A DNA stretch of 63,846 bases, the filler included, from Reticulomyxa filosa (lineage: Eukaryota; Protista; Foraminifera), in the NCBI GenBank assembly GCA_000512085.1. It is 20 parts of 20 records of this genome, joined end to end, with 100 filler letters (N's around TTAATTAATTAA, not from the genome) between each part and the next. Parts side by side here need not be neighbours in the genome. Positions count along the whole stretch, not along the records: positions 26,215 to 29,141 come from ASPP01024725.1; 19 more parts are not named here. One strand, 5' to 3'. The translations under genes and the position numbers were made by a program. The notes below the pieces were generated by a model. That model was not told the DNA's origin and did no database searches. It saw nothing but the letters and a program-made list of their open reading frames with translations. Shown here in pieces: positions 1 to 63,846 of the stretch. How positions within the stretch are numbered: the first letter of the stretch is position 1; each line of letters begins with the position of its first letter.

Positions 1-1596
1 TATCATCATAGATATCGTTTTAGGCGTTCAGTTTTCTTTGCAACATACGTATAATAATTTTGGGGAATTTAAGTGGAACTGAAAGAGATTTTTATATTTT
101 TATTTTAAAAAAGGATTATTAGAAGCTAGACCAATTAAGTGGTACCAGTACCAAGTCATATATGGCGGACATTGTCAAAAGACAAAAAAAGCGCAAGTGT
201 GACAAATGAGTTATGAAAGACATACACCAAATTAAACGAACTAAAAGTAATAAAGAATGCCATTCGATTACTATGACTATATGTCAATACACAAATAATA
301 AAAAAGAGTAAAAACAACTTCATGTAAAATCAAACATAAATTATAATAAAGATGACCTAAATAAGTTAATATTAAATAATAAAATATTACAAGTGATAAA
401 TCAAGTGAAGATATTGTATCATGATGGTATTCATCATAATGATGCTTTTCATCATTCGCGCCACCATCTTCACGACGTTCAACCATTTCGGTTTCATCTA
501 TTTCGATATTAGGGCATCCATTGAAAGCATAGCCAAGTAGCTAAGCACTTTGGTTCTTTGGAGTGGCATTAGGCTTTGATTCCCCAGAGGCTGTCAAGTT
601 TTTGGGAAGAGTGCATGTGTATATCTTTTCCTTCATTACTTTCATTTTAAGTAAAAAAAAAAAAAAGGTGGACATACAATCGACACTAAAAAAGTTAGTA
701 TCTCCACAACCATTCAAGAGCATTGTAATAATGTTTGAAAGATAAGAACAGATTACCAAGTTGGGTGCGAATATTGCATCGCCAGGTCAAAAGAATCACA
801 TGAAAGCTTTATACGTGAAGTTGAGCACGTACTCAAAGTACTCTCCGAAATACGATTCGATAGCGAGCAATTTGTGCTATGAGGCCAAAGGTGGACCAAT
901 GACAGCGTCACAGCTGATCCATACATTGAACAGCATCCAGAAAATAATATACAAACAAAAAGGTCTCGCCGTTTTGACAATAGATACGTTGCCATCGTAA
1001 TACACAAATTTCGAGGCATAATACAAATGATAGTCAATGAAAAGACGCCACTTGCAACTAAAAATAAGAAAATTTTTTTTATCAGTTGTTCACGTGATTG
1101 TTTAGAGATCAAATGTAGTTTTATCACACTCGCTTTTTGTTTCTCTTTGTCGTTGGTGGATCAAACACAACCAGTTCTTTTCGACCGACTATCAGCCCTA
1201 GCAAGTCATATGAAATTGCCTGGTCAAGTGTAGTCCAAGTCACGTGAGTATTTATCAATAGTTGTTCATAAGGACGGAGGATTTGTTGTTTTTGTTTGTT
1301 GTATACGTGTGGTCTCTTCGTTAACAAAAAGTGGCCATAATCAATAATTACAAACCCACAAGAATAAAAAAAAACAACGAAACATTGATTGTGAAAAAAA
1401 ACAAAATGCGATCAATTGCTATAATAACCACAATGGCAACACAAAAGACATTTTCAATTTATGTTGTACTTGCAATCTAATAATTCAGATTTATCATTCA
1501 AAAGTAGCAATTAAATTTTTTTTCAAATTCTGTCAACAAGAAAGATTTTTTTTTACATTGTAACTAAATATTTTAAGAATTTGTAACGAAACAGCA

Positions 1597-4500
1597 TCAC
1601 TGGTAAATATATTCTGTATTTTTGTCTTTTAATGCGCGCCACAATGCACCTACATGTTTTATCAGCAATTTGACCCCGTTCCTTTCATCAAACGGATTGT
1701 AATCTCTTTCATCGAAAAGCATTGTTTTCATCCAATTGCACAGTATTTCATTCCTATTCAATGTATGTTGAATTTATTCATTGGTTTTTAGAATAAACAA
1801 AAAGAATCAGACAAATGTAAAAAGGATTGAAAGGTAATGAACTAAACGATTGAATTCTGTTGGTATGACGAGCCAATGACACAATTACTTGACCAAGTAT
1901 TTGAATTGCATTTTGTCTTTCTTGTGGATCATTAAACAATAATTGAATGATTTCCCATTCATCAAAGCTGAATGCATAACTTTTGACTTCAGGACAAAGG
2001 TGTTCAAGAGTTTCTAAATTACTTTCAATGATTTCATCAGAGCATTGAAACAGTGGAATACTTATGTTGATTATATGTCGACCTAAAATAGCTTTGCCAT
2101 AGATTTCATTTTCAATTGATTGTAAATCAACTTGTTCATCAAGGTCATGTCCATATTCTGATGTTGGATAATACCAAGAGCGAATGATTTTGTCCAACAT
2201 AACTTTGTCCATACAGACAATATCTCGGTTGGAGATATCAAACAGAGATTTGGAAGTAGTCATCACAGTGTCATTATTTTCCGTTTTCTTCTTTTCGTCT
2301 TTAGTTGAATTTCTGAGATGGGAATGAACACTCCGCAGAAAGTTATTATTAATATCTTGCAACATTTCAACAATTGTCACAATACATCTCCCTGGTGTGT
2401 CTGTTTGTACAGTGCAATGATCAAGTTTAGAATTTGTAGATAAAGTTAAAATTGTGACAGTACGTTGACTGTTAAACCAATTCAAGCTTTTGACAAATTG
2501 ATTCCAATATTTTTGGAGTTTTGCATTGCCACGATCATCGATAACACTGCTTACAGTCTTCTCTTTGTATTGCTGTTGTGTCAATTTTCCAGAAAATTGT
2601 ATATGACAATGTTTCATCCATTGACCAATAGCAGGTAAGCATTTGACATATTCAATATCGTCAATTGATTTCAACAGATGAAAGAGCAATGGATATGCAT
2701 TCACCAATTCTGGTCTATTGTAAAATTTGTAATAACAAATCAGTGGATGACACAAGACGAACTTCTGAAAACATTTGAGAAATGGAACGATCAAATAAAA
2801 TATGTTCCTCTTTGACTTCATGATCGATCATATTCGAAGTGGATTGTATCTTTTGTGAAAAATGTAATACCTTGTAACATTTGAAAAATTGGGAATAATG
2901 TCGTTCAATTTCGATTTCGAATTGCGTAATACTTTGTGACTTCACTCGATTGAATTTTTTGGGATATGCTTTATTGAACCATTGAGGAAACTTACAAAGC
3001 CAATCATGTAAGGCCATACAAATTTGTTCCTCGTTCATCTCCGTCATTTTGGACAGTGATAGAAATTTTTGTTTCGCTTCTTTCCATTGTCTCTCTGATT
3101 TATCTATGTCTCTCAATAGCAACGTCAAACGATCCAACAATTGTAACAATGTACAAATTAATGGAGATACTGTTGTAGCCTGGTTTGTGTCTTCTTTATT
3201 CTCACTATTGATTTATATGCACAATGCAATGTTTATGTTTTGTAGTCTTGAAACAAACAAGCAGAAAACATTTCTTTTTATTTACATACTCAATGACAGT
3301 TCGTGTATCTGATGTAGTCTCCGCTTTGTCAATTAGTGTATTGCACCAAGGATCAGGACATTTGATTTCCTTGCAATAACCCCTGATATTTCTTTACAAA
3401 AAAAGGGATGTCCATTTGAGCAATAACGAATTACAAACTCTGTTTTTTGTGTTTTGTTTTTGGGCTGCTCACCTGGTTTGCGCTCTTTTTCAAATTTATT
3501 GGGATTAGTTAACAATACTTTGAATGGATTATCTGCAATAGTTCAAGTACAATCAATTCTCATTTTCCACAAAAATAAACAAGCAAACAAAGAAATAATA
3601 ATGTAGAGAACTTTTCGTAATTTGCAGGGTACCCAACCAGTGAAAACAAAGACGGGCAATGATTTCATCAGTTGCATCTTTAAAATTTGACGAATGAAAT
3701 ATTGTCTGTGAATCTGTTGACAGCAGTTTATTTACAAATGCTTGCTCCACTGTTGAACTTTTGAAATTCAGATTTTGTAAAAATTTGGCGATCCTTATTT
3801 CTGTGCAAATGACATGAACACAGGTTTATTGTCTCTTGGATTATCTGTCATATAATATATATATATATATATGTACATGTATATGTCTGCGTTATAAATA
3901 ACTTGACAATCTTTCGCGCTGAGGGAGGAATATTGATATGGAAAGTGCAGCAGTTAATAAGGGAGAGAGGTCTTGTTTGTCCTCGATGCAACAATTGCAA
4001 TTATCTAATGTTAATTTCTCTTTGAAATATTTGTATCTTTTTCGAAACGTTTCATTAAATGGCTGTTCGAACTGGTCCTTGCTACGTTGCCATTGCAATT
4101 GAGAGAAGACGTCGCTCAGTTCCTTGAGAGCAAAGAGCGATTGTGCAAAGAAATGTTTTGTCCAATTGACACCTTTCAGCAAATAACATTCTCTTAAAAA
4201 CCACTCATGTAAATTTTGCTCATATTCGTTCGAAGAATAATCAAAATCGGTTTGTCTGTTTCTGAAATATAACAAATCTTTGCAAATGTTATCGAATATC
4301 GATCTCAATTCACGCATCTTTGACGCATCTTCGACCATTATTGCTTTTTCAAAAAACAGATGCATACGCTTCGTCAATCGAACTTTTAATTTGGAAACTG
4401 CCATGATTTCTTGATTTATGTCATAACTGTAATGATCAGGTATTCTTCCTTCAAAGTCAGTGTCCATAAATAATTTTTCATAAACATGAATCAGATCAAC

Positions 4501-7062
4501 GAAAGCTACAGGGGATTTCAATAGATGTAACCATTTATTTCGTATCAATATTTCCAAAGATTGAAATCTGAGTAAGTATTTCCACAAAGATAATTGAACA
4601 AACTTTTGTGAATCATCAAACAGTATTTGGATGACACCTTTGGAATGTCTTTTGATTATCAGGTTCTTCTATGTGTTCAATACTTTCGACAGCCTGTAAC
4701 AAATCGCGAATAAAATAAATCCTGGAATGAGGAGAAATGATATATTTATTCGCAGATTCGATTATCCTAGGAATGACATTGACATTTTTTAAAAATCCCT
4801 CTTTTACCTCAAAGTCACTGCCATTATTATTGTTATCGTCATTTTCTATGGTCGAGCTTACAATACGTTTTGAATAGTGTTTGATGACGAAGGCCCTCAT
4901 ATGGAGTTGTCGGCATACTGATAACAAGTCTTGGTAGACTTGGACTTTGGCATATTGTTGTTGACGCAGGAACTTGAGAATGATTCTTACTGCGTGACAT
5001 GCAAACGGTCATTTTGGGAGCAAAGTCTTCCAACTCGCTTTCCGGAGATTCATGAGTTAAGAAATGTTCGGAAATGGTAAGTGTGATCCTGGTCAATTGC
5101 TCCAAGGGCATTTCCAATTCACAGCTTGATAATATCTTCTTGATGTCCGGCATCATCATCATCATCACTGCATCTTTGCAAGAGGGATACGAATTGCACA
5201 TACTTGGTAATGATATGTTCGAAATAATACAAAACTGTCTCGATAGATGGGGATATCCACAGGATTGTCCTTACCAATAATTATTTGAACTATGCATAAA
5301 ACAACATCTTTGAGGATTTCAGCTATTCGATCACTGTCTTCCATTGAAAGATAGGCATAAAACTTTCCACGAATCATATCCTTTGCATAACATTCACAAG
5401 TTTCAAAACTGCATTGATTCAGTAATAGAAATACGTTATCATTATCTCCATCCAAATTATTTTTCAAGATTGAATAAGTTTTCAACACCTTGGCACTGAT
5501 GCTAATCGACTCTGTATCTTTTTATGTCATCTTTGAATCTCTTTACAATGTATTGAAGTTTGTCAACACACCACATGTGAAAATTCCAACTGAATGGAAA
5601 ACATGCTTGATAAAGTACTTTCACTTTCCAAAAATGCAATTTTTGATCAACTATCTCACCCTTATCGAATAATGGCACCAATGCTTTATTTTTGATACTT
5701 GCTACAAAGATGTTTATTAACTCTTTTGAGCCGGCTTTATTTTTTATTGCCGAAAATATTGCCTTTATATGTGTGTTTTATTTTTTGCATCTATTTGTCA
5801 TATATTCATTATCAAAAAAAAAAAAAAAAACAAAAAAACCAAACAAATAAAAAACTTGGAGGTAGCAATTTTCATAAAGGGATAACAAGACCCTGATCCA
5901 TCCCAAGATGATTACATTATCTACAATCATTTGATAGGCTTGAAGAAAGCTTAGTCGAGGTTCATTTTGCTCTTTTTTCACAGCCTCTCCAGCTTTCTTT
6001 TTAATCTCTTGGACGATACGATTAACGGTTATATTTTTCTTTAATACTAATTTCAATCGTTTGATCATCAGCTCTTGAATTTGTGTAGGCACTAGCTCAA
6101 CCTCCAATTCAAATGAAGAGCTAAGAGAGGATGGAAACTCCAAATAAAAAAAGGCACGTCGTATCAGTTTTTCCATCTGATTCAAGCATTTTATATAAAA
6201 AAAAAAGAGTAGCTTCGATATAAATACATATATATCATATACATACATATATAATGAAAAGATAAATAAAACAAACGTGCTCAAACGAGGAATACTGGTC
6301 AAACACAGTTATTGGATCACTTGTGATCAAGTTTTTCAGGTGCAATGGTGATTGGCTGGTCAGAGAATCAACAAAAGCAAGTTTCCATTTTCTATTCGAA
6401 AGATTTCCACAACAAAATGTTGGTAATGTTTTCTATTGTTTTGTAAAAATAAATAAAACATGTAAACTGTGAAAAAATGATAGGAAATGGATTCTTTTGT
6501 CCCATAACATTATGAACAATAAGAACAACAAATTTTTGGTTGGTAGGTTTCTCGTTATCGGATTTGCTGCAATACAAAGAATAGGCACTTTCGAGAATAC
6601 ATTTGATTTGAAAAAACTGTGTTAAGTCATTGCTCTTGTGTTGATATTGCAAGATGAGTCTATTCTTCCTGGAATTCTCAAAGAAATCTGTTGCATCTTT
6701 TTCAAAGTGACTCACTTTCATGTAATCATTGATACGCTTGCTATTCCATTTGCGTTGAAAAGATTTATGTTCCAAATCACAGGTCAAAATTAACAACATT
6801 TCTTTATCGGAATTGTGTTTTGTGGTGTTCAAGACTTGTTCCTATTCGTTTTATTTTATTGTATTTTGTGAATTGTCTAAAGAGTACAACAATGATCACC
6901 TTTCTTCCATTAAATAAAAGACACTTAACAAATGTGTCGAAAGATTGATTTGTGTTGTCAAACTTTTGATCCATCGCTAAACTCACAATTTTGGCTGGAT
7001 AGCGAAGTGGATAGAACAATTCCAACAATTGCTCCGATTCATCTTGTTTTACGTCACTTTGC
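1597..7062 (-). CDS. RNF213-like: RNF213/mysterin-like giant E3 ligase, C-terminal portion (late AAA region, E3 module, RZ finger); multi-exon, frameshifted, 5' part off-contig
   Basis: Motifs collinear with RNF213 as I recall it: KFVVLIVH...KWKLAFVDSL (cf. WQSVHIDDL); YCSNGHP...CPDPWC (RZ finger); YPLLFHLL..IEYVKCLPAI; TPGRCIVTIVEMLQDINNNF (cf. GLCATALVSYLIRLHNEI); EYGHDLDEQVDLQSIENEI..ILGR (cf. QEFDLEKIQRQIVSRFLQGK); final exon LLIKHVGALW. ORF pieces at 1778-2821, 2715-3149, 3333-3515, 3553-3750, 3892-4587, 4616-5488, 5778-6302 and 6392-7028. Confidence 0.8.
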
Positions 7063-7162
7063 NNNNNNNNNNNNNNNNNNNNNNNNNNNNNNNNNNNNNN
7101 NNNNNNTTAATTAATTAANNNNNNNNNNNNNNNNNNNNNNNNNNNNNNNNNNNNNNNNNNNN
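7063..7162. other. Artificial contig linker N44-TTAATTAATTAA-N44 (first of 19)
   Basis: Identical 100-bp six-frame-stop spacers start at 7063, 10988, 13586, 15310, 18595, 20769, 22438, 26115, 29142, 30269, 34475, 41205, 42965, 46076, 53761, 56993, 58433, 59910 and 61045. Confidence 0.98.
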
Positions 7163-7207
7163 AAAAAAAAAAAAAAAAAAAAATTTTTAAAAAAAAAAAA
7201 AAAAAAG

Positions 7208-8778
7208 TTGGACGAACTACGAAAGCAATCAAAAACAATAACCTATGCCCCACCTCCAGGCATAATGAAAGCGAGCAATAGTAAGGATAGTCGTGACGAC
7301 GGCGACAGTGCGAAACCGCGCGAAACTGCGAGTGAAGCAAAAGCGAAAACGAAGGAGCAAGAGAACATATCGTTGATAACGGACGTGAAGCTGGTGAAAA
7401 AGCTGCACGACATGAAAGAAATGGAACCGATCAAAGACGACGACAACATAATGACACTGTTGAAAAAAGAACAAAACCGAGATACTTTGGACTATCAATA
7501 CGAACTACTGCACACTCATGGGGGCAAAAAGTTATTGGAAACGACCAACACCGACGATCAATTTGACACAATTGATGAGCACCAATTGTTCCAAGATACC
7601 AATGTTATATACATATACATATATATATACATATACATATATGTATATATATATTTTAAAAATTGTAAAATATTATATAATATCTTTTTTTTTTTTTTTT
7701 TTGATAGACAAATCGCAAACGGAAATTGGAAAGTAAAAGTGAAGAAGCACAGCGCAGTCGCAAGCGACAGAGACTTGTTGCATTGCATAGCAAAGAAATG
7801 GAAATGCTGAACAAGTGCAAGTATTGCTTAGAGAACGACATTTGCAAAGAAAAGATTCAGCATTTGATAGTGACCATTGGGAAATATTTTTATGTGTGCG
7901 TCATGCCGGAACGATCACCGTTGCACCGCTTTTGCTGCTTGATCGTCCCAATGGAACATGTGTGCAGTATACGTAGTGGCTTAGCGCAAATGAGCGAGCA
8001 GTACACAAGTGCCCAAGAAGAAGAGTTTCGCGCAGAGCTGTTTCACATTCAAAACTCGCTGACCATTTTTTATTTGAAACAGTTTCATTGTGGCACGGTG
8101 TTCCTTGAAACGTGTAAGCACCTACGAAAGCAGCAGTTGCAAAAAAAGTATCATTCTCATATTATCGTCGTGCCCGTTACCAAAGACCATGGCCTGTTTG
8201 ATGCATTGCCTCGTTTTTTGTCAATGAAATCGAGCACTCGGATATCATGTGGACAATGAACGCCAAGTTGATACGCTTGAAGGCTGGCCAAACCATTCAT
8301 CAGTTTCGAAAGCAATTTGTGCTATATGGCTCTTATTTAATAATGTTTTTGTATTGTTTGTCTTCTTAGAGCCATTCCGACGTATATGCCCTATTTTCAT
8401 GTTCAGTTTGGTGTCAGTGGCGGTGGCTTTGCACATTTGATTGAGGACGAACATAAGTTCCCTTTGCATTTTGGCCAGGAGATAATTGCGGGGACTTTGA
8501 AGCTAGACTTTTGCAAGGGACAAAGCGAAGCGCTGCCCGAGCAAACAAAACGCGCAGATGAGTTCAAACAGCTTTATGAACCATTTCAATTTGAAAAGCT
8601 AAAACAACGAATGGAAACTATCGAACAAGAAAAAATCAAACTGCAAAAAGAAAAAGACGTCGAAGAAGAGGTTCCTTTCAGTCTTGAATGGATGAAAGCG
8701 CATAACATTGCTACTGAGTCCTCTTCGAACACTCAGTCTACTGACAAACAACCCACCAACCAATCCCAGAATTTATAA
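7208..8778 (+). CDS. CWF19L2: CWF19-like protein 2 (CwfJ C-terminal domains), 5'-partial, spliced
   Basis: CKYCL..HLIVTIGKYFYV..CLIVPMEH..VFLET..HSHIIVVPV and PYFHVQFGVSGGGFAHLIEDEHKFPLHFGQEIIAG. GT-AG introns at ~7604-7707 and 8303-8369. One frameshift in the T-run near 8215. Confidence 0.88.
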
Positions 8779-9499
8779 ATTAAGGATAACCAGAACTTTT
8801 GAAATGACAAAAGGGAGAGAAAGAGGATGAGAGATTCACTCTTTTTTTTTTAAAAAAAAGGATTTCTTGGAAGTGACGATGTTTTCGGATAGTATTGATG
8901 CTTTTTTAATTTTATTGTCAACAAAAAAAAACAAATCAAGACAAAATTCAAAAAAAAGATTCGTGTTCATTTGACATGAATTATTCACAAACGAAAACCT
9001 GAAGTCACATTTTATAATTGTTCACTCAAAAGCTTAAGCTTTGCTTTTGATCAAACCAATAACAATAAAATCTTTATTATTTCAACACTGAAGTGTGACG
9101 ATGATTTGCCAAGAGGGCTTGGAAATGATTAAATCTTGTGAAAGCATTTACGAAAATAATTTGAAGAAATACTTTTGTTGAACATTAAAACGTCATTGTA
9201 ATAAAGAAGAACTTAATTATCACGTCGCCTGCCACTTGGAAAGTTGTCGTTTTGACCAAAGGAAAACCAAAAGAAATTTTTTTTTTAAGTTTCAGAATCT
9301 TATCCTTTTATCAAATTGACCAACAGATAGTAAAAAAGCAAAAAAATTCAAAAAGAAAAACAGAGAGAATTTGAATTTTTTTTTGGTGTTATTTATCGAT
9401 TCGGTTTCTCTTTGTCGATTTTGGAGTTTTTGTCTGCACTTTCAGATACGGAAGTGATTTTTTAATTTGACAGTATTTGACAAAACAATTACTTGTAAG

Positions 9500-10878
9500 A
9501 TGTGTGATCTGAATAATGGAGTGTGTATGGAAATGCAAACGCCAATGGGTTTGTATTCATTCGAATCACACAAAAAAACACTTTTTTTTTTTTTTTTTTA
9601 AGGTTTCTTTTTTCTTCATTTTTTTTTTGTTGAAAAAAGGGACATTGCTTTAAATGTAGTACGGGTACAACTTTTGAACAAAAAAAAAAAAAATAATAAA
9701 AAAAAGAGAGTGAAAACGATGAAAACTTGGTAAATCACTTGACCCCATTATTGCACGCACACGACATGGAAAGGGATCGTATCGAAATCGATCAGTGCCT
9801 GAGATTGGACAGCACGTCGATAAGAGGGGAAGACACGGACACGGATAAGAGGGACGAAGGGGAAGAAAGGTTTGATTGTCCGCGCGAGGAGGAGTGGAGG
9901 GACACGAAGCCCTTGCAGTGCACGATGGAATGGCTCGGCATGGAATCTGACAATGACGCCACTGTAACTTATGATTGCAACAACAGTAATGAAGCCTATG
10001 GCGAAACTAGTGACACCACCTTTGTCACTTTGTGTCCACAAGCCGCAGAAACAGCCGAAAAGGGAAGTTTCATTAACTCGTCTTGGATCACAAAAACTTC
10101 GGCTGAGTTTCCTTTGGCATCGACCCATTTGCCTGTCGTGCCCCCTCCTACGTCGTCCCTTGCCATTGTCTACAGTCCAAAGATCGGGAATGTTACAGCA
10201 GTTAATAATAACAAATAAATAAATAAATATTTATTTATTTATGTTTTTTTTGAAACATTCTTTTGTTATTTAAAAAAAAAAAAAGATGGGAAAAGTAAAG
10301 CCACAACAAGACGACTCGCGCACGTGTGGATTTATCTTCCCGCGATCAAACACCGTTCGCAAAATGATAGTGGCCCCGTCGTTTTGTATGGAACGACGCA
10401 AGCCGTTGGGAGAGACAAGGAGTGTGGTGGAAACCAAAAAAACCACCACGACGACCACCAGGACCACCATGACGGCCACGACAATGACCACGACAACAAC
10501 CATGACCACGACCACCACCACAAAGACAGTGATCCAACAAACGTGTGGCAGCGCCAACGCGGACGTACGCGAATGCAAGGACTCCATCAACGCTTATCGT
10601 CACTCGCTTTCCATGCATTGCAACAAGGAGGACGCTGTCATGGCCATGCGCTCGTCACGCCCGCAAAGTCCGCGTGACACGTGTTATTTAAATCCAAAGA
10701 AAGAGAAGAAGCAGCAGAAGACGTCTCCTCTCTCTAAATACCAGCCCAGCCCCTCACCACATAAGAGCAAACATGGACTTAACTTTAGTGTCCATTGGAA
10801 GAGTTTACCCGTGTTTAACTTCATTTCGTATCCCTTTTCCAGAAAGAACAAACTCCAGTCCCAACATATCAAGTTTTA

Positions 10879-10916
<38 letters not shown>

Positions 10917-10930
10917 ATAGGTTTGATTAA
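9500..10930 (+). CDS. Hypothetical low-complexity protein with Thr-rich tract, spliced, 3'-partial
   Basis: ATG at 9500 (MCDLNNGVCMEMQTPM); GC-richer exons 9727-10191 and 10286-~10870 joined by a phase-0 GT-AG intron 10192-10285. Confidence 0.55.
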
Positions 10931-11119
10931 TACTATATGTATACGTATGTAAAGGAGGAGGCCACATTATTATTTTTTTTTTTTTTTNNNNNNNNNNNNN
11001 NNNNNNNNNNNNNNNNNNNNNNNNNNNNNNNTTAATTAATTAANNNNNNNNNNNNNNNNNNNNNNNNNNNNNNNNNNNNNNNNNNNNAAAAAAAAGGATA
11101 CAAATTAAGACATATTCAT

Positions 11120-11620
11120 TTGACTTCTCTTATTGATCAAGAACAAGCTCGAGAAAACTTTTCGAAACAAAAAAAAATGACAGTGAGAGAGCTCTTTGAT
11201 GTGCTGAAAGAAGAAGATGAAACAGTAACAGAAGAAGAGCAAAGAAAGCAAGCAGTGTTTTCCTGTATGATAAATAGTGACATAAAAAAATGTGATTACT
11301 TAAAAACCAAGCAATTGCGTAGTCTATCGAGTATGGCATGCCAATTGGAAGAGTCATTGTTTACAGCAAAACTACTCAAAAAAGGGGTCAACTCAAATTT
11401 AGCAAATCAAATTAATAGAATATCATTAATGGAGTGTTGTTTAAGAGGTATGAGAGATTCAAATCAAAAAAATTTAATAATAATAAATAAATAATAATAA
11501 TAAGGAAAGTCAGAAATAGTAGAATTATTATTAATACATAATCCCAGTCCAAATAAAAATGCACAAGATATTAATGGAAATGCACCATTGATTTACGCCT
11601 GTCAAAAACGATTATTATAA
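11120..11620 (+). pseudogene. Ankyrin-repeat fragment, degenerate
   Basis: LLKKGVNSNLANQINRISLMECCLRG, then EIVELLLIHNP..NAQDINGNAPLIYAC, followed by a stop. Confidence 0.55.
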
Positions 11621-13179
11621 AATTCAATTCGGTGCCTTGCAATGTAAATATTTAAAATTAGCATTATTTATATCAATTGAAAATTCGCACAAAGAAATTG
11701 TAAGAAAAATTGATTGAAAGAAGCATATTGTTATTTAGAATATACTTTACGGGTTAGTAAATTTATATCCTTTTTTAAATAAAAAAAAAAGTTATTTATG
11801 TACATATCATTTATAGAATGGAACTACACTATCAAAGGATCTTCTGACATTGCAAATATGACATTTAATCTATAAAAATAATTACGATATAGATTATGCT
11901 GATGTATACGTATGTAAATTTATAAATTTATGTATATGTATATGTCTATAAAATACTTCCTACATTATAATAATGATGTTTGTAAATTATTATTAAATAA
12001 TCAACCACAAAAATGTGATTTATGTGATATAGGCGAAGCCTGTGCAAAGTAATTTCACAAAGAGTGGCACCACCTTGTTATTACTAACTCGCAGAATGAA
12101 CAATTTGGTGAGCTAAAAAAAATGTCCTCATTGCTAAAGTGGACGTGACAACTCAAAGTTGTTTTTCTCCATTTCTTTTTTTGTTTGCATGTTATAACAT
12201 CTCCAAAGTCAAATTGTTTGCACTTTGGAAAATGTACAATTGCCACATTGAATATCTTCGCTTTTATTAAAGCCCTTTTCAACAATTTTGTTTGTATTAT
12301 AAAATTCATGCAGGCTTAGTGCTCATATTAGCCTTGCATCTTTAAAAAAAATTTATGAAAAATTTTTAGAATGAAATTTTTTTTTTAACAATTCATTCCA
12401 TTTTCCAAAAACTTTTAAAAAATACTTTCCAAAATGCAAAATGTAAAATAACATTTGGAAAGTATGAATCACCATATGTAGTATCTGAGAAGTTAATCGA
12501 ATTGTTGATTTGATTATTATTGTTATTGTTATTGTTATTTGCATCAATATCGATATTAAAAAATACGCTTTCATCTATATTTACTTTGAAAAATTCGCTG
12601 TTTGTTCGAAACAGCGTAAGCCTATTTATTTTTATTATTGACTTTGTAATTTCTTGAAAAAAAAATTATAAAAAAAATCTCTTTTCAATGAAGTCAGAAA
12701 AAATTGTCCATCACTTTGACTCAGTCGTAAGGGAAAGTATTATCATCAAAGAAAAAAACAATTTAACAAAAATAATACATTACCTTAATTGCACCCGCAT
12801 TTCCGCAAAAAAAAAATAACTAGTTAAAAACATCTCTGGTCAAGGATACAGGCTTGTCCTTGTAAACACAATTGTTGTAACAAAAAAAACAACTAACCAT
12901 TTAACAAATAAAGAAACGAACAAAAGACAGTTTTTGTCTGTGAAGAAAAACTCAAACAAGGGACTAACTTTAAAAAAATTATAATCCAATTTTTATAAAC
13001 AAATTTTTTGCATTTTTTACAATAGAAACTTATTCAAATTATTTCAAATAATTTGAATTCATCGAATTGAAGATTGTCAATCAGTTTTAACTTACGATAG
13101 AAAAAAACCCTCTAAGTATAAAAAAAATAAATTATATATTCTCCAACAGATATTCTTTAATTTGAAAATACAATAACAA

Positions 13180-13585
13180 AAGATCTGGAGATAGTCCTCT
13201 CAAAAAAATGTTTGCTTGGATGTAATTAATTCTCTCACTGTTTGAGACTTTTGTCAAAGCATTCTATTGTATATCAACTAGCAGTTCTTTGGTGGCATCT
13301 TATAAAGCAAAAATTACACTCTTTTTGGATAAATCGCAGTTGTTGTATGTGTGAAAAAAGTTTTGAAAAAATAGCACAAAAACTGTTGACAATGTTTGGT
13401 TTGAGATGTTGGTGATGAGAGAATCACTTATACAATCAAAACAAAAAGAGAATGGTTTGATCAGATTTTTTGTTGTAAATACATTTTTTTTTTGTTCCAC
13501 GAATTTGTTAATCTGAACAACCAACCAATCAAAGATTTTGGGATACACAAACTTGCACAAAAAGAATCCCTTTAATCTCGTGCAA
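13180..13585 (-). pseudogene. Myosin motor-domain fragment, degenerate
   Basis: RDSFCKFVYPKIFDWLVVQINK matches the myosin RDALAKxLYxxLFDWLVxxIN helix. A QQF remnant follows; stops and frameshifts are present. Confidence 0.55.
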
Positions 13586-13685
13586 NNNNNNNNNNNNNNN
13601 NNNNNNNNNNNNNNNNNNNNNNNNNNNNNTTAATTAATTAANNNNNNNNNNNNNNNNNNNNNNNNNNNNNNNNNNNNNNNNNNNN

Positions 13686-13717
<32 letters not shown>

Positions 13718-13778
13718 TGAAAAGAAGAATGAAAATACTCGCAAGCAAGGAAAGCTAAATCACAGTGAATTTCACGAC

Positions 13779-14052
13779 GTGACAGTACAGCACTCGGAAA
13801 ACGCTGACAACAATGACAACAAACAGCTGCTGTTGCAAGCGCACTTGAGCGACAACAATCAGGCTTTGCAAGTGCAAGTGCAAGTGCAAGCGCAAGAAGA
13901 CGTGGAGATGACCGCCGAGCGTGAAGAAAAGTCACCACAAGATGCGAGTGGACACGACACAGAGCCACATGCCAACATTCCCAAATGCAGCGTCAAAAAA
14001 TGGGATCATTTGAACCACCAAAAAATCCCGCAAGTATATACCTACGTATACA

Positions 14053-14088
<36 letters not shown>

Positions 14089-15309
14089 ATATATGTATAC
14101 GTACATGTATGTATGTATGTATGTATATGTTTGCTACAATACTAACTCTTTTTTCTTCTATAATGAAAAAAGGAGTCCCTGGTCTGCGCTTGTGGCGGAC
14201 AACTGACAGAAAAATGGAGCAAAGGCGGAGAAGTGGTAGCGTGCTTTTTTTGTGAGCTGCTACATTTGCCGGCCAATGTTCGATACTACGAGTGCGATGC
14301 ACAGAGCCCGATGCATCCAGGCGGGTTCTCGGGTTGCACTCGCTGCGTAGGTGCTCTGCTCGTGGACAAGTTTTGGGACCCACAGATATATCAGCAGATC
14401 ATGAAGCAATGGCAACACACATTGGCCACGGCTGACTCGTCCGCCCAGGTCAAAGGCAAGTATCCTCACATGGTTGGCACCAAAGTCCACATCGAGCGAG
14501 TTGCCGAAGTTGACACGCAGTCGCAATCCTTTCGATCCAAGTTGAAAATCTTTTTGACTTGGAAGCCAACGAAAGCTGATTTGGAGGTATATGTATAATA
14601 TACATATATGCATATATACGTATATACATATATACGTATATACATATTTATATTTATACTTATATTTATATTTGATACAATAAACACTTGGACAGCTTTG
14701 GGAATCAAACCCTGACGAATTCCATCCGCAATGGGAACCCAGACTCGAATTTCCGAATATCATTGAAGAACATACTCGCGAATGGATAATGGCTCCATCT
14801 CTGCGGATCCCCTTTTTCGTTGTCGAAAAAGGGGAATGTAATCGTGGCAACATCTCACCCTTGCCGTACTCCATTTCCGCGTGTCTGCTGTTGGATGCCA
14901 CGTTTTCCGAAGTGTTCGAATTGGAAAACTTCCCTGGTTAAAACTTTATTATTATTTTTATTTTATTTTCCTTCTTCCATTCTCCTCTCTATAATGTCGC
15001 TTCTTTCACAACTCTATGTAGTCGATTGTCAAGACCTCACTATTGTCATGCGCTCCGAAGAGCCTGTTTATCTTTGTGAATTTGTTAAGTGACTCTGTTT
15101 TTTTTTAAAAAAAAAAAAAGAGTCGAAACTAAAATGTAGAGTTTGGTATCCTCCTCCTCTTCCCCCCCTCTCTTATGTAGGTTCAGCCCTTTGACTCGCG
15201 CGAAATGCTTGTAATGGCAAGCGACTTTTCCACATTGAGCGATTGGACACTGCACGCCCCGCAAATGGAAGTGGTCGTCAACCAACTCAGCATTCGCACG
15301 GCCTTTTCC
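13779..15309 (+). CDS. Cys-less (Pro-loop) pentameric ligand-gated ion channel extracellular domain with an N-terminal Cys/His zinc-finger-like module; 3'-partial
   Basis: Spliced reading: VGTKVHIERVAEVDTQSQSFRSKLKIFLTW / WEPRLEFPN / ATFSEVFELENFPVDCQDLTI / LSDW, which are the pLGIC beta1-beta2, loop A WxP and Pro-loop motifs. Introns at 14034-14172, ~14587-14695, ~14937-15021 and ~15084-15180. Confidence 0.8.
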
Positions 15310-15455
15310 NNNNNNNNNNNNNNNNNNNNNNNNNNNNNNNNNNNNNNNNNNNNTTAATTAATTAANNNNNNNNNNNNNNNNNNNNNNNNNNNNNNNNNNN
15401 NNNNNNNNNATATATATATATATGTATATGTATATATGTATACATATATAATACT

Positions 15456-15797
15456 CTAATTACCCAGTTTTCGCACCAACACCGATACAATCTTTTGCCG
15501 ATCACTATCATCATCTTCGTCATCATTTGAGTCAGCATCTTCTATTTCGTCGTTCAAATTCTCATCACTACCTATATCCACGTCTTTTTTGTTGATCAGC
15601 TCACTTGCTGCGTCTTTGAAAGACACAATCTTCCATTTCAAATTTGGACTCACTTCGTTGTTCATAATATCTGTCACATCAAACTCGATCTTTATTTTTT
15701 CAATCAACTTTGAATAGTTCAGCTCATCTTCCCCGAATTCCAATTCTACACATGTGCAGTCCGTTTTGTCTATTTTTGATCCATCGTCGAGGTACAC
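15456..15797 (-). CDS. Small hypothetical protein, possibly PB1/ubiquitin-like fold
   Basis: Open acidic ORF: LNYSKLIEKIKIEF...WKIVSFKD...VDIGSDENLNDEI, resembling the PB1 OPCA acidic motif. Confidence 0.4.
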   Translation of the reverse strand: MYLDDGSKIDKTDCTCVELEFGEDELNYSKLIEKIKIEFDVTDIMNNEVSPNLKWKIVSFKDAASELINKKDVDIGSDENLNDEIEDADSNDDEDDDSDRQKIVSVLVRKLGN

Positions 15798-17287
15798 ACG
15801 AATTATTGGTACTTTGCTTCCTTTTGTGTTTTTATTTTTGTTGTTTTGCTCTTTTCACTTGAATGGTCTCGGCTTTTTTTTTGCTTTGCTTGTGTAGAAA
15901 TGGATGATACTTTCTTCTGTATCTGAAGCCATTAAAAGCAAAAAAATTCAATATAGCACTGCAAGCAAAAATCAAAATAGAGCTTGGAGAGGATAGAAAA
16001 TAAATAAAGATGCTGAATTTTTTATTCAAAAAAACCCATGCAGCCCGTTTTAGAAAAAAGTGGCAACGGTCAAAAATAAAAGTCATAAAATGTGTACACG
16101 TGTTTAGTTAATGAAATAACGTTACTCTTTCTGTCCCAAAAAGCACTACAATTTTCAATTGCAATTGCAAAATTACCTTGTCAAGAGTAGCAGCAATTTA
16201 TTGAAAATAAAAAATATTTATAAGTTTGGAGTGTCTGACTGCATTAGAGATTTGCTCAAGACGCGAGAAAAATATTACAAAAAAACTCGAATATTTTATA
16301 AATCTGCTGGTTTAGATAATTAAGAGATTTTGAAGTAACTTTTCATTGATACGTCTGCGAAAGTAGTTTCGTTTTAGGTACTTTTTGTGTTCGTGAAATT
16401 AGTGTCCAATTGCGATATCGGCATTACTCCTATTCATTAAAAAACACCAGCAAGGCGTTATAAATTTTTGTTAGGTGAAAAATTGCATCTTATTGTAGAT
16501 GTTAACAGTGAAAGCAAATTTGTGCTCCCAATAACAAAAACGTAAAGAGGAGCAAACAAGACATGAAAAAAAATTTGTACTGTAAAAGAGAAAAAAAAAA
16601 AAAGATAAAAAAAAAGATAAAAAAGAAAATTAAACAATGATAACAAGCGCAATGACTGCAAGCAACGTTATATCACGCATCGAGTGTCACTGTTCCCAAT
16701 AAAAGGACAATAGACAAAAGAAAATGAAAACCCTTACCACAAAACCAAAAATGCATACCAAAAAAAAATTGTATTTAGTACAACAAATAAAATAAAAAAA
16801 AAGAATAAAAACCGATCCAAGAACAATGTTGACGCAAACATCAAAACAACAACAAGTTCGAACTGTCCATCCCCTAAAAAAAAAATTAGACAGAGATGTG
16901 TTTTCATACAGCCAATGATTTCATTATGGCATGTTTGATACATGCGTTTCTCAGTGCAACAATTATTTATTTGCATCCATTCATTTTTTCGGTATGAACA
17001 ATCAAAAGAAGTAAAAACAACAAACAAATATATTTTTCCAAAAAAAAAAATCTTTTTAGTCAAGAGATAAACCGAGGGTATTGTGGTTTCGAATGAATAA
17101 AATCTCTAAGACGTAAACAATCAAATGAATATTTACACTAAATGAATACAGACTTTTTTTTAAAATTGAAAAAAAAAAAGAAAAAAAAAAAGAAAATATA
17201 TGTGCAGATTGGCAACACAACTGCAAACACACATAAATAAAAAGAAAAAAAATTTGAGAGAAAGACAACAGCGACAATAAGGCGATG

Positions 17288-18481
17288 TCAAAGTTCCATC
17301 TCAAATGATTCATCATCGTCAATGTGTGCGGGTTGGTTTTCTAATCTTTTGCCAACAAAATTGGTCTGTATACGTTGAAAGGTCACAAACAAAAAAAGGG
17401 AATGCAATAGCAAAAAATAACGACAAAAAAAAAAAAAATGAACCACTTCCTCCTTCTCTTGCATACAGTATGTTAAAAGTGCGAGAGGTAACAGTACCTG
17501 AGGCAACGAGGGTGTGAAATCGAAATCATATCTGTGCCTATTTTGGTTAGGAATAGATATGACACTTGACCGCCCAACGTTCGAAGAAGAACGTGGTTTC
17601 GTGGGTGACTGTGACATGACCAATGACTGATAATAATCAGTTAAGTGCGTTGCCTGTTTCTGTGGTTTATCTACCCGTGGATTGGCAAAAGAACTGTTAT
17701 TATTACTATTGTTACTAGTATTACTATTATCATTATTATCCTTGCGAGTACGATCATAAGGAGGTGTTGGCGAGGTCGACGATTGTTTCAATTGCCATGG
17801 ATTATTCAATAAAGGAAATTTCCTGACATCATTCGATGATTGAGAAGCACGTAAATGGGGCTGTTTGGACACATCCGGAAATAAGGAAGTTACTTTTTCA
17901 TTGTCATCATTATCAACATTGATATTATTATTGCCATTATTGTTATTATCATTATTATTATTATTATTATTATTATTGTTATTGTTATTGTTATCATTGT
18001 TATTGCTATTACTGTTATTAATATCATCGTTATTATGAATAGTGTCTTCTTCATTGTCTTGATGATGATTACCTTGCCATTTTTGTTCTTGCGTTGTGTC
18101 ATAATCAGTTTGTCTGGGTGGTCGGACAGCCTCCCCGGCCAATAGCAGAGTGAGTCTTCCGACGGGCGTGGCAGGGTTCGCCGTGAGCTTTTCTTTGACA
18201 AGACGAGCACAAGTGTCCATGGACTGTGAGCTTTGCAATTTGGGGATGATTGGTGGCATCTGCTCTTCCTCGTCGAGCGTATCTGCAGCTAACGGAACGA
18301 GCGATGTTTTGCTTTGCCTTTCGTGCTCTCGTTTCTGTTCGTCTTCGTCTTCATCTTCGTCAAGTCGTAGCTTTGGATTTGAGCGCGTTTGAAGGGAGAC
18401 ATGAGGCCGACGAGGAACGGCCAGGCTATACGAAGAGCGTGATTGCCACGGCATGCGTTTTTGAAACGGTGATGGTGACAA
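17288..18481 (-). CDS. Asn-rich low-complexity hypothetical protein, spliced, partial
   Basis: 397-aa ORF with poly-N tracts. The end of the ORF reads through a probable intron near 17385-17445. Confidence 0.55.
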   Translation of the reverse strand: MSPSPFQKRMPWQSRSSYSLAVPRRPHVSLQTRSNPKLRLDEDEDEDEQKREHERQSKTSLVPLAADTLDEEEQMPPIIPKLQSSQSMDTCARLVKEKLTANPATPVGRLTLLLAGEAVRPPRQTDYDTTQEQKWQGNHHQDNEEDTIHNNDDINNSNSNNNDNNNNNNNNNNNNNNDNNNNGNNNINVDNDDNEKVTSLFPDVSKQPHLRASQSSNDVRKFPLLNNPWQLKQSSTSPTPPYDRTRKDNNDNSNTSNNSNNNSSFANPRVDKPQKQATHLTDYYQSLVMSQSPTKPRSSSNVGRSSVISIPNQNRHRYDFDFTPSLPQVLLPLALLTYCMQEKEEVVHFFFFCRYFLLLHSLFLFVTFQRIQTNFVGKRLENQPAHIDDDESFEMEL

Positions 18482-19016
18482 ATCGAAAGCTTCGTCCTCA
18501 CTGTCGCGCGATTGATTTTCTGTTCGGAATTTCCTTTCGACATGGATTTGCTAGGCGAAGTTAAAAAAGGGGCCTCTTTTTTTTTTTTTTTTTTNNNNNN
18601 NNNNNNNNNNNNNNNNNNNNNNNNNNNNNNNNNNNNNNTTAATTAATTAANNNNNNNNNNNNNNNNNNNNNNNNNNNNNNNNNNNNNNNNNNNNACAGTT
18701 TTTTCTTCAGATACCAATGTATTCTTTTTGTATGCAGGAAACAACTTTAGAAATAGAAGAATAAATGGAAGGGAGAAGAATAAACAATATACCACAAACA
18801 CAGGTGTGTCCTATGCATAATTGAAATACCATCTGTGGTCAGAGTTGATCAAAATGATTTTACATTTTTACAAAGGCATAATAAAATGATATTAGTGTGC
18901 CAAATTACTATTACCTTAACAAATAAAAAGCCTTTTTTGGTTTCAGTCCAATTCGCAACAAAATTATTCATTTTACAAGACCCTGATAAAATAAATTTCT
19001 TTGCAAAGAGTTAACA

Positions 19017-20768
19017 TTAAACTTTACCGCCACGTTGTTGCAAAAGTAATATTTGCTGAGGGGTTAAACCTTTTACACTTTCCCAAACGCTACCTTTCAT
19101 TGATAACCCGCAACCTTGAACACCTACTTGCCAAATACATGGTGTTAAGTCCACCTCCGCAACCTTAAGAGGAGTTGCACTATTAATACTTTTTGAGGCT
19201 TCAACTAACGCACCTACTATCTTCAAAGCCGCATCAGGGGGGGGAATATTCCACAATCGAACCGTTTTATCATTAGAAGAAGACACAATTTTGGAACCAT
19301 CAGGCGAAAATTGTACCCCATTTATCTCGCTTGAATGCCCTTCTAACATATTAAACTTGGTGTCCTGTTTTAACATCCCAAATGCGAATTGTTTTATCCG
19401 TTGAACAAGATACAATTCTGGAACTGTCCGAAGAAAATCCTACTCCTTTTATCAATTCTGAATGTCCCAAGAAAACTAAAAGTTGGTTTCCTGAAGCTAC
19501 GTCCCATGTTCGAATGGTTTTGTCATTTGAACAGGAAACGATCGTTGAGCCATTTCTTGAAAAATATGCGGCATTTACTTCACGGGAATGTCCTTTTAGC
19601 AATTGAAGTTCTTTTCCTGATGCCACATCCCAAATTCGAATCAACTTATCACTTGAAGAGGAAACAATTTTAGAGCCATCAGGAGAAAATTGTGCTCCAT
19701 TTACAGCGAGTGTATGTCCTTCTAATAACTGAAGCTGTTTCCCTGAAGAAACTTCCCATATTCTGACAGTTTTATCTCCTGAACAAGAAGCAAATTTTGG
19801 AGCCATCTGGAGAAAACTGTGCACTGTTTACCCAATGTAAATGTCCTTCCAATAATTTAAGTTGTTTTCCTGATGCTGCGTCCCAAATTCGAATTGTTTT
19901 ATCTTTTGAGCATGACAAAACTTTGGAATCATCTGGAGAGAATTGTGCCCCATATACACTCTCGGTATGGCCTTCCATTTACTTGGATCTGCCTTTCTGA
20001 TACAATATCCCAAATTCGAATTGTTTTGTCATTTGAGTACGACACAAGTTTCGAACCATGTGATGAAAATTGTGCTCCATTAACAGCAAGTGAATGTCCT
20101 TCAAATGATTGAAGATGTTGTGTCGAATATACATCCCAAATTCGAATTGTTTTATCAACGGAACATGACACAATCCTTAATCCATCCTGGTGAAAATTGG
20201 GCACCATATACAACTTCTGAATGACCTTCCAATACTTGCAATTGCCGTCCAGACGATGTATCCCATATTCGAATTGTTTTGTCATTTGAACTTGATACAA
20301 TTTTGGAACCATCTGGGGGGAAAATTGAGCTCCAATTTACCCAATTGGAATGGCCTTCTAAAGATTGAATTTGTTGTCCTGATGATATATCCCAAATTCG
20401 AATTGTTTTATCTCCTGCGGAGGAAATGATCTTTGTATCATCCAGAGAGAATTGCGCACTATTGACCCAATTTGAATGACCTTCTAAAGATTGAATTTGC
20501 AGTCCTGATGCCATATCCCATATTCGGATTGTCTTATCTGCAGAGCATGATACAATCTTCGAGCCATCTCGTGAAAATTGCACTCCATTTACTTCACTGG
20601 TATGTCCTTCGAATACCTTGATTTGTTTTCCAGATGATACATCCCATATTCGGATTGTTTTATCGCGCGAGCAAGACACAATTTTGGAAGCATTTGGCGA
20701 GAATTGCGCAGAATTTACCCAGTCTGCATGTCCTGCCAATAAATTGAGCTGTTTGCCCGTTGACACTT
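19017..20768 (-). CDS. WD40-repeat protein (~12 highly similar 42-aa repeats) with a GLTxxQxxLLxQRG C-terminal cap; 5'-partial, frameshifted
   Basis: Repeats of GHxxxVNxAQFSPDGSKIVSxSxDKTIRIWD at a 126-nt period across overlapping ORFs 20155-20766, 19929-20312, 19772-19978, 19351-19824 and 19017-19415. Confidence 0.92.
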
Positions 20769-20868
20769 NNNNNNNNNNNNNNNNNNNNNNNNNNNNNNNN
20801 NNNNNNNNNNNNTTAATTAATTAANNNNNNNNNNNNNNNNNNNNNNNNNNNNNNNNNNNNNNNNNNNN

Positions 20869-21026
20869 GGAGCCAATTTACCTTGTGATTGGTAATATCG
20901 CTTCAGTTTTTGATTGATTGAGTGTAATTGTTCGTTTTCATTTTGCGCTTTGCCGTCGTCGTTTTTTTCTTCGTTAATACTTGAAGCTTGCAAAAGATCC
21001 TCTTTTGCTCCTATTTGGGCATCCAT
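20869..21026 (-). CDS. N-terminal fragment of a gene running off the contig (possibly a NACHT-type protein)
   Basis: MDAQIGAKED...INQKLKRYYQSQGKLA. The LKxYYQSQxKL helix recalls pre-NACHT segments of Reticulomyxa proteins (recollection, not verified). Confidence 0.3.
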
Positions 21027-21859
21027 GGGACTTTTTCTTCTGAAATGTTGAAAACTTTTGATGAAGGGGCTTGTTAAAATTTTTTAGAGTTTTTGTTTAA
21101 GCCTATAGAGTTTTTTTTATCAACAAGATTTTTGTACAATTTCAACATATCTCACAAGTTTTTCAACAATAAACTGTTAGATGAAAATATTGACAAGTGT
21201 CACAGTTTTTTTCTTGAATTATGAATAAAATACCCCGATTTGTCAAAAAAAAGCACATCTAATACACATTTTTAAGAATTGATATTTTTTAAGTCAGCTA
21301 ATTTTAAAAGAATTGCTGCAATAATAATGTTAAAAAAAACTATGAAATTAGTTATATAAATGATTTCATTCACATTACTCTGAAGATATCAATAGAATGT
21401 TTCTAAAAAAGGGATAGTTTCATTTTATTTTTTGTCTTTCATGTTCCTACGTTAAGTTAAAGAAGTGTGAGAGATGCTGGGTTTTGGCAGAATGTTATTT
21501 TTGGGTTTTTTTTGCATTAACTCACAGAAGTGAAAGAACAGCACATTCAAAAACACATCAGCCTTTTGGCAAAACTGAGTTGTGATTTGAAAGCTTTATT
21601 TGTTCTTTGTTTTACTAATATGTAACAGACAGACATAGAATGATATAATAATAGATGAAAATTTGAAATAAAAAGTAAGCCATTTGATTTAAGGGTTTAA
21701 GAATGGCCAAACGAACCCGAAACAACATTTGCTCGATTTTTAGAAAGGATATATCACTTAGAAAAATAATTAAACAATACAAATTAGAAAACAACCAATC
21801 TTCCAATCCTTAAGACATATAATAGATGTATATCAGATGAAAGGTGTAAGAGAACCAAT

Positions 21860-22437
21860 ATAACATTTTTGGCAACGCTTTTGCACATACCACATAAATC
21901 TTTTTTTGCTCTTTCAAGTAGCATTACTCACTCTTTATTATCAATTGTGTTAACATATGTGTCCATTACATGTTTGAAAACAAATATCAAAGCATTGAAA
22001 CTCTTCCCAATCAAATTCTTTGAAATTACTCCAAATAATTTTATACATTATTTATGGACATAATTTCTTTATCTTTTAACCCACTCATTAAAACATTTTA
22101 TACTTTTCCAGTTGATTATTAGTTAATTCGGCTGAATCACTTTAAATAATTTGCATATGATCCATCTTCATCTTTCAATCTATTTATGAAGGAATCAGCA
22201 ACTTTTTTTATTTCTCAAAAAATTTCGTGCTGGAAAAGAGATACGATTTATGCACTCCTTTGGCTATTTATTTTTTTTTTTTTTTCATATGACATGCCAA
22301 TATCATATTGATTAATATAAAATAAAAGAGTATATATAACACATATTACTTAACATTCAAATCTTCAATACTTTGAAAAAAACGAATAATGGCATTAACA
22401 AGCGATTGATATAAAGCATTGTCTACTATTTACAGTT
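21860..22437 (-). pseudogene. Degenerate HEAT/ARM-repeat relic
   Basis: Remnants INRLKDED, LMSGLKDK and CIKLFGVISK across shifting frames, with many stops. Confidence 0.4.
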
Positions 22438-23471
22438 NNNNNNNNNNNNNNNNNNNNNNNNNNNNNNNNNNNNNNNNNNNNTTAATTAATTAANNNNNNN
22501 NNNNNNNNNNNNNNNNNNNNNNNNNNNNNNNNNNNNNTCTGAACCTCAATTGTACTAATTAATTTTATGTAAAAATTAATATCTTTTTTAGCTTTTTGAA
22601 AATTACTATCCAAGCTAGCAAATTGTGTTTTAATATATTCTATTTGCTTCGAAATTTGAGTTAAATTTTTATTTATATTATTTATTTTGCTACTTTCGTC
22701 TTTATTTTATATAACTTAAATTCACTGGTACTACAAGCCTTCAAATCGTCAATTGACATTTATAGCATTGTCGATAATAAAGCCAAAAATCGACTGTCAT
22801 CTTTTTGTCCGTTCGTTTGTTTGACAAACAACAAGCAAACACGCAAACATTGTTTATTAACTCAAGTTTATTTTCATCATACATGCCCATTCTCTAATTT
22901 GCTTTTTTTCTTTGTCTACCGAAATGATATCCAAAAAAACTTTTTTTTACAAACTTAAAAAAAAAAAAACTATATTTAAGTTTTAAAAAAACTATTTACA
23001 AATTAAAACACAATATTTTAAAAAAAACAATATTATTTCATTATATCTGAAAAAAAGTTTAAATATTAAACAAAAAAAAATATACAATACAAATGCAAAT
23101 TCATACAAGGAAACACATAATCTAACAAAACGCAACTAGTGTTTTCACTTTTGTAAAATTATATCACATTCAGACTTACTATTTTATTACGCTTTCCCAA
23201 AACAGTCAACACAAATTTTCATTCTTTGGCTGTTTAGTTTTGGATTGATTGCAGTATATGCCGTCTTTTTGGAAATATTTTATTTTTAACAATGAAAAAA
23301 TAGTTTGTGTCAAGAGCTGTCGTAGTTGAAGTTAAAATTGTTAATACTTTTGATTACATTTAACTTAAAAATAAATAATTGGAAAACTCAAACAAGGAAA
23401 TAATGATTAACGAATACAGACAAAAAAAAAGCACGAAAAAGCTAAATTTGTCTAAGCTCATCTGCAACAAC

Positions 23472-24390
23472 TTAAGGCAAAGAGAAAATATCGTTCAAAA
23501 CGACATAATATGGAAATGTGACATCATCTAAATAGCATTTGACGAATTTGTTGTTTTGCGTGTGATAATGGATTCTTTTTGTTGAGTATCTTCTTTGGGC
23601 CATGTCTTTTATTTGGATTGGCGCCACCGTTGGACGTGTTTTTCCAATTGTTCGAATTTCGTAGCTTTTTATAAAATTGCGCACGCAGTTCGGATATTTC
23701 TTTGGCATCGATTTCGTCTCGCTTTTCTTCCTCCTGCTTGTTTCTTTTCATCTTCTGGGTCAGATTTTTTTGTATTTTTCCAATGGTTGTGCTGTTATCC
23801 TTTTCGTCCTTAAATTTCTCTCCGCCATATTGTTTGTCGTTGTTTGATAGAAGAAGAAAGACAAAACAAGCATGTTAAAATAAAGTCCTTTTTCATTGTG
23901 CTTTGATTATTATATATATATGTATATATACATACATATATGTATATAATATTATCTCAAGGGCTTCATTTGCATCACACTCTTCCTCTTCTTCCTTATT
24001 TAGCTCTTCTCGATTGAGATTGGCTCTGTTGCTTAAATCTTTTTCACGTGCATCGAATATCGCTTCTAATTGATCTTCTTTTTGCATGCCATCGACACGT
24101 GGGCATACCTGTCAGCGTCCAAGTCATTCGCTTTGCCTCTTTACTTCGTTTCGGCTGCTTTTTGTTGTTCGATTCGTTTGGCTTTTTTGGTGCTTGACAG
24201 CTGCATTCGCTGCGTGGGATCTGTTTTTTTGTTGATTTGCATTTTGCGTTGCAACCAAGATATCTTCAATGTCGTCGAAGAGGTCTATAAAATCTATCAA
24301 TTGTTCGGACACCTCGTCTGCTTTTTACTCTTTTTTTCATTCGTCTAGCAAATCCGTGTTGTCTCCTGCACTTGGGAGTTTCATAGCATG
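23472..24390 (-). pseudogene. Degenerate charged/coiled-coil coding fragments
   Basis: Short E/K-rich ORFs 24124-24312, 23893-24087 and 23524-23751, broken by stops and a (TA)n intron. Confidence 0.3.
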
Positions 24391-25325
24391 TTAACACGTA
24401 CGCACATACAATGTCATTTGCATAAAACAAACGTTTTTTTTTTTTTGCTGCATAAAATCAAAATCCATAAACCAAAATATGTTTGTTTGATTCCCACTTG
24501 ATTGGGGTAAAAATAATTTGGCGCAAAAAAGAAATTTTTTGGTTGTGTCAATAAATGTTGAAAAAATGAAGAGGTTTATGAAACAATTGAATTGAACACA
24601 ACCCTTGATTTCTACGTATTACTCAATAATTAAGTTTACTAATTTACAAATTGCTATGGGATATTATTAAAAAAAATATAAAACGCCATTCATGGCACAA
24701 AAGAAAGAAGTGATATATCTTTCATTACTTATAATTCGTATTCTTATTGTAAAATTAAGTCTTAAATTTAAGATAAAGTGAAATTAACTATGGACAATAC
24801 ATTTATTTACATTTTTGTCTAGCAGCACCGGTACGTGGTACCAAAAACGTGTTTGGATTTTTATAAGATTTGAAAAACCCAAAAAGTTTTTTTTCCAGTT
24901 TTCAAACTTTACTTTTATAAGTTTTGTCTTTTTCCCGATCTTTTTTATTCTTGTTTTAATTTCACTAATGATGTACTTGTATCAATTATTTCACTCTAAC
25001 TTTTTTACATATTTTTGTTTACTTTTTGACTAATTTTTTTTTTGATGGAAAAGCTAAGACTAAATCGAAGTCAAACACAAACAATATGAAACAATAATTC
25101 AACACGCCAACGAGACAACAGACTTTGCAATAGTGAATGCAATGGTGAACGTGTCCAAACAAAATGATTGGTACTTTCAAAGTCCGTTTGAGAAGTTTTA
25201 TCGATATTTTTTCAGACAATGTGAAATCGTATGTCAATTTTTTTTTTAAAGATTTTAAATTTCAAATTTTTTTTTTAAAAAGTTGATGTATACCAGCTCT
25301 TGATCATTTTTATATATATAAAAAA

Positions 25326-26050
25326 GAATAGCACAGCATATCAGTGAAAACAGCATTCCCGTTGAAAAAATATTAGCCGATGGGTTTGCAACAATGTACG
25401 CAAATTATTTGAATAAAGAATCATTGCTTCGTCTCATCGATACTTTCTGCGTCGATGGATACAAGATACTGTTTCGAGTTGGCTTGATTTTGTTGAACAA
25501 CGCCGCCGAGGCCCTGTTGAAGACGAGGTATTTATATATACATGTATAAATTTGCGTGTTGTTTATGTAAACGTACACAACTTACAACTTGTACACAAGC
25601 ATACACATTATGTATTATTACATAAGATATGTAATATGTTTGTGCATATAAAAATAAACCACATATCGAACATAATAATAACAATAATAATAACAAAAAG
25701 CAATTTCAACGAATTTCGCGAGGAATTGATGATAGAATCACAAAAGTTGGACCCGATGACACTAGCGAGGCTTGCGTTTGAGCCGTATTTGAGTAGCGAC
25801 AAATTCGATCGACTGGATATGATGCACAAGAAGACGCTGGTGAACGTGTTGAAGACAGAAAACATGGAAGTGGCAAGGAGATAGCCGTCGTAGAATCCAG
25901 ACTGGCCAAAGCAGTCGGCCATTTTGAAAAACAAGGCCGACTTTTTGCAACTTTGGGTGTGGTTGTCACCCAAATGTCATATCGGTGATTCACAAACGCT
26001 TTTCAATACGCGTGATGAGGGTTACCAATTGTTCACCCTTTACGACAAAG
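25326..26050 (+). CDS. TBC (RabGAP) plus TLDc domain protein, TBC1D24-like, partial
   Basis: LLRLIDTFCVDGYKILFRVGLILL (TBC C-terminus), intron 25528-25700, then SAILKNKADFLQLWVWLSPK...LFNTRDEGYQLFTLYDK (TLDc start). Frameshift near 25880. Confidence 0.75.
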
Positions 26051-27957
26051 TTTTGAATAAATAAATAAATAAAGATGTATTTTTTTTTTAACGTCATTCA
26101 AAAAAAAAAAAAAGNNNNNNNNNNNNNNNNNNNNNNNNNNNNNNNNNNNNNNNNNNNNTTAATTAATTAANNNNNNNNNNNNNNNNNNNNNNNNNNNNNN
26201 NNNNNNNNNNNNNNGGAAAAAGTGTTTACAAATGATAAAAATACTCAAATGGAATATCACTTTTACTTTTTGGCTAGTTGTTCATCAATTGTCTCACTTT
26301 ATTTTTTTTGATTTAACGTTTCTGTATGCCATTCTCCTAGTAATGTGCTGTTAATTTTCCATGCTTCTTTTATATTTTTTCTTTGTCACGTTTTTTGGGA
26401 CAAAAATACCAAAGAATAGTGAAGTTTGTTTTGTTTTTTTGGACAGAAAGTTCGAAAGGTGTTTCTATTTTTTTGTGCTTCTTTCTAAAGATTGTTAGTG
26501 TGTTATGTTCGTCAGTATAAATTCTTTTGGTATGAGTATCTTTTTGATTTTGTTTTTTTTTGTAATGATGATGAAATATTAATAGGTCTTCAGATCTAGA
26601 CCCAAAAGGTCTGAAAGGATGAGAAACTCTCTGAAGTACTCCAATTTTTTGGATCAAAACATGTCAAGCAAAAATAATACAAATAATCCTTTGTGTAAAA
26701 AAAAACAAATAATAGATGAGAACGAAAACAATCGAGAAAATAATGGCAAATGAAAACGATTTTACGTGACTTTTTTGTTGTGCAAAAAAATGTTATTACG
26801 AAATTTTGCATTTTTTTTATTGTGCAAAAAAAAGCAATACTAAATGTGGCTTATCTAATTTTGACTGTGGGAGCAGTCTTATCTTTGGTGAATTTAATAG
26901 TCGTGACTGTTGGTTGTCACAATGATGTTTTTGCCAAACTTAATGGATTGGCAATTGAAACCCCAGTTTTTATAATATACGCTTAAATTGATCTGACCAT
27001 AATTGTCAACAAAGGCTAAACCTTTATTGCTTTTCAAATTAGATTAAAATATTTTAAGAGTAATTTTAAAAAAAAGATTTGTCATCACAATCAATAATAA
27101 TTTCAATAGTTATCATTTTTGGAATGAACATTAAGTTCTATCTACATTTTCCATTTTTTACCTTCGTATTCTTTAAAAAACAAAAATTTTTGTGAATAAT
27201 TCAAATTTTTAGCTTTACATTTTTAGTACAAATTCTAAAAGTTAATGTGTAACTACACCAAAAAAGAGTTATCATATTTAGTTGTTATTTAAGAATTGGT
27301 GATATTTAGGTTAAAAACTACGAACAATATTGCTAAATATCATATTTCAAAATTATTTTTATATTTTTTCTTGTTATTGAATCTTATACATTTGTGGTTG
27401 TAATTTCTTTGTGACAATAATGCTACATACATCACTTACTAGTTGCAGTTGCTTTTGTAGAGTATATTTATACTCATGTAATGACTCATAAATGTGGTAG
27501 TCTCCTTTTCATATCAATTGTAATTTTTCGTCATACAATATTCATGGGGATTCACATTTGACATTTTATTAGTTGTCACGTTGTAAGAAGCAACTTTGAA
27601 ATACTCTTGATCTGATTGCCCTTACGTAAATAGCAACATCCAATAATTTCGTTTGTTATTTACCTCAAGTGAAGATAGAAATGAGAAATGTTATTAAAAA
27701 CTTTGTTGACTTAAATTTATAATGAAAATAAAGTGAAGAAAATCCAAGATATTTTAAACAAGTTTTCAAATAATGATGTATAACTTTGTAAAACTTGATG
27801 ATTTTGTTGTTTTTAAAAATAAATAAAGATATCTACATGATTTGAAGATCCCTAAAAAGAAAACAAACAGATTTTAACACATGTTTGCTTTATATGCGTT
27901 CATGAGAAATTTTAAAAATCATTTAAAACAAATTTTAAATTTAAATATTTAATTTTC

Positions 27958-28023
27958 TTCATATAATACTATTTATGAATGCGGTTTCGGCCTACCATTG
28001 GGCTCATCAGTGCTGTCAGGTCG
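27958..28023 (-). ncRNA. Hammerhead ribozyme-like motif 1 (type I, canonical core, stem III truncated at the element edge)
   Basis: Minus strand GACCTGACAGCA-CTGATGA-GCCCAATGGTAGGCC-GAAA-CCGCA-TTCATA...TATGAA. Confidence 0.7.
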
Positions 28024-28706
28024 CAGAATGACCGGCCACAATATGCCAATCACTTACTACTAGCCGATTATCATTGCCCCTCTTCTAGAAAGGTTGCTAG
28101 TGGTCTTCATATACCAAGTCTCCTGATTCACAGAATAGAAAACAGTTGCTTGAAACATGAAAACAGCAGACTGCAGATTGACCACCCGCCGCTTGCACAG
28201 AGTCCTGCATAGCCACCCCTACAGACCATACATAACTTGGATATTGAACAACCTCAAAGATCTATGGAGTAATGTAGAGCTTCCCCTACATGCAGCATCA
28301 ATAGAATTTTGGGCCATAAGCGTCGCAGTATATCAATCTACTAGGGCCTTTGTATAAATAGGCAAACTCTACCCCAACTACGGTCGGTTCCCGCGTGGTA
28401 GTTATTCGAAGTAGAGGATGGAGATTATAGTCATAAGAGTAACCTCCAAGAGACCAGCCACCTAGCCGTTAAGAGGTAGAACACATAAGGGAAGTTCTAT
28501 TAGATAAGACCTTTCCCTATGATAGGGCTACGAGCAATCACACTATTTAGACAAACATAGACCATCACGCCTTTCTGGTACTTTTTGGCATGGCTATTTA
28601 GTTATAAAAATATATACATATATAAATAAACATAGATTATATAATATAACATATATAATATAATATATATAAATATAATTACATATGCTATATTACCAAG
28701 TCTACG

Positions 28707-28772
28707 GGTCAACAGCATAACTTTAATTAAAAAGGTTTCGCACTGACATTGGACTAATCAGTGATGTCAGGC
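28707..28772 (-). ncRNA. Hammerhead ribozyme-like motif 2 (type I, variant core)
   Basis: Minus strand GCCTGACATCA-CTGATTA-GTCCAATGTCAGTGC-GAAA-CCTTTTTAATTAAAG-TTA-TGCTGTTGACC. Stems I, II and III can be drawn, each with a mismatch. Confidence 0.62.
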
Positions 28773-28845
28773 CAGTATTATATTAAGGTGATTGCTGACT
28801 TAAAACATCAATCTAAGGAATATACATTACGGTACCAGTGAGAAT

Positions 28846-28923
28846 GGCAATATTATCATGTAACTAGATTATCTTTTTACATGGTTTCGCCCTAACATTA
28901 GGCTAATCAGTACTATCAGGTCG
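28846..28923 (-). ncRNA. Hammerhead ribozyme-like motif 3 (type I, variant core)
   Basis: Minus strand GACCTGATAGTA-CTGATTA-GCCTAATGTTAGGGC-GAAA-CCATGTAA-AAAGATAATCTAG-TTACATGA-TA-ATATTGCC. It has a long stem III (CATGTAA/TTACATG). Confidence 0.65.
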
Positions 28924-29241
28924 ATTGGTTTCTTAACTAGCAAACACCTTGTATTCACCTAGCATTGAGCTGAGTGGGTTCTTGCTCATACTGTATTACC
29001 ATTATCACATAGCCAGGGTGTCATGGACTGCAATTAGTGGTTACACTATCTAGTGTGATCACAGTACCGCATGTTAGCTCACACTAAGTTTGGGGCCCTA
29101 GTTACTTTAAGGTTGAGGAACAAATTTGGATAAGTTGCTATNNNNNNNNNNNNNNNNNNNNNNNNNNNNNNNNNNNNNNNNNNNNTTAATTAATTAANNN
29201 NNNNNNNNNNNNNNNNNNNNNNNNNNNNNNNNNNNNNNNNN

Positions 29242-29468
29242 ATATAAAAGAAAACAGGTTGAATTTCAAATGATGTTTTTAATTGCTCATCATTGTTGAT
29301 ATTTTGACCACTGTTGTCAGTAATTTTAAAATGATTGATAGAATCACCATTACTTGTTGTGTTGAGTAGCTCATTCACTTTTTCTTGCAAACATTTTAAA
29401 TTCAAAGAAGTAAGTGTTACTTCATGCAGCTTTTTTTCAAGGCAAAGAAAAGCTTTTAAAGACATCAT
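29242..29468 (-). CDS. N-terminal fragment with a PB1-like domain, running off the contig
   Basis: MMSLKAFLCLEKKLHEVTLTSLNLKCLQEKV...FKITDNSGQNINNDEQLKTSF, a beta-grasp-like pattern with an acidic IxxDEQL motif. Confidence 0.4.
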
Positions 29469-30368
29469 TGTTTCAAGTAAGTAGTTAGTATGAAGATAGG
29501 GGAAAAATACTTTCAAAAACTTCTTTCCAGTTTTTTTTAAAAATCCCTTTTTCACTCCAATTTATCGTCTTTATGTTTTTTTTAAAAAAAACCTATTTCA
29601 TTGGGCAATTTCAAAATTTCTTTTTACAACACAGAAATATTGCTTTTATTACAATTTCACACAAATCCGTTTGTATTTGTATTTTTTTTTTATTTTATAA
29701 AAAACAAAAATTCTACTCCAATCTTGTACCAACTTTTTTTAAGAAAAGAACTATGAAGTAAAGAACTTTGCTTATCTTCGCTTACCACATACAACAACAC
29801 ATCTCATCATGTTTCTCAAAGGCATAAAAAACCTATTAACAAAAAAGCTAAGGTGAATTGAAAATTTCAGACAATTAGTTAATACTCTGGTAATACAAAA
29901 AAATATAATTTTTTTTTTTTTGGCAAAGTGAGATAGATGGACACATATTATTATTGCTTAAAATGCTAGTATTGATATTCGATTTTTGTTCATTTACTTT
30001 TTATTCATTGAATAAATATTATTATTCAAGTGTGTTTGTGTCTTCATCATAAGTGCTTGATATCTTTATTTGTAAAACCTATGGATCTTATGAGAAGGAT
30101 GCAAAATTGTTTGGTTGAGCCATATCCTACCACAACTTTATTTTGTAATTACATTCCTTTTTTAACTGTGAATAATCAGTTATCATTAGATGCCAATATA
30201 ACTTGTTCATAAACGAGAATGTTGTCATTATCCATTTTTTGATTACAATAATAAAAGATTGCTTATTTNNNNNNNNNNNNNNNNNNNNNNNNNNNNNNNN
30301 NNNNNNNNNNNNTTAATTAATTAANNNNNNNNNNNNNNNNNNNNNNNNNNNNNNNNNNNNNNNNNNNN

Positions 30369-30911
30369 ATATGGAATGTGGAATATGGAATATGGAATAT
30401 GGAATGTGGAATCTGGAGAGCAAATCAAAGTATTGTTAGGTCATTCAGACCCGTGTATGCAATATATACTTTTCATCTGATGGTCAAAAGATTGTATCAA
30501 TCATCCCAAGATAAAACAATTGGTATATGGGATGTGCAATCAGGTGAAAGATTGATAGGACATTCGAATAGCGCGTACTAACTGCAAAAAATTCTCACCA
30601 GATGGCAAGTGTGCTGTGTCATGTGCGTGTGTGATTCAACAATTTTGAATATGGGATGTGGTGGAGACAGGGGCAGAGTCAAAGAAATTTCAAGAAAATT
30701 CAAAACTTGTGCCGAGTGTGGAATTTTTTTCAGATGGTCAAACTATTGTATCTTGTTCTGTTCATACAATTCAACCTGTGGAATGTGGAAACTGGATATA
30801 ATATTTCAGAGACTGCAGGGTCATATTAATTCAATTTTCCATGTTATCGTTTCATCCAGCGATATAATCGCGTCATGTTCTAGTGACAAAACAATTCGGA
30901 TCTGGGCATAA
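30369..30911 (+). pseudogene. Degenerate WD40-repeat gene
   Basis: SSQDKTIGIWDV, GHSNSAY*, FSPDG, LQGHINS and IASCSSDKTIRIWA scattered over three frames with stops. Confidence 0.8.
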
Positions 30912-31432
30912 TGATTTGCACAAATAAAATGAACACATTGTATATTTATTTCTTTTTTTTTTTTTTGTTGGCAGCTTTGAAATCAATCTTGTTGAAGAAA
31001 GTTTTCTTTTGTCATCATGTGGCCATTACTTTGCCATTGGATGGTCGATTATATGTTGCATATGAGAAAAAAAAAATCGCAAATGTGCTATCTGAAAAAG
31101 AATATACCATTTTAAAATTGTTCTTTTCTCACAAGTAACCAATTGTATTTGATGTTTGATCGCAAAATGAAAGATTATTAACCACGAATGAGCTTTTGGT
31201 TTTTTCGTTAAAAGAGGGATCATATGCATTCAAATTTTGTCTATCCCTCTTTTGATTTTGAAATAAAAGATATTACCAAGTATTCATATTAATTGAACCA
31301 AATCTCCTTCCTTGCTCATTGAAAAACAAATCTAAAAAAAAAAAAAAAAAAAATCATTGAAATCTCATTCAAAACAAACTTTTGTTTGATGTCTTTTCAC
31401 AAATGAATGAGATCGTAGTAAAAAAAAAATGA

Positions 31433-33792
31433 TCATTGCTCCCAAACACGAATGGGGCCTTTGTCTGAACCACAGCAGAGATGAATGCTACCATTACGTT
31501 CGTCATTGCTTTTTCGTTTCACCTCTTTCGTTTTCGGTGATAAAAATTTAAGACAACGCATTCCATTTTCTCCTTCATCAATTTTGATTACATCCAAAGT
31601 CTTACTTGATCGAATGTCCCAAAAGCGAATAGTATTATCCTTTGACCCAGAACATATGACATTTCCACCACCAATTTTGCTGTTGTTTGCCACAAGAGGT
31701 GAATATTCGACGACATACACCCAATCTTTGTGTCCATTGAACACGTGAGTTTGCTGACTGGATCGAGCATCCCACAAACGAACAGTGTGATCCCATGATC
31801 CTGATAATATAGTATTTGCACCACCAATGTTTTTTAATTCATTTGACCCATATTTTACACTGCTCACAGCAAAGCCATGTCCTTTGAATTCAGTCAATTC
31901 TCTGTTGGTTTCAATATCCCATATTCGAATGATTTTATCATATGATCCAGAACAAAAGGTGCGTCCAGGACTACAACTCATACTAACGCCATTATTTTTA
32001 TTGCCTTGCGATGGCGAAAAATCCAAACAACAAACAGCGTCCGTATGTCCTTTGAAAACATACAATAACTTGAATGTCTCAACATCCCACAAACGAATAG
32101 TTTTATCAAATGACCCAGAACATAAATGTCGACCATCAAATGGCGAAAATGCAATGCTGCAAACCGCACCAGTGTGTTCATTGAACACTTTTAATGGTTG
32201 TTTATCTTTGACATCCCAAAAACGAATGGTTTTATCATCTGATGAAGAACAAATGACATTTCGACGATTGTAATGATAATGATATGGTGAAAATTTCGCA
32301 CCCGTCACGTGGCTCGAATGGTCACTGAATAATTGAATTTGTTTGCTGGTCTCTACATCCCATATACGAACTGTTTTGTCATATGACCCAGAACAAAGGA
32401 ATTGGCCACCGAATGCTGAATAATCGATACTGTATACAGCAGCAGTATGTCCAGTGAATGTTTTCAGCAATTTAAATGCAGAAGAGGTACCAGTATGGGG
32501 TCTAGAATTTGCATTGGATACGTCATTATCCGTGCTATTTTCTTTTCCGTCTTCGCTATCGTTGCCTCGTGTTATTTTATTTTCGCTATTTTTTAACTCA
32601 ACTTTTTTCTTCAAATTTTCAAGTTCAGTTAGTATAGCATTCTGTTGGTAATCATTTTATTTGTAAGTTTCTTTTTTAAAAAAAAAAAAAATTCTATTTT
32701 TAAAAAAATTATATTTTTAAAAAAAAAAAAAAAAATGTACCTGTTGTTGCTTTAAGATCGAGTAATCATCTTGTATTTTTGAAATCTCTTCACTTTGTTT
32801 TTTTCCATTCAATTCTCTTTCCAATTTCAGTTTTTCATTTCCCAATTTCAATTTTTCATTTTCCAATTTCAATTGTCTTATCTCATCCTATATTTATTTG
32901 TTATTTGATTGGTTGGAATCAATGCAAACAATTTACAAAAAAAATCGTTTGAAAACAAAAAAAAAAAAAAAAAAAAAGCTTACATCGAATTGTTGGAATT
33001 TTTTATTGTCACTTTCATTTTCATTTTCATTTTCGTTTTCGTTTTCACTTTTTGGCTGTTTTTCTTTTAATTCTTCCTTCTTTTTATATTTGTGTGATTT
33101 CATATATTTGCAATTTATTAATCGTGAGAATTCTAAACAAACACAAAACTATTTGCACTTTTTCCAATTGTGATTGCAATTCTTTAATCGTATTTTGGCT
33201 CGATTGCAAATCTTGCTGCAGTTTTTTAATTTGTTCATTAACTGCACTCAATTGATTTTGTACCTCCAACGAAACAAGTTGCTTAATCGAAATCAATTGA
33301 CATGACTTATCTAAATGCCCTTTCATTTCCTTTATTGCTCCTCTGTAATTACATTGATTTTTTAAATTCCAATCTGTTCCATTTTCTTGCTCTTCTTTTT
33401 CTCCTGAATTTGTTCCTTCGCTCGGTTGCTTCTTGTTCAAGTCATATTGTCGAGGACAAATCACCAACAACTCTGATACCATTTTTCTCACCGTTTTACT
33501 TTTCGAATGATTGAAACAATTGCGCTGATGAATTGGACATTTTCCATCGTTTTGCTTTAAGTATGTTTGCAAACATTCTTCTCCATACAAATATGCGTGT
33601 TCTACGCTTTCATCTTCACCACACTGTAACTCCACTGCGTTATTTGCAATTTGATTGCAAACGCGACACGTTACTGTCTCCAGTTTCTGTAGTTTGTTTG
33701 TCAACGAAATCCATTCTTTGTTATAACAACCAGTACTGGAAAACGTTTCCTTTTCATTTTCCGCCTTTTTTTTTTTCTTCCAAGACCAGCAT
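31433..33792 (-). CDS. RING-like + TRAF-type Zn finger + coiled coil + WD40 protein (TRAF7-like architecture)
   Basis: ATG at 33792 (A-run frameshift), CYNKEW..CRVCNQIANNAVELQC..EECL..CPI, VICPRQ..CNYRG..HLDKSC, spliced heptad exons at ~32640-33180, then the WD40 ORF 31433-32614 ending GPIRVWEQ. Confidence 0.82.
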
Positions 33793-34603
33793 TATAATAT
33801 CAGATTTTTTTTCACCAGAATATTGTTAAAAAGGGGCCAAAACTTTACTTCAAGGTTAATTTTTTTTGGTGACCCAGTGGCTTGGGCCAATTTTTATCGT
33901 TTTTTTATCAGAAAAATTGATCATAGATTTACAAAGAAAGTTTTAGAGAGCATGGCCACAAAGTTCTATTGGAATGTTGTTAGTGATACTTAACCTGCAA
34001 TAGAAGATGTTCAAGTGATATGAACATTGACATCTACACTTTGTAATAAGCAATGAGCTGTTACTAGTTCATTATTCACGATATTTCAATTGATGTTGTA
34101 TGAAAAAAAAATTAAATTTTCATTGCAATTTAGAAATTGGAGACAAAGGGAATGAAAAACTTTATTCTAGAACTAGTTTTATTGAGTTTTAATCAAAGAT
34201 TTTTTTTCAAGTTAATGTCACACATCACCCAAATAGTGCATAGCGCCTTAACATTTATTTTCGATTTATTTTCTTTGTTTAGTTGCGTTTTAGGTAGCAG
34301 TTTTTTTTTCTAACTTACTGTAGCTTTGTTTTCAAAATATCAAATCAATCGAAAGCATAAAATCAAAGCAATCAAAAGCATAAAATCAATTCGAAGTTAG
34401 TATTTCTTCATGAAGACATTGACGTTTGATATTAAAATGTCTAACTTAAATGACTAACATATAAATTTCACACANNNNNNNNNNNNNNNNNNNNNNNNNN
34501 NNNNNNNNNNNNNNNNNNTTAATTAATTAANNNNNNNNNNNNNNNNNNNNNNNNNNNNNNNNNNNNNNNNNNNNAATATATGAATATATCAATATACAAA
34601 TGA

Positions 34604-37600
34604 CTAAACTTCTCGTATTTCCGAATTTTTCAAAAGGTAATCTCCACAAAACAATAAGAGCTGGTACGTTACAAAACCAGCGTACATTGGCCACGTAGAT
34701 GATGCATTGGTATAACTTCTAAGATACAGGGTGTGTAGACAAGAATAAGTGGTCATTAAAGACAGCAAAGTAGCAACGATTTGACGAGTTTTCAAATCGA
34801 GTCGATCGCCGTCTTCAAAGTAAAAGTGATCCGACAAATGATCGACAAACATACTCAGCAGCATGACCAAAATACCGCGAATCATTGACAGCACGACAAT
34901 GATGTACACAAACATTGCCCATTCATGAGCAAACTTGGCTGCTGCCACAACGAGCAAGATCAACGTTTGGATGATCCAAAATATAGACACGCCAAGCGTT
35001 CGAGTCAGCGCATATTGAATGTAGTCTCGCTTTGTCTGTTCCTTGCTTACTTGCTGAATGAACCACATGCGACCAACTGCTTCACTGATCGCGACTATTA
35101 CCCACAGAAAAATGCAGGCAATAATTGTAAAGATCTCTTGATTGTGCGAATTTTGTGTCAATGTTATGAGCGACAAAAGGGTATAAAGAAGTGCTAATCC
35201 CACTGCAATTCCTATTATTTGTATAAACAACGTACATAATATATGTGTTTGATCGATTGCTTTGTTTCCTTCCCTCTCATCTCTTTCTCCTTTTTGTTTA
35301 TGTAACACTCAACCAATCGACAGCCAGAATATCCTGGTGGTGATTCGCTTGCCAATCATCGTCGACTGCAAACTCAAATATAAACACACTCCAAATCCGT
35401 ACCAAATCCAAATTTGGACAGTCAAATCATTGTGTCCAGTGCTTTGGATCACGTGTAATGGCACAAGCATCAAGCAAGCGGGCCAAGACATTTGCCAAAC
35501 TTCCCGAATCAAAGGGGAGTACATGCGTTTCCAAACTTCGGAGGCCGAAAGTACGAGTTCCACTTGCGGTGACTCGTCTTCGATAACGATGTCGGACGTC
35601 ACTTTGGGCACCTGTACGTCCAAGTTGTCGTGATCATGGAAATCACCTGTCCTTTTGGTGCTTTCGACCATTGTGAGATCATTGCGTGTGTCTTCTCGAC
35701 GATTCACGTCTTGCTCATTCTGAGTCGCGCTGCCTTGTTTGGGGATTGCAACTGTGTCTGGGCTGGGCAATTTGCGACTTTCCAACACTGCAGGATTGCT
35801 AAAATTGATGCGTGGTGACATGGCCGTTTCGTCTTCGCCTTCAAAATTTTCGTGTTGATCAGCATGATAAGTTTTTGTTTCTATCAATTCCACGGACCCT
35901 TTTATATATACGTACGTATACACATATACATATATGTGTATATATTATATCTACCAACAGAAAATAGCTGAAATAGTTGTAATATATAGTGTTTATCTTC
36001 CTTCTTCTCACATTCACCTGCACTGTAAGATTCATTCTTTCGGTGTACAGTCGTGTTTTCCAGAATCGCTGGAGTTTCATCATCACCGTATTCCGCGTTT
36101 GATTCTTGTTTTTCTGAGCCAGGAGCAAACGATACGAATTTTTTCATCGGTGTCATTTCCTTCCTTGTTGGGGTCGCTTCATGTGATATATCATTCATCT
36201 TTTTTTTTTTTTTTTTAACTAAACAACAAGGCCTTTACAAGTGTATATAACATACATCGATTACATTAAGCAATTATGACACCAGCAAACAAAATAAATA
36301 TAAATGCAAACAAACTTGGAATTGAAGTAATTGTGACTGTTCCAAAATATCTCGAGTGGTTGGCGCAGTAGTACGATTTTTGTAAACGGCAGTGCTAAAA
36401 ACACTGTTGAAATCTGCAAACGAAATTTTGTCTTTGCCTTTGGCAATGAGATCAAACACTGTTTTGGAACGCTCATACATTTTGATTTTATGCTTTGCGA
36501 ATGCAGTTTCAAGTTCCTCCAAGGTGATGAACCCGGTTCCTTTAGTATTGATCTCGTGAAACGCTTTAATGATAGCATCGATGTTCCTTGTCTCTCGGGC
36601 ATTGTCAACGCCATCTTCCTTGTCGCGTGTTCCAAAATGCATCGTAATGGCGTGCTTAAGCAAATCGGGCAGTGTCGGCTTCACAATACCAGGGACCGAA
36701 CGAGGGACATTTGTTTGCATGAAATGGCGATAGTCAATCAAGCCATTGTTATGGGTATCAAACATGGTAAAAATGGTGTTCACGTCGTCGGCAAATAAGT
36801 CCAATCCACATTTTTGTAACCATTCGGTAAATTCTTTACGATCCAATGCACCACGTTGTGTCTTGTCGCATTTGACAAAATGACTGCGCATTTCTTCCAA
36901 CAATTGATGCACAATTTCTTCTTGCGCTTTCATGCTGTCGTTGTTCATATTGTTCACTTCCGCAAATATCACGTGCGTCAACAAGTTTTTTATTGCCTCG
37001 TTTTTCTCCTTTTGGTCTTTGTTTTTGTTTTTGTTTGCTCCCCCATTGATTGCATCTGCTATTGATGACCGTGTTCTCTTGTGTTTGTTCTTCTTCACTT
37101 TCGAATCTCCAGATATGTACCCATTGCCGGTCACCGATGGTGGGGCGCTTACCGACGCTCCTATGGCGCTGTCCGTAATTGCGTTCGATGTTATTGATCC
37201 ACGAGATGAATGATTTGCTGAGTTCTATCCCCAGAAATAAAACAGATTTTTATTACCAGTTGAGATAGAATTGCAATATATATACATATATACGTATACA
37301 AATGTGTTTATTTTTGAACTGTAGACACTAATGCAGGTTGAGTTTTTATGACCGATTCAATGTCTTTTTCGTTGGCATTGAGTTCCTGAAATCGCAACGA
37401 CTCGTCTTCCACACCTTCCGCAAAGTAATAAAAATCATCATTCGAATCAACAAACTTCTTCTTGCCGCTTTTGATGCTCTTGATCATGCCATTTTGAACC
37501 ATTTGCTGTGCCAAAACTATTGCTCCTGTTCTTGACTTTATTCCACTAACATTGGCTTCAATCCAATCCACGATTGCAGTGCCATTGGTACTGTCCTTTT

Positions 37601-40600
37601 TAGACCAGATATTGGCTCTAATTGCCATGTTCACAAAACATACGTATATACATATTATGTAATATATTTTTAAGTTGAACAATAGATAAAAATTTCAATA
37701 AAAAACATATATGTGCATTAACCTGTGGCCAGTCTTTTGAATCTCTTTGGCCATTTTGGCCAAAATACCGAGAAGTTGTTTTTTTGGATCGCTCACTGGG
37801 CAATGGGGTTGGTTGGAACAATTGGAGATTGATTCCGTCCTGTTCGATTTTGGGGAGTTCATCATCCAACATCGAGTTGCGTGCTGAAGAAGGCACGACA
37901 ATGGAAACATTGAGTGTGTTGGTATTTTTGGCATGTAAGTCTTTCGTCATTCCAATGACTGGCGAAGAAGCTACTCGTGTTATTCCACTGGCATGAGGAC
38001 TTGTCGTTTTGGCGTCAATTGCTGGAATCGCAATCACAATCGCATTTGAATTTGTATTTGCATTTGCATTTGCATTTGCATTTGCATTTGCATTTGCATT
38101 TGCATTTGTATTTGTATTTGTAGTGGGCGGATGGAGATGTAATTGATAGAAGCAATCCATTTTATCTTCAAAGTTCCCAGATTCATCATTGCTTCGTATG
38201 TTGCCTCCGACATATTGGATATAGCCCAACGACTGTAAGTGCCGTGCTAGTTTCACTCCAGCCAAACGATTGCGTATGTAATGTTTGGATTGCATCCACG
38301 TGATGGCATCTCTGCCAATGAAGCAGTCATTCATCACTTGACTCTCGTACGTGCGCGTTTTGATTTCAATTTCTTTGGACATTTTCTGAAGCATGGTTGC
38401 GTAATCAGGGATTTGTCTGCCTTTTTTTTTTTTATTATTATTCGAGTTTCCTTTTCCTATCAGTTTGTTATCAGTGATAGTGATGGTATTGGAATGCTTG
38501 TGTTTTCACTATCAGGTTTGGTTGGATCGTCTTCTTTTTCTTGTTCTTGTTCTTGTTCTTTTTCATTTTGCTTTTCCTTTTCCTTTTCCTTTTTCTTTTC
38601 TTTGGCGGCCCTTTTTTCCATTCGATTGCTGTTGACAGTGACCACTCGATTTTTCATCAAGTTTTGCAAGGAGTAGGTTTTGCGATGTCTTTGCACGGCC
38701 AATGAAATGTCACTATCATCGAACGAAGCTCTCTTACCGTCATTGCCGTTCTTGCCAATGTCGCTGGCGGACATCTTTTGTTGATGATACAGCTGCAACG
38801 CCGCCAATGATCCTCTCTTAATTTCCATCTTTGGCGATTGCAACTGGTTTTCATTTCTGCTTTGGGACGACTTGGCTTCCAACGACGCCACATTCCCTTC
38901 CTCGCGAAACTGGCTAATGCCAATGGTCAGTCCACCCACCGCCGTCGCTCGTTTCTGCATCGTTTTCTTTGCGTTCGCCGCGGCCGTCGCTGCTGCGGTC
39001 ACCGCCCACAAATCGGGTCGAATTTCCTGATACTTGAATTCATTGTCCGAGTCATCCGTCCCTTCTCCATCATCGTCATCGTCTTCCTCCGATCCAGCAC
39101 TGTTCACAGTGCCAACGCTGGTCACCGGTTCTAGTGGTCGCTTATCTCCTATTCCAATTCCTATTCCTATTTCTATTCCAATTCCAATATCTTGTTCCTC
39201 TTCTCTTTTCTCCTCTCCTCCTGATCCGGAGGGAGCCAGGTAGGGTCGTGTATCCAATGCCACTGTCGGACCACTGAAGGACGTGATCAAGTCGTGGCTT
39301 TCCTCGTCCTTGGACAGTGTCAGCTGCGTCATGCTCCCCCCTCCGAGTGGTGCGATGCGTTCATTGAATTTCTTCGTCAACACGCTATCATCCACTTTGG
39401 TTTGTATTTGTTGAAAAGTAAAAAAAAAAAAAAAAAAAATAGTCATGCAAATGTAATTAAAGCATTTGTTATTCCATAATTTTTTTTATTTTAAAAATAT
39501 ATACATATATACCTGTTTCCTTTCCTACGCCTTTATGCTTGGCCTTGGCACTTGTCCTGCGTTCATTGTGTTCGACATCGCTGGACGAGCCTTGTGAGGT
39601 TCTGCGATCCGCGTGCGACGCGTCAGTCTGTGGTTGGTCGAGTGCACTGGCAACCGTGTGTGTCGCTTTCTTCGACGCCGTCTTATCAATATCCGGAGCA
39701 AAGGCACGAAGTGAAATGCGTTCGACGGGGCCAAGGGACGACGAGCGTTCCCCGAGTATAGACGAGCTCATTTTGGGTTTTTTGAAAAAGCCAGTGGTCC
39801 CCACGGTCGACGCGGACGCATTCGAATCGATCATGCTGAGCAAGTTGCTGTTGCTGCTGCTGTCGTACGTGCCTGGGACGAGGGTGAGTCCAACAGCGGT
39901 GGCGGCGGCGGCGGCGGCGGTGGTGCTCTGTGGAGGAGAAAAGTCAAAGCCCGCATGAGCCTTGTTACTCAACGAGTTCTTCTTGCTTGCGTTGGCGGCG
40001 ACAGCGGCAGCTTGTGTGCCCGTTGGACTAATCAGCTTCAGTGTTGCATCGATGTGGTCATCTTCGACGGGACCGCCAAAGTAATACAAAAACGTAGCAA
40101 AGTCCAATTGTCCTTTCGGCCTGTTGATTGCACTCATTGAACTGTTCTTGCCCGAATTGCTCGGCGTGTCATTGCGACGAGTCGAAAACAAATAAGACTG
40201 CTTTCGTTTGGAGAGGTCAGGCGTGCTGGAGGACGCTGCGTTGGCCACCTCTTCATCTTGCTCCAGCTGTCGGTTTCGCTCGTTATGAGTACCTGGAATG
40301 TTGCAGTTCATCGTCATTTGTCGAAAGAACTGCTCGATGCGCTTCAGCTCCAACGCCTTCGCATCCACGTCCACGCCGTGTTTCTTTAGCATGGCTATGA
40401 ATTGGTCATAGCCCAGCGTCTCGTCTTCGCCGCGCTCGTTTAGTGTAAACAGTTGTCGTAGCAATTGAATGCGTTGTTGGTTGCGTCGGAACCATATTCC
40501 ACCCCCTTGTTCCTTTTTTTTTTTTTTAAAATTTGTTGTTAATTAAATTGATTACATATATGTACATATATATATACATATATATATATACACAAAATGA

Positions 40601-41156
40601 TAATACATACAGTGTTCATTTGTATCGTTTGACTAAGCGAGTCTTTGCGCTCCATTGGCAATTGCGGTGTAATTATTCCAACATCATGCCGAAATGTAAT
40701 TTCAGGGATTGACGAAGAGTTTTCATTGTCTTCGACGTCTTGGTCTCGCCGTACTTGACCTCGAGGATCGACGTCGATTTCATCATCGCCATCAATGTCT
40801 TCTTCTTCGTCATCATCGTCATCGTCATCGTCGTCATCCTCCTCCTCCTCCTCCTCATCGTCGCCCTCGTCGTCACTGTAAGCGTGGTTCTTCTTCGCTA
40901 TCACTTCACGCATCTTTTCAATTTCCTTTTCTTTGTCGTTGTGATCCCAAACTTGCTCTTTCTCCTCTTGTCCAAACTGATGGAGCTTGCCCATACTTTG
41001 CACCCGTTGCTTCGGGCTCACTGCTACATAGGGCGATTTGGGCTGTTGTCTGCCAATTATGCTCTCACGACGAGGGGAGGTATTTTCCAGTGCTCTCCAC
41101 AGTGACCCATCGATATCCATTGTCCCACTTAGACTTTCTTCCTTTTCTTCTTCCAC
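34604..41156 (-). CDS. Large spliced gene: acidic/low-complexity N-terminus, EF-hand-like segment, two DEP domains, calmodulin-like EF-hand block, multi-pass TM C-terminus; partial at both ends
   Basis: DEP1: IKTRTY..DCFIGRDAITWM..LQSLGYI..FEDK..FY (38130-38394). DEP2: GTAIVDWI..AIVLAQQMVQNGMI..FVDSNDDFYYF (37420-37620). EF loops DKTQRGALDRKE, DTHNNGLIDYRH and NTKGTGFITLEE (36400-36900). Many hydrophobic helices at 34604-35530. Consecutive exons are separated by GT-AG introns. Confidence 0.75.
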
Positions 41157-42149
41157 TTCTTGGTTTTGATTTTCTTTTTTTTTTTTTTTTTTTTTTTTAA
41201 TATCNNNNNNNNNNNNNNNNNNNNNNNNNNNNNNNNNNNNNNNNNNNNTTAATTAATTAANNNNNNNNNNNNNNNNNNNNNNNNNNNNNNNNNNNNNNNN
41301 NNNNTGAACATTGATGGCACCCTTATGTACAGTTTTACATTTTGAAACTGTACGCTCGATTTTATGTTTAAAGCCATCTCATCTTTTTTTTTTTCAATAA
41401 TTTTAAATTATCTCACGGTGTAATTTATTTTTTTTATGGTTGGATTTTTTTTTAATGACGGATTTCGCATGTTTAAAAGTTTTTGATGAAATAATCTTGA
41501 TAAAAAATTTATTTTCAAGCCGTTGTTAACACAATACATACATTTTTATATTTCAAAAGAAACAAAGTAAAAAACTAAAAACATCTCGCATAATGACATT
41601 AAAAAATTTGCTCACTTCTCATCGAAAAATTGTGTTTTAAATGTCAAATCTATCTACGCAAAAACAAAACAAGTTCATAATTATTGTCTAAGAGTGTTTT
41701 TATACACTCCGTATACGTTTAACAATTATGTTACCGTCTGATGAAACACATATGCTCCATATCGTTAATCTGAATTTGAGATTTATTCAATAAAAAGTAC
41801 AAATCAAAGGTTTGTTTCACCTTAGCCAAAAAATTTTGTACAAGTTTTATCATTCACACTAATTTTTTAGCTGTTTAATTCATTTTATGAAATACTATTG
41901 AATTTCTTATTCAACTTTAATTCTGATTAAGACTTTTTTCATTGACAACGTATTTATTGCATTGTCTTTTTGTTAAAAAGCTATAAAGTCCTTTAAATCC
42001 AAGTTAAAAAATTAAATTAGAACTCCAAAATTTTGTTGCGTGGGAAAAAAAATAGTGCTGTCCTGCCCGAGGGGTCTTTTGGTTTGGTCGACAAAAGAAG
42101 AGACAGTTGTTCACCGCATGTCAAAAGCTTAAAGCTGGAATAAAACTAA

Positions 42150-42910
42150 ATGCTCTTTATTACAATGGATAAATATTGGTCAAGATGGTACAATTCACGA
42201 AATATAGCCGTCTTTACGTTTTCCTGGTGTTTTTTCGCATTGGTTCTTGAATTCGAGATCGCACTGAAAATCTTTAATTTTGGCCAGGTCAATTACGCTG
42301 TAAAAATGACACCTGTGTCAATGACAACAAACAATAAGCATGAGAAAGAACAAGATAAGAGCTTGAGCGACGTTTCCTCCAAGTCAAGCAACCAAGTGAA
42401 AAGAAGGAATTTGGAAGGATGCATTCCGTCCATTGGTTTTCCAACAAAGCCTCTTCAAGTGAATGATCTGCCATATGTATGCTGGAACATGGTTCATTTC
42501 AATGAACTGTTGGGAGAGTGTATGGTAAACAAATCGATCAAAGACCCAGAAAAATGCGAGCCGTGCATGCCCCCCAAAAATATGGACACATTACCAACGT
42601 GGTTGGCGGTGATGACACAAACTGTGGTTGATAATGAGCGAAAGTACCGTGATCAACGAAGGCGAGAACTGTCAGAGTTAATCCGTTCCAATAAAATAGT
42701 CCCTTCTCCTCATGGCATATTGCTTATGGTCCTGAATTGGGGGTACAAGCACTTGTTTTTGAATTGGCTTTGTGGACTCAACGCTGTATCGATCCCGAAC
42801 ATTCAGCAAAATACGCTCATTATCGCCTCCGATCCGGAATCTTTTGCCCTAAGTCATGACCGGCTAGGGTTCCCTACCTTGAATGGCAGATGGATTGAAG
42901 GAGAATATGT
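42150..42910 (+). CDS. Type II membrane nucleotide-diphospho-sugar transferase (GT77-like), 3'-partial
   Basis: N-terminal TM anchor, a stem region, then ILLMVLNWGYKHLFLNWLCGL...TLIIASDPES. Confidence 0.65.
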
Positions 42911-43558
42911 GTCAGTTTCGTGCGTCCACATACAATTTTTGTTTGTTTGTCTGTTTTTATTTTTNNNNNNNNNNNNNNNNNNNNNNNNNNNNNNNNNNNN
43001 NNNNNNNNTTAATTAATTAANNNNNNNNNNNNNNNNNNNNNNNNNNNNNNNNNNNNNNNNNNNNTACTAAATTGAAAACTGAGTTCATTAAATTCACTTA
43101 CTTTAAATTTTATTTAAACAAATTTTTTGGTAATTTTTTTATTAGATTTGTAACAATAAAAAGTTTGCATAATCATATAAGGAATGTCTGCATAGTAATT
43201 AAACAATGTTCATCAAATAATCCAATATAGTTGACAAGAATGAAAGCAGGTTTGATTTGTGTTTATCTTTTGATATTCAGAATATGTCTATTTGGAGACT
43301 AATGAAATCTACATATCTCCCAATTTTGTGCCCTTAACTTTTTGCGGAATTTTTTTACAAAAATGTGTTCTGTTTAATATAAATTTTGAATGTGTGATTT
43401 GATATCTCGAGAGAACTTAAGCAATTCAAGTGGTACATTTATAAGCCAAATTACATTGAAAAGAAAAGAAAAGAAAAAAAAAAAAAAAAAATATTTATAC
43501 TCAAAATCGATGCAAATAATAAAAATCAAAATTTTACTTTAGTTTGCGAAAAAATAAA

Positions 43559-44754
43559 TTATCCCCACAATCGAATCGTTTTGTCGTTAGATGATGATAC
43601 AATTATATTACCATCTGGAGAAAAATCTACCCCTCTAACGCCAATGGAGTGTCCTTCCAGTCGTTGTAATTCTTGACCTGAATGTACATTCCATAAGCGA
43701 ATGGTCGCATCATCTGAGCATGATACAATGGTTTGATTATCAGAAGAGAATTGTACATTGCATACACCGTTGGAATGTCCTTCAAATTTGTTCACCTCTT
43801 TTCCTGATATTGCATCCCATATCCGAATTGTTTTATCTCTGGAATATGACGCAATGAAGCGGCCATTGGGTGAAAATTGAGCTCCTTCACATAGGACAAA
43901 TGGCCTCCCAATGAATGAACCCTGGCACTGGTATTGACATTCCAAACTTCAATTTTGGTATCATCTGATGAAACCACAACATGTTTACCATCGGGTGAAA
44001 ATTGTACATCATACATTTGATATAAGTCGGTATGTATCCTCTTGATCTCTTGTCCAGATTTCACATCCCACAACCGAATTGTTTGATCCCATGAGCATGA
44101 CACAACAGTATGACCATCTGGTGCAAATTGTGCTTTCGTGACACGATTGGAATGTCCAATCAATCGTTTCATTTCTTTTCCAGATGTTACATCCCACAAT
44201 CGAATTGATCTATCCACAGATGATGACACAATCTTGGTACCCTCTGGAGAGAATTCGGCATTATTGATCCAGTCTGCATGTCCTTTCAATGTTTGCACTT
44301 CTTTTCCAGATGACACATCCCATATTCGAATAGTCCGATCGTCAGAAGATGAAACAATTCTGGCACCATCCGGTGAAAATTTGGCACTTGTGACTTGTCT
44401 CGAATGTCCTTTGAATACTTTGAATTGTTTAAAGCACTTTACCTGTTTGATTTGTCAAATTCTTTGCAAAAAAAAACACAAATCAAAAAATCATGCAAAT
44501 TTATACTAAACATATCGCGCAATAATTTTGTTAAAATCATCGACCCATCCCCAGTATATAAATTGAGAGCGAGTCCAATTGTTTACAATGATCATTGTCT
44601 CTTGTTCACTCTGTTTGTTTTTTGTTAAAAAAAAAAAATCAAATTTGGTACTCTTAATTTATCTCAATGATAAGCCAAAGGTCATGCATACCGAATATAT
44701 CGATTGTACTTTTTTCTGACCAAAAGAGTTGTCTGTTGACTTTTGTTTGTCCAT
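43559..44754 (-). CDS. WD40-repeat protein (7 repeats) with a short N-terminal W..WGW helical module
   Basis: ATG at 44754, exon IVNNWTRS..WGWVDDFNKIIARY, then WD40 repeats to DKTIRLWG*. One frameshift near 43890. Confidence 0.88.
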
Positions 44755-45410
44755 GCCTCCACTGAGTCCAGTTTTACCAAAATGAAACAATAATTCAACA
44801 ATAAAAGAGCTTGCAATGCAAGGTACTCCATTGTCAAGCCGCTTCAACGAACAAATCGGATTATAAACGTTTTTACTGCATAATCTCTGTTTGTTTCATT
44901 TTTTTTTTTTTTTTTTTTTTGATACGATGGGTGATCATGAAACAAAAAACAAAGGCTAACGCCGAATTCCCGTTTTAAAGATTTAATGTCGGTTATAGAT
45001 TGTGTCGTCATCTTTATCTTTATTTCTCAATTAGGGTTGCCTGCTGCCTTAACGAAGGCCACAAAGAGATGCGTATGGATACAGGGAATAAAATAAAAAA
45101 AATATCAACTTGAATTTTTTTTTAATAAAAAAACCATCGAACAACTTCTTTTGTCAAAGTTGTTTATTTTGCAAATGCTCTAGCTTTGTTCGGTTTAAAA
45201 ATAAATAACATTTTTTAACATCATCTCTTTGAGCAGTAAGTAAACTTTAGAGGAATCTTGACAAAATTTTGTTAAAATATGCACACCTCAAAAAGCATTT
45301 GAAAAAGGTTGAAATAAGAGAAAGAAGGAAGACAAAGTGCGAAGAGGGGAGGAAGGAAAAAAGAAAAATAAAATAAAAATAATTGCAAAGATCATTGTAA
45401 TAATCTACTA

Positions 45411-46075
<665 letters not shown>

Positions 46076-46669
46076 NNNNNNNNNNNNNNNNNNNNNNNNN
46101 NNNNNNNNNNNNNNNNNNNTTAATTAATTAANNNNNNNNNNNNNNNNNNNNNNNNNNNNNNNNNNNNNNNNNNNNGTAAAACATTAAATTATGTTTTGGT
46201 TAGAGTAGATAATCGATGGGTGGACACAGTTCCATCCAATACATTTTTTTATTGCAACAACTTTTTGTGTCATTTTGTTCAAATTCCACATTGAAATTTG
46301 CAATTGCAAGTACACAAACCATAAAAAGATAATTCCACATTTTACGCAATTTCTTTACACCAATATATAATCGCATCAAAGTAAACAAGAATCAATAATG
46401 TAATTTTTTTCCCCGTTAATCTCACGCAATGAAACTAAAATACATACAAAGAAAAAGGAACAAAATAAATACTAGTCAATTTGTTCCAAACTATTTTTAT
46501 CATCGAAAGGGATTGGGTATATTTACTTTATGAAATACAAAGGATAAATTAGTGTTTTTGAATATAATTCAATTATACATCTGAAAAGTTAAAATTGCCA
46601 CATATCAATTTAAAATTAAGAAATGAAAAACAACAATAGAATAATCTATACAATCTCAGTAGTGAGCCA

Positions 46670-49600
46670 TATTAGAACCAAAGCAGTTTCATCACTGAAA
46701 GTAAAGACAGCCTGTTGAAACGCGATTTTGTGTATTTTCGACAAGACTTGAGTGTTGACAAATAATCGGCAACCACAATTTGCATACATATACTTGTTTG
46801 AATGTTGTACTCTTGTGAATCGCATCTCTTGCCTCTTCTTGTTTTAATCCAATACATATTTCAAATAACAAAATATTCGAAATGTTAAACAATGGTAATC
46901 GTGTTTTTTTGTCAAATTTCTTTGATGAACCATTTACGTCTCTTTTCGATGAGGAAACTTGTGTTCTATTGTCGTTTTCAATCTTTTTTTTTTGCGACTC
47001 ACATATTGAAACAAGTGCAGCAATTATTCTGCCACACTAAAATATCAAAACATCCTTTTGGAGATATGTCATCATTTTATGTAGTTTAACCCTTATATCC
47101 TAAAGTTTAATCAATTTTTCACGCTCTTTATTTGTTATTTGGCTATTCCGTTTCAGAATCGACTTGAAGATGAAAAGATACTGGAAATGCAATACTTTCT
47201 TGTAATGATTTGTGGATTCTTTGATCATATCAAATCTCACAAATTTTATGCAATTGTCAAAATAGTGTTGCTTGTCCATGATCTTTTGTTACAATACGGA
47301 GATTGCCAAATATTTCTGTTTCATTGACAATATTTCTTCAAAAAGGATTGGAGCTCGTTTCTGTTTTGACATTTGCAGAAGCTTCAATATTCGGGTTAAT
47401 GATTCAATATGCATATTTTCAAAGTCTTCTGATATCCAACGAGTATTTTTTTTTCTTTTTGGTTTCCGCTTTGTTCGATGATACTGTTCTTGCAAAATAA
47501 TCTGTTTTTGCAGAAATTATTTCTTTTGCATTTTTGATTAAGTCCATTCGATGTTGGCTTTGCCCATCAGGAAAGGTAATACTCGTTTCAACATTTTTAT
47601 ACGTGTCTTTTTCTTCTTCTTCATTTGAGGCTCCACCATTTGCACTGACTGTGGACTTAGCGTGTTCTAGTCCTTGTGAAAATAATACATTAATTCAAAT
47701 TGTTTAGAAAGAAGCACAAAAATAAGCAATGTTCTTTTAACTTCAATCTTCGTTCAGATGCATTCGAATCAATGAACCCAATCATTTCCTGCCAATTTTA
47801 CTTGACGACGATACAACAGTTTTTTTACATTGAAAAAAGCAGTCCAATCATCGATCAAATTACAAAATATTTTCCACCAAATCAAACATGAAAGTCATAG
47901 CAATTATATTTTGGAAACGTTTTCATGTATCTTTGGTGTGTTAACATCTGAAGTCATATACTGTATAATTACAAATTCATGTAAAAAGCAGCGACTGATG
48001 TTTGACCAATTATGCAAATTGATAAGTTGGATTGGGTGAGCAAAAGTAGTGCATGTCATCTGAGTATTGCAAATATATAACAATGCATTGTCACTAGTGT
48101 TTTGTTTCCATACATATCATCTATAATCACCCATAGTCTTGATGAGATACATGTCAGCACCTTTTTGTGGATACATTATATTCATATTGTCTTTTTGCTT
48201 CTCCCGTAAGTTCCTACTTCTTGCACGATTCATTATTACTTGTTATATTTTTTGATATAGTCCACGTGTAACTAATACGATTGATCGGTATGTTTGCTTT
48301 TTTCTATTTCTTTTTCTCTTCTCTTAATCTAATCTTCTTCTTTATCATCTTCTTTCTTTCACTCCAAACCTAAAGTACATCACTCTACAATAAAAGGTCC
48401 ATGTTCGCATTGTTTTGATTAAGACATATTACAACAACCGAAAATATGATACAAATAATATATACCTTCGAATAGAGCACGTTATCATTGTCATCCTCTG
48501 TAGTCACTCGCGATACGGGTCACATTTTAATACAGGCAGTGTAATTGTAAATTGATTTTCAATTGACCAATTTGTGAAGCCAATCCCAAGATTGCCGAAC
48601 CTGGTTCCGATTCAGTTGTCAGCCGTGCTAATAAGTTCAATATTGACTGCATACGCTCAGATAAGCCATAAACAGTGCCCACCATCTGCTTTTGATTCAG
48701 TCAAGATATGACAGTAACGGAATACATATCATGTGCCAACTCTGCTTTGAACAAACTATTAATAACACTAACGCTTTCACTTGAATATATTTTTTTTTCA
48801 ATTTACATATACAGGAATAACACACCAATTGTAAATTATTGAAAAAAGAGAAAGATAATTACTTATTCCGAATTTAATTCAACCAATTGGCCTTTTTCTC
48901 ATTTTGATGGCGATATTTGGACACCCAGGATTTGGCCTTGTATTGTTTTGAGTGTAATGTTCAACTCGTAAGCATATAAATGTCAATAATGTGGAACATC
49001 TCTTCGAAGCGTATCAATACTTTGTAATACTTATCCGAGCTCGCACGAATCTGCCTAAAATTTGCAAATAGACAAAACTGAACTCTTTGGACAATATGGT
49101 ACAATTGTAGTCAATTTGGACATGATTCCAGAAATAGCTTGGAAGCTCAAGTTGTTCACTGTGCATTCTTTGTCCGACAAACGAATATACATGTAAATTT
49201 TTTAATTAATTGAATTGTGTTGGCCCAGGAAAAGCTTTTATTGAGTATAGAGCACGAGAACTATCAAAAGCGCATTGTTGATATTATAAAATTAAAGCAG
49301 ATTGAATTGAATGTATGTCCATAGGAGTTGTATGCAAACAACGAATAAACGCTTGTTCCTCTGCATTGATAATTCCAGATGTCGGTATCGGCACAAAAGT
49401 TTGAGACAATGGAACAGCAGTTTGATTGAACACATATGAATGAAAGCGGTGATATTTTAGTTGTATTGCAATCATTGCTGACTTCTTACAATAGTTTACT
49501 TGGATATTTTCATTACCTCGAACCGCATATACAAAAAACGAATCCCAAATTGAAATATTAGCCACTGTATTCAATTCTTCTCCAAAGACTGATTCAATAC

Positions 49601-52600
49601 ATTTGAGATTTTCAATTTTATCACCTTTTAGCTTGCTTATATGCATTGCCCAGTCCAACACTCTTTGTTCACATCGCTTGCAAAATTGAAATTATTCTTT
49701 TCTTCGTTCTCGCAGTTCAATTTCTATAATGTTATACATATGTTCAGATTTGTTTTTTTAACAATCACACATAAAAAAAAATACATCTTAACTAATGTTG
49801 TATCCTCGTGCGCAGGATAGACATCATTTTTTTTTCAATTTAAAAAAACAACTAAAAAATTACCTTTTCAAATATAATTTTTTTCACTTTTTATTCTTTT
49901 TTTCACTTTCATTTATTTTCTTTTATTTTCTTTTTCATTTATTTATTTTCTTTATTATTTAAAAACATTCTTTTTTTTCTGTACTTTTTTTTTCTTTTTT
50001 CTTATCACTTTTTTATTTAATATTCTATCTTTTTTTTATTACTACCTTTTTTTCTTTATCTCCATCTTATTACTTACTTTTTTTTCCTCCATTTATTACC
50101 CAATTTTATCCCCTTTTTTCACAAACACTATTTTAAGAAAAAAAGTACATACATATACGTGTTTTTGTGCGCTGGATATCTATATACACAAAAACAAAGT
50201 TACACTTTATAATTTTTTAAAGAACAAATAAAAAAAAATATTTATAACTATGATAAGTTGATTACAATCATTTTTTTTTTACTGTGCAAAACACTTCAAG
50301 CCATTTGTTTTTTTTTAGGTAGTGGCATAAACAAATACAAATTAAATGTACATATATATATAATTTTTTCTTTGAAGGGGGAATTCCTATTTCATCACAA
50401 GTACAATCAAATTTGTAAGAAAACAATAAATAAATATAAATACACAAACCTTTTTTTCTTTTTTCGGAAACAGTGTAGATTTCAACCCCATTTATTTTTG
50501 TGTGTGTATATAGTGGGACATAAGTGGCACATCTTTGCGGGCGGGGGAACCTATATTATAAAGCATACAACATTTGAACATATTCAAAAAAAAAAGATCA
50601 ATAAAACAAACCTCTTTTTCTCCTTTCGGAGACGGGGGTGGTTTCTACCCCATATTCTTCTTTTTTCATTTTGGGATGTGTTCTATTGTAAATAAACACA
50701 AACCATAGTTATAAATTGAACATAAATAAAAAATAAAAGACTTTACCTTATCTTGGTGCTTCATATTGCAATGCACCGCTCGCAATGCAACTACAATAGT
50801 ATGTGGTGGTACTCATTCATTCTTCGAGGCTCTTCCAATCAAAAAATTATTTGTTCACATTGTCTGCCATCGCCTAGTCCGTGAGTGTTTCCTATACACA
50901 AGCAACAAATAATTTATATTATTGCAACGGCAATAAAAAAACAATGAAAATAACTTGGCAACATCCAGGGATATCGTCGACGTTTTGGATTGAGCTATTG
51001 TGACGAATTATTCACGTCATTGTTGCCAGCAAATGATTTGCACGGTTGAGTGTAAATGTTTGGATGTGACTAGGAGCAGTGTGTGGAAGATACTATTGTT
51101 TGCAATTCGAGTCAATTTGCTCATTGCGTGCAATATCTTGCGCTGACGGCTAAGTGCCTTTAAAAACCACGAATTTAAGGATTGAGTGCTGATTTGCATA
51201 AAAGAGGATGGGCACCACGACCGACTTGCTCGTCGAATGCGTTGTCGTCCGGTCTCCTCATTTGCGCTAATAGCACCTCTATCATTAAAGGCAGATTTTT
51301 TGGGCCACAGAATGACAACTACTGACTTTCTGTCACATTGTACCAGTAATTGTAGCTGGTTGGACAATGTGTTAAAGTCTTTGTCATCAATCCATTTTCC
51401 ATTCAACAACGGCACCGCGTAGTTCAACTATCAATTTTTGTTTATTTGTTTATTGTTAAACAAAAAAAATAAAGTAAAAAAAAAAAGAATTTAACATTGC
51501 AGCATTGGGCAATACTTTCAAAAAAGCCAGCGAAATTTGATATTGGAATTCCATTGGATTTGACAGCGAGCGACATTGAAAAAGTAAATCTGCCTTGGCT
51601 GCAGATAGTATTGGATGTTGTAGATGGGACAATTGATCGCAAACATACTTGCTCTTGACTGTTGCACGCTCTATTCGACAGTAGCATTTCTTCTACTTTG
51701 CCATTTGTCAATACGCTATTAATTTTGTTTTTAAAAAACCTTTCAAATCAAATTCATAATATACAGAATACATTCTCCTCCTTATTATCTATTGCGATAC
51801 GTACACCTCTTTTTTTCAAGAGCATTTTTTTTCTATTTAATCTTTCTATCACTGTTATTTACCTGAGTGTTACAGCTTTGTGGGTCAATTTGTAGATCGT
51901 CGATGATATATGTGGTGTGGATATGAATATGTTCATAGACAATGTTTTGGTGTGCAAAATCTTCTTGGAATGATTTAAATTTGTAACAAGACTGCATCGG
52001 AGAATACGTATGATTTCAATGTTTAATATTAGTGACTCATTGTTGACAATTTGCACTGCCGATGAGCATGCCATATCGTTGTAGAATTGTAGACATTGCT
52101 CACATTTCCACACGTAGTTGGCTGATCGGTTGAGCAACTGGTCACATGATATTATCCATATATTTATATTGCTGTGTTGATTGAAGTGTACTTGTCCGTT
52201 CGTCTCTCTGCAATTTCTTGTTTTCATATTATTTGAGTTTGACCTCACCACAAATGCATTTAATGCATGCATTGCCAGCAACAATAACAACGATTTCCTG
52301 CTGCCAGAATAACACTCAATATTTTCTCATTTGTTTGCCTCCCCCACCAAGTACACTGAAACGAAAGGACGTCAAACGGGTAATATAAAAATAAAAAAAG
52401 TTTGTGACAAACGAATATATTTGTACAATTTTAAACGGGAGCAAACGATTTATAGAAATGCCAAGTTGATTTGAAAATACAATTTGCTATGTTTTGTATA
52501 ATTTAATGCAGAAAAGTTGATCTTTTTACTAAAAAGACTAAATTGATTTAAAAAAAGCATAACATCCGATCAAAAAACAAAAAAAAGTTAAATAGAAAAA

Positions 52601-53760
52601 AGCTGCCAGCTACGCAAAGATGCCCACTTACGATTTTCGTATAATTAATTTTATAACGTATATTGTGTGAACTGCTTCATTGATTGATCTGTAAAACAAT
52701 GGCAAAGATATCTGTCCTTCGTTGTGTTCCAGCTTGAAGTTTTTAGATTCACATTTGATACCACGAATTCATTCAATACATGCAGTGCCATCAATACAAT
52801 TTCATATACCAACGCGAATTCCATGCTGCTGATATCCAAGAGTTTCCACTCACCATTTTTTACTCAGTTTGCCCCTCTTACTGGGCACTCGAAACAGAAG
52901 GACACCAAGGTAATAAAGCTACTTTAAGAGAAAAGCAATCCTTCATATATCATATAATCAAATTTATAATGCATATCATAGGGACTGCCTGGCCATCTAA
53001 TACAGTGGCGAAACATAACAAAAATATCTTCAAATTTGTCCAATACTAATATCATTAAATGCCAAAAGTATCTATAATACACACAATTTCTTACATTAAT
53101 TTTTGTTTGCAAATTTGGAGACATTGCAATATCTGTGCCATCATTACAATATCTGTATATAGTTCCATTCATACAATTGAAGATTCCCACGATTGAAAAT
53201 CAGTATATCCATATCGCATAAAAACACCGCATGTTTATTTTCAATGCCACTTTCAGCATCGGGTCAATTGTATTGTTGCATTTAGCTGAATGTCCTAACA
53301 TTGTTGAGTTTTGTGTACGTGCAATCGTTTTACACTTTGCTGTTTTTTTTTGATTGGGTGAGAAAAGCGGTTTTCAAAAAATTGATTGGCCGCCTTTTGA
53401 CTTGTAGAAGAGTAACAAGATATGAAACTTCTCCAAAAAAGATACCTGCACAAACCAATCTCTTGTGAATATGCTTATCGGACGTCATTTGAATCGACGA
53501 GTAAGCGTAATGTTACAATTGGGCAGCGATGAACGGGTCGAAGATGTTGAATTGATATTTGCGCAACAAGGAGATGATAAAGTGTCCCCAAACGAGTTAA
53601 TCCACGAACACACTCACGTCTCAGTCTACCCTGTATGTTAGAAAAATATTTGTGCATTAAGGGGAAGCTGTTCTAAGATAGCACTGAACAAGCTCTTTAC
53701 AACGGGTATGTGTGTGTATGTTTACCATGCAGCTACTGGTATTTGTTTCAGTGACGATAA
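46670..53760 (-). pseudogene. Long degenerate coding relic(s) of unknown family, possibly transposon-derived
   Basis: Chains of short, stop-interrupted minus-strand ORFs (e.g. 49284-49661, 51017-51427, 51859-52290, 52651-52839, 52924-53190). No domain recognised. Confidence 0.3.
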
Positions 53761-53860
53761 NNNNNNNNNNNNNNNNNNNNNNNNNNNNNNNNNNNNNNNN
53801 NNNNTTAATTAATTAANNNNNNNNNNNNNNNNNNNNNNNNNNNNNNNNNNNNNNNNNNNN

Positions 53861-53896
<36 letters not shown>

Positions 53897-55194
53897 TGTT
53901 TGTTATTATTAATTTGAAGATGCAATTAAACTGTACAGATTGCGTGATAATATATCATGCAAGACATGAAGCTGCGGTGGAAAGAGTGTCAAACGTAGTG
54001 ACATTTTACCATTCCTGCTACTTTTCTTTCAGTTTCGTCTTTGTCTTTACTTGGCAGTACCAACAGTTGTGAATTTGTAAATTCTGAACGCTTCATCTTA
54101 TAACTTTATGTATATGTAAAATATAGGTTTTCGTTCCTTTTTATATTTACATAACATTGACTACTCACGTTTTGTTTTGAGTTACCAATACGGCTTCATC
54201 TGCTTCTAGGCCACGAATTTCGAGCCTTATTCAAAAGAAAACAAAAGATGGGAATATGTAAGAACAGATAATGTAGATGTTATGTAAAGAGAGATTTGGC
54301 TCGTACTTGCCGTTCGTTAGCTTGTCAATCATGTCTTCTTCCACCTCAATGCATTTTAGGTCATCAACGAAAAATTATCTGCGAAACTGAAAGTCAATAT
54401 CTTTTGCGTTGCTTCAGATTCATTGTTCATTATTATATCCTTTGTTTGTTTAACTGAATCCTGCGTAGCAGCATGCAAAAGGAATTTACCTGTATACTTT
54501 GTGCTGTTTTTTCGAACACAAAGACATATTTCCTCAAATGTAATTAAAAATGGAAATACGACAAAATTGATATTGAAACGAAGAAATGCCGATTTTTTCA
54601 AAGAAAAAGAATTAAAAATGTGAACGATTACCAAAGAACAGAAAGCTCATTTTGAGCGTTTGTCAAATTAAAAAATGAGAGTTTGTTGACGAATATGTGA
54701 AAAAAGATGTACTGATTCCAACATAACGTAATGTGAATTGAATCCCTCATCAAAGCCGATTCAATACTCTCTTAGTTTCTTCTCACATTCTTTTCTTTGA
54801 AGTTTTGAGGATGAGCATTTTACTTCATCTACGCTATCTGAAATAATCATTGTTGGGAATTTCCATTAACCGGCAAGCGAGCCTTGTTTATCACGTTTTA
54901 TCATTAAGTATTCTTTGTCTTTTGCATCTATTTTCGTTTTGATTAGTTTAGATAAAAATTTAGAGAAACAATCACGACAACAAAAAAATCAGTCAAAAGG
55001 GGATATGTTCGGCATCAATTGGTAAGTTCATGAAAAGTTTTCAATCATTATTAGTCTCTTTTTGAGGCAGTTTACAATTTAAATCCAATTCATGTACTCA
55101 TGCACTTACGTCGCGAAGGACTTTACACGCAAAATAAACTTTTAACGGTAAACACCAGACGGCAAATTTTTCTTTATTTTTTTGTAAAACTTTT

Positions 55195-56427
55195 GTTTTA
55201 CTTGGAATTGGAAAAAATGGGCCCGATTCGAAGTCACTAAGAAGGTCAATACGCTTTCTTGAATTGTCTAATAATCACAAAATTTCAATGGCACCCATTT
55301 ACCATTTCCTCGTCACCAGAACAAAAGACATTGCATATTCGTAACATGGTACGTACGTTATAAAGTGTTTATGTTTTTAGAAGAGGGGGGGGGAGGAGGA
55401 AGAAGGATGAGTGCAAAGAAATAGTTGACAGGATTGCATTGTATCAAATATGAAATTCAACAAACAATACTGAAACACAATAACGAAAGGGTGAAGGTAC
55501 ATGGACGGGAAGACTACAAACATTTTTGCAAGCAATGTCCCCAAAAAAAGTGTATGACGAATTTTTCCATTGGGATGGTGTAAACAAAGTACCAAGAACG
55601 ACTGGCCCTGACGGACGTAATTTACTCTGCATTGATGGACCAATGGCAGCCCCCCGACACAACACTTGGGAGAATATGGAACGGCTATGATTGTTGGTGC
55701 AGGTATTGGTGTCACTCCAGTGCGTGCAACCTTGCAGTCAATTGTGTATTACCGCTTCAAACGTGGTATTGGCCATTCCTTCCCGGATCACGCCTATTGC
55801 GTTTGGATTGTGAACTGGGAACAACTTGCAGCATACCGCTTTATGGCTCGAGCATTGCAAGAGGCCGAAGATGAGTTGTACGATATGCGAAAAAAAAAAT
55901 CCAGAACAAATGAAAACCAAAGTCCTGCAAATGCATATATTTGTTACCCAGTGTACCCGAAAAAAATGCTACGTTTGACGCAAGTAAGTTGGACAGTGAA
56001 GGAGCTACACAAAAAGATTTGGTAATATGGGGACCGCATTACGATGATACTTTACATGATGAAGCTCGTACGGTGTCCAAAGAAACAGCACCTTTCACCG
56101 AAATTGACATTTATCATATATTATATTGTCCTGAAAGTGAACCTGTCTCGATTGGTGACATTATCGTGCACAGTGGACGACCAAAGTGGCCTGATTTGTT
56201 TGGACCGATCCAGCAACATCACAGCGGAGAATCGAAAGTGATGTTTTGTGGCCCGGATGTCGTGGCACACGAACTTAAATTTGGCAAAAAAAATCAAACT
56301 TTGTTATGTTTATATATCACCCTCATTAAAATTATTGTCTTGCCTCTGTAAAATATAGAAACAGTGCGGAAATTTCACTGACTTCTCCAGCAACACTATC
56401 TTTGTTTTGCATAAAGAAAATTTTTAA
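55195..56427 (+). pseudogene. NADPH oxidase/ferric reductase dehydrogenase (FAD and NADPH-binding) portion; TM heme domain not seen
   Basis: GQYAFLNC..QWHPFTISSSPE..LHIR, IDGP, IVGAGIGVTP, SGRPKW, VMFCGP and terminal HKENF*. In-frame TAA just before EGQY, plus frameshifts. Confidence 0.8.
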
Positions 56428-57094
56428 GACCTTGACTGCGCAAAAATAATTGTCAATTTTGGAAGTTGAAGGGAAATGAAAATATGTGTGTTTGTGAATT
56501 TTTTTTTCATTTGTTTGGAAGTGATTGACTCGTTTGTCGAATATGTAGTGATGATATTGATACTGTCTTCACTTTTTTTTTTTTCATTTGGATTCAAAGA
56601 TTAGTTTTTTTTATCATTCCCAAAAATTATAACAGTGCCGCGCAAATTCTTTTTATTCTTGTATTTTTCTCCACATAAAATTAGTTTTATTTACATACTG
56701 CAACGAGAAAAAAACTATTTGTTCACTTATCGAGCGTTGAAAAGAACAAAAGTGAACGTTTATTGTTTAAAATTTTTACTGTTACGCTTCTACTTTTTTA
56801 AGTTCGAGTTCGAAAACTTTTTTTTAAGGGTTCTAACTTTGATAAAGAAAAACTTTTTGTTACTTTTGTTTTGTTTTTAATTTTTACCAGACGGTAGTCA
56901 AACAAATTATGTTTTAGCCTTGGTTCACATGTCTTTGTTTTTCTTTGATGTGTTACTGTGAATACACGCTTGAACAACGAAACAAGCGACAANNNNNNNN
57001 NNNNNNNNNNNNNNNNNNNNNNNNNNNNNNNNNNNNTTAATTAATTAANNNNNNNNNNNNNNNNNNNNNNNNNNNNNNNNNNNNNNNNNNNNCA

Positions 57095-57125
<31 letters not shown>

Positions 57126-57142
57126 GTGTATATATAATATAT

Positions 57143-58304
57143 TACCAATTCGCTTGACGACGATATCAACAAAGGGAGAATAATCGCGGGAGAGCCATAC
57201 CGTTTGCGAGGTTCGATCGGTGGTGACAATGGCCTCTTCACTGACGGTGGAGCGCTTAAGTCCGATGACTTGTCCGAGTTCGATGATATGTTGACACTCC
57301 TCTTCACTCAAAAAGTCGTTGATCAAGACCAGCTTGGGCGACGTGCACAGCACCTCCAGTTCATATTCTTTCACTGCATTGGGATGGCTCTCTTGAATCG
57401 CACAAGTGTATACAACACACACATACACACACACATGCACAAATTGTAACTTTAAATTTTTTTTTTTTTTTTTTTTTTTTATAAAAAATTGGAGAATTCA
57501 AAACTGATTGGTTGACAATAATCGGTTCCATTAAATCGAATGACGCGATATCTATCGCTTTCGATTTGAGCAAAAAGCGGTACATTTTGCAGCAGTTGGC
57601 AGCTTCGTCATCGTTTTCGATATGCGCATTTTGCTCGGCCTTCTTCTTGTTGGCCGTCAATGTGTCCAGTTGCGACTGCAGTTGACCCTCCATTTCATCC
57701 GTCATCACAAAGGCATGGTCGCTGGCACACGCATACAATTGGGGACTCGTCACGTTCACTTTGAACTTTTGTCCGATGTGGGTTATGTTATACATGAACA
57801 GTTCGGGAGGGGGCCTCGGGTAGAAATTTGCCCATCGTCGGCCTGTTCGTTCGAAATATTCTTCAAAAAACTTGACTCGCTTTTTTTTTTTTTTTTTTGT
57901 TTTTTTGTTTTTTCAACCCCAAAGTTCTTTTTTTTTTTGCACCCAATCAAAAATAAAAATCTCAAAACTTCTTGTTCAAACTTTTCATCTCGATCTCGCA
58001 TCTCTTCTGGTGACAACAAGGTGATCAAGTCCGTATGCTTGTACATCGTTACACGATACAAGATGGTGTCCTTGTCGCCGTAAGGAGTGAAACAAAATTT
58101 GTGGCTGATATACGTGTTGATGGGCGTCGTCTCACTCACTTCCATTGTTCCTTGGAAAATTCTTTCTTCTTCAGACTCCCACCACAGATCCTTTTTTTTA
58201 ATTTTTTTATTTTTTAAAAAAAAAAGACTCAACTCATCTTTGGAAAAACAATGATATAACAAAAAAAAATAAACATACCACTTTTTGTCCGGACTTGTTC
58301 TCAA
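57143..58304 (-). CDS. Prolyl 4-hydroxylase alpha-like (2OG-Fe(II) oxygenase), partial
   Basis: LEVLCTSPKLVLINDFLSEEECQHIIELG..LKRSTV..RTSQTVWL, with an upstream accessory domain LWWE..FQG..INTYISHKF. Confidence 0.85.
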
Positions 58305-58669
58305 ACGTCACTAAAATTGAGTGCTATTATTGCAATACATCATAGAATTACAACTTTTTTATTTCAACACTTTTTATTTAAAAAATACAAAACTGGATCT
58401 TTTTCTTCATGCTCTTCCTCTTCTTCATCATCNNNNNNNNNNNNNNNNNNNNNNNNNNNNNNNNNNNNNNNNNNNNTTAATTAATTAANNNNNNNNNNNN
58501 NNNNNNNNNNNNNNNNNNNNNNNNNNNNNNNNTTGTTGCGAGTCGACGCCTTTTATATACACATATATCGTTTTGGACTCTCCAACAACTCACCCTTTTT
58601 TTTTTTTTTTTTTTGCTTTTTTCTAAATTAAAAAAAAAAAAAAAAAACACAAAACACAATTTTTAACGC

Positions 58670-58904
58670 CACGTATTGGGCGAAGAAACTCCGATCCTGG
58701 GTCCAACAGTTTTGTTTTCATTTGATGCCCCACCCAATACCGCACGTCTAAACATGGACCTTCTTCGTCTTGACTAATGGAATGTATTTCTCCCGGTCGC
58801 CATTGCTCTAAGCCCACACTATAGACCTTCACAGGCTCGCCACGGCGCCATCGTCCACATCTTCCATTAGTTTTTTGAAACGCCAGTTCCTCCATTTCTT
58901 TCAT
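58670..58904 (-). CDS. Small SH3/Tudor-like beta-barrel domain exon
   Basis: WRRGEPVKVYSVGLEQWRPGEIHSISQDEEGPCLDVRY..KLLDPGSEFLRP. Confidence 0.45.
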
Positions 58905-59289
58905 TGATCTTAAAAAAAAACTAAGAATGTAAGGCTTGTACCTTCTTGAAGTAACGGCTCACCTTTCGCTTCTGTGTTGACACGCCCAAAAATACCATTT
59001 GATAATTAGAGTGAGTAAAAAAAAATTTCCTTTAAATGCAAAAATCTTCGCATCAACATTGTCGATAAGCTTACCTCTGTAGGAAATGAGGGCAGTGAAT
59101 ATTTGAAATTTACATTTGGATTGGCACAAAAAAGTAAATGAAAAAAAACTGATGAGTAGGCTTTCCGTCTAACACTGATGAAAAAAAACCGTCAATGCCG
59201 ATTTGCAAAATAAATCAAAGAAACGTTTACCAGCAGAAAGTATCCAGTTTAGAAGAGTGTTTGAAGTTATAGTTTTTTTTTGAGTTTTG

Positions 59290-59909
59290 GCTGGCTTCAT
59301 AGTAAAGATAGAGAATGAATATTTTGACAGCGTACAAAAAGAAGTTGGAAACGAAGGACCGCTCTCGCTCGCTGAACTCAGACTTGGTGAGAAACAAGCA
59401 GCAGCATACATATATATATATATATTTGTGGTTTTTGTTTGGTGCTTGTTAATAATGAACCACAATCAAACAAGTAGGAGAAAAAAAATGAATAACAAAT
59501 AAACAAAAAAAAAAATTGATTGTAAAAGGACAGTTGCAAGTTGAACGTGAGCGTTTGACGTACGATAGATTTAGTCGACTATTTCATGACTTGAATTACA
59601 CAAATAGTAAATTTTATGAAAAGGACATATTATTTTGCAAGCAATTGGCGAAGTATACTGCATCGAAGACGGAGATGGACAAACGAAAAGCGCAACAGCT
59701 AACAAAGAAGTATTTGGAACATATCTTTGATGCATCCAAATCCAAGCACCCCTTGAAGATACTGCTGTTCAAGTTTGTGAATTTGTTTCATGGAAAGCAT
59801 TCCTTTTCGCCAGAAATGGTCAGACAAAGGACGGCACACATCAACGCCAACAAAAATGCAAATCGGTCCCTGTCATCCAAAGAGGGCAATGGCAATGGCA
59901 ATGGCAATG
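59290..59909 (+). CDS. Hypothetical helical protein fragment, weakly like the alsin region preceding VPS9
   Basis: KKYLEHIFDASKSKHPLKILLFKFVNLF resembles the alsin YLxKAxDxxxHPLGxL helix (recollection). Confidence 0.3.
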
Positions 59910-60056
59910 NNNNNNNNNNNNNNNNNNNNNNNNNNNNNNNNNNNNNNNNNNNNTTAATTAATTAANNNNNNNNNNNNNNNNNNNNNNNNNNNNNNNNNNN
60001 NNNNNNNNNAGTAAAAATAAATCAATAATTGCAAATGAAAAATGCGAGAGAATGAG

Positions 60057-60510
60057 TTAAGGCCTCCAAATGCGAAGGACTCTATCTTTTCCTCCACTGG
60101 CCATGCAAGTGCCATGATTACTCCAATCGCAATCGTAGACTTCGTCGGAATGTCCGGGTAAGTCGATCATGAGTTTCTTTGTTTTCAAATTCCAAATTTT
60201 GACAGTGCTGTCTTTGCTGGCGGAGGCCAGCATGCGTGAGTCGGCGCTCCAGCAGACACGATATACGGACTGAACATGTCCAAACAGTTTGCAAATGAAC
60301 TTGCCATTTAAGGCGTCCCAAATGCGGACAGTTTTGTCAAAAGAGGCACTGGCAATGAAGCGTCCATTGGGACTGAAGCAGACATGATTGACAAGCTGAT
60401 ATAGTGTCCAGTCATGCGAGCGACATGTTTGTCGGTGACTAAGGGGGGGGGATTACCACAAGAACAGAGTGTAAAAGTCATCACTGGCTGAAACAAGGAT
60501 TTTACCTCTG
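60057..60510 (-). pseudogene. NLE1: Notchless/Rsa4 C-terminal WD40 repeats, 5' region degenerate or missing
   Basis: LVSASDDF..LFLW*..RMTGH..VNHVCFSPNGRFIASASFDK..GHVQSVYRVCWSADSRMLASASKDSTVKIW..DLPGHSDEVY..DWS..ASGGKDRVLRIWRP*. Confidence 0.85.
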
Positions 60511-61144
60511 CAATCTTTGGCTTTGACATAAAAAGTTTGGGCTTTTTTTTAAATATTTTCAATGTTATATCAAAATGAACTTTTTCAAACTTGTAACTTT
60601 TTTTTGGAGCCAACGCGACGGGTACCACTGAACTTTCTCAAATGTCGAATGTTAGCAAAAATTGTAATGAAGCAATAATCTCGTCCTTTGTTAGGATTTT
60701 TTTAGCTATTGCTCGGGACATTTTCGACAAACAGACTTTTAAACACAAAGAAACCGTCTTCTCGTTGATTTCCTTTTGTTTTCTAGCTTACGATATTTAA
60801 AAAATTTTAAGTTTTTGAAAAAAAAGCCCTTTTTTTTACGTTTAACAACCACTTTTTCTTTTTTGCTGCTATTTGACGAAAGAAATATTGTTTTTCGTTT
60901 CTGTTTGTTTGATTTTGACAAACAACTTTTTTCTTCATTGCAAAACCATCTATTGTGCAAGTTAAGTGTGAGACACTCAACAGCCCAAGAATATCCCAAA
61001 CAGAGACAAAACAAAGTTGATACACTATTAGTATATATTTTTTTNNNNNNNNNNNNNNNNNNNNNNNNNNNNNNNNNNNNNNNNNNNNTTAATTAATTAA
61101 NNNNNNNNNNNNNNNNNNNNNNNNNNNNNNNNNNNNNNNNNNNN

Positions 61145-62376
61145 ATTGACATGGGCATTAGTTTTAGTATTGGCATTGGGATTGACATTAGTAGGGATGG
61201 CATTAGGATCGGAATCACGATTGCGATCGGTGGACACAGAGGAGAAGTGGAACTTGGCCTGAGTGTAGAGAGGCGAGTGTACGTGTCGTCCCATTGGTTT
61301 GGACGTAAGGCCTTGGGAGTAGACGAGCCTCGGATCGTCGGACAGCAAAGGAGGATAATGGAGCGCGTCTTCGGGGTCGACGATAAACAGGTTCCTCCAA
61401 TGGTCAAAGGCCATGATCAAAAAGCCCAGGACACTCCAGTCGGTGACGTATAGCACTGGCAACATTTCACTTAAAAAAATAGTGCAAACCACAGATATTT
61501 GGAATGCCAAGGTGTGATGCTCCCAATCGTAAATGTCGTTATTTGCCCAAATGGACAGCATGGTGCCTTCCAAGAGATCACCAAAAGTCCACACCAAAAT
61601 CACCAAGTTCATTCGCTTCGATTGCTGCTGCCATACGTGGTTGATGAACGGGAAACCGGCAAATCGCACCACCGAAAATACGTATACGCTGAAGGCACAT
61701 GTTGGAATGAACAGTTGCATGATCCACAAACTGCGAAATAATGCGGCCGCCAACTCATTCGAATTGGAACCGTTCTTTGCACACACCACGTATGTCACGA
61801 TTAATGCCGATAGCATAAAAAAAAATATGGCAATGTACGAATACCGCCAAATCTTTCCATACTTGTCTCGGCTTAACAAATCCTGGTCGCGACTGAATAA
61901 CGTAATTTCAATCCATATGCAACACAAAATCATAAACACCAACAAAAAGATAAACGATGGCAATAAAAATAACAAATTCATCGTTATGTCCAATATACTC
62001 ATTGTCATGTTCACGTCGGCCGCGTAAAATAAAAAGTGCAGTGAAAATGTTATCGCACGGATTATCACAAAGACCAACAGACAATAACAAAATATTTTCA
62101 ATGAATTCCATGATCGATTCATTGGCACTTTGCGCAAGTTCTGAAGCACTACTACACATAATACTGTGTAAAAAAACTACTTTATATATATTTTTTTTGT
62201 TGCCACAGCACACATACACAGTTGCACATGAGCCACAAAATATTTTCATAAAATATGTTATCCATGTGCCGTTCTCTTTTCTTTTTGACAAATATTGAAG
62301 ACCAAGAAAACACATAACCGCCAAAAACAAGGAGGAAAGCTCCAAATAAACTTGCTGGATACACTTTACTGGTCAT
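61145..62376 (-). CDS. THH1/TOM1/TOM3 (GPR137-like) multi-pass membrane protein, 3'-partial
   Basis: About seven hydrophobic segments; KIF..L..F.IIRA, LP..IF...F..L...W.EI and SEMLP motifs; first exon MTSKVYP at 62376. Confidence 0.65.
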
Positions 62377-62620
62377 ATATCTTGCTTTTGAAATGAAAAA
62401 AAAAAAAGGAATTATCCACTGAAAAAATTTTTTCTACATGAAAATTCACTCCACACACAATCTCTTTCTTTGGTTCTTTTTTTTTTTGTGAACTCTTATA
62501 ACCTTTTCTTTTTTTTTGTGTTGAAGCTGAAGTCATGACAAAGTGACACAATAAATGCGCAGTCTTATATTTCAATGACTCGTAAGCCAAAGTTTTTTTG
62601 TGTCTACTTTTCATAAAAAG

Positions 62621-63430
62621 ATGGCTGAACTAAAAAATGTTATTATGCAATGTAAATTTTTACACATGCCTTTTTTTTTATTTATAAATTTGAGAATTTT
62701 GTATTAATTATGTAGTTTTGGTCGGTGACACGTACAGTTTTTTAGTTGAAGGCAGGAAAAAAAAAAAAAAAGGGGAACAAAGTTTTAAATATATCCTGAA
62801 GCATGCTAGTATGTTGTTCAATCTTGCAGGAAAACTGAAATGAAAGTGAAAGTGAAAAGATATGAATCTAAACGACAAAACTATGCACAGGACACGTTGT
62901 AAAGATTTGTGCTATGCTGGTGTTCAGACAGTCGTCACATGGTGACAGCATCACAAGATAGAATTAAGTGGAAACAAGCAATTGGTAATAACTTTGAACA
63001 GTGCATGGATGATGATTTGTGCGTTTCGCAATCGCATGATTATATTGCAAGTGGTGGTTTGGACAACAATGTGCCTATTTTCCGAAACGGATGAAAATTT
63101 AAATCAAAAATTTAGTTTTTTTTTAAAAAAATTAATGTTTTTGTTATTCATCTATGCAACGTAAACATTTTTAGGAAGGTGTTAAAAAAAAAAGGGGGTG
63201 GACAAAAGAAAAATAAAAAACTAATGTTGACTTTTTTTTTAAATTTTAAAAAAAAAAAGGAATTAGAAAAATTTGACTGTTATTTGAGCTACGCAAGATT
63301 TAGTTCCAGTTGAGATGGCACATTTATATTGTGGGACATCGAAAACAAAACTCCAAAAAGCGTATATTTTGATCACACAAGTAATGTCATGTGTATAAAC
63401 TATCAAAAGAGTCCTCCATTATTAATAGGT
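62621..63430 (+). pseudogene. GNB-like: Heterotrimeric G-protein beta subunit pseudogene
   Basis: WCSDSRHMVTASQD, ITLNSAWMMICAF, YIASGGLDN and SS*DGTFILWDIE..DHTSNVM, with deletions, frameshifts and stops. Confidence 0.8.
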
Positions 63431-63706
63431 AAAATAAAAAATAGAATTATCTCTAATATTAAAAATTTTTAAATTAGACTATAATATTATTTTTAATTTT
63501 AATAATATAAAACAACTTTTCAAATAATTTTTTTTTGTACAAAATCACACTATTTGCAAAAAAAATTAAAGATTGGCTACAACAAAATTTTCTCAGTTCA
63601 AAAAAACTTCAAAAAAAACTCTAAAAAACAAAAAAAAACTCCAGAATCAATTCTTCAACATCATCTAATTAAAAAATCAAGAATTAAAAGAAAGAAATTG
63701 AGTAAG

Positions 63707-63846
63707 ATGGAAGAAGAGAAAAGCAAAGACAATGCAAAACTGGATTTGAAGTCAATTACTGAATAACATGCTTGCTTTGACAAAAATTGGATTTTACAAT
63801 TGAACAAACAGGAATCCATTCACGATTTGATTTGTTTGATTTGCAA
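63707..63846 (+). pseudogene. Start of a second RING/TRAF-WD40 family member, with an in-frame TAA
   Basis: MEEEKSK...ITE*HACFDKNWILQLNKQESIHDLICLIC parallels CYNKEWISLTNKLQKLETVTCRVC of the 31433-33792 gene. Confidence 0.7.

Follow-up and report, generated by a model that had tools for sequence, protein, structure and literature searches.

A motif on the minus strand of a non-coding stretch from the foraminiferan Reticulomyxa filosa (assembly GCA_000512085.1) resembles the core of the hammerhead ribozyme, which raises the question whether it is a hammerhead and what kind of element left it there. The motif was analyzed within a window of 63,846 nucleotides that joins 20 parts of this genome, one of which, the piece from 26215 to 29141, is taken from record ASPP01024725.1. 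The motif is a real hammerhead family of a kind already known, and its copies are decayed. Type I hammerheads have been described in protist genomes before (PMC6155905, PMC4209133), and none was found for foraminifera, Reticulomyxa or Rhizaria in a literature search that had most subscription journals outside its reach.

Identification of a repeated hammerhead motif

The three copies named in the original prediction were recovered on the minus strand, with cores that start at positions 28010, 28761 and 28910 (copies 1, 2 and 3). A search of the piece for repeat families yielded three copies that are 73-76% identical over 49 nt and are spaced by 751 and 149 nt, and a core-anchored alignment gave 78-85% identity over 41 nt compared with 17-30% upstream. 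All copies are co-oriented, and each reads on the minus strand as a leader, the box CUGAU(G/U)A, a stem-loop closed by a G-C pair and the box GAAAC. The predicted core was thus found together with a stem-loop II of 15 nt and the stem II consensus GCCC/GGGC. A candidate fourth copy near 28170 was discarded, as alignment to the three copies gave no support.

The motif matches the hammerhead core at 11-12 of 12 bases and additionally contains the pair G10.1-C11.1. The core boxes CUGANGA and GAAA, arranged around stem II with this pair, are complete in copy 1, and copies 2 and 3 deviate only at G8. A core descriptor, which was relaxed with the data already in view, gave three matches in the piece, all on the minus strand and none on the plus strand, compared with a maximum of two in 2000 dinucleotide shuffles. 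End-to-end alignments between the copies scored 48-65, whereas the shuffled maxima ranged from 26 to 45. Moreover, a covariance model of the core and stem II, built from 30 unrelated viral hammerheads that were picked for equal stem-loop length, ranked the three copies first, with copy 1 at the top, followed by copy 3 and copy 2 (bit scores in Table 1) and by a next match of 5.6 bits. By shuffles, alignment scores and covariance model, the match of core and stem II greatly exceeds chance, which supports the hammerhead reading.

In the suggested check by descriptor and covariance model, the relaxed descriptor and the viral model recovered the three copies, but the Rfam scan returned no hammerhead match at E 10. 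This blank result says little, because locus L001, an intact type I hammerhead, escapes Rfam as well. Together with the lack of a noteworthy folding z-score for copies 1 and 2, it would suit a chance sequence or a non-ribozyme repeat that only resembles the hammerhead core; such an origin is nevertheless highly improbable in view of the core matches, the G10.1-C11.1 pair and stems I and III that stand in register. We consider the identity of the motif as a hammerhead very likely.

Table 1. Features of the three motif copies and of the surrounding island (positions in the window)
Feature	Position	Strand	Description
Copy 1	27982..28023	-	Descriptor match; covariance model 27.5 bits; 3' half (stem III, NUH, 3' arm) missing
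Copy 1, leader and 5' arm of stem I	28023-28011	-	
Copy 1, intact core CUGAUGA	28010-28004	-	
Copy 1, stem-loop II	28003-27989	-	One C.C mismatch; followed by GAAAC
Copy 2, complete type I outline	28710..28774	-	Core CUGAUUA (G8U); descriptor match; covariance model 15 bits; joint P 0.008
Copy 2, stem-loop III	28734-28721	-	Near-palindromic, 14 nt
Copy 2, triplet UUA and 3' arm	28718 (position 17); 28717-28710 (arm)	-	Arm pairs at 7/8
Copy 3, complete type I outline	28845..28923	-	Core CUGAUUA (G8U); descriptor match; covariance model 23.8 bits; joint P 5e-5
Copy 3, stem III	28883-28857	-	7 bp; stem II 4/4
Copy 3, triplet AUA and 3' arm	28854 (position 17); 28852-28845 (arm)	-	One extra A; arm pairs at 7/8
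GC-richer non-coding island with all three copies	27981..29141	.	39% GC versus 26% in the flank; change point 27981
Spacer upstream of copy 1	28024..28600	-	No homology to other spacers, no protein match; mild structure, z -2.0
Degenerate (TA)n tract	28610..28680	.	About 30 nt 3' of copy 2
Spacer between copies 3 and 2	28775..28844	-	70 nt; unrelated to other spacers

Topology of the copies

A closed stem III, an NUH triplet and a 3' arm of stem I are present in copies 2 and 3, each with lesions, and the expected complementarity of this arm to the 5' arm of stem I was confirmed in both (Table 1). Stem III of copy 2 comprises 4 bp and is near-palindromic, and its stem II contains a C.U mismatch. 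The stems I of the two copies differ by one double compensatory change from C-G to U-A and by three one-sided changes that keep the pairing, and two further double changes are added by the stems III if these are homologous. Since one-sided transitions are also expected from neutral decay, only the double changes count. These predicted pairings support a type I topology of copies 2 and 3.

The assignment to type I, made in the original prediction for the motif as a whole, applies to these two copies but not to copy 1, which represents a truncated member of the same family. Likewise, the stem III hairpin ascribed to every copy is found in copies 2 and 3, but the hairpin of copy 1 begins at position 15.7 and is followed by neither an NUH triplet nor a stem I arm (P about 1); it was rejected as a chance structure out of register, a 6-bp hairpin occurring there in 40% of shuffles. 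Copy 1 is best read as truncated because the island ends three bases past its GAAAC. Alternatively, copy 1 might be a type III hammerhead with the stem III strand and the NUH triplet upstream, in a family that mixes topologies. An upstream CGG-UC is able to pair with GAAACCG (P 0.026 before correction for six topology tests), and the island ends at the GAAACCG point, but this arrangement requires one extra base and a mismatch in stem I, and the leader of copy 1 is identical to that of the type I copy 3. We regard it as unlikely and retain truncation as the explanation.

Lesions and the shared change at position 8

Every copy is damaged, copy 1 by its truncation and copies 2 and 3 by the change G8U. 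The C3-G8 pair, which is part of the active hammerhead core (PMC3884650), is kept only in the truncated copy 1 and appears as C3.U8 in copies 2 and 3; in a Penelope hammerhead, cleavage is lost after single changes at this pair (PMC11167929). Additionally, copies 2 and 3 both have a mismatched 15.2-16.2 pair, stem II of copies 1 and 2 contains a mismatch, and an extra A follows position 17 in copy 3. The original prediction understated these lesions. The hammerhead fold of copies 2 and 3 lies 8-12 kcal/mol above the minimum-energy fold, with the pseudoknot discussed below left out of the score. Judged from their sequences, the copies in their present state are probably not self-cleaving.

Copies 2 and 3 have not only G8U in common but also a second G-to-U change in loop II, for which a parallel origin has a P of 0.03, and despite these common changes their stems covary. 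The plain explanation of the common G8U is conversion or duplication of a dead core. It has also to be considered that U8 is a trait of the family and that the motif was kept as a fold after loss of C3-G8, as a slow or non-cleaving hammerhead that serves, for instance, as a recognition signal for the reverse transcriptase of the element or as a partner that needs a second molecule. Such a role would agree with the two common changes, with the double change in stem I and the structure-keeping stem III differences between copies 2 and 3, and with the insertion of one Penelope-like element in vitro without need for hammerhead cleavage (PMC11167929). However, only two sequences are concerned, both otherwise damaged, and the sharing is explained if a dead core was duplicated or underwent gene conversion locally. 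Furthermore, a full stem II accompanies 3 of the 65 CUGAUUA cores in viral contigs compared with 70 of 122 CUGAUGA cores, which indicates that U8 is not a functional variant there. We therefore give the trait interpretation a low probability, and a slightly lower one to the wider proposition that, in a lineage for which no ribozyme has been reported, C3.U8 is normal in the host family and its fold is still selected, the hammerhead cleaving slowly or not at all and serving a mobile element as a structural signal or being rescued in trans. The copies with the common G8U provide a small test of why retroelements keep their hammerheads, for cleavage or for the fold itself (PMC11167929, PMC8557442).

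Loop II and the relation to pseudoknotted hammerheads

Loop II comprises 7 nt and may pair with leader positions -10 to -13, at 9 of 12 cells over the copies and in the register of the type I hammerhead L001, whose pseudoknot strand is located at -13 to -10. In an alternative register, loop II pairs with leader positions -5 to -8 at 11 of 12 cells and competes with the outer part of stem I. A loop II pseudoknot in one of these two registers is plausible for the window copies, and about 40% of hammerheads are predicted to have a pseudoknot (PMC3088659).

The same stem II occurs with an AAU/AAA-GGNA loop and a 4-bp pseudoknot in the loci L120, L121, L127, L129 and L058, which are true metagenomic hammerheads. 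Family-specific patterns revealed no relative in phage, viral, metagenome and prokaryote collections, in searches with a working positive control. A looser pattern applied to metagenomes revealed no relative either and detected four true hammerheads of type III, in which stem II is the same and the last four bases of an AAU-GGNA loop pair with loop I. The window copies share with the pseudoknotted hammerheads of phages, bacteria and viroid-like contigs (PMC3088659; L001, L058, L120, L121, L127 and L129) a 4-bp stem II, a 7-nt loop II of the form AAN-NNNN and a potential 4-bp pseudoknot, whereas similarity does not extend past the core and stem II, and the hammerheads of that group are mostly of type III with intact cores. 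Through the motif, a repeat of a eukaryote would be connected with the hammerhead design of phages and viroid-like RNAs, which is pseudoknotted and of the monomer type.

These likenesses could point to an integrated piece of a phage-like element, an RNA virus or a viroid-like circular RNA, with unrelated segments set apart by several hammerheads. The nearest matches of stem-loop II are located on contigs that combine a hammerhead with a hairpin ribozyme on the opposite strand or on phage-like contigs with several hammerheads, and co-oriented hammerheads around unrelated DNA are known in prophages (PMC3088659). The end of the similarity at stem II and the type III topology of the look-alikes argue against this origin, as do the lack of an ORF or protein match, an internal microsatellite, and searches of the window piece with Rfam, descriptor and covariance model that detected no opposite-strand ribozyme. 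It appears improbable, about as much as a family trait at position 8.

Some of the loci examined deserve mention in their own right. L001:997-1068 (+), on a viral contig, contains an intact type I hammerhead with a long stem III and a 4-bp pseudoknot of the 5' tail, missed by Rfam at E 1. L127:1675-2108 and L129:3761-4078 each combine a type III hammerhead with a hairpin ribozyme on the opposite strand; the small metagenome or metatranscriptome contigs concerned (3.2 and 4.6 kb) are similar to ambivirus or viroid-like circular RNAs. L121:192-1141, L113:2617-4099 and L016:2170-2941 contain two or three hammerheads in the same orientation with unrelated DNA between them.

The island and its spacers

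The left part of the piece is AT-rich (26% GC), and the island that follows has its left edge inside copy 1, just 3' of GAAAC, whereas its right side runs off the end of the piece. Copy 1 is located at the island edge and copy 2 ends near the (TA)n tract, which may be an insertion target separating two relic pieces. No coding potential and no ORF were detected in the island. The spacers lack detectable homology to each other, and the repeat is limited to the 41-nt motif; a 10-nt repeat at 28112/28694 and further spacer similarities proved to be at chance level. The folding z-score of -3.7 for the 737-nt interval derives mostly from the (TA)n tract and decreases to -2.0 without it. In the long spacer, 28484-28530 (+) contains two adjacent small hairpins, AGGGAAG/CTTTCCCT and CCCTAT/ATAGGG, in a window whose folding is not significant. 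A phmmer match to P0001 (E 8e-13) was rejected, since it is the sum over seven tandem repeats with a best single stretch of E 6500 and without DNA similarity. P0001 itself is an ORF of about seven tandem repeats at L201:5001-6128 with a TNFR/ELAPOR1-like N-terminal exon and draws false summed HMMER scores, from Pfam also.

As the spacers within the 149- and 751-nt spacing are unrelated, the hammerheads are not tandem, as they had been called, and do not form a tandem retrozyme array. A classic non-LTR retrozyme array would consist of tandem type I hammerhead units that are cut to monomers and circularised. Co-oriented type I motifs, a low GC content and the distance of 149 nt between copies 3 and 2, close to the lower limit of the 150-450 bp range (PMC7229834), are compatible with this structure, but the units have no homology outside the motif, Tandem Repeats Finder detected no period matching the copies, the spacings differ fivefold and a fourth copy is lacking. 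This reading is largely refuted locally and was assigned a very low probability. Like metazoan non-LTR retrozymes (PMC7229834; 10.64898/2026.07.22.740005), the locus is non-coding and low in GC and has several type I hammerheads on one strand; it differs in lacking homologous tandem units, in a long helix III instead of one of 1-2 bp, and in that the element is known here from DNA alone. Plant LTR retrozymes contain two type III hammerheads in LTRs, whereas here two copies are of type I and LTR homology is absent.

A retroelement as the probable source

A link to retrozymes or Penelope-like elements, as proposed originally, is plausible. The best explanation of the locus is that the three copies belong to one family of type I hammerheads and are the decayed relic ends of a hammerhead-bearing retroelement of the Penelope/Terminon type. 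The retroelement origin lowers our confidence in this whole reading to a modest preference, compared with the high confidence in the hammerhead identity alone. Membership in Penelope-like elements or Terminons is not established, because on this short piece neither a reverse transcriptase nor terminal repeats were detected.

In Penelope-like elements of fungi and protists, hammerheads of type I have a large helix III and act as monomers (PMC4209133). The window copies resemble them (fig. 3B-C of that study) in type I topology, large helix III and location in a eukaryotic microbial genome, as well as in repeated, co-oriented copies with high variation between them. They differ in that a reverse transcriptase ORF, pLTR homology and a telomeric repeat were not observed, that all copies are damaged, and that the present sequences suggest a loop II pseudoknot, no tertiary contact having been recognised in that study. 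Penelope-like elements also show a (TA)n target bias and 30-40-nt tails (PMC8557442). Terminons contain several hammerheads (PMC6431247), likewise co-oriented and separated by unrelated sequence; in contrast to them, the island has no ORFs and no reverse-complement telomeric repeats after the motif, and helix III is present.

The conservation of the motif beside diverging flanks favours the retroelement reading, as do the common orientation of the copies and the position of one copy near the (TA)n tract and of another at the island edge. Several findings stand against it: there is no upstream homology, although partial tandem Penelope insertions should show it; a fold other than the hammerhead has the lowest energy in both copy 2 and copy 3; and the two common G-to-U changes are unlikely as parallel decay, yet the stems covary. 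Rfam gave no match, though intact L001 was missed too. Neither a telomeric repeat array 3' of the copies nor a target-site duplication was found, and the collections searched contained no further family member. No match to a reverse transcriptase or GIY-YIG endonuclease remnant was obtained in the stop-free pieces, a search of low power in a decayed 1.2-kb island that is cut by the contig end.

From these data we infer past activity, a pseudoknot and a retroelement origin, which would combine as follows. The source, either an element with Penelope-like or Terminon-type ends or a non-autonomous derivative of one, would have produced a transcript from the minus strand. In its ancestral RNA, stem I would have had 5-8 bp, stem II 4 bp below a loop of 7 nt, and stem III would have been long and stable; a short pseudoknot of loop II with the 5' leader probably supported this fold. 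The transcript would have cut itself after the NUH triplet at position 17, as a monomer by virtue of the long stem III, and the element RNA would thus have been trimmed prior to reverse transcription and insertion. Truncated insertions would then have accumulated side by side and decayed. If the host is the foraminiferan, genomic hammerheads, and probably Penelope-type retroelements too, would extend to a lineage for which no literature reports were found, and the motif provides a handle for finding the autonomous element.

A putative snoRNA in the left flank

The AT-rich left part of the piece contains, at 26565-26634 (+), a layout resembling a box C/D snoRNA, in which 70 nt accommodate a C box, a D' box, a C'-like box and a D box. 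Two C/D models of Rfam overlap it with weak scores (E about 2), and the layout occurred in 1 of 3000 shuffled flanks, the pattern having been tailored afterwards. The putative guide before the D' box is reminiscent of the LSU rRNA stretch methylated by U41/snR51. Short inverted or near-palindromic elements surround the putative snoRNA at 26590-26635; they were marked as terminator-like on the minus strand and are probably incidental.
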